64,000 nucleotides of DNA from an uncultured virus (IMG/VR IMGVR_UViG_2925597055_000005) (taxonomy: Duplodnaviria > Heunggongvirae > Uroviricota > Caudoviricetes): positions 1 through 64,000 of the IMG/VR virus record IMGVR_UViG_2925597055_000005, one strand, 5' to 3'. The first letter of the stretch is position 1, and every line of letters begins with the position of its first letter. A program made the translations under genes and the position numbers. Below the pieces are notes generated by a model. That model did no database searches and was not told the origin of the DNA. It saw only the letters and a program-made list of their open reading frames with translations. Positions 1 through 64,000 of this stretch are shown in pieces.

Positions 1-207
1 ATGCGCCTTTATATAAAGCTTGAGGAAATTTTGGACAAACGTGGAATAAAGAAAATGAAATTTGCCGAAGAGGTCGGCGTAAGAAATAATGTAATTTCTG
101 AACTTTGCGCAAACCAACGCAGTACAATAAATCGTGAGCATGTCGCCAAAGTCGCTAAAGGATTAGGCATCACGGACATGAACGAACTATTCGAAATTCG
201 CGACTAA
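1..207 (+). CDS. XRE/Cro-C1 family helix-turn-helix regulator
   Basis: 68 aa, IKLEEILDKRGIKKMKFAEEVGVRNNVISEL HTH pattern. Confidence 0.8.
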   Translation: MRLYIKLEEILDKRGIKKMKFAEEVGVRNNVISELCANQRSTINREHVAKVAKGLGITDMNELFEIRD

Positions 208-217
208 ATATTTCCGA

Positions 218-247
218 TTGATAACCGAACACATATTCGCATATAAT
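218..247 (+). promoter_or_regulatory. SigA promoter with overlapping LexA (Cheo) box
   Basis: TTGATA-N18-TATAAT; CGAACACATATTCG at 226-239 is close to the CGAACRNRYGTTCG consensus. Confidence 0.7.
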
Positions 248-266
248 AAAGCCGGAGGTGTTCGGC

Positions 267-602
267 ATGACTAGCGATAACAAACTGTGGGCTTCGAGTT
301 TTATCTTGCCGGAATTACGTGAAGGCTTTCAGCGATTGGCTGAGGCGAAGCTTAAAGTAGAGAAGCCGCAACTGGACGCGCAGCAGATCGAGGATATGGA
401 AGTGACGGTCGCGCAATCGATGGAAGTAGGCGCAGATTTGTCATTCGAGCTTTACGATGACGGATACATACGCGAAGTAATCGGCGCAGTCCATTACGTG
501 GACCACATACGGAAGGAATTTCGTGTGAAGGACGTACGAGGCGATACTAATTTCGTGAAGTTTGCGGATATCATAAACGTAAAAAATGCCCCATCCGGTT
601 AA
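267..602 (+). CDS. YolD-like family protein
   Basis: RBS GGAGGTG then ATG at 267; NKLW...ILPELRE and KPQLD motifs; SOS box upstream. Confidence 0.75.
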   Translation: MTSDNKLWASSFILPELREGFQRLAEAKLKVEKPQLDAQQIEDMEVTVAQSMEVGADLSFELYDDGYIREVIGAVHYVDHIRKEFRVKDVRGDTNFVKFADIINVKNAPSG

Positions 603-619
603 GGACAGGGCTGTTTTCG

Positions 620-925
620 TTAGCCGACGTTTTTTACCCAGTCGACCGCTATATTCTGTTTACATCGGCGGCAGCTATCGTTAAACTTTCCACTTGTTAC
701 GAAGTTTTTATCGTGTCCGCAGTTCGGGCAGGAATACCGTGCGCCTCCTAACGCGATTGCGAAAAACGGAAGACTGAAGAAGGCGAGTCCTAAACCCGGA
801 AGAATTCCGATAATTGTGAGACATAAAAGCGCCGAAATCAACATAATAAATGAGCCAACGCACAAACTGATAATCCTACCGAATCCGAACTTTTTCTTCG
901 CCACAGTCACCGTTTTATATTCCAC
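620..925 (-). CDS. Small membrane protein with C-terminal Cys4 zinc ribbon (moron-like)
   Basis: Two hydrophobic helices, CPNC and CRRC; own candidate promoter at 960-989. Confidence 0.65.
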   Translation of the reverse strand: MEYKTVTVAKKKFGFGRIISLCVGSFIMLISALLCLTIIGILPGLGLAFFSLPFFAIALGGARYSCPNCGHDKNFVTSGKFNDSCRRCKQNIAVDWVKNVG

Positions 926-959
926 GTTAATTCACCCGTCCTTTATATGAGTTAGTAAA

Positions 960-989
960 ATTATACTACGCCGCCAAACTTATCCGCAA
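960..989 (-). promoter_or_regulatory. SigA-type promoter for 620-925
   Basis: Minus strand TTGCGG-N18-TATAAT followed by TTTACTA. Confidence 0.5.
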
Positions 990-1054
990 TGAGTTTTTAT
1001 GTACGCGAGCACCTACGTATTCATACGCAAGCGCCCGCAAAAGGTTTCGTTATT

Positions 1055-1312
1055 CTATTTCGTAGTTCCCTCTCGCTTTGTTCCGATTTCGAAAAGACCC
1101 GTCGCTGCTAGACCCGCAAAGCCGCCGGCCCACAAACGCAGCACCAAGTCGAGGTCAGTAAACGGATAGGCAATCGCGCCCAACCCGATACCGATGACGA
1201 AGCTGAGAGCCGGCACAATATTCGTCGGCAGCTTAACCGTTTTCTTAACGAGCTGAACGAGCGCCGTTAGGATGGGCGCGAGAATAGTCGCGAAAATTAA
1301 CACTTCTTCCAT
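1055..1312 (-). CDS. Holin
   Basis: 85 aa, three TM segments, basic C-terminus, directly downstream of the endolysin. Confidence 0.8.
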   Translation of the reverse strand: MEEVLIFATILAPILTALVQLVKKTVKLPTNIVPALSFVIGIGLGAIAYPFTDLDLVLRLWAGGFAGLAATGLFEIGTKREGTTK

Positions 1313-1333
1313 AATTATCGTCTCCCTTTTCGT

Positions 1334-2245
1334 TTACTTTACTGTTGCGCCTGTGGACTTCGCGGCATAGATATTTACCTTTCCGAACTGGTCCGTCTTG
1401 ATCGTATACACGTCGGTCTGTGGATTACCGAGAACCTCGTACTTCAGGCCGCCGAATTTCTTAGGACGCAATAATCCGCATTCGTTCCCTTTGACCGGCG
1501 CTTTATTCGTAGGATAGATGCGCCATGAGGCGGCAGACGCCGGAAGGTAGACGTATTTCTTGCCGCTGGATGACGGTTTAGAAGAGCCGCCCGCCCCCGT
1601 CAGTTTTAACACTTGGCCGACCGTAATCTTATTCGCGTTCTTAATGCCATTGTATGCTTGTAACTTCGCCATACTGACGCCAGTTTTCACCGCAATTTCG
1701 GACAAAGTGTCGCCTTTCTTAACGGTGTATGTCGATCCACCGATCTTTGTTTCGGTTTTTGCTGGTGAAGATGGCGCGCCGCTTATACCGGCCTTAAAAG
1801 AGTCCCACCGATCAAGCAACTTGCGCGGACAATACTTACCGGACCAGTGTTGATGTGGAACGACATTTGCAAGGGAAATACCCTGTTCCTTCATGAGCTT
1901 TTTGATCAGCCATTGAGCATTCGTCACGGCTTTCCCAAAATCTCCATCGCTATTCTCACAAATTTCAATACCGATAGATTTCCGGTTGCCGTTTCCGCTG
2001 TTTCCGTCTCCCGCGTGCCATCCGTTTTCATTCAATGGCAGATGTTGATATATCTCTTTTTCGTCAACCGTAAAGTGCCAGCTGGTGGGTGTTTCCGGAT
2101 TTTTCTCATAACGGGCGTGCATGGCTGCGTTTGCCCCTCTCGCCGTGTTCGCCGTGTTGTGAACTGTGATGTATGCCGGATTCATTGCGTATCCCGGTCT
2201 GTTATTGTGTCCTACTGGAATAAAGTCCTTTGTGATTTTCACCAT
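1334..2245 (-). CDS. xlyA: Endolysin, N-acetylmuramoyl-L-alanine amidase (XlyA-like) with LysM
   Basis: Amidase_2 motifs ITVHNTAN, WHAGDG, SIGIEICE, VVPHQHWSGKYCP; LysM YTVKKGDTLSEIA. Confidence 0.9.
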   Translation of the reverse strand: MVKITKDFIPVGHNNRPGYAMNPAYITVHNTANTARGANAAMHARYEKNPETPTSWHFTVDEKEIYQHLPLNENGWHAGDGNSGNGNRKSIGIEICENSDGDFGKAVTNAQWLIKKLMKEQGISLANVVPHQHWSGKYCPRKLLDRWDSFKAGISGAPSSPAKTETKIGGSTYTVKKGDTLSEIAVKTGVSMAKLQAYNGIKNANKITVGQVLKLTGAGGSSKPSSSGKKYVYLPASAASWRIYPTNKAPVKGNECGLLRPKKFGGLKYEVLGNPQTDVYTIKTDQFGKVNIYAAKSTGATVK

Positions 2246-2273
2246 GTTTCATCGTCTCCTTTTTCATAATTTA

Positions 2274-2306
2274 AAAAGCCCGCCGGGACTCTCACCTGAC
2301 GGGCGT
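2274..2306 (-). terminator. Terminator-like hairpin between bhlA and the endolysin
   Basis: CGCCCGTCAGG...CCCGGCGGGC followed by TTTTT on the minus strand. Confidence 0.5.
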
Positions 2307-2321
2307 GTTGCGTTTAATCGG

Positions 2322-2531
2322 TTATTCTCTTCCGCGGAATTTCTCTTCGAGTCTATCGATCTTGTCGATGATGACGTCGTACTTATCGCTAAATTTATCG
2401 AGTAAGTCCTGTAGCCGCGATTCACGCTCCCTGTTCGACTTCATTACGTAAATCAGCAGCCACGTAAAAAGGACCGCGAACGGTCCTTGCGTTAAAAAAT
2501 ATTTGAGTACGTCTAATTCGCCGCCGTTCAA
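2322..2531 (-). CDS. bhlA: BhlA/UviB family holin-like peptide
   Basis: LTQGPFAVLFTWLLIYVMKSNRERE signature. Confidence 0.85.
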   Translation of the reverse strand: MNGGELDVLKYFLTQGPFAVLFTWLLIYVMKSNRERESRLQDLLDKFSDKYDVIIDKIDRLEEKFRGRE

Positions 2532-2534
2532 TAA

Positions 2535-2723
2535 CTACGCCTCCTGTCCGCCTGTTTCTTCCGAAGGTTCTTCGATAGGAGGCTCGTTGAGATCGTAAAC
2601 ATCCCCGGTGATTTTCTCGTATTCTTCCGGCGTTATCCGGCCAGCTCCGACAGTATCGTGAACTTGCTTTTTCGTCCAGAGGCCGGCGTCATAAAGATTT
2701 TTGATACGGGTATACCAAGTCAT
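2535..2723 (-). CDS. XkdX family protein
   Basis: YDAGLWT...GRITPEEYEKITG motif. Confidence 0.8.
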   Translation of the reverse strand: MTWYTRIKNLYDAGLWTKKQVHDTVGAGRITPEEYEKITGDVYDLNEPPIEEPSEETGGQEA

Positions 2724-2993
2724 TTAGTTGCCTCCTGTCGCGATAAGATAATATAAATCCGCTATCTGCTTTTGAAGATTCTCGATTTCATTCGGAGCCG
2801 GCGGATCAGGCTTAATGCTCTCTTTGTATTCCTCCGTCGCCGCCTCGACCCATACGTTATTCTTCTTATCGAATCGCGGCGAGATGATCGACGGATCAGG
2901 CAATACGTCCGTACTGTTTGGCGGCAGCACTTCTACATCGATATCTTCTTCGCCGGCATAGTCGAAATTTTTGTCGTAGTATAAAACGTGCAT
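2724..2993 (-). CDS. Tail fibre assembly/chaperone-like protein
   Basis: ATG at 2993 after AAGGAGG; PPNST..P..PRFD...W pattern; lies before xkdX. Confidence 0.55.
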   Translation of the reverse strand: MHVLYYDKNFDYAGEEDIDVEVLPPNSTDVLPDPSIISPRFDKKNNVWVEAATEEYKESIKPDPPAPNEIENLQKQIADLYYLIATGGN

Positions 2994-3007
2994 TCTGATT
3001 TCCTCCT

Positions 3008-4591
3008 TTACCATAATGGGATACCGATATTAAAGGACACACGCGTAACACTTGCCGAGTCGGTTGCTGAAAAACCATCGAATCTCAAATCGCCGTCAAT
3101 CGTAAAGGCAAAGCGCGCAGTCCCGTAAGATCCGATCGTTGGTACGACAAAGTCCACGGTCTGCGTCGGCTTATAAGTGAATTTGGCAACCGAAGTACCT
3201 GCAGCCGGTAGTGACCCGAATGTACCACGCAGTTTAATTTCGTTATTCGCAACGGAAAACTTGAACGGATAGCTGGCGTTTTGTTGCGCGCCGTTAATCA
3301 AAGTAACGTTATTCCACGTCGCGACCCACGGACTATTCCACTTATCTTTATCCGCCTGTACGACGTGAATGTCCGTTCTGTTGGCGTGGGCATCCACCTT
3401 TGATTGCGCCCCTTCTACCGATTCAAGCTCGCGCCACGACGTCCATGAATCCGAACTCGCGACCTTATTACGCATAAACTTTCGTCGGCCTGACGACGTT
3501 GAGTCGCTGCTGCTATAGGACGTATATTCCTGATAAGCATACGTGCTGTAGTTATTAACGATAAGATAGCCGTTGTTATTTACCGGGGCGTTTAATGCCG
3601 TCGTTGCGCCGCTCATATAATAGAAGCCGGTATCTGTAACCGCATTAAAATCGATGTCTGTCATGTACTGTGCCGCGCCAGTATCCTGCGTCAATTTAAA
3701 CAACTGCGATCCATTCCACTTTTCCTTCTCAACTTTTGATGTGTGGCGTTCTCCGTTGTTGTCGTGTTGGCGAAACGCATAGTAGTCGGCCTGTCTAACA
3801 TTTTCGACGTTACTAAGTCCGATCTGATCCTTTGTCACTGAGTGCGGATTATCAGTCCGGCCTGCGTGTGTGTCCGTGTACGCTTTGCTGTCCGTTAAGG
3901 CCTTGTCGGCTTTTGTCTGCGCACCATCCGGCGTCTCCTGCTTCACATTCTCAACGTTTCCCAAACCGATTTGCGATTTCGTTACGCCATGCGGATTGTC
4001 TGTTCTTTTCGTATGTGTATCCGTATACGATTTCGCATTCTTTTCCGCAGCATCCGCTTTTGCTTGCGCTCCCTCTTTCGTTTCAATATTTTCAAGGTCT
4101 TCGAATTTCTTGCGCAGCTCTTCGACTGTTTCGACCACTTCGTCGTATAAGTCGTTGATTTGTTGGCGCAACGCTTCGAAGTCATCAACGTAGTATTCCG
4201 CCAACGGTACGATATCCGTATCAATCAGCGCCTTGTCGATGGCGAACGAAAACTTATGGATGGAAAGCGCCTGTTTATTCGCGTAATACAGATAAAGTTC
4301 CGCCTGCACATCGCCGCTGTGTCGGATCTCTTCGGCTGATAGAACGTACTGCGCAACCCCTTCGACTTTATCCGTGATCTCTACGCTTCTTATGAACCGG
4401 CTGCCATCCGCCATAAACATGACGAGCTTCCCCGTAACAGCAGACAACGGCAATGGGACGTCATCCTTTGTTAGCGAGAAGATTAAACGTGCAGTATCGA
4501 TGTCTTGCGTGCTGAACTGTATTGCAGTTTTAATATTCGTTTTTGTCCGGCTCGTCACTTCAAACGCAAGTGGCGCGTTATTATATATCAC
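3008..4591 (-). CDS. BppU-family baseplate upper / tail fibre protein
   Basis: N-terminal FSTQDIDTARLIFSL; two DNPHxVTKxQIGLxNVENV repeats; knob-like C-terminus. Confidence 0.75.
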   Translation of the reverse strand: MIYNNAPLAFEVTSRTKTNIKTAIQFSTQDIDTARLIFSLTKDDVPLPLSAVTGKLVMFMADGSRFIRSVEITDKVEGVAQYVLSAEEIRHSGDVQAELYLYYANKQALSIHKFSFAIDKALIDTDIVPLAEYYVDDFEALRQQINDLYDEVVETVEELRKKFEDLENIETKEGAQAKADAAEKNAKSYTDTHTKRTDNPHGVTKSQIGLGNVENVKQETPDGAQTKADKALTDSKAYTDTHAGRTDNPHSVTKDQIGLSNVENVRQADYYAFRQHDNNGERHTSKVEKEKWNGSQLFKLTQDTGAAQYMTDIDFNAVTDTGFYYMSGATTALNAPVNNNGYLIVNNYSTYAYQEYTSYSSSDSTSSGRRKFMRNKVASSDSWTSWRELESVEGAQSKVDAHANRTDIHVVQADKDKWNSPWVATWNNVTLINGAQQNASYPFKFSVANNEIKLRGTFGSLPAAGTSVAKFTYKPTQTVDFVVPTIGSYGTARFAFTIDGDLRFDGFSATDSASVTRVSFNIGIPLW

Positions 4592-4603
4592 TACAAAACC
4601 TCC

Positions 4604-7168
4604 TTAGTGCTGTGGCGTAACGATCATTTGCGCTACACCGTAGCCTTTTTCCGCGTCATACGGAGATTTGATTTTCATAACGGTCCCATAGCCGTCGCTT
4701 TCTGCTTTAGTCGCGATGCCGCCAATTGCTGATACGCTATCCCCTACGGACACTGTTTCGTCAATCCTGACAAAGACTTGGCCGATCAGGCCGATGACAT
4801 GCCATTCGTCACGAGAGTCACGCGGCACATATTCGAGAGTCGGATCATAGTCGGGGTTTAATTTTGGAACGCTTAACTCTTCGCCGCCATCGATGACCGT
4901 TTCGTAAACCAAGCCGCCGAATTCGTTTCTTTCGAACTGATCGTTCCAATAGAACGCCGCGCCTCCGAGCACCAAGCCGGCCGTTTCCGAAACAACTCCG
5001 AGTATCTTATCTCCTTCGCCTGCTTTTCGAATCTTTTCGCCTTCTAGCGCAACGAGATAACTAGAATCAATCTTCTTACCGTCAGCAGATTCGAAATACT
5101 CCGCGAAGTCTTTGAAATCTGAGACGCTTTCTACCCGCCCTGTACCACGAATATGTCCGCCAGTTGAATCGAGTTCCCATTTCGTATTTCCGGTCGAGGC
5201 GCTGCCGCTTCCGTAGCCCCCTCTGACGCTATATCCGTTATCGTTGATAACCCCGTTAGCAGCGAGCACGACCCTCGACGGCCCGTCGCCTTTTGTATGT
5301 GAATTGTTTGACGCTATAACCGCTTGACGCGAAGCTGTTGTGGATGAGCCGCCACTGGCGCCTAAAACGACGTTTCTAGGTCCTTTCGTTGTACATCCGC
5401 CCGTGGTCGCAATGACTGCGCTTGTTTTGTCTAAAACGTGACCTGATGTAGAAGCAGCACGGAACCCACCTTTCACGTTGTTAGGGACGACCGAATGTTT
5501 CTGGCCCCCGAGTACTGCCGCACTTTCGTAACCATACGCCCGGACCATTAAGATATTTGTTTGCGTATTCGGCGATGTAATGCCGGCCGTACCGCTAGAT
5601 ACGTGAAGAATCCCATTTTCCAAGTTTACGTTATAGACACCGCCCCCGATTCCGATACCATTTTGCGCTGAATCATGGATAACGAAATCAGAAATGAGGA
5701 CGTCGTCTGTGCGCTGATCGCCTCCGGTAATGTTGACATCATAGCCGGCCTTTCTAAAACCGGAAATTTGCAGACCAGTTACAGTTATCTTCCGGCTCTT
5801 ATATTGAAAGGCGATCATCGATTTTCCTTTGTAGTCATACGTAGGATCACCGATCGCAGTAAAACCGATTATCTTAACGCGTTGGTACGCCGAGACTACT
5901 AACGCTTTCGGTTCCAGCCCTTCATAAAGCGAATTGTATATAGGCTCTCGCGAAGTACAGTCGATCAATGTTACGTCCCTTGCCGTCTCACTCCACGGAT
6001 CAGTCGCTAAATGGTGTCCGATATGCCGCAAGTCGAATGAACGCACGTCCCGAAAAGATTCGTGTCCGCGAATGTGGACATTACACGGCGCCGGCCACTC
6101 CGTATGTGCCTTCACCTCTACGCCGCGGACATTTCCTTCGGTATAGTTATCAAGAAGCCATACGTGTTTAGATCCGTCATCGACCTCGATACCGTTCGAA
6201 TTAGCTCCGCCCTTACGATGGGCTGTGCCGCGCGGATTTGTCATTACGTTATTGGTGATGAAGATATATTCGCTGTAGTGCGTAGTGATCCCGTCATCAC
6301 CGTAACCATAGCCGACGCAGCGATCGATCCAGACGTACTTACTTCCTGTTGCGGTGTAATCCTTCGCTGTAATATCGTAGGTTGGGGCCGATATGTCGAA
6401 ACAGTGGAGCCCCGGATTAATGCCTTCGACCTCCCGGATGATACCGAACTTCACTTGCGCGAAAGTTAAACAGCTCGAATGGATTCCGCCAGTTGAACTA
6501 ACGCCGCCTTGACGATCCGGATTCCAGTCGAGTGACATTCCTTGGACTACGATATTCCGGTTGCCGGATGCCGGGTCCGCGTTAATGATGACCCATTCGC
6601 TCGCCGGCGTATCTTCGTGTAGCTTCAACGTAGTAACGCCCATACCTTGACCGATCAAATACGTCCATGACGGCAACTTGATGCCTTTAACGATATACGT
6701 GCCTGCCGATAGATTTAGCCGCACCTTACCGTTCCCGATCGCCTTTTTAAACGCTTCTGTACTATCGTTAACGCCTGTCGGATCGGCTCCGTAGTCGTCA
6801 ACGTTTACATCGCGCTCAATTTTGCGTAAAAGCTTGTTATACTCTTTGTCAAGCCGCTCCTTCAATAAAGGCGCGATGTTCCCTTCCGCATCCACACGAG
6901 CGTCAACGACCTCTTTTACGTTTGTACCGTCCGCGTTAAGGATCAGATTTCTGATGCGGTTATACAGGCCGTCGATATATGTGCGCAAAGAAAAACCGCC
7001 ATGGTCGATCTGATCCGACGTGTGGGCGGTTTTAGCGTTCTTATGTGCGGCCAGTTCCGCATATGACCCTTTAATATCGTCCGCAATGTCATCGAGGTTC
7101 TGGTTGTGGTCGTTACGAAAAACACGGTCCCACGCTGCCCCGGCCTTTCTGTACGGAAATTTCGGCAT
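4604..7168 (-). CDS. Pre-neck appendage-like tailspike (pectin-lyase fold, C-terminal peptidase G2-type chaperone)
   Basis: VNVDDYGADPTGVNDSTEAF beta-helix start; DFAEYFES...W..IGLIGQ chaperone domain. Confidence 0.8.
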   Translation of the reverse strand: MPKFPYRKAGAAWDRVFRNDHNQNLDDIADDIKGSYAELAAHKNAKTAHTSDQIDHGGFSLRTYIDGLYNRIRNLILNADGTNVKEVVDARVDAEGNIAPLLKERLDKEYNKLLRKIERDVNVDDYGADPTGVNDSTEAFKKAIGNGKVRLNLSAGTYIVKGIKLPSWTYLIGQGMGVTTLKLHEDTPASEWVIINADPASGNRNIVVQGMSLDWNPDRQGGVSSTGGIHSSCLTFAQVKFGIIREVEGINPGLHCFDISAPTYDITAKDYTATGSKYVWIDRCVGYGYGDDGITTHYSEYIFITNNVMTNPRGTAHRKGGANSNGIEVDDGSKHVWLLDNYTEGNVRGVEVKAHTEWPAPCNVHIRGHESFRDVRSFDLRHIGHHLATDPWSETARDVTLIDCTSREPIYNSLYEGLEPKALVVSAYQRVKIIGFTAIGDPTYDYKGKSMIAFQYKSRKITVTGLQISGFRKAGYDVNITGGDQRTDDVLISDFVIHDSAQNGIGIGGGVYNVNLENGILHVSSGTAGITSPNTQTNILMVRAYGYESAAVLGGQKHSVVPNNVKGGFRAASTSGHVLDKTSAVIATTGGCTTKGPRNVVLGASGGSSTTASRQAVIASNNSHTKGDGPSRVVLAANGVINDNGYSVRGGYGSGSASTGNTKWELDSTGGHIRGTGRVESVSDFKDFAEYFESADGKKIDSSYLVALEGEKIRKAGEGDKILGVVSETAGLVLGGAAFYWNDQFERNEFGGLVYETVIDGGEELSVPKLNPDYDPTLEYVPRDSRDEWHVIGLIGQVFVRIDETVSVGDSVSAIGGIATKAESDGYGTVMKIKSPYDAEKGYGVAQMIVTPQH

Positions 7169-7182
7169 TTTATTCCTCCTCG

Positions 7183-9060
7183 TTATTTATTTTCTAGTGC
7201 TGTTAGCCGCTGGTTTATAGATTCCAGTTGTTGCGGTAAAGTAGAGATATCAACGGTTTCGGTACCAACCTTTATGTGCTTTAATTTTGTAAAGTCCGCT
7301 GCGCTCATAAGGCCGTTATTTGTTTCAGAAGCCAACACAATAGACACTTGGCCGTCTGGTCCTAAAACTATGCTGGCTAATTTCGTAAAGTCTGCCGAAC
7401 TCATTAATCCGTCAGTTGTTGTGCTCGCAAGCGAATACCGCGGTATCTGAGACGGATCATATCCAGTCTCAAATTGCGTATACTGACCGATAGTAACAGC
7501 GCTGCTTTTTATCTTTCCGGTGGTCCCATCGATAACCTTTCCGATCACCTTCTTAGTACGGTTAAATTCGGAAACGATGTCGGTTGAGCTTTTCGTAAGC
7601 GTACCGAGTGTATATTTCGGAGACTTACTCGGGTCCGAATAATCCTCTTTTTCGGTCACGCGAAGCTGAACATCTATCCCGAAAGGATCGAGAATACACC
7701 AAACGTAGTCACCTTTGCGAATGTCCTGAATACCCATTTCGAGAAGCTCGACGTAAGTTAAAGTAATCGAGATATCGATGCGATCGTATAATTCGTTTTT
7801 TATTCGCTCGAGTAGATCCGCTTTTATAGTGTAACGATCATCTCGAACGGGATCAGCATGCCGTATACCGAGCACCGACGCTAGTGGACTCGTATACTCC
7901 GCTTCTATTCCCTTACCGAAACCCCGGATATAGGTTTTTATGTCGCTCGTATCGATTTCCTGTTGCGGATCTTGAACGTTAAATTTATACCGGATCTGAT
8001 TATCAGTAACGCGGGCGATTTCTTTCGCTACAAATATAACGTTTTGTACACATTCGAATTCAGCTCCGAATTTCTTAACGATATCTTCCAGGAGCGAAAG
8101 CGAATTAGCATCGCCGAAATTCTCGATAGTTACCGATGTTGGGAGTCCGGTCGTATCAACGCTATATGCGTAAGGTGTGCCGGACAGCGCGATCTCTAAC
8201 GCGGCTTCTGGGCGATATGCCTTTTCGCCTTTTTGTGTATCGTAAACATAGTTATCGCGCAAATCTATAAACATTTTGTGAACCGCAGTAGCTTCGATTT
8301 TAATAGATTCACCGATAGGCTTAGTATTAAGCTTCTTTATAACGTAAAATTCCGACTTGTATTCGAATATGTTATCGTTCTTAATTAAAGCAACCGCATG
8401 TTCGTTTACGACAGTCCTTACCCCTGAAACGCTTATCGTTTTTTCGTTGTTTATGCCACTATTTCGAGTTACGCTAAATCCGGCGAGCAATTCAACCGAT
8501 CCCGTAAGAGAGTGCACGAATAGATCCGTACTTACTTCGTCTTCATACGGTATCGGTGCTGGCGTTTCTGGGGTTTCCGGTTTAGTGTCGCTAGATGACG
8601 TATCATATTGCGTTAATTTATACGTTGATATAATGCTGTTTAACTTAGTCGCGTATGATGGGTCGGTTGCGTATCCGGCTTTCACTAGTGCAGCCGTGGC
8701 TTTTTTGTAATCAGTTTCGCCTACGACAGCTTTGTAATGGTTCGGGTCCCAACTCGTTCCGTTAACGTAAAGCTTGGCGAGGTCCTGCATTGATTCATAC
8801 CACGAAGGGTACTTACGAAACTTTGCGTCTACTTGCACGCTTCTTCCGTCGATTACTTCCCACGTCTTCATAATTACGTACTGACCGTTATATTCGCCCT
8901 TAACACCGAAAAGGTTTTTTCCGTTTACCGCGAGGCCACTAGTTCCGTAGGCACTCTCAAGACAGCCTTGCGCAATGATGAGGCTCGCAAGCACTTTATA
9001 TTTAACGAAAATCTTTTGCGCATCCGGGGCGATTTCCTTAATAAAGCTGGCGCTACTCAT
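7183..9060 (-). CDS. Tail-associated lysin (Tal) with N-terminal GH73 glucosaminidase
   Basis: IIAQGCLESAYG, NLFGVKG, FRKYPSW, GYATDPSYA; follows Dit; two DGLMSxADFTKL-like repeats. Confidence 0.8.
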   Translation of the reverse strand: MSSASFIKEIAPDAQKIFVKYKVLASLIIAQGCLESAYGTSGLAVNGKNLFGVKGEYNGQYVIMKTWEVIDGRSVQVDAKFRKYPSWYESMQDLAKLYVNGTSWDPNHYKAVVGETDYKKATAALVKAGYATDPSYATKLNSIISTYKLTQYDTSSSDTKPETPETPAPIPYEDEVSTDLFVHSLTGSVELLAGFSVTRNSGINNEKTISVSGVRTVVNEHAVALIKNDNIFEYKSEFYVIKKLNTKPIGESIKIEATAVHKMFIDLRDNYVYDTQKGEKAYRPEAALEIALSGTPYAYSVDTTGLPTSVTIENFGDANSLSLLEDIVKKFGAEFECVQNVIFVAKEIARVTDNQIRYKFNVQDPQQEIDTSDIKTYIRGFGKGIEAEYTSPLASVLGIRHADPVRDDRYTIKADLLERIKNELYDRIDISITLTYVELLEMGIQDIRKGDYVWCILDPFGIDVQLRVTEKEDYSDPSKSPKYTLGTLTKSSTDIVSEFNRTKKVIGKVIDGTTGKIKSSAVTIGQYTQFETGYDPSQIPRYSLASTTTDGLMSSADFTKLASIVLGPDGQVSIVLASETNNGLMSAADFTKLKHIKVGTETVDISTLPQQLESINQRLTALENK

Positions 9061-9072
9061 TTCGGACCTCCC

Positions 9073-9900
9073 TTATAAATAATAAAAACGGAAGTCGAAT
9101 TTTATTTCGAAGCTTCCGCTTGTTCCCGTCATCTTAAAATTGTTCCATCCGGGAGCTAGTCGAATCACTCTTCGATTCGTCTGCCCGAAGACACTTACGT
9201 TGTTCTTTTTAACCTGAACTCTATTGAGCGACAGAACATCCGATGTGCTAGTTGCCCCGTTGTACGTAAATACGTCTCCCATCGTTTTATTTGTGATCGT
9301 CAGCTTGTTAGAAGCCCCTTTATACGTAATAATCAACGGCAACTCCCTCGGATCTATTTCTTCAGTACCTGCGTTAAAGATTCGGAAAGTATTAGTTTTG
9401 AACGAATACTTGTAATCTTCATCGGTCAACCCTTCGCCTATTTGCCATAGATCGGAATCGAAAGCAAACGGGCTTAACGTAGTTCCTACCGATTCAGAAA
9501 ACGGCTTAAATGACTTGAATGAGATATCAAAAAAACCGTATATCCGGTTCTGATCGATAGAGTACTCTTGATTCGTTTTCACAAGCCACCGCTTTCCTGG
9601 ATTATAACCGTCAGTAATATAAAAAGCCTGCCGCGAATCGAATAAAGCGAAAACCTCATCTCGCATAAGGTGGTAATCGGTTAGATCTGCTGCTTTCATA
9701 TAAAAGGAACAGTCGATGATGCGCGGGCCATAAACCGTTCCTAAATCTACCTCGCCTTGTGCGCCCTCTATGCTTTCCGATGAGTGAATAGGCGATGGAG
9801 ATCTCGGTTTAAATTCTTTAAGCGTTATCCCCAACGATTCCAGATCGTAAGTAATGCCATTTAATTTCGTTATTGTCAGATTTAACAACCGCTCCATCAC
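9073..9900 (-). CDS. Distal tail protein (Dit)
   Basis: Follows TMP; ends IRLAPGWNNF...IKFDFRFYYL. Confidence 0.8.
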   Translation of the reverse strand: MMERLLNLTITKLNGITYDLESLGITLKEFKPRSPSPIHSSESIEGAQGEVDLGTVYGPRIIDCSFYMKAADLTDYHLMRDEVFALFDSRQAFYITDGYNPGKRWLVKTNQEYSIDQNRIYGFFDISFKSFKPFSESVGTTLSPFAFDSDLWQIGEGLTDEDYKYSFKTNTFRIFNAGTEEIDPRELPLIITYKGASNKLTITNKTMGDVFTYNGATSTSDVLSLNRVQVKKNNVSVFGQTNRRVIRLAPGWNNFKMTGTSGSFEIKFDFRFYYL

Positions 9901-12900
9901 CCCTGCATCAGATTTTTAATCGAAATTTTCCGCCCTTGCTCCGCACTTACAACGCGCTCTGTACGTCGCCCGATCTCTTCGCTATCCATAACGGTTACAA
10001 GCTCGATGTGCATCGGCTGCCCGACGTTCGGCTCAGCAACTGTAGCTTCGAATGCGTGCTTGACCTTCGCCATCTTACCGCCGGTCAGCGCCATTGACGG
10101 ATTGTACGCGTAATCCTGTGCGTCGATCATGGCCGCGTTTGCCATCGCGTCTGCCGCTGACCTAACCGCTCCGATATTCCGTTCGATACCGACCGCCAAA
10201 CCTAACGGCAAGAACTTACCGACTTCGTCCCGGAATACGCGAGAAGGCGAGTGGATGCCGAAGAATCCTTTAATGCCATCCGTGATGCTGCCGGCAAAGT
10301 CGCCGATTTTCCCGAGAATCCAGTCCCTTACGGAGTTGATTCCGTTCCATAAACCCTTAATCAAATCGACTCCGGCGTCAAACACTTTACTCACGTTATC
10401 ACCGATCGCGCCTGCCAAATCCGTCACAATTTTTACGCCCATTTGCAAGAGCTTTGGCACGGCCTGGATCAAGCCGTTAATTAGCGCGACTAATAGCTTG
10501 ATTCCGAGATCGATTAGTTGTGGCATAAATCTGATGATCGTATCGACTAATCGCGAAAGTAACGTAATTGCGGCCGAAACTAATTGCGGAAGCGCCTGGA
10601 TCAAACCGTTAACTAGTGCAATGATTAAACGGACGCCCGCGTCAATGATTTTCGGTAAATTATTGATCAGCGCCTGGGCCAAACTGACGATTAAGAATAG
10701 CGCCATTTCGATAAGCTGAGGAAGCATCGTAATAATTCCGTCGACCAAAGCCGTTAAAATCTGAATGCCCGCCTCGAGTATTAACGGTAGATTGGTCACA
10801 AGCGCATCAATTAGCGCCATGATAAGCTGAAGCGCCGCTTCGATTAGTTGCGGAAGGACCTGAATGATTCCGTTAATCAGCGCGTTAAGAATCTGGATGC
10901 CAGCCTCAATAATCATCGGCAATAACGTAACAATCGTATTAATCAACATCGTTAATAATTGCGTTGCCGCCGTAATGATTGCCGGAAGTGCCGAAACAAT
11001 CCCTTGGATCAGCGATGTGATGATTAAAATACCTGCGCCAAGAATCGTCGGCAAAAGCGTTGTGATCGACTGGATTAGCGTCGTTATGACTTGCGTAATT
11101 GCCGATAGAATATTCGGTAGCGCTTGCGTAAATCCGGTTAGAAGGCCCGTTATGATCTGAACGCCGGCCTGCGCAAGCATAGGTAGATTCGCAGTGATCG
11201 CGTTTACGACAGAAGTTACGAGATTAACAAACCCGTTTAGGAACGTCGGCAAGTACGTCTGGATACCTTTCTCGATTGCCGGCAAGAAGCGCGTTCCTGC
11301 GATAATCAGGCCGGGAAGTCCTCCGACCAACATGCCGATAATCGTCGGAATATATTTCGTAATCGAACTGAAATCGCCTTGAAACGCTTTATTGACGGCT
11401 CTTATCAAATTCGTAATCGCGTTCCGTACAGCCGTAGCTCCTGCGATAATTAACTGGACGACTGAATCCGGCAGAATTTGACGCAACTTATCGGCGCCAC
11501 TTGCGAAGTCACCCGTCAGAACCTTTGCTAATCCGCTAAATAACGTCTTCAGTGTCGCAAGGGCCGGAGCGAGCTTTGCGCCGATTGTGTCCGCCAAGGA
11601 TTCGAGCTTAGTACGGACGGCTTCGTTGTTCTTGATTAATAGCGCGATGGCTGCGACTGCTGCGACGATTGCTCCCACTGCCAATCCGATATGAGCGATA
11701 ATTAGCAGCAGTACCGAACTCGTAACGCCTAATGCTGCCGCCACTCCGCCGAACGCTGTGGTAAGGGTTCCTACTGCGGAAACGACCGAACCTACGAAGA
11801 TTAAAATTGCTCCAAAAACTGCGACTAAACCTGTAACAACAGCGGCAGCCGAACCAGCGTACGCTATAAACTTTTGCATCCCTGGGGATAGTTTATTAAA
11901 GCCGTCCACTAGAAACTGCGCAACACTTACCAGTTTAGAAAGTGCTGGAAGTAACGCGTTACCTACCGATATCTGCGCAGTTTCCACAGCACCGCTTAAT
12001 TCTTCTATTTGCCCTTTAAGATTGTTCATTTTCTCCGCGGCAACCTCTGCGGCTGTTACTTTGGACATTTCTTTCCACATAGAATTAGCGCCTTTAGCGC
12101 CTTCTTTCATCATAATATTTGCAGCTCGAATAGCATCGGTACCGAACATAGTTTTTAACGCCGCCTGCTGTTGTTGTGCTGTCAAACCTTTTAATTTGTC
12201 TTGTAGAACTTGCGACATATCAGCGAAAGATTTAACGTTACCTTTGGCATCGTAAAAGAGATTGGCCCCTTCTTTCGTGATTAAACCAAGGTCTTCCATC
12301 GTTCCGTATGCTTCCTTAGAACTTGGCGTTAAATTCAAAAGCATAGTTTTAAGCGACGTACCAGCATCCGAGCCTTTGAGCCCGTTTTGCGCAAAGATTG
12401 CCAACGCTGTAGACGTATCCTTGAACGATAACCCGACGCCTGAAGCAACCGCCGATACCATAGACAGTCCGTACTTTAATTCGTGAACATCCGTTGCCGA
12501 TGCGTTTGCTGCACCCGCAAGCATATTAGCCGCCTGCGTAACTGAAAGGCCGTCTTTTTTGAACGCGTTTAGCGCTGTCGATGCAATTTCCGCAGCTTCT
12601 CCGAGATCGAGTTCGCCCGCAACCGCTAGATCGAGAGCTCCAGCCAATCCGCCGCCCATTATATCCTCAAGCGAAACTCCGGCCTTAATTAGCTCCTCGA
12701 TACCTTGGCCCGCCTCTAACGAGCTGAATTTCGTTTTAGCTCCCATATCAACTGCTAAGTCTGTCAATTTCTCCATCTGGTCGCCCGTTGCTCCAGATAC
12801 CGCCTTGACGTTGGACATTTGTTGCTCGAAATCCATCGCTTTGTTTACTGCCGACCCAAGACCGGCCCCAACACCCGCGGAGATCGCGCCAAAACCAAGA

Positions 12901-13028
12901 GCTATAGATTGGCCCATGCTTTGAAGTCGCGATCCGAAGTCTCTCAGTGCGTTTTGCGATCGTTGCAATTCCGTAGTTAGGTTAGAAATATCGGCGCCAA
13001 TCCGGACGATAATCGATTGATCCGCCAT
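9897..13028 (-). CDS. Tail tape measure protein
   Basis: 1043 aa; AMDFEQQMSNVKAVSGA, KGSDAGTSLKTML, periodic LP repeats, GIHSPSRVF. Confidence 0.95.
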   Translation of the reverse strand: MADQSIIVRIGADISNLTTELQRSQNALRDFGSRLQSMGQSIALGFGAISAGVGAGLGSAVNKAMDFEQQMSNVKAVSGATGDQMEKLTDLAVDMGAKTKFSSLEAGQGIEELIKAGVSLEDIMGGGLAGALDLAVAGELDLGEAAEIASTALNAFKKDGLSVTQAANMLAGAANASATDVHELKYGLSMVSAVASGVGLSFKDTSTALAIFAQNGLKGSDAGTSLKTMLLNLTPSSKEAYGTMEDLGLITKEGANLFYDAKGNVKSFADMSQVLQDKLKGLTAQQQQAALKTMFGTDAIRAANIMMKEGAKGANSMWKEMSKVTAAEVAAEKMNNLKGQIEELSGAVETAQISVGNALLPALSKLVSVAQFLVDGFNKLSPGMQKFIAYAGSAAAVVTGLVAVFGAILIFVGSVVSAVGTLTTAFGGVAAALGVTSSVLLLIIAHIGLAVGAIVAAVAAIALLIKNNEAVRTKLESLADTIGAKLAPALATLKTLFSGLAKVLTGDFASGADKLRQILPDSVVQLIIAGATAVRNAITNLIRAVNKAFQGDFSSITKYIPTIIGMLVGGLPGLIIAGTRFLPAIEKGIQTYLPTFLNGFVNLVTSVVNAITANLPMLAQAGVQIITGLLTGFTQALPNILSAITQVITTLIQSITTLLPTILGAGILIITSLIQGIVSALPAIITAATQLLTMLINTIVTLLPMIIEAGIQILNALINGIIQVLPQLIEAALQLIMALIDALVTNLPLILEAGIQILTALVDGIITMLPQLIEMALFLIVSLAQALINNLPKIIDAGVRLIIALVNGLIQALPQLVSAAITLLSRLVDTIIRFMPQLIDLGIKLLVALINGLIQAVPKLLQMGVKIVTDLAGAIGDNVSKVFDAGVDLIKGLWNGINSVRDWILGKIGDFAGSITDGIKGFFGIHSPSRVFRDEVGKFLPLGLAVGIERNIGAVRSAADAMANAAMIDAQDYAYNPSMALTGGKMAKVKHAFEATVAEPNVGQPMHIELVTVMDSEEIGRRTERVVSAEQGRKISIKNLMQG

Positions 13029-13043
13029 GTAGCCCCTCCTTTC

Positions 13044-13360
13044 TTATTTGATGTCAAATTGCGACAGCCATTCGGAGGCCTGATGTTGCTTTGCAATAAC
13101 TTCCTGCGGAATATCGACCTCATCCTCTGCTGTTTTGGGACGCGTGAATAATTCCGATTGCTTGATGCTTTTCTTAGCTGAACGGACCTTTCCGATCATC
13201 ATCGCGAGTGACGCCAAGTCGTCGTATTGATCGAACTTCTTGTCTTGTTGCGCTTGGACTAAGATGTGGTACTCCCGAGGTGTTAGAGCGTAGACTTCGT
13301 CAGGCTTTAATGATAAATACCGCCAGGCCTCGCCAAGTACTTGATCTATTCCAAAATCCC
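13044..13360 (-). CDS. Tail assembly chaperone, second (T) frame, probably reached by -1 frameshift
   Basis: Open -1 frame without its own start (GDFGIDQVLGEAWRYLSLKPDEVYALTPREY...SQFDIK*) overlapping the G gene end at GGGGATTTT. Confidence 0.7.
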
Positions 13361-13711
13361 CGCCAGCATTTCTGCCGCTTTCGGATCTTTCTTCAGAAGC
13401 TTTTCCGCTGTTTTCTTGTAGAAAAAACTGTTCGATACAACCTCGTTCGTGATCTTAAGAATCGTATCCATATCAAGTACTTCTTTCTCGACTCCTTCTT
13501 CGATAGCTGACCGAACCTTGGAAATCGAAATATTCTTTTCGGTGTGAAAAAGACCCGCATGTACAATGTGTACAAACGTCTCTAAATCCCCGACAAGTGC
13601 TTTACCGATTAATTCGAATGAGCCTCCTTGGTATAAACCGTCAAGATGTTTGACGCTCTTAAACGTTAGCTTTAATTCGTACTCTTCTCCTTCGATTTCA
13701 AAACGTGCCAT
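13346..13711 (-). CDS. Tail assembly chaperone (G)
   Basis: Between tail tube and TMP; FEIEGEEYELKLTF start. Confidence 0.75.
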   Translation of the reverse strand: MARFEIEGEEYELKLTFKSVKHLDGLYQGGSFELIGKALVGDLETFVHIVHAGLFHTEKNISISKVRSAIEEGVEKEVLDMDTILKITNEVVSNSFFYKKTAEKLLKKDPKAAEMLAGILE

Positions 13712-13773
13712 ATAATCGTCTCCTTCTCGTTTTTATTCATTAAGTAAAAAAGACACCGCGATTAAGCGATGCC

Positions 13774-14259
13774 TTAAGGTGTAATCGTTTCTGTGTCTGT
13801 ATCTCCTTTAGCTGGCGCCGATGATGACGGAGCACCTGCCGGAATTTCCGTTAGAGTTTCCTCGGTAACGTCTCCGTTCAATGATCCTTCGAGTGAATAC
13901 GTTGCGAAATCTCCGTTCCCGAATTCGCGCTCGAACGAAGAAATCATATACATACCGCTTTCCGCCTCTTTAGTCCGAGTATCGATTTCGTAAATTTTGA
14001 CGAACTCTTTCCTTCTGATTTTCTTTTTCATCGCCTTAATAAACGGATCTCCCTCTGTAATAACGCCCTCAAGCGAGACGGATTGCGTTACCTTTCCGTA
14101 GTCACTGCCGGTTTTATCTTTCGTATCCAAGTCGATCGAGTCAGCTTCGATACTAGTTGTTCCGCTCGTTTGGTTAAACGGACGGATCATCTTTTCGCCC
14201 GCATCTGTTTCGATTACCGCTGCGTATAAAATCTCTTCTCCGCGATATTCTACCGCCAA
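13774..14259 (-). CDS. Major tail tube protein (TP901-1-like)
   Basis: Position, size, beta-rich; terminator-like hairpin at about 13746-13773. Confidence 0.75.
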   Translation of the reverse strand: MAVEYRGEEILYAAVIETDAGEKMIRPFNQTSGTTSIEADSIDLDTKDKTGSDYGKVTQSVSLEGVITEGDPFIKAMKKKIRRKEFVKIYEIDTRTKEAESGMYMISSFEREFGNGDFATYSLEGSLNGDVTEETLTEIPAGAPSSSAPAKGDTDTETITP

Positions 14260-14276
14260 ATTAAATCCCCCTCTTG

Positions 14277-14705
14277 TTATGCGTTCAATGTCGTATCTAT
14301 CTCGATGTCAAAATAAACACGATGATAATTCGTCTTATCTGCCAGTTCTTCCGCAGGCAACGGAACCACCGCCGTTAAATTGACATAAAAAAGACCGAGC
14401 GTTTGGCTCGGTTCATTTGCGTTAATAAGCGATATTTTATCGAATAAAAATGTCCGATTAAGCTGCTCCTGTACGGTTGCTCGTTCTGTTGCGGTGTTTG
14501 TGTGAAGTCCGATTTGAAACCGGTAAACCATTCGCACAGATTCTCGTTGTTTCGAAACCACGGTCGGAGTATTCTGCCTCTGCTGGACCGTAATAAAAGG
14601 CTTGGTTTCCGGTAATACAACGCCGTCATAGATCCATACGACCTCAAATCCGGTTTTCTTGGCGAGATGTTGTATAATCGAATATTGAACATCGATTTGT
14701 CTCAT
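14277..14705 (-). CDS. Tail terminator-like protein
   Basis: Position between the gp10-like gene and tail tube. Confidence 0.55.
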   Translation of the reverse strand: MRQIDVQYSIIQHLAKKTGFEVVWIYDGVVLPETKPFITVQQRQNTPTVVSKQRESVRMVYRFQIGLHTNTATERATVQEQLNRTFLFDKISLINANEPSQTLGLFYVNLTAVVPLPAEELADKTNYHRVYFDIEIDTTLNA

Positions 14706-15058
14706 CGGCCTAAACCTCGTACCAAACGAAGTATTTTCCCGCGAAAAACACGTTCGTTACTCCATACGACATCCCGAATAAATCCGCTTTGAGTTTTGTG
14801 CGTATACTCTTGAATCTTTGCATAATCTACGTCCGATCCATATTCCCACAGCGCAGGCGCGACTTTTTCCGGACTGGCTACAATGCTGTTTCGAAGTTTC
14901 CCCGTCTTCACAGGAGCCCGCTCAGCGGATTCGTTCGCCATCAATAGCGTTTGAGCCTCGGTTACTTCGTCTGCTTCTTGTACGAATTGCGTTGCGTCAA
15001 GACCACGCAATACTCGATTAAGACCTTCGACTGAAATACGTACCTGGGATCGACTCAT
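14702..15058 (-). CDS. HK97 gp10-family tail completion protein
   Basis: APVKTGKLRNSI...DVDYAKIQEY. Confidence 0.8.
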   Translation of the reverse strand: MSRSQVRISVEGLNRVLRGLDATQFVQEADEVTEAQTLLMANESAERAPVKTGKLRNSIVASPEKVAPALWEYGSDVDYAKIQEYTHKTQSGFIRDVVWSNERVFRGKILRLVRGLGR

Positions 15059-15450
15059 CTCCTCAGCCTCCCAACAATCTCAGCGCGGTTTCTTGCTCCG
15101 ATTCCTTTTTTATCTACGGATAATATCTCGTAGGTCTTTCCGTCATAGATTACGCTTTTAAGAGACTCGTAAATATCTTCGATCAGTTCGATAGCAATCG
15201 AGAACCAAATATCGCCGGATTGAATTTCGATTCCGTCCGCTAGATACTTATCGAACTTAACCTGCGAACTTATTTCGGTGACTACGGAGGGAACAATCCG
15301 TTTTGGCGGTTCTGCCTGCGGCAAGGGCTCGTTTGTTATCGGATCTCTTACGACTTCTCCTTCGTAAAATAAAACAACGTCATGAGTACGTCCTTGAATG
15401 ACTTCTTTTCGCGCATGCTTCATAAACGCGACATCTTCCGGTGTTATCAC
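15055..15450 (-). CDS. Head-closure / head-tail joining protein
   Basis: Position; YDGKTYEILSV motif. Confidence 0.55.
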   Translation of the reverse strand: MITPEDVAFMKHARKEVIQGRTHDVVLFYEGEVVRDPITNEPLPQAEPPKRIVPSVVTEISSQVKFDKYLADGIEIQSGDIWFSIAIELIEDIYESLKSVIYDGKTYEILSVDKKGIGARNRAEIVGRLRR

Positions 15451-15461
15451 GCAGCCACCTC

Positions 15462-16271
15462 CTATTTGTATTTGTCGTATAACTCATACGTTAAATAGCC
15501 GGTACAATTTATGTGCATCATATAGATTTCCGGATCATCCGGTTTGTACAGTCCGGCGCCCATTCCGTAACGATCATCGAGTTCAAGCTGTGTGCATCGG
15601 TGATCCGGTCGATTAGCCTTACCGCGATGAACACGCATTGCTTTAACGACTCGACTTTGTTGCCCAGTGTAAGACGCCGCAACTCTATGCGCCGTATTCC
15701 CTTCCGTTACAACCAGACGCCTGATTTTCCATGCGTCGTTTTCGTATACTTTACGTACATTAGCGCTAATCTCACTGACGGACTGGCCCGTTATAATTCC
15801 CGTTCGAATAGCTTTCGAGAGCTCATCGCGCTGGTCACCTGCAAAACGCCATACGCGGTCGGATAATACTAAACCATCGTCACCTACTCGATTTACAATG
15901 TAACGAACAACATTTTTGTTGATCTTATCGAAAGCAACTCCGGATATAGCTGCGGCGCCTACCGACTCCACAAACGCTGTTTTTATTGCGTCCGAAGTTG
16001 TCGAGGCTGTATCATCGAATATTTTCTCGAAGGCGTTCATACCGGTAGTTTTGACGAGCTTTTCGATCGTATCTAACTCGCGAAGTAGTTTGTTCAAGCG
16101 CTGCTTTTTAATTTTTCCGTCGCTGTCGCTGTACTCCGTAAGTAAATCAACGACCTCAAGGCGGATTCGTCCGATCTCCTTTATCGCGTACTCCTGCTGA
16201 TTCGCGTTTAGCTTACGATACTGCATCGAAGCCTTTTTAAGCTGGCGATCTAATTCCGCTTGGCTGCTCAT
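15462..16271 (-). CDS. Minor capsid / MuF-like head morphogenesis protein
   Basis: LSDRVW, RRLVVTE, HINCT motifs. Confidence 0.7.
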   Translation of the reverse strand: MSSQAELDRQLKKASMQYRKLNANQQEYAIKEIGRIRLEVVDLLTEYSDSDGKIKKQRLNKLLRELDTIEKLVKTTGMNAFEKIFDDTASTTSDAIKTAFVESVGAAAISGVAFDKINKNVVRYIVNRVGDDGLVLSDRVWRFAGDQRDELSKAIRTGIITGQSVSEISANVRKVYENDAWKIRRLVVTEGNTAHRVAASYTGQQSRVVKAMRVHRGKANRPDHRCTQLELDDRYGMGAGLYKPDDPEIYMMHINCTGYLTYELYDKYK

Positions 16272-16606
16272 CGATCATCAGCTCGTTTCGGATGCATCTG
16301 GCTGCCGCTTCTCCGATAAGCTTTACGATAATCTTTTCGGGCGTCTTTTCCGAGTTGCGTATAATTAGCGAAAATGTTCGTTTTGTCTACCGATTCTTCT
16401 CCGTCTTGGAAACTGAAGAACCTTGCCGCATCACTCGCGATAGTTTCATATGCGATAGCCAGCGCTAAAAATAGGACTGCATTTTCGTTTTCTTCCGCAG
16501 TTAGACCAGATTCAGCTTCGGCTTCGGCGATCCATGCGGCAATATCGTCCGCTGTGACGCCTTCCACTCTACTTAATCGCGTTGCTAGTCGACTTGATAC
16601 CGCCAC
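16268..16606 (-). CDS. Head-tail connector-like protein
   Basis: Position; GTG at 16606 fits RBS GGAGGTG. Confidence 0.5.
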   Translation of the reverse strand: MAVSSRLATRLSRVEGVTADDIAAWIAEAEAESGLTAEENENAVLFLALAIAYETIASDAARFFSFQDGEESVDKTNIFANYTQLGKDARKDYRKAYRRSGSQMHPKRADDR

Positions 16607-16620
16607 ATGACTCACCTCCG

Positions 16621-16809
16621 TTATTTTTTCGCTTTAGTAGCTTTAGGCTTAGGCGCCGGATCATCTATACGCTGAATAAACGGTGACGCCGCATCAAGCG
16701 CTTTGATTTCCTTCTCAACATTCGTTTTGTACATGCCGTATCCGTTAAAAACGAGATGTAAACCGTCTCTCATAAATTCGTAATTTGGTAGCGTCTTGTA
16801 TTCTGCCAT
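16621..16809 (-). CDS. Small hypothetical virion protein
   Basis: Coupled ORF in the head operon. Confidence 0.5.
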   Translation of the reverse strand: MAEYKTLPNYEFMRDGLHLVFNGYGMYKTNVEKEIKALDAASPFIQRIDDPAPKPKATKAKK

Positions 16810-17147
16810 TACGCCATCAGCCCAGCCGCTTTTAATTTAGCAAGCAATGCATTGAAGTCCGTTACAAGACCGGCAATGTCTGTCGCTGTGCTGTTCGCTT
16901 GGGCTGCCGCCTTTGACGCAGTCAATTTACCGTCCAGTGTAGTCTGTAAATTCGTGACATCAGCGATTTTGTGCGTATGTGCTGACGGCGGGAAAGACGA
17001 CGGTTTTCCTGTGACATCCGCCCATTTAACCGATACTTCTGCGCCTGAGCTCGATTCTAAGTTCGCTAGTAGGTCGCCGAGCTTAATGTCATTCGCAACT
17101 GGCATCGACATGTTAAGTCGTTGAACATCCTCTTTACTTAAAGCCAT
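16809..17147 (-). CDS. Head fibre / decoration protein
   Basis: WADVTGKPSSFPPSAHTH and DFNALLAKLKAAGLMA motifs. Confidence 0.7.
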   Translation of the reverse strand: MALSKEDVQRLNMSMPVANDIKLGDLLANLESSSGAEVSVKWADVTGKPSSFPPSAHTHKIADVTNLQTTLDGKLTASKAAAQANSTATDIAGLVTDFNALLAKLKAAGLMA

Positions 17148-17201
17148 TTACGGCCTCACTCCTTTCGAATTATAATAGGGGCCCTAAGAGGCCCCGTCGT
17201 A

Positions 17202-18323
17202 TTAGGAAACAGATTTTGAGATGCCAGAAAGAATTGCAACTGATTCTTTCGCGTTCTTGATTTCGAAGCCGAGTTCGCCACGGATTACACGAGAGAAATA
17301 ATCTGCGCCGTTTGGTGTCGCATCTTGGTCGTACACAGGAGTTAGATAACGAGCTTTGATGTTATCGAGATCAAGTAAAACAGCGCGGTCCTTCGGCATG
17401 TTTTGGTCAACAACAACTTGAGAAACTGCGCCACCAGGCAGATCGCTCATGAATGACATGATTTGATAACCGACTTGGCCCTCTCCGCGAGTAGTACGAA
17501 TAGTGTCACCGGCAAGCTTTGTAATCTGACGGGAGGTGTTTGGAGCACAAAGAATTGTATTAACTCGCCCGCCGCGCTTGAAAGTCTCTTCGATGGCGTC
17601 GTTTAAGCCTTTTGCCGTAATCTCTTTTCCACCGAAGTCTTGATTTTTTGCTCCTTGCTCTTGGGCAAAAGCGAATAATCCGCCAGTAGAGCGAGGCTGA
17701 GCCGCTGACCCTTGGTATTTTCGACCATAAATAAGGGAGTTGTTCATCTCCCGGACCATCTCTTGAAGACGAAGGTTAACCTGATAATCGAGTTCATCAG
17801 AAACACCATACGTATTAACCTGTTGCTGTGTACGAGACACGGAAGCATAACGAGAGAAAATTTGCGAGTAGTTGAACGACACAATACGATCATTAATCTC
17901 GTTCTTTCTAAATACGTCCTCCCCTTCCGGACGCGGACGAGAAATCACCTTCAATTCTCCGTTAGATTCAACTGCTTCTGGAGTAGTCGCATCATATCCA
18001 CGTTGAACCGTGATTTTGTCTGCAGCTTCATCGACTGCTGTTACGCGCAGCACTTCAAGACCGTTTTGCACGAGCGCATTTTCAGTAAATTTACGTGCGT
18101 CTCCTTCGGCTAACTCGATTTCAGTTGCGTCCGCTGCGGCCGCTGCTTTAGCGACGCCGGTGTCACTGTTCAAATAATCGTTCTGCCATTCGAATTTAGT
18201 TTGCGTGAGTCCTTCCCCTGTGCCGATGAGACCGAAAAGAACTGGTGCCTTCGTTAGAATTAAATCTACGTTCGCTTGCATTTGGCGAACCTGTTGCTGG
18301 AAATCATAGCTAGTTGCTACCAT
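17202..18323 (-). CDS. Major capsid protein (SU10/DUF5309-like)
   Basis: 373 aa after scaffold; TKFEWQND, NYSQIF...VSRTQ, PRSTGGL, GELGFE. Confidence 0.85.
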   Translation of the reverse strand: MVATSYDFQQQVRQMQANVDLILTKAPVLFGLIGTGEGLTQTKFEWQNDYLNSDTGVAKAAAAADATEIELAEGDARKFTENALVQNGLEVLRVTAVDEAADKITVQRGYDATTPEAVESNGELKVISRPRPEGEDVFRKNEINDRIVSFNYSQIFSRYASVSRTQQQVNTYGVSDELDYQVNLRLQEMVREMNNSLIYGRKYQGSAAQPRSTGGLFAFAQEQGAKNQDFGGKEITAKGLNDAIEETFKRGGRVNTILCAPNTSRQITKLAGDTIRTTRGEGQVGYQIMSFMSDLPGGAVSQVVVDQNMPKDRAVLLDLDNIKARYLTPVYDQDATPNGADYFSRVIRGELGFEIKNAKESVAILSGISKSVS

Positions 18324-18380
18324 GTGTTAATCCCCCTAATTGTTTTTGTAATTAAAAAAGCCGCCAGGAAGGCGACTGAA

Positions 18381-19112
18381 TTACCGTTTGTTTTTTAAAC
18401 TTAAAAGCTCATTGAATACCTTGGTCACTGTTCCGGAGTACCGGCTATCCTTAAGAGCTTTTTGTTTGGCCTCTTCGAGTTCTTTTTCTTTCGCGACAAT
18501 CTCTGTTTGAGTATTGTTAGTCGCCGGATTGCTTCCGCCCGCTGCGTCGGCTCCGATCGGCGGTTTAAACATCCACGGACTTGACGCTTTAAATTCCGCG
18601 ACAGCTTCTTCGGCCCCAACGACGTTACCTTCTTCGTCAATCTGTACCGCTGACTTATCGAGTAGCGCGAGAACTTGATTCGGATCGTTTGCGTTAAGTG
18701 AACGAGCGATAGCGCGAAGCTCCGTGTTAATAATGCGTTGATTAGCCGCTTCTTGAGCTTTTTTAGCGGCTTCCGTAGCCTCTTCCGCTTTCTTGGCCGC
18801 TTCTTCTTTTTCGACTCTTAATCGTTCAGCTTCGGACATTTCCGCCTTTTTGCGCTCTTCTTCCGCTTCCTCATACGCTTTTAATCGTTTAAGCTGCTCT
18901 TCTACTTCCGCCTGCTTCTTTTTCTCGCGTTCAAGACGTTTATTTAAAATCTCGTCAAGTTCCTCCTGCGTGAACGTCTTTTCCGGTTGTTGTGTTTGCT
19001 CAGTCGGTGTTGGTTCCGGCTCCCCAGCCGTAGTTTGAGCGTTTGTCTCTTCCGGTTCCTGTTCCGAGAAAAATTGTAGATTTAAACGCGACAGCTTTCG
19101 TTGTATATCCAT
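18381..19112 (-). CDS. Capsid scaffolding protein
   Basis: ATG at 19112 after GGAGG; RLNLQFF, KTFTQEELDEILNKRLERE, coiled coil. Confidence 0.85.
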   Translation of the reverse strand: MDIQRKLSRLNLQFFSEQEPEETNAQTTAGEPEPTPTEQTQQPEKTFTQEELDEILNKRLEREKKKQAEVEEQLKRLKAYEEAEEERKKAEMSEAERLRVEKEEAAKKAEEATEAAKKAQEAANQRIINTELRAIARSLNANDPNQVLALLDKSAVQIDEEGNVVGAEEAVAEFKASSPWMFKPPIGADAAGGSNPATNNTQTEIVAKEKELEEAKQKALKDSRYSGTVTKVFNELLSLKNKR

Positions 19113-19199
19113 TCGTATACCTCCGTTTAAAGCCCGTCGGCTATGAATTACGCAAAACAACAACCGATAGTTTAACGACATATCGTAGGTCAAGCGTTG

Positions 19200-20771
19200 T
19201 TATGCGTTAGTATCTTCGTCTTCTATTCCATCTTCCGGTGGCCCGCCCTTTTTAGGCTTACCGTAAGGGTCTTGCGACTGCATTTTAAGATTACGCTCCT
19301 GTAAAATCTCCATAAATTTGGCTTCCGGATTTTCTTTACCGCTTCGAGCGATCGCTCCCTTCACAGATTCCATTTCGTTTGAAATTTCTTCGCCTAGCTG
19401 CGTAATTAGCGCCGCCTGATCCTCCGGTAAAGGAAGTCCGAAGATAATTTTGTTATCGTAATACTCATCGACTTGCGCTAGAAGCTTACTGTCGTATTTG
19501 AATCGCGGATGTTCTTGGCGCGCTTTCATATAACGCAAGATGTATTCGTTCAACGTTTGTAAACGGGACTGCCAAACGATCCAAGCCCGCTGCGTTTTCG
19601 AAATGATGGAGCCGTATAGTAGCTTTAGCGCCATGTCGTTAATACCGCCGGTATTCATGTCAGCCGTATTGACCATCGGAACCTCGCTGATTTCGTGAAG
19701 GCGTTTCTGTATCCGGTCAAGGTACGCTTCAATCGCCTCTTTAAACTTAAAGCCGCTTTCAAGCTTCTTCGCATCCGGCGTTCCTCCGTCTTGACCCGAC
19801 TCACCTAGATCCCAAATAGCGCTAGGCGAGACTTGAAACGGCTTTTTAGGATCGTAGTCTACGTCAGTTAGCAACGTAATCGCGAACATCTCAAACCGGA
19901 GCGCATCGGAGTAGTCCGATATTTTGCGGTCTATTTCGTCGGCCGTGTCGATCAGTTTCTCGATCTCGCTGTAACCTTCGCTATGTCCGGTAAGTTTGTC
20001 CGTCGGGATATGAACAACCGGGATAAAATCAAGCCCCATCGATTTTCTTTCGACTCGCTGATTGCGCAAAGACAGGCCGTCATCGTAAACGGATTCCTCA
20101 ATCTCGCAGTCATAGGCGCCAGTCTCTTCGTCGCCTTTCCATACGAGATAATACGAAAGCTTCCAAAGGCGCGTCTGCTCTTCGTCAAGCCACGCTACAA
20201 AATGAACGGCATCTAATTGGTCTGTGTCCCATTCGTTATGGACTGCGATGACTTCCGTCGAAGGGTGCCACAGAATTTTAATTTCGCCGCGTCGGGTGTC
20301 GTAGTGGAGTCTCGCATACACGCCCGTACGGCTGATAGCGCGATCTTTAGCCGCCGCGAGAAGCTTTTCGTGCATCCGGTTATCATCCCAAACCCACTTC
20401 AGTAGCCGCTCTTTCGCCTTTGCTCGACTATTTTCCGCTTGCTGTTCCGCACTCGGTTCATATCCCGGCTGCATCATTTGCGCTGGATCGTCGATTACAT
20501 CGGGCGGTACTGATACTTTCGGCTCTTTCTCGAATTGCCAAGCCGCCATCGTATCGATTAACTTACGCGGATAATTCATCGAAAGTGTAGTCGGCTCATA
20601 TGCGATATTGTCCGGCTTAATATAGTCGGACCAGACGTTTAAGCTGCCTTCATAGCGCCGATAAAGCTTAATTTCGTCGCAAATACGTTGGAATTCGCGT
20701 GAACCGATTGCTTCTTCGATAGGTATCACAAATTGAAACGGGTTAATAAAATTCCGATCAACAATTACGAT
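19200..20771 (-). CDS. Portal protein (probable ATC start)
   Basis: Follows terL; RBS AAAGGAGG then 8 nt then in-frame ATC at 20771. Confidence 0.85.
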   Translation of the reverse strand: MVIVDRNFINPFQFVIPIEEAIGSREFQRICDEIKLYRRYEGSLNVWSDYIKPDNIAYEPTTLSMNYPRKLIDTMAAWQFEKEPKVSVPPDVIDDPAQMMQPGYEPSAEQQAENSRAKAKERLLKWVWDDNRMHEKLLAAAKDRAISRTGVYARLHYDTRRGEIKILWHPSTEVIAVHNEWDTDQLDAVHFVAWLDEEQTRLWKLSYYLVWKGDEETGAYDCEIEESVYDDGLSLRNQRVERKSMGLDFIPVVHIPTDKLTGHSEGYSEIEKLIDTADEIDRKISDYSDALRFEMFAITLLTDVDYDPKKPFQVSPSAIWDLGESGQDGGTPDAKKLESGFKFKEAIEAYLDRIQKRLHEISEVPMVNTADMNTGGINDMALKLLYGSIISKTQRAWIVWQSRLQTLNEYILRYMKARQEHPRFKYDSKLLAQVDEYYDNKIIFGLPLPEDQAALITQLGEEISNEMESVKGAIARSGKENPEAKFMEILQERNLKMQSQDPYGKPKKGGPPEDGIEDEDTNA

Positions 20772-20790
20772 TTAAAACGCCTCCTTTCGT

Positions 20791-22542
20791 TTAGTAACGG
20801 TAATTACCGACGTTACCGCCTTTGCGTCTCCGCGATTTAGACGCAGCAGAAACAGCCATTTCTAACGCATCGATAACGTCGTCGTGAGCTCCTGTGCCGT
20901 ACTGTTCGAATTGTTCGAGCAATAGTGCATGCTTCCGATCAAACTGGATCGTTCCGTTCTCAATCGAAGGCAATAACGCTTCAATACGGAGCTCTTTACG
21001 GCTGCGGTGTTTTATTTTCTTAACGCGCGTATCAGCCGGATAGCCGGCTTTCGTTAGCTGCTTCTTGAGCTCATCGACGAAAAACTCTTGCGCTGCCTGC
21101 GCTTCTGCCGCAATCACAGTCGGTTGATACTGAACGACCTTCTCAACGATAACTTTCATAAACTCATCCGGCTTCAGACGCTGACCGAACGCATCAACAA
21201 CGTAAATAGAGCCGCTAATCTTATCGATAGCGACCGTCGTAATTGCGGAGAAGTCTCCACGCTCTTTCCCCATCGCGAAATCCACCGCGAGAGAAACGTC
21301 ATATTTCATGTAATCGATATTACTGTTGTGGTACGTGAACTTTTCCGGATTAAAAATCATCGATTCTTCGTCGATTGGGTGGTTCATGTACTCGGTGTTG
21401 AACGCTTTAGAGCCGTTATCCCATTTCCAGCGCATTAATTTAAACAAAGGCTGGACTTCCGGCCATAAAACTCGGCTGCCGCGCAATAATTCGGCTTCAT
21501 TTTCTCTATAAAACCGTTCTGCGTCAGCTAATCGGTTCGGATTTTCGCGATCAACATAAATAAGCCGGCATTTTTCCCAAAGATCGAGACGTTCCGGCTG
21601 TTTAATTATGGCGCGATAGACTTTCGTTACGAAGTCCGAGCGCTTATAGAGAACGTGCATCAGAAGCGCGTCCATGTGAACCGTCGTTCCCATATATACG
21701 AAGGCCGTCCGTTTTCCTTTCGGGTCGCCTAACGGCATTACCGTTTGCGAGAACCAGTTCCGGAGACTATTTCGTTGTTCGGGCGTGCTTGCGTTACCGC
21801 CCGGGCGCGCATCCTCTAAGTCATCGCAGATAATAAGATCCGGCCGCGTACCATTCCAGTTACGTCCACGCAACGCCTGACCTGTAGAGGCCGCCTGCAC
21901 TAGCGCAAGCTGCTTTCGGCTGTCTCCGTCTGGATGCCACGCAATGAATGCTTCGGAGTTATCGATGATATTCGCTTGGTCTTGCGGCGACAATAACGGC
22001 CCAAAGTCGGCGCGCAGCTTTTTGTTGAACTTAAGCTGATTCCGAATCCATTCCATATTCGCTTTAGATACGGAGGGCGTTTCCGAAATGATGATCGTAT
22101 ATTTCCGGCGCCGATAAACGATTTCGTGAACCGGAAAGGCTTTCGATAAGTAGGTCGACTTTGCGTGCGAACGGGGCGCCGCTGCCGCTATCTTTTCGTT
22201 AACCTTTTCGGAAGACACGACGTTCATAATGTCGCATATCTCTACGTGGAAATCCGGAGCTTCGCTAACGTCTGTTATGTCGAAGCCGTCCCAGTTACCG
22301 TCGTTATCCGGATTTCGTGCATCCGAGAAATATTCGATTGAGAACTCGAGCAGATTACCTTCGCATCGTTGAATCCGCTTGAGCCGTTCGAGCTCGGTTG
22401 CTTTTTCGTAATATTCGGCGATCTCTGACGCAGGTATGTCGTCGCCATACGTTTCGTCTAACGCGTCTAAGTATTCAGTTAGCACGTTGATTAATTCAGC
22501 GCGTTCAGCCGGTTTAAGCCAGCGCCCGTCAACCCATGCGAT
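20791..22542 (-). CDS. terL: Terminase large subunit (probable ATC start)
   Basis: APRSHAKST Walker A, LIICDDLE Walker B, nuclease HDDVIDAL; RBS AAAAGGAGG then 8 nt then ATC at 22542. Confidence 0.9.
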   Translation of the reverse strand: MAWVDGRWLKPAERAELINVLTEYLDALDETYGDDIPASEIAEYYEKATELERLKRIQRCEGNLLEFSIEYFSDARNPDNDGNWDGFDITDVSEAPDFHVEICDIMNVVSSEKVNEKIAAAAPRSHAKSTYLSKAFPVHEIVYRRRKYTIIISETPSVSKANMEWIRNQLKFNKKLRADFGPLLSPQDQANIIDNSEAFIAWHPDGDSRKQLALVQAASTGQALRGRNWNGTRPDLIICDDLEDARPGGNASTPEQRNSLRNWFSQTVMPLGDPKGKRTAFVYMGTTVHMDALLMHVLYKRSDFVTKVYRAIIKQPERLDLWEKCRLIYVDRENPNRLADAERFYRENEAELLRGSRVLWPEVQPLFKLMRWKWDNGSKAFNTEYMNHPIDEESMIFNPEKFTYHNSNIDYMKYDVSLAVDFAMGKERGDFSAITTVAIDKISGSIYVVDAFGQRLKPDEFMKVIVEKVVQYQPTVIAAEAQAAQEFFVDELKKQLTKAGYPADTRVKKIKHRSRKELRIEALLPSIENGTIQFDRKHALLLEQFEQYGTGAHDDVIDALEMAVSAASKSRRRKGGNVGNYRY

Positions 22543-22562
22543 AAAGATCGCCTCCTTTTCGT

Positions 22563-22600
22563 TTGACTTTCGTTATCATTTTCGTTATTATGAGTGTAAC
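22563..22600 (+). promoter_or_regulatory. SigA promoter of the recombinase with a candidate recombinase half-site at the -10 edge
   Basis: TTGACT-N17-TATTAT; TGAGTGTAAC at 22591-22600. Confidence 0.6.
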
Positions 22601-22633
22601 AAAATAAAAATTAAGATACGGAGAGTGAACGAA

Positions 22634-23185
22634 ATGGCTAACGAAGTATTCCCGATTAAATCTAAGCGCGATTTTAATAAACTGAAAAACGCCCTGAACG
22701 GTCGTAACCGTCTGTTATTGACGCTCGGCACCGCTTTTGGACTGCGTATCAGCGACTTATTGACGCTTAAGGTCGGGGATCTTCGCGGCCAAGATTCGCT
22801 AGTCATCACGGAGCAAAAACGTAAGAAAAAGCGTAAGATTACGTTTAGTTCGTCCGTGTTGCGCGAAATAAAGACGTATTTAAGTGATGCCGCCGATGAA
22901 GACTACGTATTCGCTAGCCGGCAAGGCGGCGGCAAGCCGATTAGTCGCGTTCAAGCGTACCGGATACTCAACGACGCCGCCGAACGGGCCGGCATTGCGG
23001 GTAAAATCGGCGCGATAGGAACGCATTCGCTCCGTAAGACGTTCGGCTATCGTCTTCACGACAACGGCGTTGATATTACGCGGATTATGTCTATACTCGG
23101 ACACTCAAGCGAGCGCGAAACGTTAAGATACATCGGGATAACGGCCGATGAAATATCGGAAGCTTACGAAAGCATCGAGGTTTAA
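22634..23185 (+). CDS. Small tyrosine recombinase (catalytic domain only)
   Basis: GLRISDLL (R), HSLRKTF (HxxR), LGHS, RYIG (Y); 183 aa. Confidence 0.9.
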   Translation: MANEVFPIKSKRDFNKLKNALNGRNRLLLTLGTAFGLRISDLLTLKVGDLRGQDSLVITEQKRKKKRKITFSSSVLREIKTYLSDAADEDYVFASRQGGGKPISRVQAYRILNDAAERAGIAGKIGAIGTHSLRKTFGYRLHDNGVDITRIMSILGHSSERETLRYIGITADEISEAYESIEV

Positions 23186-23266
23186 GCCTGCGGTGCTTTT
23201 TTATTTACGCAAGCACAAAAAGACCTCCGCCGTAGGGTGCGGAAGCCTCGTTCTGATTGCGGTGAT

Positions 23267-23401
23267 CTACAAAACCTTGACGCCCGCTAATTCCGCAAGC
23301 TTTTGAAAAGCTACGTTATTCACTAACGGACCTGCCTCACATTCATATCCGCAACCCTTAAGCTGCTCAACGATTTCTTTTAACGTTTTAAATTCGGTCA
23401 C
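23267..23401 (-). CDS. Small hypothetical protein (44 aa)
   Basis: RBS AAGGGAGG, GTG start, MTEFKTLKEIVEQLKGCGYECEAGPL... Confidence 0.55.
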   Translation of the reverse strand: MTEFKTLKEIVEQLKGCGYECEAGPLVNNVAFQKLAELAGVKVL

Positions 23402-23515
23402 CCTTTCGTCCTCCCTTCGAAATTACACGAAATTAGCGTTTCTAACGTTCACCCTACCGAATACCCTCCGGCTGGATTAAAACGGCTGTGGCGTTCTTAT
23501 TTCGTGGTAAAATCG

Positions 23516-23706
23516 TTATTTACGAGATACTCTAACGGTAATCACCGAGAAAATATCGTCAGCGTATTGCTTCTCGCCGTTCTCATCCGTGTAAAACGAA
23601 GCATGCATCGTATTGTCTACGGATTCCACATCGAACTTATCATGTCTAAATAAGCGTTTAGGTCTTCGATTGCCAACGCTAATTGATCACGCTTGGACTC
23701 TCGCAA
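23516..23706 (-). pseudogene. Possibly frameshifted small gene
   Basis: Strong RBS and TTG start, stop after 29 codons; another frame continues (KFDVESVDN...VRVSRK*). Confidence 0.35.
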
Positions 23707-23842
23707 TTTGGTGCCTCCTTTCCGTTAGTTCAAAGTGAATTTTTAATATGCGCGTTTAAAATGTACCTGGGCGGCCGGCTTTTCGTTTTTCCTCCCCGCC
23801 CCCTTTTTCGTTTTTCATACGGCATGCACCGTTTTGTATATC

Positions 23843-23873
23843 GAGTGTAACAATATCGGATTAAGTTACACTC
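23843..23873. repeat. Inverted repeat, candidate tyrosine recombinase core site
   Basis: GAGTGTAAC-AATATCGGATTAA-GTTACACTC. Confidence 0.55.
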
Positions 23874-24149
23874 ACCGAAGGGTGTAGGCGTTGATATGAC
23901 GGCATTCAACCGGCTTCATCACTGCGTTATGTATTACGTTTTATTTATGCATCGTATGAACCGCGGTATATCAACGTTTATATATACGGTAGGGGTAGCG
24001 CGATATGTATAAGATACTGTATATTTGCGGAGGCTATTTCGAAAGTGATCGAGGGGTCACGCGCCAGAAGGCCGCGGCTGACAAAATAAAAGCGCCCGTC
24101 AAACGGCGTAACCTACCGCTATCAGAACGCTTCATATATTACTGTACGC

Positions 24150-24536
24150 CTATTCTTCCGTTTTACGTTGCGCCCTCAGACGCTCGATCTCCGCCTTGAT
24201 ATCCGCTATGTTATTACCGTCATTCTTAACGTCTACTTCCGTTCTCTCCGTCAGCATATCGTGCCACTGCATATACGTCCGCAGCATTGCGGCATTTCCA
24301 TCGTTAATAATATGATCGGGTATTGACGCTATGATATCCGGCATTCTTTCCGCTGATTCTTTCTTGATTCTGCGTTTTAACTCTTCGTAGAAATCATCGT
24401 TATTCCGCCAGTTATGCAGCGTCTGTCTTGTAACGCCTACTTCATCGGCAATTTGGTCGTAAGTCAATCCGCCTCTATTCGGTCGCGCTAGAAATTCGAT
24501 AGCAGCGATTTGTTTTTCGCTAAGTTTTCGAGCCAT
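24150..24536 (-). CDS. Terminase small subunit-like HTH protein (phBC6A51 family)
   Basis: LSEKQIAAIEFL...TYDQIADEVGVTRQTLHNW; upstream of terL. Confidence 0.75.
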   Translation of the reverse strand: MARKLSEKQIAAIEFLARPNRGGLTYDQIADEVGVTRQTLHNWRNNDDFYEELKRRIKKESAERMPDIIASIPDHIINDGNAAMLRTYMQWHDMLTERTEVDVKNDGNNIADIKAEIERLRAQRKTEE

Positions 24537-24585
24537 TTTCGCCCTCCTTTCCGTTAAGTTTTACGTAGCTTTACGTCCTTCTATT

Positions 24586-24620
24586 ACGTATAGACAGCTA
24601 AGACGGTATTTAACAAGTAT
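24586..24620 (-). promoter_or_regulatory. Candidate phage-specific late promoter
   Basis: ATACTTGT-N11-TTAGCTGTCTATACGT; second copy at 33668-33702. Confidence 0.5.
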
Positions 24621-24881
24621 AAACGTCGGCCTATCGCTATTTATTTCGTTAGGTTAACGCTATATTAACGGATGTCTTCCGCTTGTATTTAAACATAGCG
24701 CTAATTCCGGTCACTTCGTTCCCTACATACGCGCAGATATTAATAGATATATTGATTGCGTTAACCCCGGACGAAGGCGGAGCCGTAGTTCCGGAGGCTT
24801 GTGATTCACAAGACTAAGAAGTGATTGGCGGACTAAAACGGCTGTATCCCTTGCGGCTCTAAGCGCGAACCCACTTTTCGG

Positions 24882-24933
24882 TTGTGCGAATAAAGTCGTG
24901 TTTTTGCCCGATTTGTGCGAATAAAGTCGTGTT
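24882..24933. repeat. Two 21-bp direct repeats (iteron-like)
   Basis: TTGTGCGAATAAAGTCGTGTT at 24882 and 24913, 31-bp period. Confidence 0.75.
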
Positions 24934-25006
24934 CATTATCATTTAGGTTATCGTAATTGAGAATCGCAGACTAAACGAACTCACGAAAAAAGACGCCAAC
25001 TATTCG

Positions 25007-26029
25007 TCAGCGCCTCAACGTAAGTATTTTCCCCGCCAGAAACAGCCCGACGACCGCCTTCCGTTTCAGCATCGCCAGATACATCCGCCTCGCCCAGCTC
25101 TCCTCGTGCTGCAGCGCTATCGTAACCGCCTTCCCTACGTTCGGATGTTCGACTATGCGCTTAATCAGCGTCAACTTTTCGCGCACTGTTTTACGGCAGC
25201 CCGGCTTGAATTCGTTTTGTATGCAACCGTTAACCGCGATATAACATTTCCGCCGCGCCAGATCTACCGCAACTTTCTCGCTATATAAGCCCCACCGTTT
25301 CGCGTACCGTTCAAGCGTATCGCTATCGATGTACGAATCGAATAGCTCCGGATTATATTCGCGCATCAAACTGGCGTCATTGATCTGCCGGTAATGGTAC
25401 AGCGGCTTATCAACATAGTATGCCGTCCGACAATACGTAAACGCGTCCATGTTGAACAGCCAATCCTCGCCGAGATACTTGCCGTCAGGGAACGTTATGT
25501 TATGCGTATCGAGCACGCTTCTGCGGATTACCTTGCCGACGCCGCCGTACGATCCGTTATATAAGAAATCCGTTAATATAGTCGCTTTAATCTCGGCCCG
25601 TCCGATCGGCTCATTCGCTTTTGCGCTATAACTTTTCGTATAGCTTTTCGTCTCGTCTTCGTAATCCCAACGCATGTCCGTAAACACAATATCTGCGTTG
25701 TTTTCGCGGGCAGCTTCGTACATAATCGCATAAGCTTCCGGCTCGATCCAGTCGTCCGAGTCGATAAACGCTACGTATTCGCCTTTCGCCTGCTTCAGCG
25801 CTGTATTACGCGCCGTGCCCGGCCCTTGATTCGCCTGATAGATCGGTTTGACTCGTTCATCTATCGTAGAATAGAATCGCAGGATATTGCGTGTCGCATC
25901 AGTCGAACCGTCATCTACGACCAAAACCTCGATATTTTTAAGTGTCTGTCCGAGCACGCTGTCGATACAATCGCAAAGATACTTTTCGCCATTGTATACC
26001 GGTATAATAACGCTCATTTTCGGATTCAT
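25007..26029 (-). CDS. Family 2 glycosyltransferase
   Basis: SVIIPVYN, VDDGSTD, ARN, FIDSDD, GEDW; own promoter TTGAAA-N16-TATAAT at 26081-26108. Confidence 0.9.
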   Translation of the reverse strand: MNPKMSVIIPVYNGEKYLCDCIDSVLGQTLKNIEVLVVDDGSTDATRNILRFYSTIDERVKPIYQANQGPGTARNTALKQAKGEYVAFIDSDDWIEPEAYAIMYEAARENNADIVFTDMRWDYEDETKSYTKSYSAKANEPIGRAEIKATILTDFLYNGSYGGVGKVIRRSVLDTHNITFPDGKYLGEDWLFNMDAFTYCRTAYYVDKPLYHYRQINDASLMREYNPELFDSYIDSDTLERYAKRWGLYSEKVAVDLARRKCYIAVNGCIQNEFKPGCRKTVREKLTLIKRIVEHPNVGKAVTIALQHEESWARRMYLAMLKRKAVVGLFLAGKILTLRR

Positions 26030-26127
26030 TTATAACCGCCCTTTCAGTTCGGGAATTCACGTACTTTTATCGATAGGATAATTATACCAACGCGCGCTCG
26101 AATTTCAAGACAAAAAAAGACGCCGAT

Positions 26128-26352
26128 TTATTCAGCGTCCTCTTCTGCGGCTTCTTCAATTTCGAATAGCTCATCGACTTCTACGCCGAGCGCTTTCGCA
26201 ATCGAAAAAACGTGCCAGTCTTCGTGGCGACTATTCTTATCAAATCGCGATATTGAACCTTGCGGCACGCCCGATGCTTCCGATAGTCTTACCTGCGTCC
26301 ACCCTTTCGCCTTCATAACGGCGTTTAAACGTGGCGTTGCATTTAGTTTCAT
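26128..26352 (-). CDS. XRE-family HTH repressor
   Basis: ATG at 26352; GWTQVRLSEASGVPQGSISRF. Confidence 0.85.
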   Translation of the reverse strand: MKLNATPRLNAVMKAKGWTQVRLSEASGVPQGSISRFDKNSRHEDWHVFSIAKALGVEVDELFEIEEAAEEDAE

Positions 26353-26371
26353 TTCGACCACCTCTACGACC

Positions 26372-26434
26372 ATTATACGATATCGAATAAATTTCTGCAA
26401 ATCCGTTGACATACGTTATCGTATATCGTATATT
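26372..26434. promoter_or_regulatory. Divergent SigA promoters with palindromic operators
   Basis: Minus TTGCAG-N17-TATAAT; plus TTGACA-N17-TATATT; operators TTATACGATATCGAATAA (26373) and TTATCGTATATCGTATAT (26416). Confidence 0.7.
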
Positions 26435-26482
26435 TAGAACGACGAAGGGCCCTCGTTAATAAAATCCGAGAGGGGTAACGAA

Positions 26483-27280
26483 ATGATTAATGATCCACGA
26501 AAACTGAATAGGGCGATTAAAGAACGAAACGGAGGCGCAGCCCCACCGACCAAAGCAAAGCTGCACCGTCCGAATCGAACGAAGCATTTCCAGTATATCA
26601 CAGCGTTTATTCTATGCGCAATATTATCCGCATTCACTTCAGTCACCGTGCAAGCCACCGATGTTTACCGCAACTTTGCCGAACTCCAAGCCAACGAACC
26701 CGAGACGAACTACAATATATTCGCGACCGACCACGCCACGCCCGTTTTGATACTCGCGCCGCACGGCGGCAGTATTGAAGGCGGAACTAGCGAATTATCC
26801 CGCGAACTCAGCAACGACTATTCTACGTATCTATTCGAATCACTCAAGACCTCCAACGGATTCGACCTTCACATCACGAGTACCCATTTCGACGAGCCAA
26901 CCGCGCTAGATATGACCGCCCGACACCAACGCGTTATATCGCTTCACGGATACAGCGACAGCACCGAGCACATTATCGTAGGCGGTACCGACCCTGTTCG
27001 CGGCCAGACGCTAGTAAATCGCTTGAACGCTGCCGGCTTTAGTGCCGAACTCGTAGGCGCAGGACATCGATTCGCAGGCGCGAGTAGCGCGAACATAGCG
27101 AATAAGTGCATGACCGGCGAAAGCCTACAGATCGAGCTCAGTACCGGTTTGCGTAAAAGCATGTTCGGTAAGTTCTCGCTAAAAGGGCGCGCCGGAACCG
27201 AAACCGCGACGTTCTACAAGTTTACCGGGTTGCTGTCGGAGTTCATTAACGAAAACTATAACGTTGGAGGTAACGAATAA
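26483..27280 (+). CDS. Poly-gamma-glutamate hydrolase (PghP/DUF867 family), signal-peptide-like N-terminus
   Basis: DVYRNFAEL, APHGGSIEGGTSE, LHITSTHFDEP, ISLHG, QIELS. Confidence 0.9.
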   Translation: MINDPRKLNRAIKERNGGAAPPTKAKLHRPNRTKHFQYITAFILCAILSAFTSVTVQATDVYRNFAELQANEPETNYNIFATDHATPVLILAPHGGSIEGGTSELSRELSNDYSTYLFESLKTSNGFDLHITSTHFDEPTALDMTARHQRVISLHGYSDSTEHIIVGGTDPVRGQTLVNRLNAAGFSAELVGAGHRFAGASSANIANKCMTGESLQIELSTGLRKSMFGKFSLKGRAGTETATFYKFTGLLSEFINENYNVGGNE

Positions 27281-29043
27281 TGATGCGATATACGTTGGAA
27301 GCTGAAAAGTACGATGTACGTTGGGACGGGACTGAGGCGGCTATGACTACGCAAGGAATTAATCGCGCAATACACGAGGCGGCTGAGGCCGGTTATTCTG
27401 AAGTGGAAATCCCTAAGGGAAAATACCTTATCGACGCGGTAAACCGTATTGCAGTTAAACCGGAAGAAGGCGCCGGGATACGTGTACCATCGTACATGAC
27501 CTTAATATTACATCCGAAAGCAGAATTTATTGTAGAACCAAACAGTTCCTACGGATATTCCTGCATTTATCTTGGAGAGGTCGTGGACGTAACGATAAAA
27601 GGCGGCAAGATACGCGGCGAACGTTACCAGCACGACTTTACCGGGCACGGCAATCTAAAAAAGAAGGAAACCCATGAATGGGGCTACGGCATAAACGTAC
27701 ATGGTGCCAAAGATGTCGTGATTGAAGGTGTTGATATTGCGGAGTGCACAGGCGATTGTATTATGGTAAACGCGCAAGGCATGTTAAATGTACCTTGGAC
27801 GACTTACCGACCTGCCCGCAACGTTACGATTGAGCGTTGTAAATTAGACGGTGCTCGTCGAAACAATATATCGGTCACTGGCGGCGAAGATGTAAAGATC
27901 GATAAAAACGTAATAACCAACGCAGGTATAAACGATGGCTGCAAGCCTATGTTCGGCATTGATATCGAAGGTTACGGAGAAGGCAATATCGATTACGAAG
28001 AGCCTCGCAATGTGAGGATAACGAATAATACGTTCAAAGGAAATATATTGCAGTCCGTTTGTAATTTCAGCGGATACGAGGTCGTTATTTCCGGAAACTA
28101 TTCGGATAACTCGATCTCTTACGGATTCGGAACCGACACCACTATCTCGAATAATACGTTAGTACGCACGGACAAGAAATATACCGCAATTACGAGCCTC
28201 GGCGTGTCGGCTGGCTTTACCGGAAATAACACGACGATCATCGGAAATACGATAAAAGGCTTCAGCAGTGGTATTGACGTTCGCGGAGCAGACGTTTCAG
28301 TATCCGGCAATACTATTTCGGAGCTTAGCGATGACGGCACCGCATTAGCTACCTTCGAAGCCAAGAACGTTAAGTTTTCGGATAACATCGTAAACCATTG
28401 TCCGGGTAAATTATGTAGCGCGCGTAACTCAAAAGACATAACGTTCGAAGGTAACGATCTCCACGATTCGGATATTACTGCGATAGAGATTGCCGATTCC
28501 ATTAACGTTAAAGCGAAGTCGAATGATATTAAACGCAGTAAGCAAGGCGTCGTTGTTACGCGGTCTTCAGCGAAACTGATAGATAACGACATTGATCTTA
28601 CCGACTATTCTGGCGCAACAGGATACGCGATATCTTTCGATAAGGGAAGCGACGTGGATATCGAATACAGCCGTATACCAAAACCGGCAAACATGGCTAT
28701 TTACGGAGAAAGCGCTGAAGGTAGAACCGTTCGCATTAAGGATAACGATATCACTGACGCGAAATGTTTGATACCGATTTACGTCGTCGGTGGTAAAAAA
28801 CCTGAAATATCCGGAAATGACATAACGTTTAATCGGAAGGCTTCGGGCGGTTACGGAATTCAAACGAAAAACACCGACGGTGCCTTAGTAAAGGAAAACG
28901 TTGTGTATTCGGCCAACTCATTCGCGTTGTACAATCCGATTAAGACTTCTGAGTCTGTGAATTCGCGAGTCATCGGAAATAAGGTATCCGGCACCCTATC
29001 GCTCAACGAAACCGATATAGAAACGAATAATATTTCAATTTAA
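27280..29043 (+). CDS. Right-handed parallel beta-helix (pectin lyase-like) protein
   Basis: IPKGKYLID, HEWGYGI, RRNNISV, GIDIE, Asn-ladder repeats. Confidence 0.8.
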   Translation: MMRYTLEAEKYDVRWDGTEAAMTTQGINRAIHEAAEAGYSEVEIPKGKYLIDAVNRIAVKPEEGAGIRVPSYMTLILHPKAEFIVEPNSSYGYSCIYLGEVVDVTIKGGKIRGERYQHDFTGHGNLKKKETHEWGYGINVHGAKDVVIEGVDIAECTGDCIMVNAQGMLNVPWTTYRPARNVTIERCKLDGARRNNISVTGGEDVKIDKNVITNAGINDGCKPMFGIDIEGYGEGNIDYEEPRNVRITNNTFKGNILQSVCNFSGYEVVISGNYSDNSISYGFGTDTTISNNTLVRTDKKYTAITSLGVSAGFTGNNTTIIGNTIKGFSSGIDVRGADVSVSGNTISELSDDGTALATFEAKNVKFSDNIVNHCPGKLCSARNSKDITFEGNDLHDSDITAIEIADSINVKAKSNDIKRSKQGVVVTRSSAKLIDNDIDLTDYSGATGYAISFDKGSDVDIEYSRIPKPANMAIYGESAEGRTVRIKDNDITDAKCLIPIYVVGGKKPEISGNDITFNRKASGGYGIQTKNTDGALVKENVVYSANSFALYNPIKTSESVNSRVIGNKVSGTLSLNETDIETNNISI

Positions 29044-29046
29044 CTG

Positions 29047-29075
29047 TTGACTTACGTTATACGATATCGTATAAT
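29047..29075 (+). promoter_or_regulatory. SigA promoter with a perfect 18-bp operator
   Basis: TTGACT-N17-TATAAT; TTATACGATATCGTATAA at 29057-29074. Confidence 0.75.
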
Positions 29076-29102
29076 AGAATTATAGAAAGGAGGGAAAAAC
29101 GA

Positions 29103-29216
29103 TTGAACGCGGAAACGGTACTAATCATAACGGCGATAGTAAACTTCGTCATTGCGGTAACGAATCTGGCAACCGCCTGCGTTAACGCAAAAAACGCTAG
29201 TCGCAAAAACGACTAG
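29103..29216 (+). CDS. 37-aa hydrophobic peptide (type I toxin-like)
   Basis: RBS AAAGGAGG, TTG; MNAETVLIITAIVNFVIAVTNLATACVNAKNASRKND. Confidence 0.6.
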   Translation: MNAETVLIITAIVNFVIAVTNLATACVNAKNASRKND

Positions 29217-29310
29217 CGCCAGAACATTGATACGGGGTTGATTGGAGAGTCCGCCCCGTGTCTCTTATAGTACCGTAACCATAACGTAAACACAAGGAGG
29301 CGAGCGCGCC

Positions 29311-29400
29311 ATGTTAACGGTATTAACCATCGGCATTACGGCGGCGGCCCTGATCGTAGCAATCGCGGGTCTTGTCGTAGCACTAAAACGGAGGCGATAA
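29311..29400 (+). CDS. 29-aa single-TM peptide with basic tail
   Basis: RBS AAGGAGG; MLTVLTIGITAAALIVAIAGLVVALKRRR. Confidence 0.6.
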   Translation: MLTVLTIGITAAALIVAIAGLVVALKRRR

Positions 29401-29404
29401 CGGT

Positions 29405-29608
29405 ATGGAACAGCTTATGATTCGTAAAGTATGGCCGGATGTGCCGGCATTAACGCCGCAGCAGGAAGCGCAGATCCTCGAATTATACGTGCGACCCGCC
29501 GCCAATTTCGGTCGATGCGGGCGCGCTTACCAAATCGGGATCAACACGCTAATGCAATATTTCGGATATCGTATCGAAAAGGAAACGGAAGACATTAACG
29601 ATGATTGA
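29405..29608 (+). CDS. Hypothetical protein
   Basis: RBS GGAGG, coupled ORF. Confidence 0.55.
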   Translation: MEQLMIRKVWPDVPALTPQQEAQILELYVRPAANFGRCGRAYQIGINTLMQYFGYRIEKETEDINDD

Positions 29609-29717
29609 ATACGCTTGTCACGACTGTAATTACGTAAAATTAGATATCGAAATCAAACCGGACGCGTGCTGCCCTACGTGTGGTACGCGGCTGGAAGTTG
29701 AGGAGGAAATCGTATGA
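29601..29717 (+). CDS. 38-aa zinc-ribbon protein
   Basis: MIEYACHDCNY...CCPTCGTRL. Confidence 0.6.
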   Translation: MIEYACHDCNYVKLDIEIKPDACCPTCGTRLEVEEEIV

Positions 29718-30451
29718 CTTCTACGCGCAACGAGTCGATCATAAAGAAAATTCGCGGCCTATTGGCAATTGCAAACGACAATAAAAGCGATGAGGAATCG
29801 CAAAGCGCGTTCCTATTGGCGCAGAAACTCATGATTAAGCACGATATTTCTTCCGGTGAGATAACGGAAAGATGTGCTGAACAAGAGATCGTAAAAGGTC
29901 AGGCAACGGCTTATAAGCGGCTTTTCTGGTGGGAACGTTCGTTAGCACGAATTATCGCGGATAACTTCAAAGTTGAATTTTATTACAATAATAAACGTTT
30001 TGACGGTGAGCAAAGAAGGAAGAAAACTGTAATCTTCTTCGGTTATGACAACGATGTGCAGCTTGCGAAAGAAATGTTTGTACTCGCCTATGATGCGATT
30101 CAGTTCTACTCAAAGCGTTTCATAAATTCCTACTATGACGAAGAATACGCCACCAGAACCGTAAAAAAGACCAATGACCTAAAAAACTCTTACATGAAGG
30201 GCTTCCTTGACGGGCTTAAAGAAAAATTCGCCGAGCAGTTGCGTCAGATGAAAGAAGAATACGGTTTGATGGTTATTAAACCGAAGGAAGTAAGCGACGC
30301 CTACAAAGAGCTTTCGAAGTCGTTCGGAACTGCACGCGCAATACAAGTCCCGGATATTGAGGAAATGTTTGCGTATAGTAGCGGTCATCGCGATGGAAAT
30401 ACCATCGATTATACAAAATCGACTATTGACGATGAAGTTGTCGGCTTCTAA
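29714..30451 (+). CDS. DUF2786-domain protein
   Basis: IIKKIRGLLAIA...EESQSAFLLAQKLMIKHDI. Confidence 0.75.
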   Translation: MTSTRNESIIKKIRGLLAIANDNKSDEESQSAFLLAQKLMIKHDISSGEITERCAEQEIVKGQATAYKRLFWWERSLARIIADNFKVEFYYNNKRFDGEQRRKKTVIFFGYDNDVQLAKEMFVLAYDAIQFYSKRFINSYYDEEYATRTVKKTNDLKNSYMKGFLDGLKEKFAEQLRQMKEEYGLMVIKPKEVSDAYKELSKSFGTARAIQVPDIEEMFAYSSGHRDGNTIDYTKSTIDDEVVGF

Positions 30452-30464
30452 AGGAGGAAATCGT

Positions 30465-30902
30465 ATGAAACGTTTAGTCAAATCGCTCGTAATCACCGCT
30501 ACCTTATTAACCGGCACTATTGCACTGGCTCCGCAAGCTGACGCGGCATGGTCGGGCTGGCAGACGGAGAAGTTCGGACACAAGGCGCGGGTATATACGG
30601 ACGCAACCACGTACAGCAGTAGCGCAAGCACGGTCGATTGGAAAGCCGAGAAGAAAGGCGGCGCAACGCTGTACTACACAGCCGGCGTTTATAAAAAGCG
30701 CAACGGTGGTGGGCTGACTGATACGAATTTAGTACAGCGCGGAAGCTTCAAGACATCAACGCCGCTGAAGTCGTTTAATGCGAAATCGATCCGCAGCAAG
30801 ACCGGCAAAGGAACATACGTTATTCAGATCGACTGCTATTCGGATTCAGGCAAGCGCCATTATATCGGGACTTTTGAGTCAGCGAAATTCAACGTTAAAT
30901 AA
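30465..30902 (+). CDS. Secreted protein
   Basis: Signal peptide MKRLVKSLVITATLLTGTIALAPQADA. Confidence 0.7.
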   Translation: MKRLVKSLVITATLLTGTIALAPQADAAWSGWQTEKFGHKARVYTDATTYSSSASTVDWKAEKKGGATLYYTAGVYKKRNGGGLTDTNLVQRGSFKTSTPLKSFNAKSIRSKTGKGTYVIQIDCYSDSGKRHYIGTFESAKFNVK

Positions 30903-31032
30903 TGAACGAAATGAGCCGTTTCAAGCTTTCGGATACCTATCGTACCTGAACGCGTCTGAAGCGGCTCTCTCGTTGTAATTTCGTGGTATAATCGTTCTAA
31001 ACAACGATGTAGGACACGGAGGTACAGCGAAA

Positions 31033-31212
31033 ATGGAGGAAAAATACGAGACTAACGGCATTGATACGTCGATCACTTACGAATACAAGGAATTTCCGGA
31101 CAAGCGCGCAGGACGATGCGACAACTGTGACTATACGCTGTTCAAAAGCTCGGTGAAGAGCGGAAAGTTTTTGCGCGAATGTAGAAGATGCGGAATGAAA
31201 AAGAATATATAA
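31033..31212 (+). CDS. 59-aa Cys4 zinc-binding protein
   Basis: RBS GGAGG; RCDNCD...ECRRCG; TGnTATAAT upstream. Confidence 0.65.
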   Translation: MEEKYETNGIDTSITYEYKEFPDKRAGRCDNCDYTLFKSSVKSGKFLRECRRCGMKKNI

Positions 31213-31226
31213 AAGAGGTGTATCGT

Positions 31227-31583
31227 TTGGACTTATTGCAAGAAATCATTCAATTACGAGAAAGAGAGCAATCGGTTAACAAAACGGCGTATGAGCAAGA
31301 CGGCGGAAGAAATCCAGGAGCAATTATCACATATAAACCTATTGGGGAGTCGAGGCATCGTTTTCTAGGAATCAATCTTCACGGATGGAACATTTCCGTG
31401 GAAGAAGAAGAAAAAAGTGTAACTGCGACTGGTGAGGTTATCGAAAGACGTAAGGTTATTGAGAGAAGAGAATTGACTGACGAGGATGTTGTCAATCTTA
31501 TTAACAGCCACGATTTCACCCTACAAGAAATGAATAGATTATTAAATAGATTTAAAGCTTCCGGCATATTTAAAGAGAATTAA
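31227..31583 (+). CDS. Hypothetical protein (AT-rich)
   Basis: RBS GAGGTG, TTG at 31227. Confidence 0.5.
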   Translation: MDLLQEIIQLREREQSVNKTAYEQDGGRNPGAIITYKPIGESRHRFLGINLHGWNISVEEEEKSVTATGEVIERRKVIERRELTDEDVVNLINSHDFTLQEMNRLLNRFKASGIFKEN

Positions 31584-31674
31584 CCAACCATAAATTACCA
31601 GCACCTAATCACTTCGTTCTAGCCGACTCTTACTATATCATTATAGTATTACGAAGCTGAAACGAGGTGATTTT

Positions 31675-32487
31675 TTGTTTATTTCGCCAATGCTATTAGA
31701 GTCCGCAAAAGACCCGTTCGACTCTGACGACTACATTACGGAAATCAAATTCGACGGTATCCGCCTGCTCGCATCCAAAGATGACGGCCGCATACGCCTC
31801 TACACGCGCCACAACAACGAAGTCACCGCTAAATTCCCCGAACTCCACACGTTACAGATTCCGGACGGCACCGTTTTAGACGGCGAGCTTATCGTGCCCG
31901 GACCGACAGGCGCCGGAGACTTCGAAGCTATGATGGAGCGGTTTCAATCGCAAAAAAGCTATCATCCGATAGTATTCTGCGTGTTTGATATATTGCGTCT
32001 CGACGGCGAATCGGTTACGTCGAAACCGTTATATGAGCGGAAGGAATTATTAAGCGGCCTTACCCTCGATCATCCAAACGTTAAGATTGTCGATAGCGTT
32101 ACAGGTAATGGCCGCGCTGTTTTCGAATTAGCGAAAAGCTCCGGCATTGAAGGAGTCGTTATGAAGCGCGCTAACTCGTCCTACGCGGAAAATAAGAGGT
32201 CAGATCGTTGGCTGAAGATCGTTAATTACGAATACACTGACGTTTGGATTACGGGTTATCGGAAAGAGGATAATGCGCTTGTTTTAGCGTATGACGACGG
32301 TGCTTATGCGGGGCTGATGGAGTTTATGCTACACGCTGAACGGCGGAGATTTCATTCGGAGCGGGTAGACGTAGGAGAAACGGATAAATACGTAAATATA
32401 GAGCCGATAAAATGCCGTGTGAAGCATCGATTTAAGACGCGCAAAGGACTGCTGCGGATACCTTCGTTTGATTCGTGGAAGAGCTGA
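31675..32487 (+). CDS. ligB: ATP-dependent DNA ligase (SPbeta LigB-like)
   Basis: EIKFDGIR, VLDGELIV, VFDIL, EGVVMK, WLKI motifs. Confidence 0.85.
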   Translation: MFISPMLLESAKDPFDSDDYITEIKFDGIRLLASKDDGRIRLYTRHNNEVTAKFPELHTLQIPDGTVLDGELIVPGPTGAGDFEAMMERFQSQKSYHPIVFCVFDILRLDGESVTSKPLYERKELLSGLTLDHPNVKIVDSVTGNGRAVFELAKSSGIEGVVMKRANSSYAENKRSDRWLKIVNYEYTDVWITGYRKEDNALVLAYDDGAYAGLMEFMLHAERRRFHSERVDVGETDKYVNIEPIKCRVKHRFKTRKGLLRIPSFDSWKS

Positions 32488-32526
32488 TGATATATTTAAG
32501 GCATAAACACCGAAGGAGATATACGG

Positions 32527-32688
32527 ATGGACGAAAAACAATACGCTCGCATTGCGCTTACAAACGGGCAGATTGCGCGCTTTGAATTACCTACGAATCT
32601 AAACAGCCGAGACATAGCTATCTTAAAATCGCAGATCGAAGTTCTTGAATTACAAACGGAAGATGACGAAGAAAAGACGCCCGCATAA
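32527..32688 (+). CDS. 53-aa hypothetical protein
   Basis: RBS AAGGAG; MDEKQYARIALTNGQIARFELPTNL... Confidence 0.5.
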   Translation: MDEKQYARIALTNGQIARFELPTNLNSRDIAILKSQIEVLELQTEDDEEKTPA

Positions 32689-32700
32689 GGCGTCCTTTTT
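32672..32700. terminator. Bidirectional intrinsic terminator
   Basis: AAAA-GACGCC-loop-GGCGTC-CTTTTT between convergent genes. Confidence 0.7.
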
Positions 32701-32704
32701 CGTT

Positions 32705-32788
32705 TTATGCTCCGCGTGATGCGCTTTCCGCTGGACCTGCGCCCCTGATAATGCTTTCTAGCGGACTAGCTCCTCGTGGCATTCCCAT
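32705..32788 (-). CDS. 27-aa concatemer of three arbitrium-type hexapeptides (GMPRGA, SIIRGA, SASRGA), no signal peptide
   Basis: RBS GGAGGTGA, ATG at 32788, MGMPRGASPLESIIRGAGPAESASRGA*, terminator directly downstream. Confidence 0.85.
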   Translation of the reverse strand: MGMPRGASPLESIIRGAGPAESASRGA

Positions 32789-32812
32789 TCGCCTCACCTC
32801 CGATATAGTAAA

Positions 32813-32842
32813 ATTATACCTTTTTAACGTTGAACAGCGCAA
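32813..32842 (-). promoter_or_regulatory. Candidate SigA promoter for the poly-arbitrium gene
   Basis: TTGCGC-N18-TATAAT followed by TTTACTA, same layout as the promoter at 960-989. Confidence 0.5.
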
Positions 32843-33614
32843 TCAACGTTTTGTCCGGTGTCTTTGATTGTCGATAGAATACGTTAGGATTAAACGTGTA
32901 GCGCTCCGGCTCGCTTCCGACTTTAATTCGCGCAACAACGTATTCGCCGTCGAATTTCATCTGCTTCAGGCGCCGGCCGAGCGTATCTGAAGTAACGCCG
33001 ATCGCCGCCGCAAGTTCCTTCTTATTGAACCAGCGGATGCGCTTCGGATTCTTTTCGAAAGGATTTGCGCACAGAGCATTTGTTTCGTAATGAATGAACG
33101 GCAGCATACGGTAGATCAGACCGATGTCAGTCGCCTTCACTTCGCTGTACACACGTTTGATCTTCGCGCTGTATAGCTTAACGACTTGCTGACTACCGAA
33201 ATTACCTTTGAAGTGGTAGCGGTCATTTACACTGTAGCGGCCGTTCTCTTCCCGGATGATGTCGTGCTCGGTACAGGCGGAGAGGAAGTCGTAAAAGGAC
33301 CGAGGTTTTTTACCGAGCTGCAAAACGTCCATCATGTCCGCAGTGGTCATCGGCGTTTTGTTGCGGCTAGACTTGATAAGGACACCGTTGTAATCGACGT
33401 AGCATTGAAGCAGCATCAGGTAGCCGCACTGTGCCGTCGTAAGAGCGTCATAGACTTCGTGAATATTAGACATATTGGCGTTTGAGAAATCGCGCCGATC
33501 GGCTGTTTTTTCTTGCTTCTGACGAAAGGCTGCGTCTTGGTTGCGGTGCCGCAGCGTGTACATTTCCGACCAGTCTTCGCCTGTCTCCGTATTAATAACT
33601 CGTAATCTCTTCAT
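32814..33614 (-). CDS. Rep/RepL-like winged-helix DNA-binding protein
   Basis: Two HTH-like halves; INTETGE start; YTFNPNVFY near the C-terminus. Confidence 0.5.
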   Translation of the reverse strand: MKRLRVINTETGEDWSEMYTLRHRNQDAAFRQKQEKTADRRDFSNANMSNIHEVYDALTTAQCGYLMLLQCYVDYNGVLIKSSRNKTPMTTADMMDVLQLGKKPRSFYDFLSACTEHDIIREENGRYSVNDRYHFKGNFGSQQVVKLYSAKIKRVYSEVKATDIGLIYRMLPFIHYETNALCANPFEKNPKRIRWFNKKELAAAIGVTSDTLGRRLKQMKFDGEYVVARIKVGSEPERYTFNPNVFYRQSKTPDKTLIALFNVKKV

Positions 33615-33667
33615 TATACCGTCTCCTTTTCACAAAAATAAAAGAGCGCTGAACGGGCGCCCTCACA

Positions 33668-33702
33668 ACGTATAGACAACTAACGCAGTAAAATACGGGT
33701 AT
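33668..33702 (-). promoter_or_regulatory. Candidate phage-specific late promoter, copy 2
   Basis: ATACCCGT-N11-TTAGTTGTCTATACGT. Confidence 0.5.
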
Positions 33703-34190
33703 TAGTGATAAACTTTTTCGCCGGTTGCGATATTTACGGTGAACTGGCCGTTAGACTTTCCGTTAACAAACGCCGAATAACGTTTCCTTCGCTCTTCATT
33801 CCGTGCCTTGGCGCGCTTATCTAGTAATTTATTTTCGTAGGAAGAGCGTGGCCTGCGGATCGGCCGGCCTTTATAGGAGCCGGTTTGGTCGTATTCCTCC
33901 GCCAATTTATCCGAAGCTTCACGTTTGTATCGCTCTTCGAACTGGGTTTCGCTCATGATCGGGTACTCTTCACGCGTCACCTTATCCGGATGCGCGTCGG
34001 AAAGCTCTTCGTAGAGTACGAGATTAGCCATTCGTTCAAGTGCTGATAGCTCCGGGTGCTCACCGGTAGAGTCGTAGTAAGCGTCTGACAGGGCCGTTAT
34101 TTCCTCAATACGTTCCTTCCGCGTCATATCGCCAGCCTTAGTGCGTGTGTACATTTCCGTAATTGTTTCGTGCAAAATCGTTTTATCCAT
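33702..34190 (-). CDS. Hypothetical protein coupled to the sigma region 4 gene
   Basis: ATG at 34190 overlaps the upstream stop; helical. Confidence 0.6.
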   Translation of the reverse strand: MDKTILHETITEMYTRTKAGDMTRKERIEEITALSDAYYDSTGEHPELSALERMANLVLYEELSDAHPDKVTREEYPIMSETQFEERYKREASDKLAEEYDQTGSYKGRPIRRPRSSYENKLLDKRAKARNEERRKRYSAFVNGKSNGQFTVNIATGEKVYH

Positions 34191-34573
34191 CAATCCGTCC
34201 CCCCTGTCGTGTATCCTTCGCCATGACTGGCCCAATAGTAATAAATGTCCGCAAGCTTTTCAGCAGACAAAGTTAGGTTAAAATCGACACCTTGCTGCGT
34301 TATGCCCATCCGTTCTCCCGCCTCGGCCTGCGTTAATTCTCCGAAGTAAACGAGCTCGATCGCCTGTCGTTGCCGATCCGTTAAGCCGGCGAGCTCGATC
34401 GCCTTGTGTATGTCGATTAGTACTTCCACGGCCGCATAGTCGCCGCAACGCTTCCGGCTGACGAACTTCTGGTAATCGGCGAGTAGCAACTTGACGCCCT
34501 CTGCGTCGTCGAGCGCATATGCGGCGTTAAACTCACGGTCCTTTCGGTGGAGATCGACTTTTACCGTTCCCAT
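34190..34573 (-). CDS. Sigma-70 region 4-type HTH regulator
   Basis: LTDRQRQAIELVYFGELTQAEAGERMGITQQGV. Confidence 0.8.
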   Translation of the reverse strand: MGTVKVDLHRKDREFNAAYALDDAEGVKLLLADYQKFVSRKRCGDYAAVEVLIDIHKAIELAGLTDRQRQAIELVYFGELTQAEAGERMGITQQGVDFNLTLSAEKLADIYYYWASHGEGYTTGGTD

Positions 34574-34606
34574 ACGTAAAACCTCCTTCTCGCTCTAGTA
34601 ATCGCG

Positions 34607-35830
34607 CTATCTATCGAAATAATTGCGAACGATTTCGTCCTGCCAATCGAAATCAAACGAGCTCACCATACGTCCATTCCATTCGATCTCATCCCCGGCG
34701 CCTAACGTTAGTTCATTCCAGCGATAAGGACCTTCCGGAAAAGTGGCTGCTGCGTCTCTTAAGCCGTCACACTGACCGTTGCCATGTGAGAAGAAGAATG
34801 CCTCGTTTCCTTTGTCGATTCCATGCCAGCTAGGTAAGTGTGGATATAGATTTTCGCGCATAAGGTTATCGTCAGTGAAATCGTCAAGGAGTTCGTCAAG
34901 TTGCGTCAGACCATCGCCCGACGCATCGGTTGACTTTCCTTTCGCATCCCACCCAATGTCTGTTACTTGTGCGAAATAAGCAGGCGGCTGACCTTCGAGA
35001 AATTTTGCGTTATATTCCGATATGTCAGTGTCACCGCCTCTTCTGAAATTTGAGCGCCATTTCGTAGTTGCTGGCTGTATCAACTCCGTTCTAGGCGGTG
35101 CTTTCCGCAGTATTAATATCTGCGTAGCAATCGTAGTACCTACGTGTTGGAACGTTTCTCCCGGAAGTAAAATAGTCGCGACCTGCCAGCACGTTTCGTG
35201 CATAAACTTTCGAAGTTTAGATGCATAGTTAGCGAAGGATATGCCTAACGGAAGTACAAACGCAATATAACCGCCGGGCTTAACCGCTTTGATAGCGAGT
35301 TCGATAAAAGCAACCTCCGACTTGCCTCCGTATTCTCCCTTCTTTTTAGTAATTGACCGCCACTCCTCGTCTTCTTGCGGCTCGAATTTAACGTTTACTC
35401 CGTATGGCGGGTTGCCGATTACTAAATCGTAATAATCTCGGCGGCCATGTACTAGCGCATTCCCTTCGATAATCTCAGCGTCTGGATATAACAGCGAGGT
35501 TACTTTCGCGCTTGTACTATCGAGTTCTAACGCTGTGACGTTGGCGGCCTTCGGCGCATGTTCGAGAAATACACCGGCACCAACGGAAGGCTCCAGAACC
35601 TTCGGAGTCTCAGGCAGCCGCGGCTTTAATACATCCCATACGAACTTTGCAATGTGAGTAGGCGTGAAAAAGGCCCCACCGCTAAAAGCATTCGGCAGTA
35701 ACCCGCCTGCCGACGTATAATTTTTCCGCAAGAATTCGATATCTTCTTCGGTTATTTGGTCGCGGGCTTTCGCGATGATTTCCATCGACTTAACGTTTCC
35801 TTCCCATCGTTTGCGATCAGCTTTCCCTAT
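34607..35830 (-). CDS. Orphan amino-type (probably N6-adenine) DNA methyltransferase, probable ATA start
   Basis: GAFFTP, VLEPSVGAGVF, VIGNPPY; RBS AAAAGGGG before in-frame ATA at 35830. Confidence 0.85.
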   Translation of the reverse strand: MGKADRKRWEGNVKSMEIIAKARDQITEEDIEFLRKNYTSAGGLLPNAFSGGAFFTPTHIAKFVWDVLKPRLPETPKVLEPSVGAGVFLEHAPKAANVTALELDSTSAKVTSLLYPDAEIIEGNALVHGRRDYYDLVIGNPPYGVNVKFEPQEDEEWRSITKKKGEYGGKSEVAFIELAIKAVKPGGYIAFVLPLGISFANYASKLRKFMHETCWQVATILLPGETFQHVGTTIATQILILRKAPPRTELIQPATTKWRSNFRRGGDTDISEYNAKFLEGQPPAYFAQVTDIGWDAKGKSTDASGDGLTQLDELLDDFTDDNLMRENLYPHLPSWHGIDKGNEAFFFSHGNGQCDGLRDAAATFPEGPYRWNELTLGAGDEIEWNGRMVSSFDFDWQDEIVRNYFDR

Positions 35831-35850
35831 AGAAATCGTCCCCTTTTCGT

Positions 35851-35879
35851 TTGACTTTCGCCCCAAAAGCGAATATAAT
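35851..35879 (+). promoter_or_regulatory. SigA promoter
   Basis: TTGACT-N17-TATAAT. Confidence 0.7.
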
Positions 35880-35910
35880 TTCCGTATAATGTATAACCGA
35901 GGTGAATTAC

Positions 35911-36294
35911 GTGGTTATTAATTGGATTTCAGCGCAAAGTAATGACGCCTACATAACGCTTGATAAACAACGAAGAATATACGTTTCGTCCGGCGCACGT
36001 AAGATCATCGGCCTGCCCGACAAAGCTCCGTTTTACCTGACGATCGGCTACGATGACGAATCAAATCGCCTTGTTTGCGCGAAGCCTGAAAGCGTAAAGG
36101 CCGATGCGACTCCGTTCAAATTCGATAAGCGTTCGTATAATAAAGCCGCAAGCAAAGTAATTAAGGCGGCCGGCTTCAAAGACGAGGACCTTCCGCTACG
36201 TTTTCAGATGATTGGCGAAGAGGAAGCCGCGAAGCAGCCGTATATGGCGTACCCTTCCGGCGTTTATGCTTTCGATCTAAGCTCGGCCAAGTAA
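35911..36294 (+). CDS. Hypothetical protein, antisense to the operon
   Basis: RBS GAGGTG, GTG at 35911; ITLDKQRRIYV is weakly AbrB/MraZ-like. Confidence 0.6.
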   Translation: MVINWISAQSNDAYITLDKQRRIYVSSGARKIIGLPDKAPFYLTIGYDDESNRLVCAKPESVKADATPFKFDKRSYNKAASKVIKAAGFKDEDLPLRFQMIGEEEAAKQPYMAYPSGVYAFDLSSAK

Positions 36295-36852
36295 CTCGGC
36301 AGCCAGCGCGTCCAACTTCGCATAGAGCTGCTCGTACGTCCCATCGTTCACGATTTCGTAATCAACTTCGAAAGTTTGCAGCGCTTTTTCAGTCGGATGA
36401 TCGAGCGCTGCTAAATCGAAATCGTCGCCGGCCTTCCGTGCGCGTTCAATCCGTAATTCCTCCGGCGCTGTGATGCGGACGATAGTAAATCCTTCGGCGC
36501 GCAGCCGGTCATATTCGTTATGCTGCCGAACGTCCTCGATCAGTACGCGATTCTTTAGGGACGGAGATAAGCCGCAATCACAGTCGCGGGCAAAGAGCGC
36601 CATATATGCGTTAACCTTCGCCATGCATGCGTCTACCCATACGTTCTCGCCGAGCATCTTCCGCGCCGCCTGACCGAATTCTTGATAATACGCGCGTGGC
36701 TTCGGCTTTTCAGGTACGAAAGGGAAAGCACGGTGAAAGGCGGCTTTGAGCTCGTCACTGAAGGCGAACGTTTGGAAATCGTAATACATCGACAGATAGC
36801 CGGCGGCTTGCGACTTGCCTGCGCGTAACGGTGCGGTCAGGGCGAGCTTCAT
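36277..36852 (-). CDS. Deoxynucleotide monophosphate kinase-like
   Basis: APLRAGKS P-loop, FAFSDELK, IEDVRQHNE. Confidence 0.8.
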   Translation of the reverse strand: MKLALTAPLRAGKSQAAGYLSMYYDFQTFAFSDELKAAFHRAFPFVPEKPKPRAYYQEFGQAARKMLGENVWVDACMAKVNAYMALFARDCDCGLSPSLKNRVLIEDVRQHNEYDRLRAEGFTIVRITAPEELRIERARKAGDDFDLAALDHPTEKALQTFEVDYEIVNDGTYEQLYAKLDALAAELLGRA

Positions 36853-37868
36853 GGGCGCACACCAACATTATTAAATTCGAGGTCAATCGAACTGCCTATT
36901 CGAGAATCCGCCTCAATCTCCAAGCGTGAAATATTTTCGATCTTTTTTCCTCGCCGATAAACGTCGAACTCTCCTCGCCCTTCATGAATAACGAGTACAA
37001 ACGGCGCGCTTTCGATAGTACTTTCGCTCTCAACCGGATTCTTCAACCGCGCTAACTCTTCGCCAAGCGTCCGTTTGTCTTTAAACAGCGTGTCGATTTC
37101 GTCTCTATGGCGCGCTTGTTCGCGTTTAAGCGATTGAATATTATCGAGAACTTGACGTCTTTGTAGAACGTCTAACATACGTTGTTGATCGCTCACCTTA
37201 CGCTTCATTTCCGCAACCTCTTGCGCTAAACTGGCGATAACGTCGATTGGGTCGGCTGGCTTCGGTTCGTCTTCGGCGGCTTCGACCGGGACGAGGACGA
37301 GATAATATCCGTGAGAGAATCCGATCCACACTCCTTCTTCGTCTTCATACGGATCGACTTCTACTCCTTCGTCATCAGTCTTACGAACCTCTCTCGCGAT
37401 TCCATTCGATTCACCTTCGTACAAGTGAATAACCTTCTCGCCCACTTCCGCCTCACGTTCGACCATTTCGTAACGCTGACCGTCAATGTGAACGATGTCG
37501 GTCGGTTCGATTAGCACTATTTCATCTTCTGAGCGATGACTCATATCAACTAAATCTTCTCCGTTAATACTACGGTCAAGCTGTACGGTGACATAAGAGA
37601 AGTCGCCTCCGTAGTCGTCATCGGCAATTGTAGCGATTTGGTGGGTATCTTTGCCGTCCATTTTCATTACAAGTACGGTATCCCCCATTTCTAGCTTCCG
37701 ATCGACCTCAACGTATTCGCGCTTGATGCCGCCAAGCGTTTCGTCAGACAGTACGTGGATTTTAGCGTTTGCGTTTACGATCTCCTTCGCCATATTATCG
37801 ATATTCCTCCTCAATATTCGATCATATTCTGATTTAGCTCTTTCCGCCTCAGCGCTGAACCAACCCAT
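36849..37868 (-). CDS. Hypothetical protein (repeated beta modules plus coiled coil)
   Basis: ATG at 37868 after GAGGTG. Confidence 0.6.
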   Translation of the reverse strand: MGWFSAEAERAKSEYDRILRRNIDNMAKEIVNANAKIHVLSDETLGGIKREYVEVDRKLEMGDTVLVMKMDGKDTHQIATIADDDYGGDFSYVTVQLDRSINGEDLVDMSHRSEDEIVLIEPTDIVHIDGQRYEMVEREAEVGEKVIHLYEGESNGIAREVRKTDDEGVEVDPYEDEEGVWIGFSHGYYLVLVPVEAAEDEPKPADPIDVIASLAQEVAEMKRKVSDQQRMLDVLQRRQVLDNIQSLKREQARHRDEIDTLFKDKRTLGEELARLKNPVESESTIESAPFVLVIHEGRGEFDVYRRGKKIENISRLEIEADSRIGSSIDLEFNNVGVRP

Positions 37869-37872
37869 CCGA

Positions 37873-38049
37873 TCACCTCTTCCGCACATATTTCGCAAAG
37901 ACTTGGCGTGATGATTTCGTCGAGAAGTTGGGCAACGTAAGTCCAGCTCTCGCAAGGTCGTCAAGTTCTCGTTTTTCTCGCTTGGTCGGGTATTCGTCTA
38001 AGAAGCGTTCTGTAAGCGCGATTAAATCCTTTCGTGTTATATCCGCCAA
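37873..38049 (-). CDS. 58-aa hypothetical protein
   Basis: RBS AAAGGGAGG, TTG; MADITRKDLIALTERFLDEY... Confidence 0.55.
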   Translation of the reverse strand: MADITRKDLIALTERFLDEYPTKREKRELDDLARAGLTLPNFSTKSSRQVFAKYVRKR

Positions 38050-38067
38050 TACACGGACCCCCTCCCT

Positions 38068-38658
38068 TTAATTTATTACGCGAACCTGCACCGACTGCCG
38101 TCCGAACTGAACCGCGTCGTCTTCATTCGCAACTAATACGTCAATCTTAGCGCCCTTGATCGCGCCGCCCGTATCGCTCGCCACCGCCTGAAACGTCGTT
38201 CCGTCTGCCTGCCGCACCTCAACCGTCGAGCCTAACGAAATCACTGACGGATCGACCGCTATAATGCGTTTTCCGGCGTGGTATATCGTGTAGCTGACGT
38301 CGAGGCCGGTCGCGGTCACGCCGCTGCAACCTTCGGGGCAATCCGCCGTATAAGCCGAAGCCTCGAACGTTTGCCAGCCGGAAGGCTCTGCGTGCTTATG
38401 CGGCGATTTTACGTGCTTTTCGTTAGACTGCGCCTTGACTTCGTCTTTTACGGAAGCAAGTTCGGATTCGAGCGCTTTTATCTTCGCATCCTTGGCCGAC
38501 AGCTCAGCGTCCTTGCCTTCGATAATGGCTTCCGCCTCTTGGAGCGCGTATTCTTCCTTGGTGATGAGCGGTGGATCAGGCGGCGGAGGTTCCGGTGGCT
38601 TGGCGGTCGGGTTCGTAAGTAATTGCGTTGACATCGCTAGATTCGTTAGTATACCGAT
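38068..38658 (-). CDS. 3D-domain cell-wall protein (probable ATC start)
   Basis: FEASAYT, GVTATG, IAVDPSVISLGS, DTGGAIKGAKIDV; RBS GGAGGTG then ATC at 38658. Confidence 0.8.
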   Translation of the reverse strand: MGILTNLAMSTQLLTNPTAKPPEPPPPDPPLITKEEYALQEAEAIIEGKDAELSAKDAKIKALESELASVKDEVKAQSNEKHVKSPHKHAEPSGWQTFEASAYTADCPEGCSGVTATGLDVSYTIYHAGKRIIAVDPSVISLGSTVEVRQADGTTFQAVASDTGGAIKGAKIDVLVANEDDAVQFGRQSVQVRVIN

Positions 38659-38660
38659 GC

Positions 38661-39395
38661 TTACACCTCCTCGAAAAACTGGTCCGTCCATGGCTCTACG
38701 TCGACCACTTCGCGTCTTAACGCTTCGGCTAATTCGGTGATTTCCGCCTGTGCGCCGCGTCCCTTTTTACGTTTGGAATAGAACGATAGTAACGCGGTCA
38801 GATTCGCAGTCATTACGAGATTCGTTGCGGCTGCGTTCGGCAGGACGGCGCGGGCATCTTCTGCGGGCACCCCTTGCGATCTTAACGCATCGTAATCCTC
38901 CTGATGCGATCTCATTGCCGCTCGGAAAAGCGCTTCTTTAACGGTCGATCCTTTGACACTGTCCGGAACCACGTAATCGAACCCGCCCGATCTGTCATCG
39001 CTTCCCATCCGTACGTAACGCTGTGACTGGACGCTGAAGCTAAATCCGACGCGATGCCGTGTAAGCTGCGCTAATAACGCCCGGCTGACGCCTTCGATCG
39101 CAAAGGTGAACGAGATATGCTCTAACGTCGACGAATGGCCCGAACGGACGATATGTCGGAATAACCGGTCGGCGTCCGTGCCTGCACCGCCATCTGACGC
39201 TTTGGAGCCGAAATACTTGGCGCCTTCCTTTGCGACGATTTCGGTCGGCTTATTGGCGCTATAGCACGTTCTGATTGCGGTTAGGGCGACCGCTTGGCCG
39301 TCCGTTTCATCACCGCACGGAACAAACGTATCTAAGAAGCTACGAGAGACTTGCGTATGTGCGATTAGCTGTACGTTCATTTTGGTTTCCGCCAT
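38661..39395 (-). CDS. thyX: FAD-dependent thymidylate synthase
   Basis: GHSSTLEH, QLTRHR...SVQSQRY, EDARAVLP, AQAEI. Confidence 0.95.
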   Translation of the reverse strand: MAETKMNVQLIAHTQVSRSFLDTFVPCGDETDGQAVALTAIRTCYSANKPTEIVAKEGAKYFGSKASDGGAGTDADRLFRHIVRSGHSSTLEHISFTFAIEGVSRALLAQLTRHRVGFSFSVQSQRYVRMGSDDRSGGFDYVVPDSVKGSTVKEALFRAAMRSHQEDYDALRSQGVPAEDARAVLPNAAATNLVMTANLTALLSFYSKRKKGRGAQAEITELAEALRREVVDVEPWTDQFFEEV

Positions 39396-39616
39396 TTATT
39401 CGTCCTCCAATCGTTTTAATGCTTCGCCGTTATCGCGAATAGTTTCGTTAATCAATAAACGGCGAGCTTTCTCTTGCGTAGTTATCCGGAATGTACAGTC
39501 GTCTCTTCCATACATCTCGCAATAAACAACGTAATCGCGAAATAGCTCGTTCATATATTCGAGGTCACCCCATCCGTACAGCTTGCCGTTCAGAAAGCAC
39601 CATATATTTGCGTCAT
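39396..39616 (-). pseudogene. Small gene with an apparent 1-nt deletion near its 5' end
   Basis: ATG ACG CAA ATA TAT then early stop; the adjacent frame WCFLNGKLYG...LEDE* fills the gap; 221 nt. Confidence 0.5.
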
Positions 39617-40159
39617 CTAAGCGTCTTCCTTCGGCAAATCAAATGTTAGTCCGCTGGATTTTAAATGCGTTTCTTCCTCCTTCGCAACAACCCCGCTACT
39701 ACCGAAACCTCCCGCACCTCGATCGCTATCGCCGAGCGTATCAACTTCCGTAAACACCGCCTGCTCGACCGGCTTGATTACCGCTTGTGCGATACGCGTT
39801 CCTTTCGTGATTTTGTATGCGCCCCATTCGAAATTACATCCGTAAATTGAGTAGTAATCGATATCCATTCCGTCTGGCGCAATATTATCGACAATCACGC
39901 CAACCTCGCCCGTATATCCGCAATCTACAGTTCCGAGCTGCACACGCAATTTAGTTTTCAACGTAATGCCCGAGCGCGGTCGGATCTGCATTTCAAAGCC
40001 TTCCGGAATCTCAAACGCCAAGCCCGTCGGCACACACGCAGTTTCGCCCGGTTCGATAATTACGTCCTCTGCCGCGACCAGATCAAAGCCGGCGTCCGTT
40101 TCGTGCGCATAAGCTGGAATCTGTGCGTCCGGTGATAACCGTTTAATATTTACGTTCAT
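39617..40159 (-). CDS. dut: dUTPase
   Basis: DAGFDL, QIRPRSG, GTVDCGYTGE, RIAQ, RGAGGFGSSG. Confidence 0.95.
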   Translation of the reverse strand: MNVNIKRLSPDAQIPAYAHETDAGFDLVAAEDVIIEPGETACVPTGLAFEIPEGFEMQIRPRSGITLKTKLRVQLGTVDCGYTGEVGVIVDNIAPDGMDIDYYSIYGCNFEWGAYKITKGTRIAQAVIKPVEQAVFTEVDTLGDSDRGAGGFGSSGVVAKEEETHLKSSGLTFDLPKEDA

Positions 40160-40302
40160 TTCGTTTCCTCCTTCGTTAATATCGCGATCAAGGCGAACAC
40201 AGCAACCGTAGCGAACCACCGGAAGCCTATCGTATGGATGTACGGAAGAACGAAAAGGAATCCGGCGATGATCGTTGCCATAGCGCTGATAAATCGTTTC
40301 AT
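40156..40302 (-). CDS. 48-aa membrane protein
   Basis: RBS GAGGAGG; MKRFISAMATIIAGFLFVLPY... Confidence 0.55.
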   Translation of the reverse strand: MKRFISAMATIIAGFLFVLPYIHTIGFRWFATVAVFALIAILTKEETK

Positions 40303-40353
40303 AGGCGATGACCTCCTCGGCATGCATACTTTTGCGACATCCTACGTGAAATA

Positions 40354-40380
40354 ATATGCGCCTAGTAGAAAAACCGCGCA
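40354..40380 (-). promoter_or_regulatory. Candidate phage-sigma middle promoter
   Basis: TGCGCGGTT-N7-TAGGCGCATAT; second copy at 55135-55161. Confidence 0.5.
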
Positions 40381-40381
40381 A

Positions 40382-41365
40382 TTATTCGCCGAAATAAAAA
40401 TCCGAATCCTTTAGCGCCTCGACCGTCGCCTTCTTATAGCCGTTTCCTTTTTGCGAGAAGAAGTCGTGCGATTTCGTCTTCGTATTCAGGCCGTTCATGA
40501 CGATAGGGTTCGGCGTTTCCTCTTCGAAATACGGATCGAAGCCGAGGTTTTGTAGCGCCTTATTCGCGTTGTAACGAAGGAATCGTTTTACATCGTGCGT
40601 TAAGCCGACCGCATCGTATATATCCTCGGTATATGCGACCTCATTATCGTACAGCTCCGTCAGCAGCTCGACGGCAAAGTCGCGCATTTCAAGCTGGACG
40701 CCCGGCTCCTGCTTTCCGTAGATCTCCTGCGCCAATAAGCCGACGTATACGCCGTGGATCGCCTCATCGCGAATAATAAGGTTAATGATTTCGCCACTAC
40801 TCGTTAGCTTGCCTTGGCCCGCGAAATATAACGGATAATAAAAGCCGGAATAAAACAGGAAGCTTTCGAGATAAACCGAAGCCACAAGCGCCTTATACAG
40901 CGAAAGGACATCACCCTCTTTTATGTCGCGATATAGGCCGGTTATCAGCGCCGCCTTCCGCTGCAAATACGGATTGGTCTTAACCCATTCGAAAACTTCG
41001 TTAATAGTTTCGGTAGGCGCTAGCGTCATGAATATATTCGAATAGGACTTCGCATGGACAGCGTTCTCCATCATCGCCATAAAATTCAGGACGGCTTTGC
41101 GTTGGTGGCCGTCAATGTGTTGCGCGATGATAGGCATTCCGGTATTTCCCTGCTCCGTGTCTAATAACGTCAGGCCCGCAAGGACCCGCATGTAGGTCGT
41201 CTGCTCGGCCGGGTCCAACGCCTTCCACGAAAGGAGATCGCCATTAAGCGAAATCTCTTCGGGAAGCCAGAACTGCTTAACGTTCTGCGCGTAGAACATT
41301 TGTGTAAAGTCGTCTTCATGGCGCGACCAATCAGCCGCCGTGTGGATTGCGTTTGTGTTCGTCAA
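40382..41365 (-). CDS. nrdF: Class Ib ribonucleotide reductase beta subunit
   Basis: [43 protein letters not shown]. Confidence 0.95.
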
Positions 41366-41613
41366 TTATTCGTCCTCCTTTCCCAGTCCCGTTTGCCTTT
41401 ATGCTTAACTACACCCAACACTTCCGATGTCTTGATCTCGTCCCGGTATCCTAATAAGCAATTCAGTATCGGGGAGTCTTTATGGCGAACTTCGAGGTAC
41501 CCACCTTCATACGCTTGAATAACTTTCGCACTAATTAATGTACCCCCGAAGTAGTAGATAATTATGTCTCCGCGTCGTATACTCTTCTGTCTCTCCTCAC
41601 TTAAACCGCGCAT
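41362..41613 (-). CDS. Hypothetical protein between nrdE and nrdF
   Basis: RBS GGAGGGG, ATG at 41613; AT-richer than flanks. Confidence 0.5.
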
Positions 41614-43700
41614 GACAAACACCCCTCCTGTGTCGTATCTTTAGTCCGTGCATAATATAACGTTTTGATCCCTTTGTGATGAGCGTATAAGTCAATCCGG
41701 TTGAGATCGCGCGTCGTCATCGTATCCTTCAAGAACAGCGTGAACGAAATGCCTTGGTCGACGTGCTGTTGAATCGTTGCGATCATATCGACGACTTTAA
41801 ACATATCCATGTCATACGCTTCCTTGTAGAAAAACCAATTCTGCGGCGATAACCCCGGCATAGGATAATAAGTCTTCGAATTACCATACGTACGCTCCTC
41901 GATGCGCTCCATGATCGGCATGACCGACGCAGTGGCCGACTGCACATACGAAATTGAGCCCGTCGGTGCAATCGCAAGTCTGTACGAATGGTAAAGACCG
42001 TTCATCATAACGTTAACTCTAAGCGTTCTCCACTCAAGTGCATCCGGAATCGTCACGCCTTCAAATAGACGCGCAACCTTCTCCGTTTTAGGACGGAAAT
42101 CTCCTGCAACGTATTTATCGAAATAACTACCGTCCGCATACGTAGATCCCTCGAAGCCTTCGTACGTGCTTCCGGTTTCTTTCGCTAATTCATTCGAGCG
42201 CACAAGCGACCAATAATTCACCAACGCGAAGAATACGTTAGCGAAGTCGCGTGCTTCCTCCGATTCATACGCGATACCATTCTGCGCTAGATATCCGTGT
42301 AGGTTCATCGCGCCAAGCCCAATCGAACGCATCTCCCGGTTTGCTCTTGCGACTGCCGGCGCGTTCTTGATATTCGAAGTTTCCGAGACTCGCGTGAGAG
42401 CATCGACGGATAGCTTGACGATAGATTCGAAGTCTCTGTTTGCCATAACGTTCGCAACGTTGAGCGATCCGAGGTTACACGAAATGTCGAGGCCGATTTC
42501 GTCCGGTTCGCCATAGTCGGTGTATTCCGATACTTGCGACGCCTGAAGTACCTCCGAGCACAGATTCGAAAACTTTACCTTCGATACGTGGCTGTTCGCG
42601 TGCTCCGCGTTAACGTTACCTTCGAACATGATATACGGATAGCCCGACTCGGATCGCAACACGGCGAGCTTTTCGAGGAGCTTGCGCGCGTCGATTTTAT
42701 CTTTACGGACGGCCGGATTATCGACGAGCTGATCGTACATCTCACCGATATCCATTTCGTCTAAGTGTTGGCCATACGCTTTGTAAACGGTGTGCGGATA
42801 GAAAACGTATGCCTGCCGATTCTCCCGCGCCAGTTCGATGAATTTATCCGGAATGACAACGCCGATGGATAACGTTTTGACTCGGACGTCTTCATCTGCG
42901 CTGATTTTCTTCGTATCAAGGAAGTCGTGGATGTCCGCATGGAATACGTTTAGATACGCCGCGCCCGACCCCTGTCTTTGACCTTGCTGATCCGCATATC
43001 GGAACGCATTATCGAGGAGCTTCATAACTCCGACGACGCCTTTCGTTACATTCTCGATGCCTTTAATCGCTTCACCTTTCGCGCGAATTTTCGATAGGTT
43101 CAACGACACGCCTCCGCCTACTTTCGATAGCTGCATCGAGATCCCGACGGCCCTTTCGATGTCATTCAGCGAGTCTCCCACTTCGAGCAGGAAACACGAA
43201 ACTAATTCGCCCCGACGCTTCCGGCCCGCATTCAAGAACGTCGGCGTTGACGGCTGGTATTCTTGGCGCATCATCAAATCTACGTACTCGATCGCCTTGG
43301 TTGCGTCTCCTTCCGCGAAAAACAACGCACAGCAAGCGACCCGATCTTCATAGCGTTCGAGAATCTTCTTGCCGTCGTTCGTCTTCAGCGCATAGTCGTT
43401 GTAGAATTTGAACGCGCTCATGAACGAAGGGAATCGGAACTTATGCGCATAGGCCTCCTGATAGACCGCCTTGATTTCATCGAACGTATAGGCTTCGAGG
43501 AATTCGGTTTCGTAGTAATCGTTATCGCGTAGGTAGTCGAGCTTTTCGCGAAGGTCGTGGAAAAATACGGTGTTTTGGTTTACGTAGTCGATAAAATAAG
43601 CGCGGACGGCTTCGATATCCTTTTCGAATTGGAACCGGCCGTCCTTCTGTATCATGATTTCGTTATTAAGTTCGATATAACTTGCGTGTTTATTCGTCAT
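41601..43700 (-). CDS. nrdE: Class Ib ribonucleotide reductase alpha subunit
   Basis: ATG at 43700; PSTPTFLNAG, SCFLL, SNLCSE, SCNLGS, IAPTGSIS, KTLYY, C-terminal CLSC. Confidence 0.95.
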   Translation of the reverse strand: MTNKHASYIELNNEIMIQKDGRFQFEKDIEAVRAYFIDYVNQNTVFFHDLREKLDYLRDNDYYETEFLEAYTFDEIKAVYQEAYAHKFRFPSFMSAFKFYNDYALKTNDGKKILERYEDRVACCALFFAEGDATKAIEYVDLMMRQEYQPSTPTFLNAGRKRRGELVSCFLLEVGDSLNDIERAVGISMQLSKVGGGVSLNLSKIRAKGEAIKGIENVTKGVVGVMKLLDNAFRYADQQGQRQGSGAAYLNVFHADIHDFLDTKKISADEDVRVKTLSIGVVIPDKFIELARENRQAYVFYPHTVYKAYGQHLDEMDIGEMYDQLVDNPAVRKDKIDARKLLEKLAVLRSESGYPYIMFEGNVNAEHANSHVSKVKFSNLCSEVLQASQVSEYTDYGEPDEIGLDISCNLGSLNVANVMANRDFESIVKLSVDALTRVSETSNIKNAPAVARANREMRSIGLGAMNLHGYLAQNGIAYESEEARDFANVFFALVNYWSLVRSNELAKETGSTYEGFEGSTYADGSYFDKYVAGDFRPKTEKVARLFEGVTIPDALEWRTLRVNVMMNGLYHSYRLAIAPTGSISYVQSATASVMPIMERIEERTYGNSKTYYPMPGLSPQNWFFYKEAYDMDMFKVVDMIATIQQHVDQGISFTLFLKDTMTTRDLNRIDLYAHHKGIKTLYYARTKDTTQEGCLSCAV

Positions 43701-44221
43701 GTGGCGCCTCCTCTGTATTTTAATACGTTGTTCATTCTTGGCGATAAAAAGCAACAAGTTTCTTTAGAATAGATCTTCCCCTCAACAGATAGGAGATCCT
43801 TATCAAGTTGAATTTCACCACGTTTAAATTTATCGAAGTCCCACCCAGGTAAGTTAGGTACATCTTTCAAAAACTTCTCAAAGGAAAACCACTCTTTACA
43901 TACTGTGACTCCCGCACCTCCATAACGAAGATAGTCCTTTCTTCTAGGGTCGTAACATCTTCGGAGGATTCCTCTCCAAACATGGTAGATCTTTTCGTTC
44001 CCTTTGTAACTTGCTAATCCTAAAAACCCAACACCAGCTACATTTTTGTCGTAAGGATACTTAACCTTCCCATTCTTTATATTATGGGAGTACGCGCTCC
44101 TTCTAATTCCGCAAGGAAACTCTATAACGTAAACTGTTTTATTCCTCTTATCCTGACCAAAGCCTACTATTCTATAGGGCGTTCCATGTCTTGTCTCGAA
44201 ACTGTCTCCGATCTTATACAC
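43697..44221 (-). CDS. Free-standing homing endonuclease-like protein
   Basis: YHVWRGILRRCY, YGGAGVTVCKEW, QLDKD, YSKETCCF; AT-rich; overlaps nrdI and nrdE. Confidence 0.75.
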   Translation of the reverse strand: MYKIGDSFETRHGTPYRIVGFGQDKRNKTVYVIEFPCGIRRSAYSHNIKNGKVKYPYDKNVAGVGFLGLASYKGNEKIYHVWRGILRRCYDPRRKDYLRYGGAGVTVCKEWFSFEKFLKDVPNLPGWDFDKFKRGEIQLDKDLLSVEGKIYSKETCCFLSPRMNNVLKYRGGAT

Positions 44222-44565
44222 GACCTCACCTCCTGTTTAAAAAACTGTACGTCTGAGTCCGTTCCAGCTAATTCGAACTTACACAGAATAGGGACTCCGA
44301 ATTCCTTACTAATCAAATCCGCAGCCTTTGCGTAATTATCCGCCCATATACGATTACCCGACGCAGCCACGCCCGCAAGATAGTCGCTGTTATCCGCAAG
44401 GAAGTCCGAAACCGTGCCGGCAACCTGACCGAAGCCATACGTACCAGTCACGCATACGAACGGCTCGGCGAGCATCAGCCCCGGCTTAATTTCGACAGCG
44501 GCCAGACCGGTCTTAGCGATGAATCGGCGGACGTTGCCTGTCAGCGAATAGTAAGCGATCAGCAT
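44167..44565 (-). CDS. nrdI: Flavodoxin-like RNR assembly protein
   Basis: YYSLTGNVRRF, TYGFG, GVAASGNR, KFELAG. Confidence 0.9.
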   Translation of the reverse strand: MLIAYYSLTGNVRRFIAKTGLAAVEIKPGLMLAEPFVCVTGTYGFGQVAGTVSDFLADNSDYLAGVAASGNRIWADNYAKAADLISKEFGVPILCKFELAGTDSDVQFFKQEVRSCIRSETVSRQDMERPIE

Positions 44566-44753
44566 TCGGAATCCTCTTCGTCTTCAAGCGAGTCAAGTTC
44601 GTCCTCAATATCGGCGATTTGTTCTTCGATATCGTCAATATCGTTCTGAACGTCCTGCAGCTCCTCACGTAAGTCTTCGAGATCACTTTCCCTCGACCGT
44701 AGTTCGACTTCCAACGCTGATAGCGCATTTTCTAGCTCTTCGTGTTTATGCAT
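44559..44753 (-). CDS. Acidic coiled-coil protein
   Basis: Very D/E-rich heptads. Confidence 0.55.
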   Translation of the reverse strand: MHKHEELENALSALEVELRSRESDLEDLREELQDVQNDIDDIEEQIADIEDELDSLEDEEDSEC

Positions 44754-44757
44754 ACGC

Positions 44758-44943
44758 TCACCCCTTCCGTCTCTCAATTTCCGCCTCCACTTCGTCCATC
44801 CGCGCCTGCGTCCGTTCCCGCTCGATTCGTTCTTCGATCAGTTTCCGGTCGTGGAAGCTGATGGCGGTTTCGCTTTCGGTCAGTTTTTCGTTAAGCCAGC
44901 GTCTCATGTTCCGCAAACCTTCGTCGGTCGCTCCGTAAATCAT
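44758..44943 (-). CDS. Hypothetical protein
   Basis: Coupled ORF with RBS. Confidence 0.5.
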   Translation of the reverse strand: MIYGATDEGLRNMRRWLNEKLTESETAISFHDRKLIEERIERERTQARMDEVEAEIERRKG

Positions 44944-45188
44944 TCGGCCGACCTCGCCTTCTCGCGTTTATATGCGCGGTAGGGTTCGACGATCAGCCAT
45001 AAGATAAACCGGACGATTCCGTAAAGCCCGACGAGAAGCAGTCCGAATACGGAGACTACTATAACCAACGTCCTCACCACCGGAAACCCCGCAGACCAAA
45101 TCATTAAGCAAACGGGCACAAGATACGCTATACCTGAACATATCCACGAGATCGTTTCGATTAATCTCCGCTTAAACATTCGCATCAC
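44940..45188 (-). CDS. Membrane protein
   Basis: Two TM segments. Confidence 0.55.
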   Translation of the reverse strand: MMRMFKRRLIETISWICSGIAYLVPVCLMIWSAGFPVVRTLVIVVSVFGLLLVGLYGIVRFILWLIVEPYRAYKREKARSAE

Positions 45189-45694
45189 TCCAAGTCGATT
45201 TTATATTCGGTCGTAATCGTATCTTCCGGGAGATAAAACTCGTATGCCTCGAACCCAGTACTCTTACCGTAAAAGAATCGCGCGAATGCCGATTTAAATT
45301 GCACATCGTAAGTTAAAACATAAGGCTTCGCGTATTTCCCTTCCTTCATCTTCGAATCCTCAACTGCGGCTTTGCTAACCGTTTTAAATCCGTCTTTCTC
45401 CTTTACGAAATATAAATACTGCTTTTCGCCAACGGCTCCGGAACCAAGTACGAAGCTTCCGCTTGTTTTAGCGTTGTCTTTAATCGAGTAGATTTCCGCT
45501 TTATGTGGATCGACTGTTTTCGTTTCGATAAAAAACGATGGTACAGCCGCAATTAAAAACACACCCACACCACAAAGGATTCCTATAAAAATCCCGCCTA
45601 GGACATCGAAAAAGTCAATAAAGTACCACGAATCCTTAATTGCTAGGATTGCGACAACAACGGTAACAAGTAATGACAGGATAATGATTCCCAT
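45185..45694 (-). CDS. Membrane protein
   Basis: Two N-terminal TM segments, SGSFVLGSG motif. Confidence 0.6.
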   Translation of the reverse strand: MGIIILSLLVTVVVAILAIKDSWYFIDFFDVLGGIFIGILCGVGVFLIAAVPSFFIETKTVDPHKAEIYSIKDNAKTSGSFVLGSGAVGEKQYLYFVKEKDGFKTVSKAAVEDSKMKEGKYAKPYVLTYDVQFKSAFARFFYGKSTGFEAYEFYLPEDTITTEYKIDLE

Positions 45695-46060
45695 CTATTC
45701 CGCCTCCTTTACCGTCATTATGTTTTCGTAGCTTGACATAAATGGAATCCGGAAGCCGATCGTTTTGAACTCGTAAGTCTTACCGACTTCAATCTCCGCA
45801 TACAGATCGCTGGAATTAAACTTCCGCGCAAATATTGCGTCGGTATTTTCGAACACTTTTGCGTTACCTTTCTCGTCATCTCCGAAAATCAGATACTTCG
45901 AGGAATCGTCAGACGTTTTCGTTTCTTTATCCGTTACCTTTATTACGTAAGTGTTTTCGTTATGGTAAGACGCAATCGTGTATGCCGGCGCCGCTACCAC
46001 GAAAACAAATACGAACAATGCGATTACTGCGATCGTCCCCCACTTTATTATGCGGTCCAT
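45695..46060 (-). CDS. Membrane-anchored phage protein (DUF1523-like)
   Basis: TM then KVTDKE, VFENTD, KFNSSDL, GFRIPFMS. Confidence 0.6.
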   Translation of the reverse strand: MDRIIKWGTIAVIALFVFVFVVAAPAYTIASYHNENTYVIKVTDKETKTSDDSSKYLIFGDDEKGNAKVFENTDAIFARKFNSSDLYAEIEVGKTYEFKTIGFRIPFMSSYENIMTVKEAE

Positions 46061-46311
46061 TATTTCGCCTCCCTTACGGACTCAACTGCCTTCTGCGCAG
46101 CCAATCCATTGAGTACATGCGTAAATTCCAGCGCATTCTTTTGTTCGCCTGTAAATTCGTTGAACATAAAGAGAAGCGCCATATTTGCGGCAGTAAAGAA
46201 TTCCGTCAAGTCTACGTCCTCTAATTCCGCAATAAAGTGTTCGGATTCTTCGTTAAAGACCTCAGAAATCGCTCCGAAAATACCTTGCGTGTATTGTTCG
46301 TATTTGCCCAT
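46060..46311 (-). CDS. Hypothetical protein
   Basis: Coupled ORF with RBS. Confidence 0.55.
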   Translation of the reverse strand: MGKYEQYTQGIFGAISEVFNEESEHFIAELEDVDLTEFFTAANMALLFMFNEFTGEQKNALEFTHVLNGLAAQKAVESVREAK

Positions 46312-46509
46312 TTATTCCGCCTCCCCGATAGTCGCGTTATCATCGATTCGATAGACGGTTTTAGTGACGTAAAAGATCGAATAGCCCTCGTGTCTAAGTG
46401 AGTTAACAAGGCTCTCCGCATCGATTTCGGAGCCGCAGCGAAGAACTTTAGCATCCGCATAACTAAACCCCTCCGTTTTCCCTGCGATTAAAAAATATTC
46501 TTGATCCAT
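46312..46509 (-). CDS. Hypothetical protein
   Basis: Coupled ORF with RBS. Confidence 0.5.
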   Translation of the reverse strand: MDQEYFLIAGKTEGFSYADAKVLRCGSEIDAESLVNSLRHEGYSIFYVTKTVYRIDDNATIGEAE

Positions 46510-47043
46510 TTATTCGCCCTCCCCCGGTTTTATAATCTTCTCGCGAACAAGATACGAAAGCCCAATCGCCACCGCATCTGATTCGTCATCTGTCCGAAAT
46601 GTAAAGTCGGCCGGGAGCGAAAGTATCCGCCGTACTCCCGCCTCTACTTCGTCTTTTGATGCGCTGCCTTTTCCGGTTACGTCCTTTTTAACCGTTGTTG
46701 GTGTAATTTCCACATCCGCCTTATAGCCGTATTTACCGAGTGCCAAGTCGATGACAGCCCACGCACCAAACACCGTTTGTGTCGATCGCTTATTACGCCC
46801 TTTCGTGTAATGCTCCCGGACAACAACGTCGAACGGTCCGTATTCGTGCAGGACCATCGTTGCCGCTGCCTCGATATAGGAATACCGGTGACTGTCCGGC
46901 GACTGGCTCGTCGTGCTGACAGACGTTACATGTACGAGATCCACGCGCGGCCCCGACTTCAGCCGTTTGACTTCGAGGACCGCGAAGCCGGGATTAGTCG
47001 ATATGTCTAACGCGAGAATGCGGATAGGCTTGGCGCTAGTCAT
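46510..47043 (-). CDS. RuvC-like Holliday junction resolvase
   Basis: ILALDIS, VVVRE, TPTTVKKDVTGKGSASKDEV, DESDAVAI. Confidence 0.85.
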   Translation of the reverse strand: MTSAKPIRILALDISTNPGFAVLEVKRLKSGPRVDLVHVTSVSTTSQSPDSHRYSYIEAAATMVLHEYGPFDVVVREHYTKGRNKRSTQTVFGAWAVIDLALGKYGYKADVEITPTTVKKDVTGKGSASKDEVEAGVRRILSLPADFTFRTDDESDAVAIGLSYLVREKIIKPGEGE

Positions 47044-47197
47044 CTAATACCGCCTTCCACCCTGCGATGAGCCCTAAAATAAGGGAGATAGGAACCGATA
47101 GTGTGTCGCCCGCTTCCGGATTCATCAGCGAAATCGAACCGTTAATGATAATCGAAAGCAATACCGCAATTAACGTGTAAAGAATAAACCGCGCCAT
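47036..47197 (-). CDS. 53-aa membrane protein
   Basis: MARFILYTLIAVLLSIII..., two TM segments. Confidence 0.5.
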   Translation of the reverse strand: MARFILYTLIAVLLSIIINGSISLMNPEAGDTLSVPISLILGLIAGWKAVLDD

Positions 47198-48258
47198 CAG
47201 ACCGCCTCCCCTTTGCGTACTTTTTCGATAAACTCAAGCGCCCCGGCGTACTGCCTTTTCGTAGAATCAAAGACGTTCGACCGTTTGACTCGCGAAACCT
47301 TATCGCGGATGGCTTCCAGCTCGGCCGCCGTAAGTGACTGCGCAATAGCCGTTTTGTATCCGTTGAATGTCCAGCCGTTAAGGTCGACCGCCATAGGCTT
47401 GCCGTCGTCAATCGAATTCTGAATTTCTACGAATCTATCGAGCAGTACGTCGATGTCGTCGCGTCCGATTTCGAGGCCAAACGCCCGAATGTCCGGCGAC
47501 TTTTCGAATTCCCCCTCATCGTACTCCCACGCTTTCTTCGATGCGTTTACGTAGAGGATTACGTATAAGTCGACGCCATACATCTCCGCATAAGCGATGC
47601 ACTGCTTAACGTGTTTCTCGTCCGGCTTCTTCAGCGAATAGAAAGACGTACGGGCTGCGCTCGTTTGCTTCGATTTGATTTCGAGGCCCACGCGCAATAC
47701 TTCGCCATCCTCGGTGACATATCGCATGATACCGTCACATGTTCCGAAGAGGTGAAACGTCTTGCCGCCGCGCTCGATCTTATGGTTCAGCTTGGCGAAG
47801 TCCTCAAACATCGGCGTACCGTTCGGATTACGTTCGAAGCTGAACGGGCAGGGCCGGCCGACTTTCTTTTCGAAATGTTTTTCCATAAAGAGCAGATCGC
47901 GCTGTATCATATCGCCGATTGCCGTTCCGATGCGGGTCCAGCGTCCCTGATACGGAGGCTTTCGCGTTAGGTCTCTCGGATCACCTAGCGCCTTATGATA
48001 AAGTTCACGCGGGCAGGCATTCGCAGATGACGGCGAAAAATACGGCTTCCTCGGAAATACTTTCGGAGCTTCTGCGTACCATCGGTGGATCTGCGCGTCC
48101 AATGCGTTATCCCACGTTTCCGGCAGCGAGTGCCATTCGTTTAGATATTCGATGAGTTCATCCGCAATCTGCTGCGCGTATGTGGTCGGTTCGGGCGGCG
48201 ACGGCGCTAATTGGGCGCGCAGTGAGTTTGCGGCTGATCGTGCATTTGCGTTCGTCAA
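47197..48258 (-). CDS. PD-(D/E)XK (Cas4-like) exonuclease
   Basis: SPSSANACPRELY, GTCDG, LEIKSK, HVKQCIAY. Confidence 0.75.
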   Translation of the reverse strand: MTNANARSAANSLRAQLAPSPPEPTTYAQQIADELIEYLNEWHSLPETWDNALDAQIHRWYAEAPKVFPRKPYFSPSSANACPRELYHKALGDPRDLTRKPPYQGRWTRIGTAIGDMIQRDLLFMEKHFEKKVGRPCPFSFERNPNGTPMFEDFAKLNHKIERGGKTFHLFGTCDGIMRYVTEDGEVLRVGLEIKSKQTSAARTSFYSLKKPDEKHVKQCIAYAEMYGVDLYVILYVNASKKAWEYDEGEFEKSPDIRAFGLEIGRDDIDVLLDRFVEIQNSIDDGKPMAVDLNGWTFNGYKTAIAQSLTAAELEAIRDKVSRVKRSNVFDSTKRQYAGALEFIEKVRKGEAV

Positions 48259-48551
48259 ACTGCCACCCACTTCGTTACTACGACTTCGCGTTTTTCTACT
48301 TCGGTAATTTCGGCCAGATCGTCGGCTCCGTAAATTTCGCTGTCATACGTCCAATCGGTCCATTCAGATCCGGATCTGCCAAGTTCTCCGCGATAATGCT
48401 TATTTCCGTCAGTGAAAATAACGGTTTTGCTTTGGTGCTTGTGTCCGTGCTCCCATTCGCTTTCCTCTACGACTGTATAGGTCACATCTCCGATATCAAT
48501 TCCGCCTTCAAACGTCATATCTTCCAGTTGTTCAATCGTCAATTTAACCAA
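48255..48551 (-). CDS. Acidic hypothetical protein
   Basis: Coupled ORF. Confidence 0.55.
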   Translation of the reverse strand: MVKLTIEQLEDMTFEGGIDIGDVTYTVVEESEWEHGHKHQSKTVIFTDGNKHYRGELGRSGSEWTDWTYDSEIYGADDLAEITEVEKREVVVTKWVAV

Positions 48552-50837
48552 TTAAACCGCCTCCTCTTTTTTGAACCATTCTTCTACGGGCACACCTTCG
48601 CCCCATTTGCGCATCACTTCGATATCCGTTCCGTTCGGCACAACGTCTCCCCAACGGTAAGAATTAAGCATGATATCGCGAATTTCTTGCGCTTCTTCCC
48701 ACGTAAACTCCTCCGGAACTTCAAAAATGAGTTCGTCATGCACCGTTGACCACAGCGCCCATCCCGGTTTGTTAGCGCAATATTCGTGCGCTTTAATCAT
48801 CGTGACTTTCGTTTGAATAGACGACGATCCTTGTACGCGAGCATTTGTCGCTTGACGCAAAGCGCGATTAATTCGTGAATTATGTTTTCTTACGTCATCG
48901 TATTTTGGATCATTCCATTTTCCGTACGGAATGTTTTTGCGGGGTAGTTTAGCGTCTGGCAGCCGGCGTTTTCGCGCATTCAGATCAGCCCAAACGTATC
49001 CGTTTTTTCGCACAAATTCTTCGTTCTCTTTTAACCACGCCGACAGCTTCGGCATACTTCCGAACAACTCTTCTTTAAACTCGGTCGCCTCTTTCTTACC
49101 TACGCCTAGCATATCCGCTAGAGAATAATCACTCATTCCGTATAATGTAGCTAACCATGCGACCTTCATTTTCTTTCGCTCTTTTGTGTCGGAACCATCA
49201 GCATTCTTATAAACTTCCTCGTACGGTCGTTTGTAGAAGTTCGATGCCATCGTTGCGTATGGATCACGTTCTTCTAAAAACGCATTAATCAGTACTGGTT
49301 CGCCCGACAGGTGCGCCACACACCTGATTTCCTGCGCTTTAAAGTCGGCGCCTACTAGCAGCTTTCCGGGAGGAGGACCGAACATCGGACGTGCTTCCGG
49401 TGGCTGATTCTGCACGTTAAACCCTTGCTGCGTTTTATCCTCTTCGTCCTTTCCGGAGCTGAATCGGCCCGTCACGGTTCCCATCGGATTGAATCGCGAA
49501 TGCCAACGCTCAGTTGTTGGGTTTTGCTTTGTCGGCAGCGTGTCGATATACGTACCACTCAACTTAACGATATTCTTGTACTCTAGGAGTTTCGCAATGA
49601 CATCGTAGTCGTCTTTCAACGGCTTGAGCGTTTTCTTAGCGTCCATATTCGGGAGCTCCTTGCCGATTGCCTTTGAAAGTGCGGGCCGCATCTGATGAGT
49701 CGAGTTTAGATTTATCGGTTCGTCTCCTTCATGGAATGGCGTCAACTCCACAACTAATTCCTTTCGCAACTCCTCCGCACGCTTATGCAGCTTTTCTCCG
49801 TATTCTTTCGCGAAATCCAAGTCAAGAATATATCCGTTGGCTTCTAAATCGACGATTACATACAATAACGGAACTTCAACGGTTTGATAATATTCCAAAA
49901 CCGTCGGTATTTTCGCCATGTGATAACGCTGAAATTCGTACAGCTTCCACGTTAATTCCGTATCCTTCGCTGCGTAAACTAGCGCTAGGTCTAACGGAAC
50001 TTCTTTAAATTGCGCATTCCTGCCGAACAGAGCATCGAAAGTGTCTGCCGGTGTTTTTAAGTATTTAGGCGCTAAGTCTTTGAGCTTAAACGAACCGGCT
50101 CCGCCTAATGTTCGATCACTCTCGTTTTCGTTCAGAAGGTGCATCGCGGTCATCGTATCCCAAGCGACGCCTTTCAAATCGAACCCATGCCGCCGAAGCA
50201 TCGCAATATCGAATATCGCGTTGTGTAAAACCTTGCCGATTGATTCATCGTTAAATACAGGCGCCAGACCTTCGAGTACATATTCGCGACTTAACTGCTC
50301 GCAATCAACGTGATCCACCGGTATATAAACGTGCCAGTCAGCGTTTGGCAACGTCAGCGAAAGCCCCACGATTACGTCCGTATAGACATCTACGCCCGTC
50401 GTCTCGGTATCAACTGCGATTATTGTTTCGTTATTTAACGCCTTGATTAGCGCCTGAAATCGTTCTTCAGTCGTAATTAATTCGTAATTATCCGGCGTAT
50501 TCTCGACCATCTGCCGCAAGGTTTCTTCGCGCTGGGATTCCTGAAGCGTCTTCCATAGCCGGAGTGCCTCCGCCTTGCTGAACGCTTTAGGGTTGCCGGC
50601 CTTGTTCACGCAGTCAGCCGGATCGCGCGCTAGTTTGCCCGCATCCATGGCCGCCTTGACTTCCGTTACCCTTTTGCGATCGGCATCCGATAGCTTCATC
50701 GCGAATATCTTGCGCCAGCTTTCCTCGATCGGCTCGGCGGTCTTGGCTTTCGCCTTCCGCTTGGCCGTCTCCTCTACTGCGTCCGATTTCGGTGCCGCCG
50801 GCTTAAGCGCGTTCAAGTTTAACCGTAAGCCTTCCAT
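48552..50837 (-). CDS. Family A DNA polymerase with 3'-5' exonuclease
   Basis: AVDTETTG, HNAIFDI, YAAKD, TVTGRFSS, ADFKAQEIR, RKKMK...YG, VHDEL. Confidence 0.95.
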   Translation of the reverse strand: MEGLRLNLNALKPAAPKSDAVEETAKRKAKAKTAEPIEESWRKIFAMKLSDADRKRVTEVKAAMDAGKLARDPADCVNKAGNPKAFSKAEALRLWKTLQESQREETLRQMVENTPDNYELITTEERFQALIKALNNETIIAVDTETTGVDVYTDVIVGLSLTLPNADWHVYIPVDHVDCEQLSREYVLEGLAPVFNDESIGKVLHNAIFDIAMLRRHGFDLKGVAWDTMTAMHLLNENESDRTLGGAGSFKLKDLAPKYLKTPADTFDALFGRNAQFKEVPLDLALVYAAKDTELTWKLYEFQRYHMAKIPTVLEYYQTVEVPLLYVIVDLEANGYILDLDFAKEYGEKLHKRAEELRKELVVELTPFHEGDEPINLNSTHQMRPALSKAIGKELPNMDAKKTLKPLKDDYDVIAKLLEYKNIVKLSGTYIDTLPTKQNPTTERWHSRFNPMGTVTGRFSSGKDEEDKTQQGFNVQNQPPEARPMFGPPPGKLLVGADFKAQEIRCVAHLSGEPVLINAFLEERDPYATMASNFYKRPYEEVYKNADGSDTKERKKMKVAWLATLYGMSDYSLADMLGVGKKEATEFKEELFGSMPKLSAWLKENEEFVRKNGYVWADLNARKRRLPDAKLPRKNIPYGKWNDPKYDDVRKHNSRINRALRQATNARVQGSSSIQTKVTMIKAHEYCANKPGWALWSTVHDELIFEVPEEFTWEEAQEIRDIMLNSYRWGDVVPNGTDIEVMRKWGEGVPVEEWFKKEEAV

Positions 50838-50871
50838 CCGTCGTCCTCCTTCCTCGCGTAATAAAGGCCGC

Positions 50872-51021
50872 TTAATCGCTCGTTACGTTCAGGTATCCGA
50901 AAATTATTACGCCTACCAATAAAATTAACGGAGCTACAGCCGAATAAAGCGCGAATACGCCCGCAACAAATGCGGCTATAATTCCGAATAGAAATGCGAT
51001 TGCTCTCGGTAATCTCCTCAT
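50872..51021 (-). CDS. 49-aa membrane protein
   Basis: RBS GGAGG; MRRLPRAIAFLFGIIAAFVAG... Confidence 0.5.
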   Translation of the reverse strand: MRRLPRAIAFLFGIIAAFVAGVFALYSAVAPLILLVGVIIFGYLNVTSD

Positions 51022-51197
51022 AAATCGACCGCCTCCGTCCATCTTCGTTTATATCCCGCTTCGTTTTCTGCATACCATTCCGACCAGCAAGACGGCCCGC
51101 ACGCGTAAACCTCGAAGAGCGAATCGTAAATTGCGGATCGCCCTTCGTAAAGGTTAGCGTTACATGCGGCGCAGACGGCGGCCGGCTTAGCGGTCAA
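51018..51197 (-). CDS. Small Cys-containing protein
   Basis: CAACNANL...ACGPSCW. Confidence 0.45.
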   Translation of the reverse strand: MTAKPAAVCAACNANLYEGRSAIYDSLFEVYACGPSCWSEWYAENEAGYKRRWTEAVDL

Positions 51198-52146
51198 AGC
51201 GCGCCTCGACTGGCGTGATAAGGCGCAGGTTTGCCGGTTTTTCTCTGCAAATTCCGTACTCCTTCGTTTGAACTCCTACGCGACCCTCTTCGGTATCGTC
51301 CACGACTTCGCAAATCTCGTTATCTCCGTAGTCATAGCGAACAACATCGCCGTTCTTATACTCGCCGACCTTACGTCCGATCTTCGCCCACTTCGCTTCT
51401 TCGGCTTGCTGGCGCTCGATCTCGGCGGCTTTCTCTTCGGTTAAAATTTCGAGCTGATCCGGCGCTGCGAATCCAGACCCTCTAAAACAGTCGCCGCCTT
51501 CGATTCGAATGAGAGTGCCTCTCCGGTGGTTGTAGGCGTTATCGGAAACCTCGTAAATATTACCGTCCGTGAATCCGCCTAAAGGGTAGTCTCCGCCGCC
51601 CGACTTCAACCGCACTTTAGCGCCTTCTTTAAATTTAGCGCGTGCTGCTGCGTCTTTAGCTTCGGCAACTTCTTCGTCAGTGGCGCGTACGAGTGATTCT
51701 TCTGTACGCCATTCCGTGTCTTTACCGTCCATAGTTTCGACCATAAAAGGAACCTGACAGCCCGTATCTTGAATCACTTTAACGATGTCTCCTTTTTCGG
51801 TGACAATAGCCTGACCGACCACCTTCGCATAATCACCGACCCTCAGACGCTCAGCTTCTACGTTTACGGCGCTTACTTTGCGGAAGATTCTCAGGTTATG
51901 CCTATACGTCGATGCCTCGCAAATATTTCCGTCCATACCGACAATCTGATCTCGAATACCACTTGTCGTGTATGTTACAACGAAAAACTCACCGATATTT
52001 TGGTCGCCCCACGATTCTGTAACGAACACGATATCGCCGACCTTCGCCTCGCCTTCCACGCGCTCGTATTCCGCACCGCCATACGCAACTTTCGTAATTT
52101 CACCGTTCACCATATCGAGTGTCTTAACGCCGTCTAATTTCGCCAT
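51187..52146 (-). CDS. Hypothetical protein with repeated SH3/KOW-like modules
   Basis: Repeated KVGD/RVGD/KEGAKV/KNGDVV units. Confidence 0.6.
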   Translation of the reverse strand: MAKLDGVKTLDMVNGEITKVAYGGAEYERVEGEAKVGDIVFVTESWGDQNIGEFFVVTYTTSGIRDQIVGMDGNICEASTYRHNLRIFRKVSAVNVEAERLRVGDYAKVVGQAIVTEKGDIVKVIQDTGCQVPFMVETMDGKDTEWRTEESLVRATDEEVAEAKDAAARAKFKEGAKVRLKSGGGDYPLGGFTDGNIYEVSDNAYNHRRGTLIRIEGGDCFRGSGFAAPDQLEILTEEKAAEIERQQAEEAKWAKIGRKVGEYKNGDVVRYDYGDNEICEVVDDTEEGRVGVQTKEYGICREKPANLRLITPVEARFDR

Positions 52147-52581
52147 TTATACCGCCTCCGATTCGTTAATTTTCGTAATATCTACGTCTTCGCGCCGGAA
52201 ATTCAAATCCATCCGAACCCACCGTTTGCCATCCTTCGACTGCGGCCCCCAATACTCGGTGAGCTCGCGGTTCTCGAACATCCACACGGTAGGCACCGGA
52301 CCACGGCCGATAAGCACGCCGATAAAGTAATCGACTTCATCGAGCTTATACGGTGTCCGGTCGCTTTTCCGCGCCTGAACGATAAGGCTGCCGCGCTTCT
52401 TCCGATCATAAATCGTCTTCACCTGAAACGTTTTCCACTCGCCACTCAACGGATCTTTTGCGCTAATATCGAACGCCTCTTCCGTTTCGGACGTACTGAC
52501 CGCCTGCCAGCCGCTAGCCAGCAGCGCAGCACGAGCGATCAGTTCCGAATACTTGCCGGTATCTTCTGCTTTATGCGCCAT
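52147..52581 (-). CDS. PD-(D/E)XK endonuclease-like protein
   Basis: GKYSEL, AFDI, FQVKT, VDYFIG. Confidence 0.65.
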   Translation of the reverse strand: MAHKAEDTGKYSELIARAALLASGWQAVSTSETEEAFDISAKDPLSGEWKTFQVKTIYDRKKRGSLIVQARKSDRTPYKLDEVDYFIGVLIGRGPVPTVWMFENRELTEYWGPQSKDGKRWVRMDLNFRREDVDITKINESEAV

Positions 52582-52615
52582 ATGAGCGCCTCCTTTTCGT
52601 TTGGTTGGTACGTGA

Positions 52616-53395
52616 TTAGAACGGTAATTCTTCGTCAGTCGGCTTCCAAGGCTCAGGTTCGTTCGCAGCATTTCCGCCGAGTGACAGACCTATCAAGCTA
52701 ATATCGAAGCCGGCCGCGACTAGGTTTTCGATCTGCGTTTTTTCGTCAGCTTCGAAAAGCAGGCCGTCAAACAGCGACATATCGAATTCTTTATCCGCAT
52801 ACTTAGCGAAGTTCTCGCGCTCCTTCTCCGTTAGATCGTCTTCCATGTCGATGATAGGCGTTAAGCTAACGGTAGTTGCCGTTCCTGACCCCGTCTTTTC
52901 AAGCTCGAACGCAACCTTTCCGAGTTTCTTTTCATACTTCAAGATAACCGCGTAAATTGTTTGCGCCTGCTTCTTCGAGAGGTCGATAATGATCGGATCG
53001 CCCGTCGCCAGATCGATGAATCCGAGAGCATAACGCTCTTTTACGCGATATTTACTCGCCTCTTCTTTATATCTCTCTTCCGCATGGCTATCGCCTTTGT
53101 TTTCGGCTTCTTTCTTCAGATCCTGATAGTACTTCCACGCGAGATCCCACGGCGTGTAATTGCCGACCGGGAAGCCTTTTTCGTTCATAGTGCTCGGGTT
53201 TTCAGCCACGAACGAGTTAACTTTTTTATAGATTCCGTAGTTGTAAAATCGGATAAGGTCCGCAGTACCAAGAACGCGAACTTTAAAGGAAGTGCCGGAT
53301 GTAAAACTTGTGAACTCGGTTTCCTTACCGCTTCCGCCCTCGTTCGTCGAATTTAAAGCGTTTAATGCCGCTGCACCTTTTTCAAATTTGCTCAT
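52616..53395 (-). CDS. Single-stranded DNA-binding protein (gp32-like)
   Basis: ATG at 53395; KVRVL, FELEKTGSGTATT, acidic tail ending DEELPF. Confidence 0.7.
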   Translation of the reverse strand: MSKFEKGAAALNALNSTNEGGSGKETEFTSFTSGTSFKVRVLGTADLIRFYNYGIYKKVNSFVAENPSTMNEKGFPVGNYTPWDLAWKYYQDLKKEAENKGDSHAEERYKEEASKYRVKERYALGFIDLATGDPIIIDLSKKQAQTIYAVILKYEKKLGKVAFELEKTGSGTATTVSLTPIIDMEDDLTEKERENFAKYADKEFDMSLFDGLLFEADEKTQIENLVAAGFDISLIGLSLGGNAANEPEPWKPTDEELPF

Positions 53396-53419
53396 TCGTT
53401 TTCCCCCTACGTTTTTATT

Positions 53420-53545
53420 AAGGCTTTTCGCCCTCGCAAAATGCCGGTGTCTGCGCCCGAAACGCCGCCAGCGCTTGGCAGTAGCGACGCGACACGGATT
53501 ACCTAACGGCCGCCCCGACATTCTCCGAGGACGCGACGCGCCTAT
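53420..53545 (-). ncRNA. Candidate structured leader RNA upstream of the SSB gene
   Basis: GC-rich intergenic with nested complementary segments CGTCCTCG/CGAGGGCG, GAATGTCGG/CCGGCATTT, GTGTC/GACAC. Confidence 0.45.
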
Positions 53546-53640
53546 GATGCGTCGTCTTCGCCACTTTGCGTCCACATGCCGAAAAGTATTAATCCGATGA
53601 TGACGGCGGCAATCGGTCCCACCCACGAAAGATCAGACAT
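53542..53640 (-). CDS. 32-aa membrane peptide
   Basis: MSDLSWVGPIAAVIIGLILFGMW... Confidence 0.4.
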   Translation of the reverse strand: MSDLSWVGPIAAVIIGLILFGMWTQSGEDDAS

Positions 53641-54199
53641 ACGCCGCCACGCCTTTCTCAATCGATTCAATTTCGGATTTAATCGCGTTAACTTTCTCGT
53701 TAATTGACGCGTATTCAGAACGAGCAACGGCGATCTTTGCGTCAATTACTGCGATAATCTTATGTGCGCGAGCTTTTGCGCGATTTAATTCGAGCTGCGC
53801 AATTTCGAGGTTCTTTTCCGCAAGCTGAATCGTTAAGCTTCGTAATTCGCGTTTATGGCGGACGATGATGGCGCCGGATTTACGTTTGATTACCGTCTTC
53901 AGTTCGTCTGGAAGACCGTTAATTGGATTCGGATTTCCTGATGTCGTAGCGTCGATTGGCGCTAATCCTTCGTGCATTTTATATACGGTTACGACTTTAT
54001 TATCGATTACTACGAGTCTGACACGTGACTTTATATGGTCGAAGATTCGTGACGTCTTCCCATTGTGATCATTCGCATCTCCGATATAATGAGCCGTTTG
54101 CATAAGGTTATTAATACATCCGACAGCAGATCCGCGGTCGTAGCCAAGTCGTTCAACTGCGCGATCAACAGCATGCTTGGTTACTCCGTACTTTTTCAT
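53633..54199 (-). CDS. Hypothetical protein (DUF4258/RelE-like N-terminus plus coiled coil)
   Basis: VTKHAVDRAVERL...NKVVTVY. Confidence 0.55.
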   Translation of the reverse strand: MKKYGVTKHAVDRAVERLGYDRGSAVGCINNLMQTAHYIGDANDHNGKTSRIFDHIKSRVRLVVIDNKVVTVYKMHEGLAPIDATTSGNPNPINGLPDELKTVIKRKSGAIIVRHKRELRSLTIQLAEKNLEIAQLELNRAKARAHKIIAVIDAKIAVARSEYASINEKVNAIKSEIESIEKGVAAYV

Positions 54200-54357
54200 C
54201 CGACGCGCACCGCCTTAATCGGAGTAGCCGGGAAATAGTCGGCCGGATCTTCATCGTGCGGCCATGCGCCTTGGTAAATGAAATCGGTGAGTTTGCGCTC
54301 GTCTAGCGCTAAAAGCGTTTGAGATTCGTTAAATGTGGGTAAAATCGATGTATGCAT
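54196..54357 (-). CDS. 53-aa hypothetical protein
   Basis: RBS GGAGG; MHTSILPTFNESQ... Confidence 0.5.
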   Translation of the reverse strand: MHTSILPTFNESQTLLALDERKLTDFIYQGAWPHDEDPADYFPATPIKAVRVG

Positions 54358-54493
54358 AGTACGTTAGCCTCCGTTATTTTAAGGATAATCGCACTAGGCC
54401 GAGGACTTGTTCGCATAATTGTTCGCTTGAATTCGTTGACAATATGCAATACAATGAGGACGTAGCGAAAGTCCTTCGGGCCTAGCTGCGTGG

Positions 54494-55102
54494 TTATTGC
54501 GCGATCAAGTAGTCACGGTAATCACCGAACTGTTTGGTATCGAAATTGCGTGAGAGCTTTTCGAGTTTGCGTATGACTGTTGAGTGATGTAGACCCAACT
54601 TTTTTCCGATTGCCGTCGGAGTTGGCTTTTCACTCGAAAGATATGCTTCGGCGATTTGTATTGTCGTTGCGTCAGATGTAGTACCTAATAGGAAGTCGAT
54701 CAGTTGCCGCTGGTCAACTTCTTTTTTTGTTGTCAAAAGTTCTTCCGGGGTTATCGTACAAGGGACCTCGAATGTTGCCGCATTCTTATGGTCTCCTTTT
54801 GGTATGATTTCTCTTTTGTTTCTGTTTACCCTCCCCCTTAAAAAATAGCGTCTCTGTAACGGAACACTTGCATTAAATAATCTTTCAAAATCATGCTCTC
54901 CGTTGTACGACTCAATGCAAGAAAGTAAGGTATCTTCATAAATCGCTCTTGCCTCATAATAATCTGCACCAATTGATTTACCGATTGTTTTGAACTTTCG
55001 GTCATTTCTTGTTATGAAGTAATCGTAAACCATCCTAAAAGCAGATTCACTTCTACTTTCTTTGTACTTTAATACTTCGCTATTCAATTGTTCTTTTCTC
55101 AA
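54494..55102 (-). CDS. Phage sigma factor-like regulator
   Basis: Region 2-like SAFRMVYDY...YEDTLLSCIESY; C-terminal HTH TPTAIGKKLGLHHSTVIRKL. Confidence 0.65.
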   Translation of the reverse strand: MRKEQLNSEVLKYKESRSESAFRMVYDYFITRNDRKFKTIGKSIGADYYEARAIYEDTLLSCIESYNGEHDFERLFNASVPLQRRYFLRGRVNRNKREIIPKGDHKNAATFEVPCTITPEELLTTKKEVDQRQLIDFLLGTTSDATTIQIAEAYLSSEKPTPTAIGKKLGLHHSTVIRKLEKLSRNFDTKQFGDYRDYLIAQ

Positions 55103-55134
55103 TTTTCCGTCCTCCCTTTTGCTTACATACGACT

Positions 55135-55161
55135 ATATGCACCTACTTACACAACCGCGCA
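55135..55161 (-). promoter_or_regulatory. Candidate phage-sigma middle promoter upstream of the sigma-like gene
   Basis: TGCGCGGTT-N7-TAGGTGCATAT. Confidence 0.5.
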
Positions 55162-55296
55162 TTTTTTGTTTGTTTTTTCTCTATGTGTAAATAATACCAA
55201 GTATTTTCTGCAATTATCTGAAAACGACACCCTATTTATATAAAAATAAGTAGCGCGGATACGGCCTAAGTATCGTGTTCCGTAGAAGCTTAGAAA

Positions 55297-55330
55297 ATTA
55301 AAAAACCCCACAACATTACGTTGTGGGGTT
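55297..55330 (-). terminator. Intrinsic terminator after aimP
   Basis: AACCCCACAAC-GTAAT-GTTGTGGGGTT followed by a T run. Confidence 0.85.
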
Positions 55331-55339
55331 AATAAAGAA

Positions 55340-55471
55340 CTAAGCGCCAACCCGAATGTCGGCTACCTTATATCCTCCTTCGGTGCTAGCTTGATTCTGT
55401 GTATCATATTTAAATGCAAATCCTGCTGCCGCCATCACTACGATTAAAGTGGCTAATAATATCTTTTTCAA
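55340..55471 (-). CDS. aimP: Arbitrium pre-pro-peptide AimP, predicted mature signal DIRVGA
   Basis: RBS AAAGGAG, TTG; MKKILLATLIVVMAAAGFAFKYDTQNQASTEGGYKVADIRVGA, signal peptide plus VA before the terminal hexapeptide; overlaps the aimR end. Confidence 0.85.
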   Translation of the reverse strand: MKKILLATLIVVMAAAGFAFKYDTQNQASTEGGYKVADIRVGA

Positions 55472-56636
55472 TTAAAACCTCTCCTTTAATTAATTTTTTG
55501 AATTTTAGGAATGGTCTAAGCGCTCGTGAGTCAGCTCCTGCTTTCTCAAGCTCTTTCGCTACTAACCTAGCAAAAAAGAAGTTTTCTTGACAGAAAAAAG
55601 ACTCTAGGCAATTATACATTACATCTATTGACTTTTCCGCTGTGTTTTCGAAAAATATTATAAAATTGTCTTTATCGCCCCTCTCTAATATCGTATGTAA
55701 CTTCGCTAAAGAAATTTTCCCATTTCTCGCTTTCTGATATGCTCTCAGTCTGAAGTTAGAGTCTTCATCAAGCTCGACACCATGAAAGACTTTAGCGAAA
55801 TCTAAATTAAACTTTGCCTCTTGGATATACTGCAAATCGCCCACTTCACGCATTAACTCGTAACTTTTCCGGAGATTATACAAACAGACATTTTTATCAT
55901 CCGGTAAGTACGACATCCCTATAACATAATATGCATCAGATTTCTTTTTCGCGGATATATTTGCATTAATAATGGATTCAGCAAAATCCCGAGCAGATTT
56001 TACATCATTAAGTTGCAAACTAATAGGCGCCAATAATTCACAGACCCTGAACGTTAAGCATTCTTTATAAAAGGTTTCTCGCGGCCCTAGGTTTGTTATA
56101 TCCTTCTGGATTTCCGAGACTTCATTTATTATTTTTTGTATGTCACCTTCAAAATAGTTGTTATACTGTCGAATGATATTCATTAAGATCAAAAGTGGTT
56201 TACTTGTTATATTGTGGAGTCTTCCAATTGCATCCTTCAGTTCAAAACCACTCAACGTTCCTACCATATAGTTATAAACAATACGGTACACTTCCACCGT
56301 CTGTTTAAGCACTCCGTCAGTATTTTGATGAAGTAGTAATAATCTTTTTAAAAGGGGAGCGTTTGTAGTAATTGCGGAGTATTCAAATGAGTTTTTTATT
56401 GTTTCTGTCCGGGTGATGTGCAAACACCATTCTGACAAAATTTCCTGGCTTCCCTTTCCTGTTTCTCTTGAAATCAGTTGAGCAAATTTAATAAGTTTCT
56501 TGAAACTTATTTTACCTTTCTTGAAAAAATCCCTATATGCACTTTCACTCATTCCAACAAACTCCATAACATCCGTCTTTTTTATGGCATCGTGGTCTTC
56601 AATAAAATCATGCACCATTTTTGTGATGTATTCCAA
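55410..56636 (-). CDS. aimR: AimR family arbitrium receptor (HTH plus TPR-like helices)
   Basis: 408 aa; N-terminal HTH, NSFEYS, all-helical, C-terminal ENFFFARL; followed by a secreted peptide gene. Confidence 0.85.
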   Translation of the reverse strand: MEYITKMVHDFIEDHDAIKKTDVMEFVGMSESAYRDFFKKGKISFKKLIKFAQLISRETGKGSQEILSEWCLHITRTETIKNSFEYSAITTNAPLLKRLLLLHQNTDGVLKQTVEVYRIVYNYMVGTLSGFELKDAIGRLHNITSKPLLILMNIIRQYNNYFEGDIQKIINEVSEIQKDITNLGPRETFYKECLTFRVCELLAPISLQLNDVKSARDFAESIINANISAKKKSDAYYVIGMSYLPDDKNVCLYNLRKSYELMREVGDLQYIQEAKFNLDFAKVFHGVELDEDSNFRLRAYQKARNGKISLAKLHTILERGDKDNFIIFFENTAEKSIDVMYNCLESFFCQENFFFARLVAKELEKAGADSRALRPFLKFKKLIKGEVLIEKDIISHFNRSDGGSRICI

Positions 56637-56694
56637 GTGAGCCTACCTCCCTGATTATCTATTTAAATTCGATCAGCAACTTTTAACTAACTCA

Positions 56695-56724
56695 ATTATA
56701 ATTATTGCATTATCGATATGTCAA
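56695..56724 (-). promoter_or_regulatory. SigA promoter of aimR
   Basis: TTGACA-N18-TATAAT. Confidence 0.75.
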
Positions 56725-56797
56725 TAATAATTTTCGGTAGTTTTTGTTAAAGTGATAATATAAAATATACTGGACACCTTTACGAATGGAGGTGTTT

Positions 56798-57031
56798 ATT
56801 ACGTTTAAGGTCGGCAAATGTCGGATACCCGAACTATGCAAGAAACGTGGAATTAGTCTCAGTCAACTCGCAGCAATGGTCGGAGTATCAAAAACGCACA
56901 TGTCCGATTACGTCAGCCTTCGGAATCTGCCGAGCATCGAACGAACCTACAATATCGCGATGATGCTCGGCTGTGCGCCCGAAGAGCTGTACGAATGGAT
57001 TGAGGTATCCGACAGCAACACGGAGGGTTAA
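56798..57031 (+). CDS. XRE-family HTH regulator divergent from aimR (start uncertain, ATT or ACG)
   Basis: RGISLSQLAAMVGVSKTHMSDY; RBS GGAGGTG overlaps the ORF-track ATG. Confidence 0.8.
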   Translation: MTFKVGKCRIPELCKKRGISLSQLAAMVGVSKTHMSDYVSLRNLPSIERTYNIAMMLGCAPEELYEWIEVSDSNTEG

Positions 57032-57047
57032 TACAACCTCCGCCGAC

Positions 57048-58043
57048 CTAAAGTACGGGTATTCCCGAACCTAAACGTAAAGTATTTCTTACGACCTCCG
57101 CACGATCATACACGTCTCGCAACGCTTCTGTACCGCGCTTTATAAGTAGTTCATCAGCGTCTTTCACCTCCGTAATATAACCGTGCGCAAGCCGCACCTT
57201 TCCGATCAAATAACGCTCAATCTCCCGCCGTAACTTTTCGCCAGCTTTGTCGTTATCTGTAACCACCGTTAAATATTCGATAGGTGACTGCGCAATTATG
57301 TCCGCCTTCTGTAAATTAAATGTGCTGCCACCGGTTCCGATCGCCGGTATGCCCGCAGACCGCCACGCCATGGCATCGATCTCGGCCTCGCATATCACCG
57401 CACTTTTAATCCGCTGCGCATATACGAGATCCATTCCGTAAACTAAATACCGGATAGGCATGCCGCCTTTTACGTACCAGAACGCCTTTCCCTTCGTTGC
57501 CCTGTACTTAACGTTAGCCAGCCGCCCGTTAGGAAGCCGCCAAGGAATCGCGACTGCATTTCCGGCAAGCGATACGCTGGCCTCTTCTTGTACCGCGCCT
57601 GCAATGCCCCGGCCCGTCAGGTAAGCGTTAGGCCCCGACATTGTGTCCGCGAGGACCGATTCCGCTAAAGGCTCCGGCTTCGTGACGGCCTTTAATTTCG
57701 GAAGCCGCAGCGCCATACGCCCGCCTTCAGCCGCCGGTGCATACGTTTCCAATAAGTACTCGATTGCGTCGTCTTCGGTTTCGCCACGCAGGAAAGCGAG
57801 CAGTTTAACGAACCCGCCCCGCGCAAACTCTTCGTCATAGGCGCCCGAGTCGCCCCAATAGCCGGCCTTTGCCGACGCTGTGTCTTCGAGGTAAACGTAA
57901 AAGCTCGGCGTCCGATCGTATCTGAATGGACTGGCGGCCAACAGACGTTCATCGCCCCACGTCGGCCGGGTCCAATCGAATTGTTCGAGTTCATACCGAA
58001 TGTCAACGTCTACAAAACGTCCATTCAAAGTTAATATCGGCAA
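57048..58043 (-). CDS. DNA primase (TOPRIM)
   Basis: SPFRYDRTPSF, NVKYR, ICEAEIDAM, TDNDKAG, KDADE. Confidence 0.85.
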   Translation of the reverse strand: MPILTLNGRFVDVDIRYELEQFDWTRPTWGDERLLAASPFRYDRTPSFYVYLEDTASAKAGYWGDSGAYDEEFARGGFVKLLAFLRGETEDDAIEYLLETYAPAAEGGRMALRLPKLKAVTKPEPLAESVLADTMSGPNAYLTGRGIAGAVQEEASVSLAGNAVAIPWRLPNGRLANVKYRATKGKAFWYVKGGMPIRYLVYGMDLVYAQRIKSAVICEAEIDAMAWRSAGIPAIGTGGSTFNLQKADIIAQSPIEYLTVVTDNDKAGEKLRREIERYLIGKVRLAHGYITEVKDADELLIKRGTEALRDVYDRAEVVRNTLRLGSGIPVL

Positions 58044-58177
58044 TTCGAGACACTTCCTTTCGAGACTTGTAAATTATATTACGACATTGTTACGAGAATT
58101 ACAGTCGCAATTTGTCGAAAATATTCAAAAATTTAGATGTAATTGTTGACAATATCATCCGGTAAATTCCAATCGCT

Positions 58178-59596
58178 CTAAAACTCGAACACGTCCGCAG
58201 CCCCGGCGCCTGTTTCCGGCTGTTTCACCACGCCGATTTGCGGCAGATAGATAATTTCTGCGACTTCCCCTTCGCCGCCATCGCGCCCTTTATTCAATCC
58301 GATTAAGCCGCGTCCTTCTTTCGCGTTCGTGTCAACCGCAATCAATAACGCAGCATCTTCGAGCAGGGCTTTCGTTTTCTTGACGCCTTTACGTTGCGGT
58401 AAACTCAGTTCTCGCTCTCCGTCGTCGCCCGCCTTTTCGTCATCCTCATCCGCCTGTGTGAGCGCAAAGATAGTCGCTTTCGTATGCCCGGCAAGACGTC
58501 GCAATTTTTGCGAAGTATTAGCCGCATCCCCACCCGCAGTCTTTGACGTGTTGGCTTCGTAATCGAGGTAATAAAACGGATCTACGAGCACGACGTCGGC
58601 CTTCGTTTCGATAATGTCCGATTTTAGATCGCGCAATGTACGAGAGACGAAATCTTCATCGTCGACGGCTCGCACCGTAATATTACCCGGAAGGATTTCG
58701 TTGAGCCGATCGAGGAATTCCATAAAACCCGCCTCAAACTCGTCGGATAGTTTGCCCTGCCGGACATCGCGAGAATTGAATCCGCCCGGTCCTAAGTAAC
58801 CGATATCACGTTCCATATTGACGCCTTCTAACGGATTATTGTCGATGCCGAATTCTCCTGAAATTGATACGTATAAGCGCACAAGCACTTCGTACCAGCC
58901 CATTTCCATCGACCATATTAGAACGTTCGCCCCCTGCATCGCGCAGTTAATGACTTCCTCTAACGCTATGGCCGATTTACCCCGGCCCGACTTTCCGTAG
59001 ATCACGTACACGTTCGACGAAACGTAGCCGCCCATCGCCTTATTGACAAAGTCGAATTTGCTGCGCCAGATCCGGAAGGATTCGCCGGCCTTACGGTTTT
59101 CATATTCCGTTTTAAATTTGTCGATGTCTCGTTTGATATCCGTACCAACCGAATTTCGAACGTTTGTTCTCATTTTAAGACTTTCGGCCTGCCCCGTCAA
59201 CCACTCGAAGAATTTTCCCATATCACCGCTTTTTTGCGCTTCAATAAATCGTTTTTCGAGCTGCGGCTCCTGAACTTGGCGATTGGTTTCCGGATCAATA
59301 CGGCCGTTCATCAGCTCGATAAATTCGCGCTCGGCCGCCCGGTCCTTGAGATTTTTCGCAAGGTAATCGTAACTGGCTTCGATATTAAAATCCGGTTGGA
59401 AGTCCGGCACCTCATTCGCAACCATCTCGGCCGTCGGCGCTTGGCCTCGGTATTTCTCCGCGTAATCCATGACGTACCGGAAGGCCTTGCGTTCGCCCTG
59501 CGTTTGGAAGTCGGCTTCCGAAACATTGAATCGCAGCAGGGCGTTCGGATCGTTCGCTTCGATGGCTTTCGATATTAGCAAAGTTCCATAGTTCAT
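58178..59596 (-). CDS. DnaB-like replicative helicase
   Basis: GKSGRGKS, WSMEM, VLVDPFY, LTQA, KGRDG. Confidence 0.9.
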   Translation of the reverse strand: MNYGTLLISKAIEANDPNALLRFNVSEADFQTQGERKAFRYVMDYAEKYRGQAPTAEMVANEVPDFQPDFNIEASYDYLAKNLKDRAAEREFIELMNGRIDPETNRQVQEPQLEKRFIEAQKSGDMGKFFEWLTGQAESLKMRTNVRNSVGTDIKRDIDKFKTEYENRKAGESFRIWRSKFDFVNKAMGGYVSSNVYVIYGKSGRGKSAIALEEVINCAMQGANVLIWSMEMGWYEVLVRLYVSISGEFGIDNNPLEGVNMERDIGYLGPGGFNSRDVRQGKLSDEFEAGFMEFLDRLNEILPGNITVRAVDDEDFVSRTLRDLKSDIIETKADVVLVDPFYYLDYEANTSKTAGGDAANTSQKLRRLAGHTKATIFALTQADEDDEKAGDDGERELSLPQRKGVKKTKALLEDAALLIAVDTNAKEGRGLIGLNKGRDGGEGEVAEIIYLPQIGVVKQPETGAGAADVFEF

Positions 59597-59817
59597 GCGC
59601 GCTCCTCCCTTCGATTTTTACGAAAGACAATCGATTCGACCGCTTTGTCTACAAGGCCCCCAATAGCTTCCGTTAAAAAATCCGCCCCTAATCCGATTAA
59701 ATATATTGCGTACAACGGTAAATGGATCGGCATTAAAGCGTAATTAATTGCGGTTGTAATGCGTGTCTTTCTAATCCATTCAGCGTCCGTATAAACGTAT
59801 CTAATTCTGCGCTTCAT
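59593..59817 (-). CDS. Small membrane protein
   Basis: Hydrophobic core, coupled ORF. Confidence 0.5.
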   Translation of the reverse strand: MKRRIRYVYTDAEWIRKTRITTAINYALMPIHLPLYAIYLIGLGADFLTEAIGGLVDKAVESIVFRKNRREERA

Positions 59818-60323
59818 TCGCCCGCCTCCCGTCTCAATTTCGCCATCACAGCGTCAGCCTTCGTTTTATATTCCGCATCCCCGAACGTCTCGTACAGGCG
59901 CGTGTAATCGTTATATTCGTCCAGTAGCTCGTCAGTCTTCCGTTTCGCAATGGCCGCCTGTTCCCTCTTCGGCGTTTCCTTCGGCCCTTTCGCCATCCCA
60001 ACCGCCTCCTTTTTCGCGTAACCTATTCCGAAAGAATAATCATCCGTAAAGTGAAACGCCGCGCCCGACGGCTCCGGATAATTCGTCTCGTCGTACTCTA
60101 GAAGGTAATCTTCCGCGAACTGTTTCCGGCAGACCAGCCGCATATCCGTTTTGCGCGCGTCGAGGAATTCACCGTTAATGGCGTCGGTCAGTTCGAACTC
60201 GACGTATTCACTTACGCCCCACTCATCGGTTTCCTTTACTTCGCGCCAAGCATCTACGTAGAATATCCGATTTTCGTACCCGGCAACCGAGACGATATCT
60301 CCGAAGGTGAATTCCGTTTTCAT
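59814..60323 (-). CDS. IDEAL-domain-like hypothetical protein
   Basis: FTFGDIV start; DELLDEYNDY...FGDAEY. Confidence 0.55.
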   Translation of the reverse strand: MKTEFTFGDIVSVAGYENRIFYVDAWREVKETDEWGVSEYVEFELTDAINGEFLDARKTDMRLVCRKQFAEDYLLEYDETNYPEPSGAAFHFTDDYSFGIGYAKKEAVGMAKGPKETPKREQAAIAKRKTDELLDEYNDYTRLYETFGDAEYKTKADAVMAKLRREAGE

Positions 60324-61102
60324 CTACGCATCCCCCTTTTCGATTCGCCGACGAATTCAATCTCGCGGCATAAGTCGCCAACCCGATCGGCCAGACGTCG
60401 CTCACCGAATACTTGCCAAAGCTGATCGAGCGCAATGTTGCTCGTGTAGATTGTCGGTAGTTGATTCGTTACTCTTGCGTTAATAACGGTGTGTAAATCG
60501 CCGCGGAAGCCGTCCGTTGCATCGCGTACTCCTATATCGTCCAGCACCGCAAATGGCGCCGCTTTAGCCGCTTCTAATGCGCGATAGTAACGGGCCGCCG
60601 CCGGCTCTGCGACTGAATCCGGAACACGCGGGCGGTTGAATTCGTTATAGTCGTTCTGCCATGCGTTCACGTCGAGGAAATACGCCGGCCGTTGTAACGG
60701 TTCGAGGCCGCGCCGCAGGGAGCCGCTATAATGGACGCGCAACCATTCGTTAAGAAGTGCGGCGGCCGTCGTCGTCTTTCCGGTGCCGGGCGATTCGCTT
60801 ACGAGGTACAGCGACTTGATGCGATCCGCTGCCGCTACCGAACCGGATTGCTGATCAAATTGACGATTAAATGTAGACGCGTAAGCATAAGCCGCTTTAT
60901 AAGCCTCCGCTTGATCACCACGCGCCGGCGAATTCTGTAGCGTCACGAGCCGGTACTCACGTGGAAGCCCTGCCGCCCCTGATCGTCCACCTTCGCCTGA
61001 TGCGCCGTGCATCGCGATAAAATGCGTACAGTGCCGTGTACATGCGTCGGTCCCGGCCGATTTGCATCCGTCAGCGAGTACGCAATTGTTTTCGTTAGTC
61101 AT
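60320..61102 (-). CDS. DnaC/IstB-like AAA+ helicase loader
   Basis: SPGTGKTT, VLDDIG, PTIYTSN, RLADR. Confidence 0.85.
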   Translation of the reverse strand: MTNENNCVLADGCKSAGTDACTRHCTHFIAMHGASGEGGRSGAAGLPREYRLVTLQNSPARGDQAEAYKAAYAYASTFNRQFDQQSGSVAAADRIKSLYLVSESPGTGKTTTAAALLNEWLRVHYSGSLRRGLEPLQRPAYFLDVNAWQNDYNEFNRPRVPDSVAEPAAARYYRALEAAKAAPFAVLDDIGVRDATDGFRGDLHTVINARVTNQLPTIYTSNIALDQLWQVFGERRLADRVGDLCREIEFVGESKRGMRR

Positions 61103-61121
61103 ATTCGCGGACCTCCTTTCG

Positions 61122-61274
61122 TTAGTGCTTGCGCAGAGTAAACTCCGCTTTTACTTCCCGATTCCATTGATTGAGTACAAACCTTCCTTTGGCCGCCACG
61201 TAGCCTCGTTGCTTAAGCCACTGGACCATCGCTTCAACGATCTCCGCCTCACTCATCGTATATTTTAAAGTCAT
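61122..61274 (-). CDS. 50-aa hypothetical protein
   Basis: RBS GAGGTG; MTLKYTMSEAEIVEAMVQWLK... Confidence 0.45.
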   Translation of the reverse strand: MTLKYTMSEAEIVEAMVQWLKQRGYVAAKGRFVLNQWNREVKAEFTLRKH

Positions 61275-62053
61275 TCGCCCACCTCTTCGCGTGAGTCGTC
61301 AATGATTCTATATCCGTATTTACGCGCATCTTTCAAGTAAATTACTGAACCACTGGAAAAAGGCGGCCAACTGTCGTCTTCAATAACTAGTGCTTTGTTA
61401 ACCCCGCTATCATCCGATATAACATCGCCCACACGAACCTCAGTCGGCTGCGGAGCGTTTAAGTATTCGTCTGGCACCGCCAAGCCTAACGCACGTCTTA
61501 GCGCGATTGCTTTACCGATATGGACGTTGAAGCAGTCGTCAGGGGCGGCTTTGGCGATTCCTTTTGCGTAAACCTTCCCGGTGCGGAGGCCTTTTAATAG
61601 CGCAACAACTGCTCGTTTATCGCTATTCACTACGAACTCCACTTTACAGGTTGCGACACTCCCCGTACCCGTTACATATCGTACGCCATCACCGTAATTA
61701 GACAGCTTCTCAACGTCCGCCTTCGACTGCTCAACGATTTCATCACGGCGGGCTTGTGCTCGATCTTTAATCGCCTCCTGTCCGCTCTTAGCGACTTTCT
61801 TCATTTCCTCGTTGTGGAGAAACGCAGTATATTCAATTGTCTGCCGAATAACGAGGACATCTTTTCGTTCGTTTGCGTAGGCTTTTACGAATGCTTCTGA
61901 ATATGGTGCCCCGATTAGAATATCGCCGAACCTCGACTTGCTTCCGATATAATCCTCGCCTACCTTTTCGAATACTGTGCTCGCACTATCAATAGCCGTT
62001 TTATTTACGCTTTCCATTCCGTCAGCCTCCTCGTTTTTAACTTCGTTATTCAC
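61271..62053 (-). CDS. Hypothetical phage protein
   Basis: KGIAKAAPDDCFNVHIGKAIALRRALG motif. Confidence 0.6.
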   Translation of the reverse strand: MNNEVKNEEADGMESVNKTAIDSASTVFEKVGEDYIGSKSRFGDILIGAPYSEAFVKAYANERKDVLVIRQTIEYTAFLHNEEMKKVAKSGQEAIKDRAQARRDEIVEQSKADVEKLSNYGDGVRYVTGTGSVATCKVEFVVNSDKRAVVALLKGLRTGKVYAKGIAKAAPDDCFNVHIGKAIALRRALGLAVPDEYLNAPQPTEVRVGDVISDDSGVNKALVIEDDSWPPFSSGSVIYLKDARKYGYRIIDDSREEVGE

Positions 62054-62426
62054 TTACCCGCAACCACTTTTCCGCTGTTTTGATCGCGATCTCTGCGTGC
62101 TCAATCGTCAAGGGTTCCGTTCTCTCATCCGTCATAAATACTGCGTTACCGACCCTTCCGCGCTCTTTATACCACATCATTACGACATAGCCGCCAAACC
62201 CTTCGTAAGTATCAGGCGCATAATTATCGTTTAAAGGTACGTATCCTATTGATCCGCAAGAATCATCGTCTCGATCGGAATGTCCTAGTTCCTCCGATAA
62301 CCTGCGCAGTTTACCCATCGTTGCACACGCCCAGTTATCCGGCGAAAACACGCCATTTTCGAAAGCGCAAACCGGATCAGATCCGTGCCAAGTCTTGCCG
62401 CGTTCTCTACATAATCGACATACCAT
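62046..62426 (-). CDS. Cys-rich hypothetical protein
   Basis: RBS GAGGAGG; several Cys. Confidence 0.55.
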   Translation of the reverse strand: MVCRLCRERGKTWHGSDPVCAFENGVFSPDNWACATMGKLRRLSEELGHSDRDDDSCGSIGYVPLNDNYAPDTYEGFGGYVVMMWYKERGRVGNAVFMTDERTEPLTIEHAEIAIKTAEKWLRVSE

Positions 62427-62444
62427 TCCGCAATCCCTCCTCGT

Positions 62445-62813
62445 TTAAAACCATGTATTATCTACGCCTTCATTGCGATCGGCTCTTTGCTGTTCGGCTG
62501 CCAGACCGCTCACCGCCCGCTGTAAATTTCGTCCCATGTACGTCTGCATAAATCCGAAGCTCAAGCCCGGATATTCAAGCGACGGTTTATATTCCGCGAA
62601 GCACAGATCGATGAATCGCTTCGTTATCTCCGGCCCATATGCGCCCGGCTTTTGTTTCGTACCGACCCAACGTCCGAGCATGCCAGCTTCGGCTTGGTAG
62701 CCGCGAAAAGGTGCGTAAGGGACGTCGTAGAGCCTTTCGTGCTCCGCTTTCAAATACGCTTGGAAATCGCGCGTATTCCACTTGGCGACCGGCTTCGTTT
62801 CATACGTCGTCAT
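62445..62813 (-). CDS. Hypothetical replication-associated protein
   Basis: KWNTRDFQAYL...HERLY; in the replication module. Confidence 0.5.
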   Translation of the reverse strand: MTTYETKPVAKWNTRDFQAYLKAEHERLYDVPYAPFRGYQAEAGMLGRWVGTKQKPGAYGPEITKRFIDLCFAEYKPSLEYPGLSFGFMQTYMGRNLQRAVSGLAAEQQRADRNEGVDNTWF

Positions 62814-63175
62814 CGCGCGTTCACTCCTTCGATTTTGATTCCGAGTAAATTGAGCGTATTGATAACGCCTTCCCTTTCGCATTCAAGGCTGAACGTAACG
62901 CCTCGGGATTGTGCGTCCCGTTGCTTTTCCTGAAGTTCGGCGAAATACTCGCGCACCCGGTCTTCCGGCGTCGCTTCGACTGCGTATCCGTTGATCAATG
63001 CGGCTGCAAGCGTCATAATATTCATGTCTGCGATCGGACCAAATTCCGGAGAGTCCGGTTCCCCACCGAAATATACATCGGCATATTCGAACAAAAACCA
63101 CTCATCTGATACTGCGTCGAGGCTTCGTAAAAATTCGATAGCCTCCGCCTGCTCCTTCGTGATTGTCGGTTTCAT
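62810..63175 (-). CDS. Hypothetical protein
   Basis: ITKEQAEAIE...ALINGYAVE. Confidence 0.55.
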   Translation of the reverse strand: MKPTITKEQAEAIEFLRSLDAVSDEWFLFEYADVYFGGEPDSPEFGPIADMNIMTLAAALINGYAVEATPEDRVREYFAELQEKQRDAQSRGVTFSLECEREGVINTLNLLGIKIEGVNAR

Positions 63176-63387
63176 CTTAGCGCCTCCTTTGCGATTCTAT
63201 TGATTTCCCTAAGAACGATATCTCCCGTAGAAATACTCGATACGGTCGCGATTGTACTAAGCGCAGGAACACAGCGCCGGAGTTCATTATTTCGCAGTTC
63301 AAGACGCGCGTTCTTCGCCTTCAACCGCTCATTCTCGCCAATCATATCCGCCACAGCACAGCGCAATCGTTTAACTTCTTCGGTCAC
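63172..63387 (-). CDS. Coiled-coil hypothetical protein
   Basis: RBS GGAGG, GTG start. Confidence 0.5.
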   Translation of the reverse strand: MTEEVKRLRCAVADMIGENERLKAKNARLELRNNELRRCVPALSTIATVSSISTGDIVLREINRIAKEALR

Positions 63388-63431
63388 TTTAGCGCCTCCA
63401 TTCCGTGTATTTTCGCGTTTTACCGCTTACC

Positions 63432-63755
63432 CTACCAATCGCCCTCGACCGTCAGTAACGCCGCTATTCCCTCGCGAAACTCCCGTATTAATCGTGCTAA
63501 TTCCGAAAGCGATGTCGCATCCGAGTCACGCAGCCGCCGATTCATTACGTCGAGTACGGCGCGTTCGACCGTTGAGTGATACGCTACTTCGCGCCACTTT
63601 TCCTTCGGCGTCGGGTCGGCGTTCGGGTTCTCCGCAAGCTTCTTCGGCCAATTCGGCGACTTCGTCGGGTCGGTGAAATAGCGTTCATTTACGATGATGT
63701 TAAGCGTATCGGACGTTAGTTTGTAATCGGGTGAGATCGGGATTTCAATCGCCAT
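63432..63755 (-). CDS. Hypothetical phage protein (DUF5405-like)
   Basis: YKLTSDTLNIIV...YHSTVE. Confidence 0.5.
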   Translation of the reverse strand: MAIEIPISPDYKLTSDTLNIIVNERYFTDPTKSPNWPKKLAENPNADPTPKEKWREVAYHSTVERAVLDVMNRRLRDSDATSLSELARLIREFREGIAALLTVEGDW

Positions 63756-64000
63756 GGTTGGCGTCGCCTCCTTCGTTAATTAGCCGCCAAACTTTAGCGA
63801 GTAGTTCCGGAACGGAAACCGACAATTCTTCTTTGACCAAAGCGCGAGTTTCCGGCTTGATATCGATTAAGGCTTCGAAAATTGTAGCGAGTTCATATTT
63901 CGTAAACATATCGCACATCCTTCCGTTTATTAATAAGACCTAGCAATCGTTCGCTTACGCTCACTCTTGCGGATGTTCCTAATCGCGATAGAATTATTAT

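What the first reader, a model, noticed from the sequence alone, without database searches (positions are those of the whole stretch)
32705..32788. Hidden 27-aa gene encoding three tandem foreign arbitrium peptides (GMPRGA, SIIRGA, SASRGA): candidate multivalent signal mimic against SPbeta-like phages
Seen: a minus-strand ORF too short for the ORF track, with RBS GGAGGTGA, a candidate SigA promoter (32813-32842) and a terminator (32672-32700). It reads M-GMPRGA-SPLE-SIIRGA-GPAE-SASRGA-stop: three xxxRGA hexapeptides at exact 10-residue spacing, joined by [S/G]-P-x-E linkers. The RGA units use different codons (CGA GGA GCT, AGG GGC GCA, CGC GGA GCA), so this is a protein-level pattern rather than a recent DNA repeat. 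There is no signal peptide and no adjacent aimR. Established: GMPRGA is the SPbeta arbitrium peptide, SAIRGA is that of phi3T, and peptide binding inactivates AimR and favours lysogeny. I recall SIIRGA and SASRGA as natural SPbeta-group signals, which needs checking. This phage's own predicted signal is unrelated (DIRVGA). Inference: the phage makes a polyprotein of competitor signals. It is either processed in the cell (Met removal exposes GMPRGA; SASRGA has the free C-terminus) or released at lysis and cut outside. It would inactivate several SPbeta-family AimRs, blocking induction of a co-resident prophage or pushing incoming phages into lysogeny.
Basis: partly seen in the sequence, partly recalled or inferred. 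Interest (0 to 1): 0.97.

Follow-up and report, generated by a model that had tools for sequence, protein, structure and literature searches.

The report
Leaderless gene stringing rival phages' signals
A tiny unannotated prophage gene encodes, back to back, three communication peptides that other Bacillus phages use, and related prophages carry the same gene with reshuffled peptide sets, which suggests that one virus forges its rivals' signals.

Summary
Window 32705-32788 (-) reads M-GMPRGA-SPLE-SIIRGA-GPAE-SASRGA-stop. It has a strong RBS, a -10 box and a hairpin terminator.

All three units are catalogued clade-2 arbitrium signals. The phage's own AimR/AimP lies 22 kb away and its signal is DIRVGA.

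The gene is natural and recurrent:
- It sits at the same position in 18 of 56 related IMG/VR loci and 2 of 10 GTDB loci, and in two further records.
- There are 14 distinct peptide versions in the B. subtilis-type form.
- Eight of the nine distinct xxxRGA/VGA units exactly match catalogued signals.
- Start, Gly2, final codons and terminator are conserved, while the interior is a divergence hotspot (81.7% identity against 92-94% in the flanks).
- Synonymous change exceeds non-synonymous change.
- No phage carries its own signal in it (17 of 17).
- B. licheniformis-group prophages carry licheniformis-group signals (GFTVGA, GFPRGA).

My best reading (confidence 0.6) is a leaderless, receptor-less, multivalent mimic of rival phages' lysogeny signals. 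Translation, processing and any effect on AimR are untested. I found no description of such a gene in seven literature searches.

The parts
32705..32788 (-). 27-codon leaderless ORF: M-GMPRGA-SPLE-SIIRGA-GPAE-SASRGA-stop
   Evidence: Homologous ORFs at the same position in relatives.
32768..32785 (-). Unit 1, GMPRGA. This is the SPbeta signal. It directly follows Met1, so removal of the initiator Met would expose its native N-terminus.
   Evidence: Catalogued in 32 of 281 clade-2 systems. ATGGG is invariant in 14 of 14 aligned loci.
32756..32767 (-). Linker SPLE, ending in Glu just before the next unit
   Evidence: Relatives have SPLE, NPLE or SSLE here.
32738..32755 (-). Unit 2, SIIRGA. This slot is the most variable in relatives: SIIRGA, SAIRGA, SASRGA or GIVRGA.
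   Evidence: Catalogued in 17 of 281 systems.
32726..32737 (-). Linker GPAE
32708..32725 (-). Unit 3, SASRGA. It ends at the stop codon, so it has a free C-terminus as a native AimP does.
   Evidence: Catalogued in 42 of 281 systems. The last codons CGCGGAGCATAA are conserved in 13 of 14 aligned loci; L019 has AGA in place of CGC.
32794..32801 (-). Ribosome-binding site GGAGGTGA. Five nt separate its last base from the ATG, and 8 nt separate the GGAGG core from the ATG.
   Evidence: CGGAGGTGA is invariant in alignment A1.
32813..32842 (-). Promoter-like stretch: TTGCGC (weak -35), 18-nt spacer, TATAAT (perfect -10, overlapping the stop of the upstream gene)
   Evidence: Read. Not listed by the consensus scan. 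TATAAT is present in all 14 aligned ORF-bearing loci. It is absent from most of the ORF-less relatives printed, which have ...CCGTAG or ...CTGTAG there.
32672..32700 (-). Intrinsic terminator shared with the convergent ligase gene
   Evidence: -19.9 kcal/mol, z = -3.4. Compensatory change GGACGCC/GGCGTCT versus GGGCGCC/GGCGCCT between types A and B.
32814..33614 (-). Upstream 266-aa gene (phrog_9501, function unknown), used as the synteny anchor for the small ORF
55410..56636 (-). The phage's own arbitrium receptor, AimR
   Evidence: PF22871, E = 3.2e-26.
55340..55471 (-). The phage's own AimP propeptide, with a signal peptide and the C-terminal signal DIRVGA

Best explanation
The ORF is a real accessory gene of a roughly 65-kb temperate Bacillus siphovirus, and selection acts on its peptide sequence. 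It encodes a short cytoplasmic polypeptide without a secretion signal. The polypeptide is a string of the mature arbitrium hexapeptides of other phages (SPbeta-like, clade-2 systems), joined by 0-8-residue linkers.

Proposed mechanism:
1. The gene is transcribed from its own weak promoter and/or with the upstream gene, and is translated from a strong RBS.
2. Met aminopeptidase exposes Gly1 of the first unit, and the stop codon gives the last unit its native free C-terminus.
3. Endoproteolytic cuts after the Ala of each ..GA and after the Glu or Tyr that ends each linker release free hexapeptides. This happens either inside the producing cell, or outside it after lysis through the secreted Bacillus proteases, followed by Opp uptake.
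4. The hexapeptides bind the AimR receptors of rival phages, switch off their aimX, and push those rivals into or keep them in lysogeny. An incoming phage lysogenises instead of killing the lysogen, or a co-resident prophage is kept from inducing.

Shown here: the sequence, its conservation and its pattern of variation. Shown in the literature: the activity of the free peptides on non-cognate AimRs. Inferred: steps 1-4 for this gene.
For: 1. Exact signal matches. The window's three units are all catalogued signals. Across relatives, 8 of 9 distinct RGA/VGA units are catalogued (GMPRGA, SIIRGA, SAIRGA, SASRGA, SPSRGA, GIVRGA, GFTVGA, GFPRGA). Together these are the signals of 151 of 281 clade-2 systems.

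2. Recurrence at one genomic slot.
- 18 of 56 IMG/VR loci and 2 of 10 GTDB loci anchored on the upstream gene carry a multi-unit ORF there.
- One more IMG/VR record (L100) and one metagenome contig (L090) also carry it.
- Two protein-database entries, P0002 and P0003, belong to it.

3. Selection on the peptide.
- ATG-GGx, the RBS, the last codons and the terminator are conserved, and indels are in frame and unit-sized.
- The same peptide is encoded by several synonymous DNA versions: GMPRGA 4, SASRGA 4, SAIRGA 4, SPSRGA 3, SIIRGA 2.
- pS is 0.27-0.45 against pN 0.06-0.15 in 6 of 6 equal-length pairs.
- Non-synonymous changes in the middle slot convert one catalogued signal into another.

4. 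Divergence hotspot. Over 66 pairs of 12 type A loci, mean identity is 81.7% in the ORF, 93.9% in the 82 nt upstream and 92.3% in the 35 nt downstream. The combinations of units are mosaic.

5. Foreign, not self. The phage's own AimP signal is never in its own ORF, in 17 of 17 records where both were read. The own signals are DIRVGA, EIKVGG, ELRPGG, INAIGG, ANQLGG, AIKVGG, DIRPGG and DPIPGG.

6. The repertoire tracks the host group.
- The GFTVGA+GFPRGA form occurs in prophages of B. paralicheniformis KJ-16 and B. glycinifermentans GO-13.
- All 5 GFPRGA rows and the first 20 GFTVGA rows of the published table are B. licheniformis-group strains, apart from one unclassified Bacillus sp..
- GO-13 itself holds a clade-2 AimR whose AimP ends in GFPRGA.

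7. Literature.
- Free SIIRGA and SASRGA act on the non-cognate phi3T AimR, raise lysogeny and lower induction, and the emitter gains (passages and Discussion of 10.1101/2025.10.13.681967).
- Crosstalk among clade-2 peptides is reported in PMC13220667 (abstract and passages).
- A phage Phr propeptide with the layout 6-aa unit, 4-aa linker, 6-aa unit is matured by secreted B. subtilis proteases (PMC11343458).
Against: - There is no evidence of translation, processing or activity for this gene.
- AimR grips both the free N-terminal amine and the free C-terminal carboxylate of the hexapeptide (PMC6458997). The uncut polypeptide should therefore not bind in the canonical way, and four cuts are needed.
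- The linkers (..E|..Y|) do not copy the native pro-AimP cleavage context ([V/I]A|). No protease has been identified.
- The commonest clade-2 signal, GFGRGA (56 of 281), appears in none of the 23 multi-unit loci.
- GPVRGA is not catalogued.
- The first-slot units EIKPGA, EIRPGA, ELNPGA and EIKLGA, and the xxKPGG units of the B. pumilus-group form, match none of the 10 natural signals I read in this phage family. Two IMG/VR pattern scans for natural A-EIKPGA-stop and A-ELKPGG-stop gave 0 hits and 1 spurious hit.
- Co-residence is not a rule. Three records or genomes hold a clade-2 locus beside the small-ORF phage. Only one of them (GO-13) has that signal in the ORF. G003 has GFGRGA, and the record of L100 has SAIRGA with a disrupted AimR.
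- None of the 17 IMG/VR records with a natural ..VA-GMPRGA-stop shares a taxon id with the 12 type A isolate records.
- Most relatives lack the multi-unit ORF (38 of 56 IMG/VR loci).
- The -35 element is poor.
Confidence: 0.6

Rival explanations
1. The gene is real, translated and selected, but has another target. The polypeptide or its fragments might act as antagonists or partial agonists of sibling-phage or own AimR. They might act as a decoy substrate that ties up the proteases or the Opp permease needed to mature and import rivals' signals. They might act on host RRNPP receptors or host physiology.
For: - The first-slot units (GEIKPGA, GEIRPGA, GELNPGA, GEIKLGA) and the B. pumilus-group forms (..DPKPGG....ELKPGG) are 1-2 substitutions from natural signals of this phage family (EIKVGA, ELRPGG, DPIPGG) but never identical to them. 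That pattern fits analogues rather than copies.
- Most type C forms carry a C-terminal SASK tail, so their hexapeptide is internal.
- A 2026 preprint reports that SAIRGA alters B. subtilis colony development. I saw only its search listing and the start of its abstract.
Against: - The RGA/VGA units are exact copies of natural agonist signals (8 of 9).
- Their repertoire follows the host group.
- Agonist activity of these free peptides on non-cognate AimRs is published.
Confidence: 0.22
2. The stretch is a non-functional relic. Fragments of aimP 3' ends were captured by recombination into an intergenic spacer and are not translated.
For: - The ORF is accessory; most relatives lack it.
- It lies at a convergent-gene junction where insertions are tolerated.
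- Gene callers almost never call it: a search of 5.8 billion proteins returned 2 entries.
Against: - The RBS at ideal spacing, ATG-Gly and the stop position are invariant.
- All indels are in frame, and no frame is broken in 23 of 23 multi-unit loci.
- pN is below pS in 6 of 6 pairs.
- The native [V/I]A pre-cleavage context of aimP genes is absent, so the units are not simple copies of aimP 3' ends.
Confidence: 0.07
3. The feature is an artefact: an assembly chimera, a synthetic insert, or a chance ORF over an RNA element or terminator leader.
For: The layout looks designed (RBS, three units, regular spacing, terminator).
Against: - The family is found in independent IMG/VR isolate and metagenome records, GTDB genomes, an NCBI/ENA/Logan protein cluster seen on 6 contigs, and Logan contigs listed from 10 studies.
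- The versions differ naturally between records.
- There is no Rfam match.
- No downstream gene on that strand could be regulated by a leader.
Confidence: 0.01

Closest known systems
AimP, the arbitrium propeptide of SPbeta-like and other Bacillus phages
   Same: The product contains the same mature hexapeptides (GMPRGA, SIIRGA, SASRGA and others). The last unit ends at the stop codon, as in AimP.
   Different: - It has no Sec signal peptide.
- It is not next to an aimR.
- It holds three (2-4 in relatives) different signals instead of one.
- None of them is the phage's own signal.
- The residues before each unit are E or Y, not the native [V/I]A.
Tandemly duplicated Phr pheromone propeptides of phages phi3T and phi105 (PMC11343458; abstract and passages read)
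   Same: Several pheromone units lie in one precursor. In phi105 the layout is a 6-aa unit, a 4-aa linker and a 6-aa unit, the same 10-residue period. Secreted B. subtilis proteases mature the units, and the immature forms bind poorly.
   Different: Those precursors are secreted, lie beside their cognate Rap receptor, and carry duplicates that serve that one receptor. Here there is no leader and no receptor, and each unit is the cognate signal of a different foreign receptor.
Arbitrium crosstalk between complete systems (10.1101/2025.10.13.681967; PMC13220667)
   Same: The outcome is the same: one phage's peptide drives another phage's AimR towards lysogeny, to the emitter's benefit. The peptides involved are the same.
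   Different: In those studies the crosstalk is a by-product of each phage's own AimR-AimP pair. Here a separate gene appears dedicated to foreign signals and is unlinked from the phage's own, unrelated signal.
Leaderless communication peptides (LCP/SIP with RopB; PMC10518010, abstract read)
   Same: A short RRNPP-type signalling peptide is encoded without a secretion leader.
   Different: LCPs are single hydrophobic peptides encoded beside their own receptor and used for self-signalling. They carry no tandem foreign units.
Laboratory expression of a mature Phr pentapeptide inside B. subtilis
   Same: A leaderless mini-gene for a mature RRNPP peptide can act on its cytoplasmic receptor without export and import.
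   Different: That was an engineered construct with one cognate peptide. It is cited from memory only.

Membership tests
AimP (arbitrium propeptide) | C-terminal mature hexapeptide of the xxxxGA/GG type | tested here: met
   SASRGA lies at the C-terminus, and all three units are catalogued signals.
AimP (arbitrium propeptide) | N-terminal signal peptide for secretion | tested here: not met
   The product has 27 residues and starts M-G directly with unit 1, with no hydrophobic stretch. Native AimPs in the same records start MKK followed by a hydrophobic segment.
AimP (arbitrium propeptide) | Encoded immediately downstream of its cognate aimR | tested here: not met
   The nearest AimR is at 55410-56636, 22.6 kb away, and has its own AimP ending in DIRVGA.
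AimP (arbitrium propeptide) | The peptide binds and inactivates the cognate AimR of the same phage | not testable with these tools
   The phage's own signal is absent from the ORF in 17 of 17 records.
Tandem-pheromone propeptides (Phr of phi3T and phi105) | Two or more pheromone units in one precursor, separated by short linkers | tested here: met
   The window has three units with 4-aa linkers; relatives have 2-4 units. The layout was compared with PMC11343458.
Tandem-pheromone propeptides (Phr of phi3T and phi105) | Secreted precursor beside its cognate receptor gene | tested here: not met
   There is no leader and no Rap or AimR gene adjacent.
Leaderless communication peptides (LCP) | Leaderless short ORF | tested here: met
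Leaderless communication peptides (LCP) | Adjacent RopB/Rgg-type receptor, with the peptide active without processing | tested here: not met
   No receptor gene is adjacent. AimR needs both free termini of a hexapeptide, so processing is required.
Intrinsic-terminator-bounded independent small gene (moron-like cassette) | Own RBS, -10 element and terminator, present or absent as a unit between relatives | tested here: met
   The -35 element is weak.

The most novel reading that the evidence does not exclude
This is a hypervariable 'signal-forgery cassette'. A temperate phage makes a string of its rivals' arbitrium peptides inside the cell, without a secretion leader and without any receptor of its own for them. 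The lysogen, or the infected cell and its lysate, then holds the lysogeny signal of several SPbeta-like phages at once. Superinfecting rivals are forced into lysogeny, or co-resident ones are kept silent. This would be a private, immunity-like benefit to the carrier. The units are swapped and edited in an arms race that tracks the local repertoire of signals. It would be the first dedicated gene for forging another virus's communication signal.
Probability: 0.5. Interest if true: 0.95.

Novelty: categorically new. Interest (0 to 1): 0.92.

Why it matters
Arbitrium is the model for communication between viruses. Work from 2025-2026 showed that phages can be misled by each other's peptides, and it predicted antagonistic co-evolution between emitters and receivers. 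That crosstalk has so far been treated as a side effect of each phage's own signal.

A separate gene that carries only foreign signals would change this picture:
- It holds several signals at once, has no leader and no receptor, and evolves faster than its flanks.
- It would show that signal forgery is itself a selected trait.
- It would give a natural, easily testable example of viral 'jamming' of a rival's decision circuit.
- It would explain part of the pressure that diversifies AimR-AimP pairs.

There are practical consequences too. Gene callers miss the ORF, so censuses of communication systems overlook it. The cassettes also give a natural readout of which signals matter in a given host group. 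A 27-codon gene that switches several temperate phages towards lysogeny could be a useful tool in Bacillus strains.

Tried and rejected
**Searches for the ORF elsewhere**
- An exact 51-nt ORF pattern in IMG/VR gave 0 matches. Records of or near the window's own genome may be left out.
- tblastn of the 27-mer against INPHARED phages gave no match. A blastn of the region found 3 B. subtilis phages that lack the ORF.
- The pattern RBS + M-G-x-x-R-G-A across 91 Bacillaceae species genomes gave 1 hit, an unrelated MGRHSGALGTIEKR. The form is therefore rare in species representatives.

**Catalogue of natural signals in this phage family**
- A profile search with 9 AimRs failed because the alignment was too divergent.
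- One pattern was rejected for having too few plain bases and was rewritten. A-EIKPGA-stop gave 0 hits and A-ELKPGG-stop gave 1 spurious hit.

**Co-residence with clade-2 phages**
- The clade-2 AimR alignment found only 10 IMG/VR loci, which was not informative.
- The scan for natural GMPRGA found 17 records, none from the type A isolates.

**Host of the window**
- A DNA search with the end of a relative's record against 49 Bacillus genomes reached at most 75% identity, with no assignment.
- The only hint is that the second AimP in record G003 is identical to 3 of 3 B. velezensis rows in sheet 1 of the published table.

**Expression**
- Contigs from two RNA libraries of one study (X15, X16) come from a relative, each contig 87-96% identical, with a 3-nt insertion in unit 1. 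They span the ORF at depth 56 and 91. Neighbouring contigs over about 33.6-34.3 kb have depth 3.5-5.
- Contigs cannot show strand, ends or level, and DNA carry-over is possible, so this is only a weak hint.

**Other steps**
I used arithmetic instead.
- Rfam gave no family.
- This scan's earlier findings gave nothing.

Full report
**What is there**

On the minus strand, window 32705-32788 reads MGMPRGASPLESIIRGAGPAESASRGA-stop.
- GGAGGTGA lies just upstream, with 8 nt between its GGAGG core and the ATG.
- A perfect TATAAT overlaps the stop codon of the upstream 266-aa gene. The only usable -35 is a weak TTGCGC at 18 nt, and the consensus scan did not list this promoter.
- A hairpin terminator follows the ORF (-19.9 kcal/mol, z = -3.4).
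- No Rfam family matches.

The window is an IMG/VR provirus record of 66.7 kb. It is a siphovirus with terminase, portal, capsid, tail, lysis, integrase, a replication and nucleotide-metabolism module and its own sigma factor. Its own arbitrium pair is at 55.3-56.6 kb, and its AimP has a signal peptide and ends in DIRVGA. The small ORF has no leader and no receptor nearby.

**The units are authentic foreign signals**

Table S2 of PMC13220667 (supplement read) lists 26 proposed mature peptides for 281 clade-2 systems. SASRGA accounts for 42, GMPRGA for 32 and SIIRGA for 17.

Passages of 10.1101/2025.10.13.681967 report three things:
- Synthetic SIIRGA and SASRGA act on the non-cognate phi3T AimR.
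- They raise lysogeny.
- They lower prophage excision.

By my arithmetic, about 0.05 catalogue hits are expected in the six-frame translation of the whole window. Three lie within 27 residues.

**The gene recurs and varies by units**

I anchored on the upstream gene (phrog_9501, unknown function). This gave 56 related IMG/VR loci and 10 GTDB loci. A scan of all of them found a multi-unit ORF at the same position in 18 of 56 and 2 of 10. Pattern scans added one IMG/VR record (L100) and one metagenome contig (L090). A protein search added two entries.

Type A versions, each starting with M:

| Source | Units and linkers |
|---|---|
| window | GMPRGA-SPLE-SIIRGA-GPAE-SASRGA |
| L004 | GMPRGA-SPLE-SIIRGA-GPVRGA |
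| L005 | GEIKPGA-NPLE-SAIRGA-SPSRGA |
| L006, L007, L090 | GMPRGA-NPLE-SAIRGA-GPAE-SASRGA |
| L008 | GEIKPGA-NPLE-SIIRGA-GPAE-SASRGA |
| L009 | GMPRGA-NPLE-SAIRGA-SPSRGA |
| L010 | GMPRGA-SSLE-SASRGA-SPSRGA |
| L011 | GEIRPGA-SPLE-SASRGA-SPSRGA |
| L012, P0002 | GELNPGA-GPQLY-GMPRGA-SPLE-SIIRGA-GPAE-SASRGA |
| L018 | GEIKPGA-NPLE-SA-SPSRGA |
| L019 | GMPRGA-SPLE-GIVRGA |
| L053 | GEIKLGA-NPLE-SAIRGA-GPAE-SASRGA |
| L100 | GELNPGA-GPQLY-GMPRGA-SPLE-GIVRGA |
| P0003 | GMPRGA-SPLE-SASRGA-GPVRGA |

Type B occurs at 8 loci and has one sequence: M-GFTVGA-KELPKPKY-GFPRGA.

Of the nine distinct RGA/VGA units, eight are catalogued. GPVRGA is not.

**Signs of selection on the peptide**

In the 14-locus alignment:
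- The RBS, ATG-GGx and the terminator are conserved. The final codons CGCGGAGCATAA are shared by 13 of 14 loci; L019 has AGA in place of CGC.
- The terminator stem shows a compensatory change between types A and B.
- The interior carries in-frame, unit-sized indels.

Other measures point the same way:
- Identical peptides are encoded by several synonymous versions.
- In the six equal-length pairs, pS is 0.27-0.45 and pN is 0.06-0.15.
- Over 66 pairs of type A loci, identity is 81.7% in the ORF, 93.9% upstream and 92.3% downstream.

So the ORF is a divergence hotspot between conserved flanks. Relatives without the ORF go from the stop codon of the upstream gene straight into the terminator.

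**Foreign, and matched to the host group**

Where both could be read, the phage's own signal is never in its own small ORF. This holds for 12 of 12 type A and B records and 5 of 5 type C records. For GO-13 the own AimR is on another short contig, so assigning it to the same prophage is an inference.

Type B occurs in prophages of B. paralicheniformis KJ-16 and B. glycinifermentans GO-13. In the published table:
- All 5 GFPRGA rows and the first 20 GFTVGA rows are B. licheniformis-group strains, apart from one unclassified Bacillus sp..
- The first 10 rows each of GMPRGA and SASRGA are mostly B. subtilis-group strains or SPbeta-type phages.
- 8 of the first 10 SIIRGA rows are B. velezensis or B. 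amyloliquefaciens.

GO-13 itself carries a clade-2 AimR whose AimP ends in GFPRGA.

**A wider family (type C)**

In B. pumilus-group relatives the same slot, with a homologous RBS, holds a single-unit leaderless ORF:
- MIKAITKSGELKPGG (L062, B. stratosphericus).
- MIKAITK-x-(DPKPGG, VPKPGG, EVKPGG, ERKPGG or DPKPGS)-SASK. This form made up 7 of the 12 pattern matches; the other 5 were unrelated.

These units, and the first-slot GE(I/L)xPGA units of type A, resemble signals of this phage family (ELRPGG, DPIPGG, EIKVGA). They are not identical to any of the 10 natural signals I read.

**How it probably works**

AimR holds both the free amine and the free carboxylate of the hexapeptide (PMC6458997, passage read). 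The polypeptide must therefore be cut.

Three features fit a precursor:
- Gly2 is invariant. By the general rule for Met aminopeptidase, Met removal would expose the native N-terminus of GMPRGA or GFTVGA.
- The last unit always ends at the stop codon.
- Every linker ends in Glu or Tyr just before the next unit.

The phi105 Phr precursor has the same layout of a 6-aa unit, a 4-aa linker and a 6-aa unit. Secreted B. subtilis proteases mature it, and its immature forms bind poorly (PMC11343458). Without a leader, this product stays in the cytoplasm until lysis. It then acts either in the producing cell or after release. I cannot tell which.

The Discussion of the Manley preprint states the benefit directly: a prophage that pushes a superinfecting phage into lysogeny lowers its own risk of death.

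**What argues against, or is missing**
- There are no translation, processing or activity data.
- GFGRGA, the commonest clade-2 signal, is never present.
- The linkers differ from the native [V/I]A cleavage context.
- Co-resident clade-2 signals match the ORF in only 1 of 3 cases.
- None of the 17 natural GMPRGA records shares a taxon id with the type A isolates.
- Most relatives lack the ORF.
- RNA-library contigs of one study cover the ORF in a relative, but they cannot prove transcription.

**Novelty**

Seven full-text searches found crosstalk between complete systems, tandem Phr propeptides and leaderless RopB peptides. They found no gene of this kind, and none of the peptide strings is in print in the held library. 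Subscription-only papers are not covered. Only 2 entries among 5.8 billion predicted proteins correspond to the family, and both are unnamed.

**Verdict**

The gene is natural, recurrent and under selection for its peptide content. Its most likely role is a multivalent mimic of rival phages' lysogeny signals (confidence 0.6), with the biochemical steps still to be shown.

Noticed in passing
L062 about 3800-3900; L135, L136, L140-L144 (150-nt flanks): Single-unit leaderless ORFs sit in the same slot in B. pumilus-group relatives. They read MIKAITK-x-(DPKPGG, VPKPGG, EVKPGG or ERKPGG)-SASK, or end in ..GELKPGG. The SASK tail looks homologous to the SASRGA end of type A, which hints at how the cassette grew or decayed.
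   Followed up: partly
L146 (record of L100), about 3-6 kb from its small ORF: A clade-2 arbitrium locus has an intact AimP ending in ..VASAIRGA. Its AimR match contains stop codons and lies beside a 372-aa transposase-like ORF. A disrupted phi3T-type system therefore sits next to a small-ORF phage.
   Followed up: partly
L071 (record G003, 66.6-70.5 kb): The 95.5-kb record that holds L006 also carries a second, clade-2 AimR with an AimP ending in GFGRGA. This AimP is identical to B. velezensis entries in the published table, and its signal is not in that record's small ORF.
   Followed up: partly
window 26483-29043 (+): A poly-gamma-glutamate hydrolase gene is followed by a 587-aa right-handed beta-helix protein, in the block that converges on the small ORF. 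This is probably a capsule-degrading pair.
   Followed up: no
window 34190-34573 (-): A phage-encoded sigma-70 family factor (region 4; PHROG 'sigma factor') lies two genes upstream of the small ORF. Its promoters may drive the operon, so a SigA-consensus scan may miss the relevant promoter.
   Followed up: no
window 33642-33664 (-): A terminator-like hairpin lies between the 177-aa gene and the 266-aa gene. The 266-aa gene and the small ORF may therefore form their own transcription unit. Depth in RNA-library contigs of a relative changes near here.
   Followed up: partly
IMG/VR contig names of L020/L029 and of L027/L032: Two related prophages of this family occur in the same isolate genome. 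In one pair one prophage has the small ORF and one lacks it; in the other pair both have it. Sibling phages therefore do meet in one cell.
   Followed up: no
window 258-925: A YolD-like gene and an IS91-type zinc-binding transposase fragment lie at the left end of the record, next to the lysis genes.
   Followed up: no
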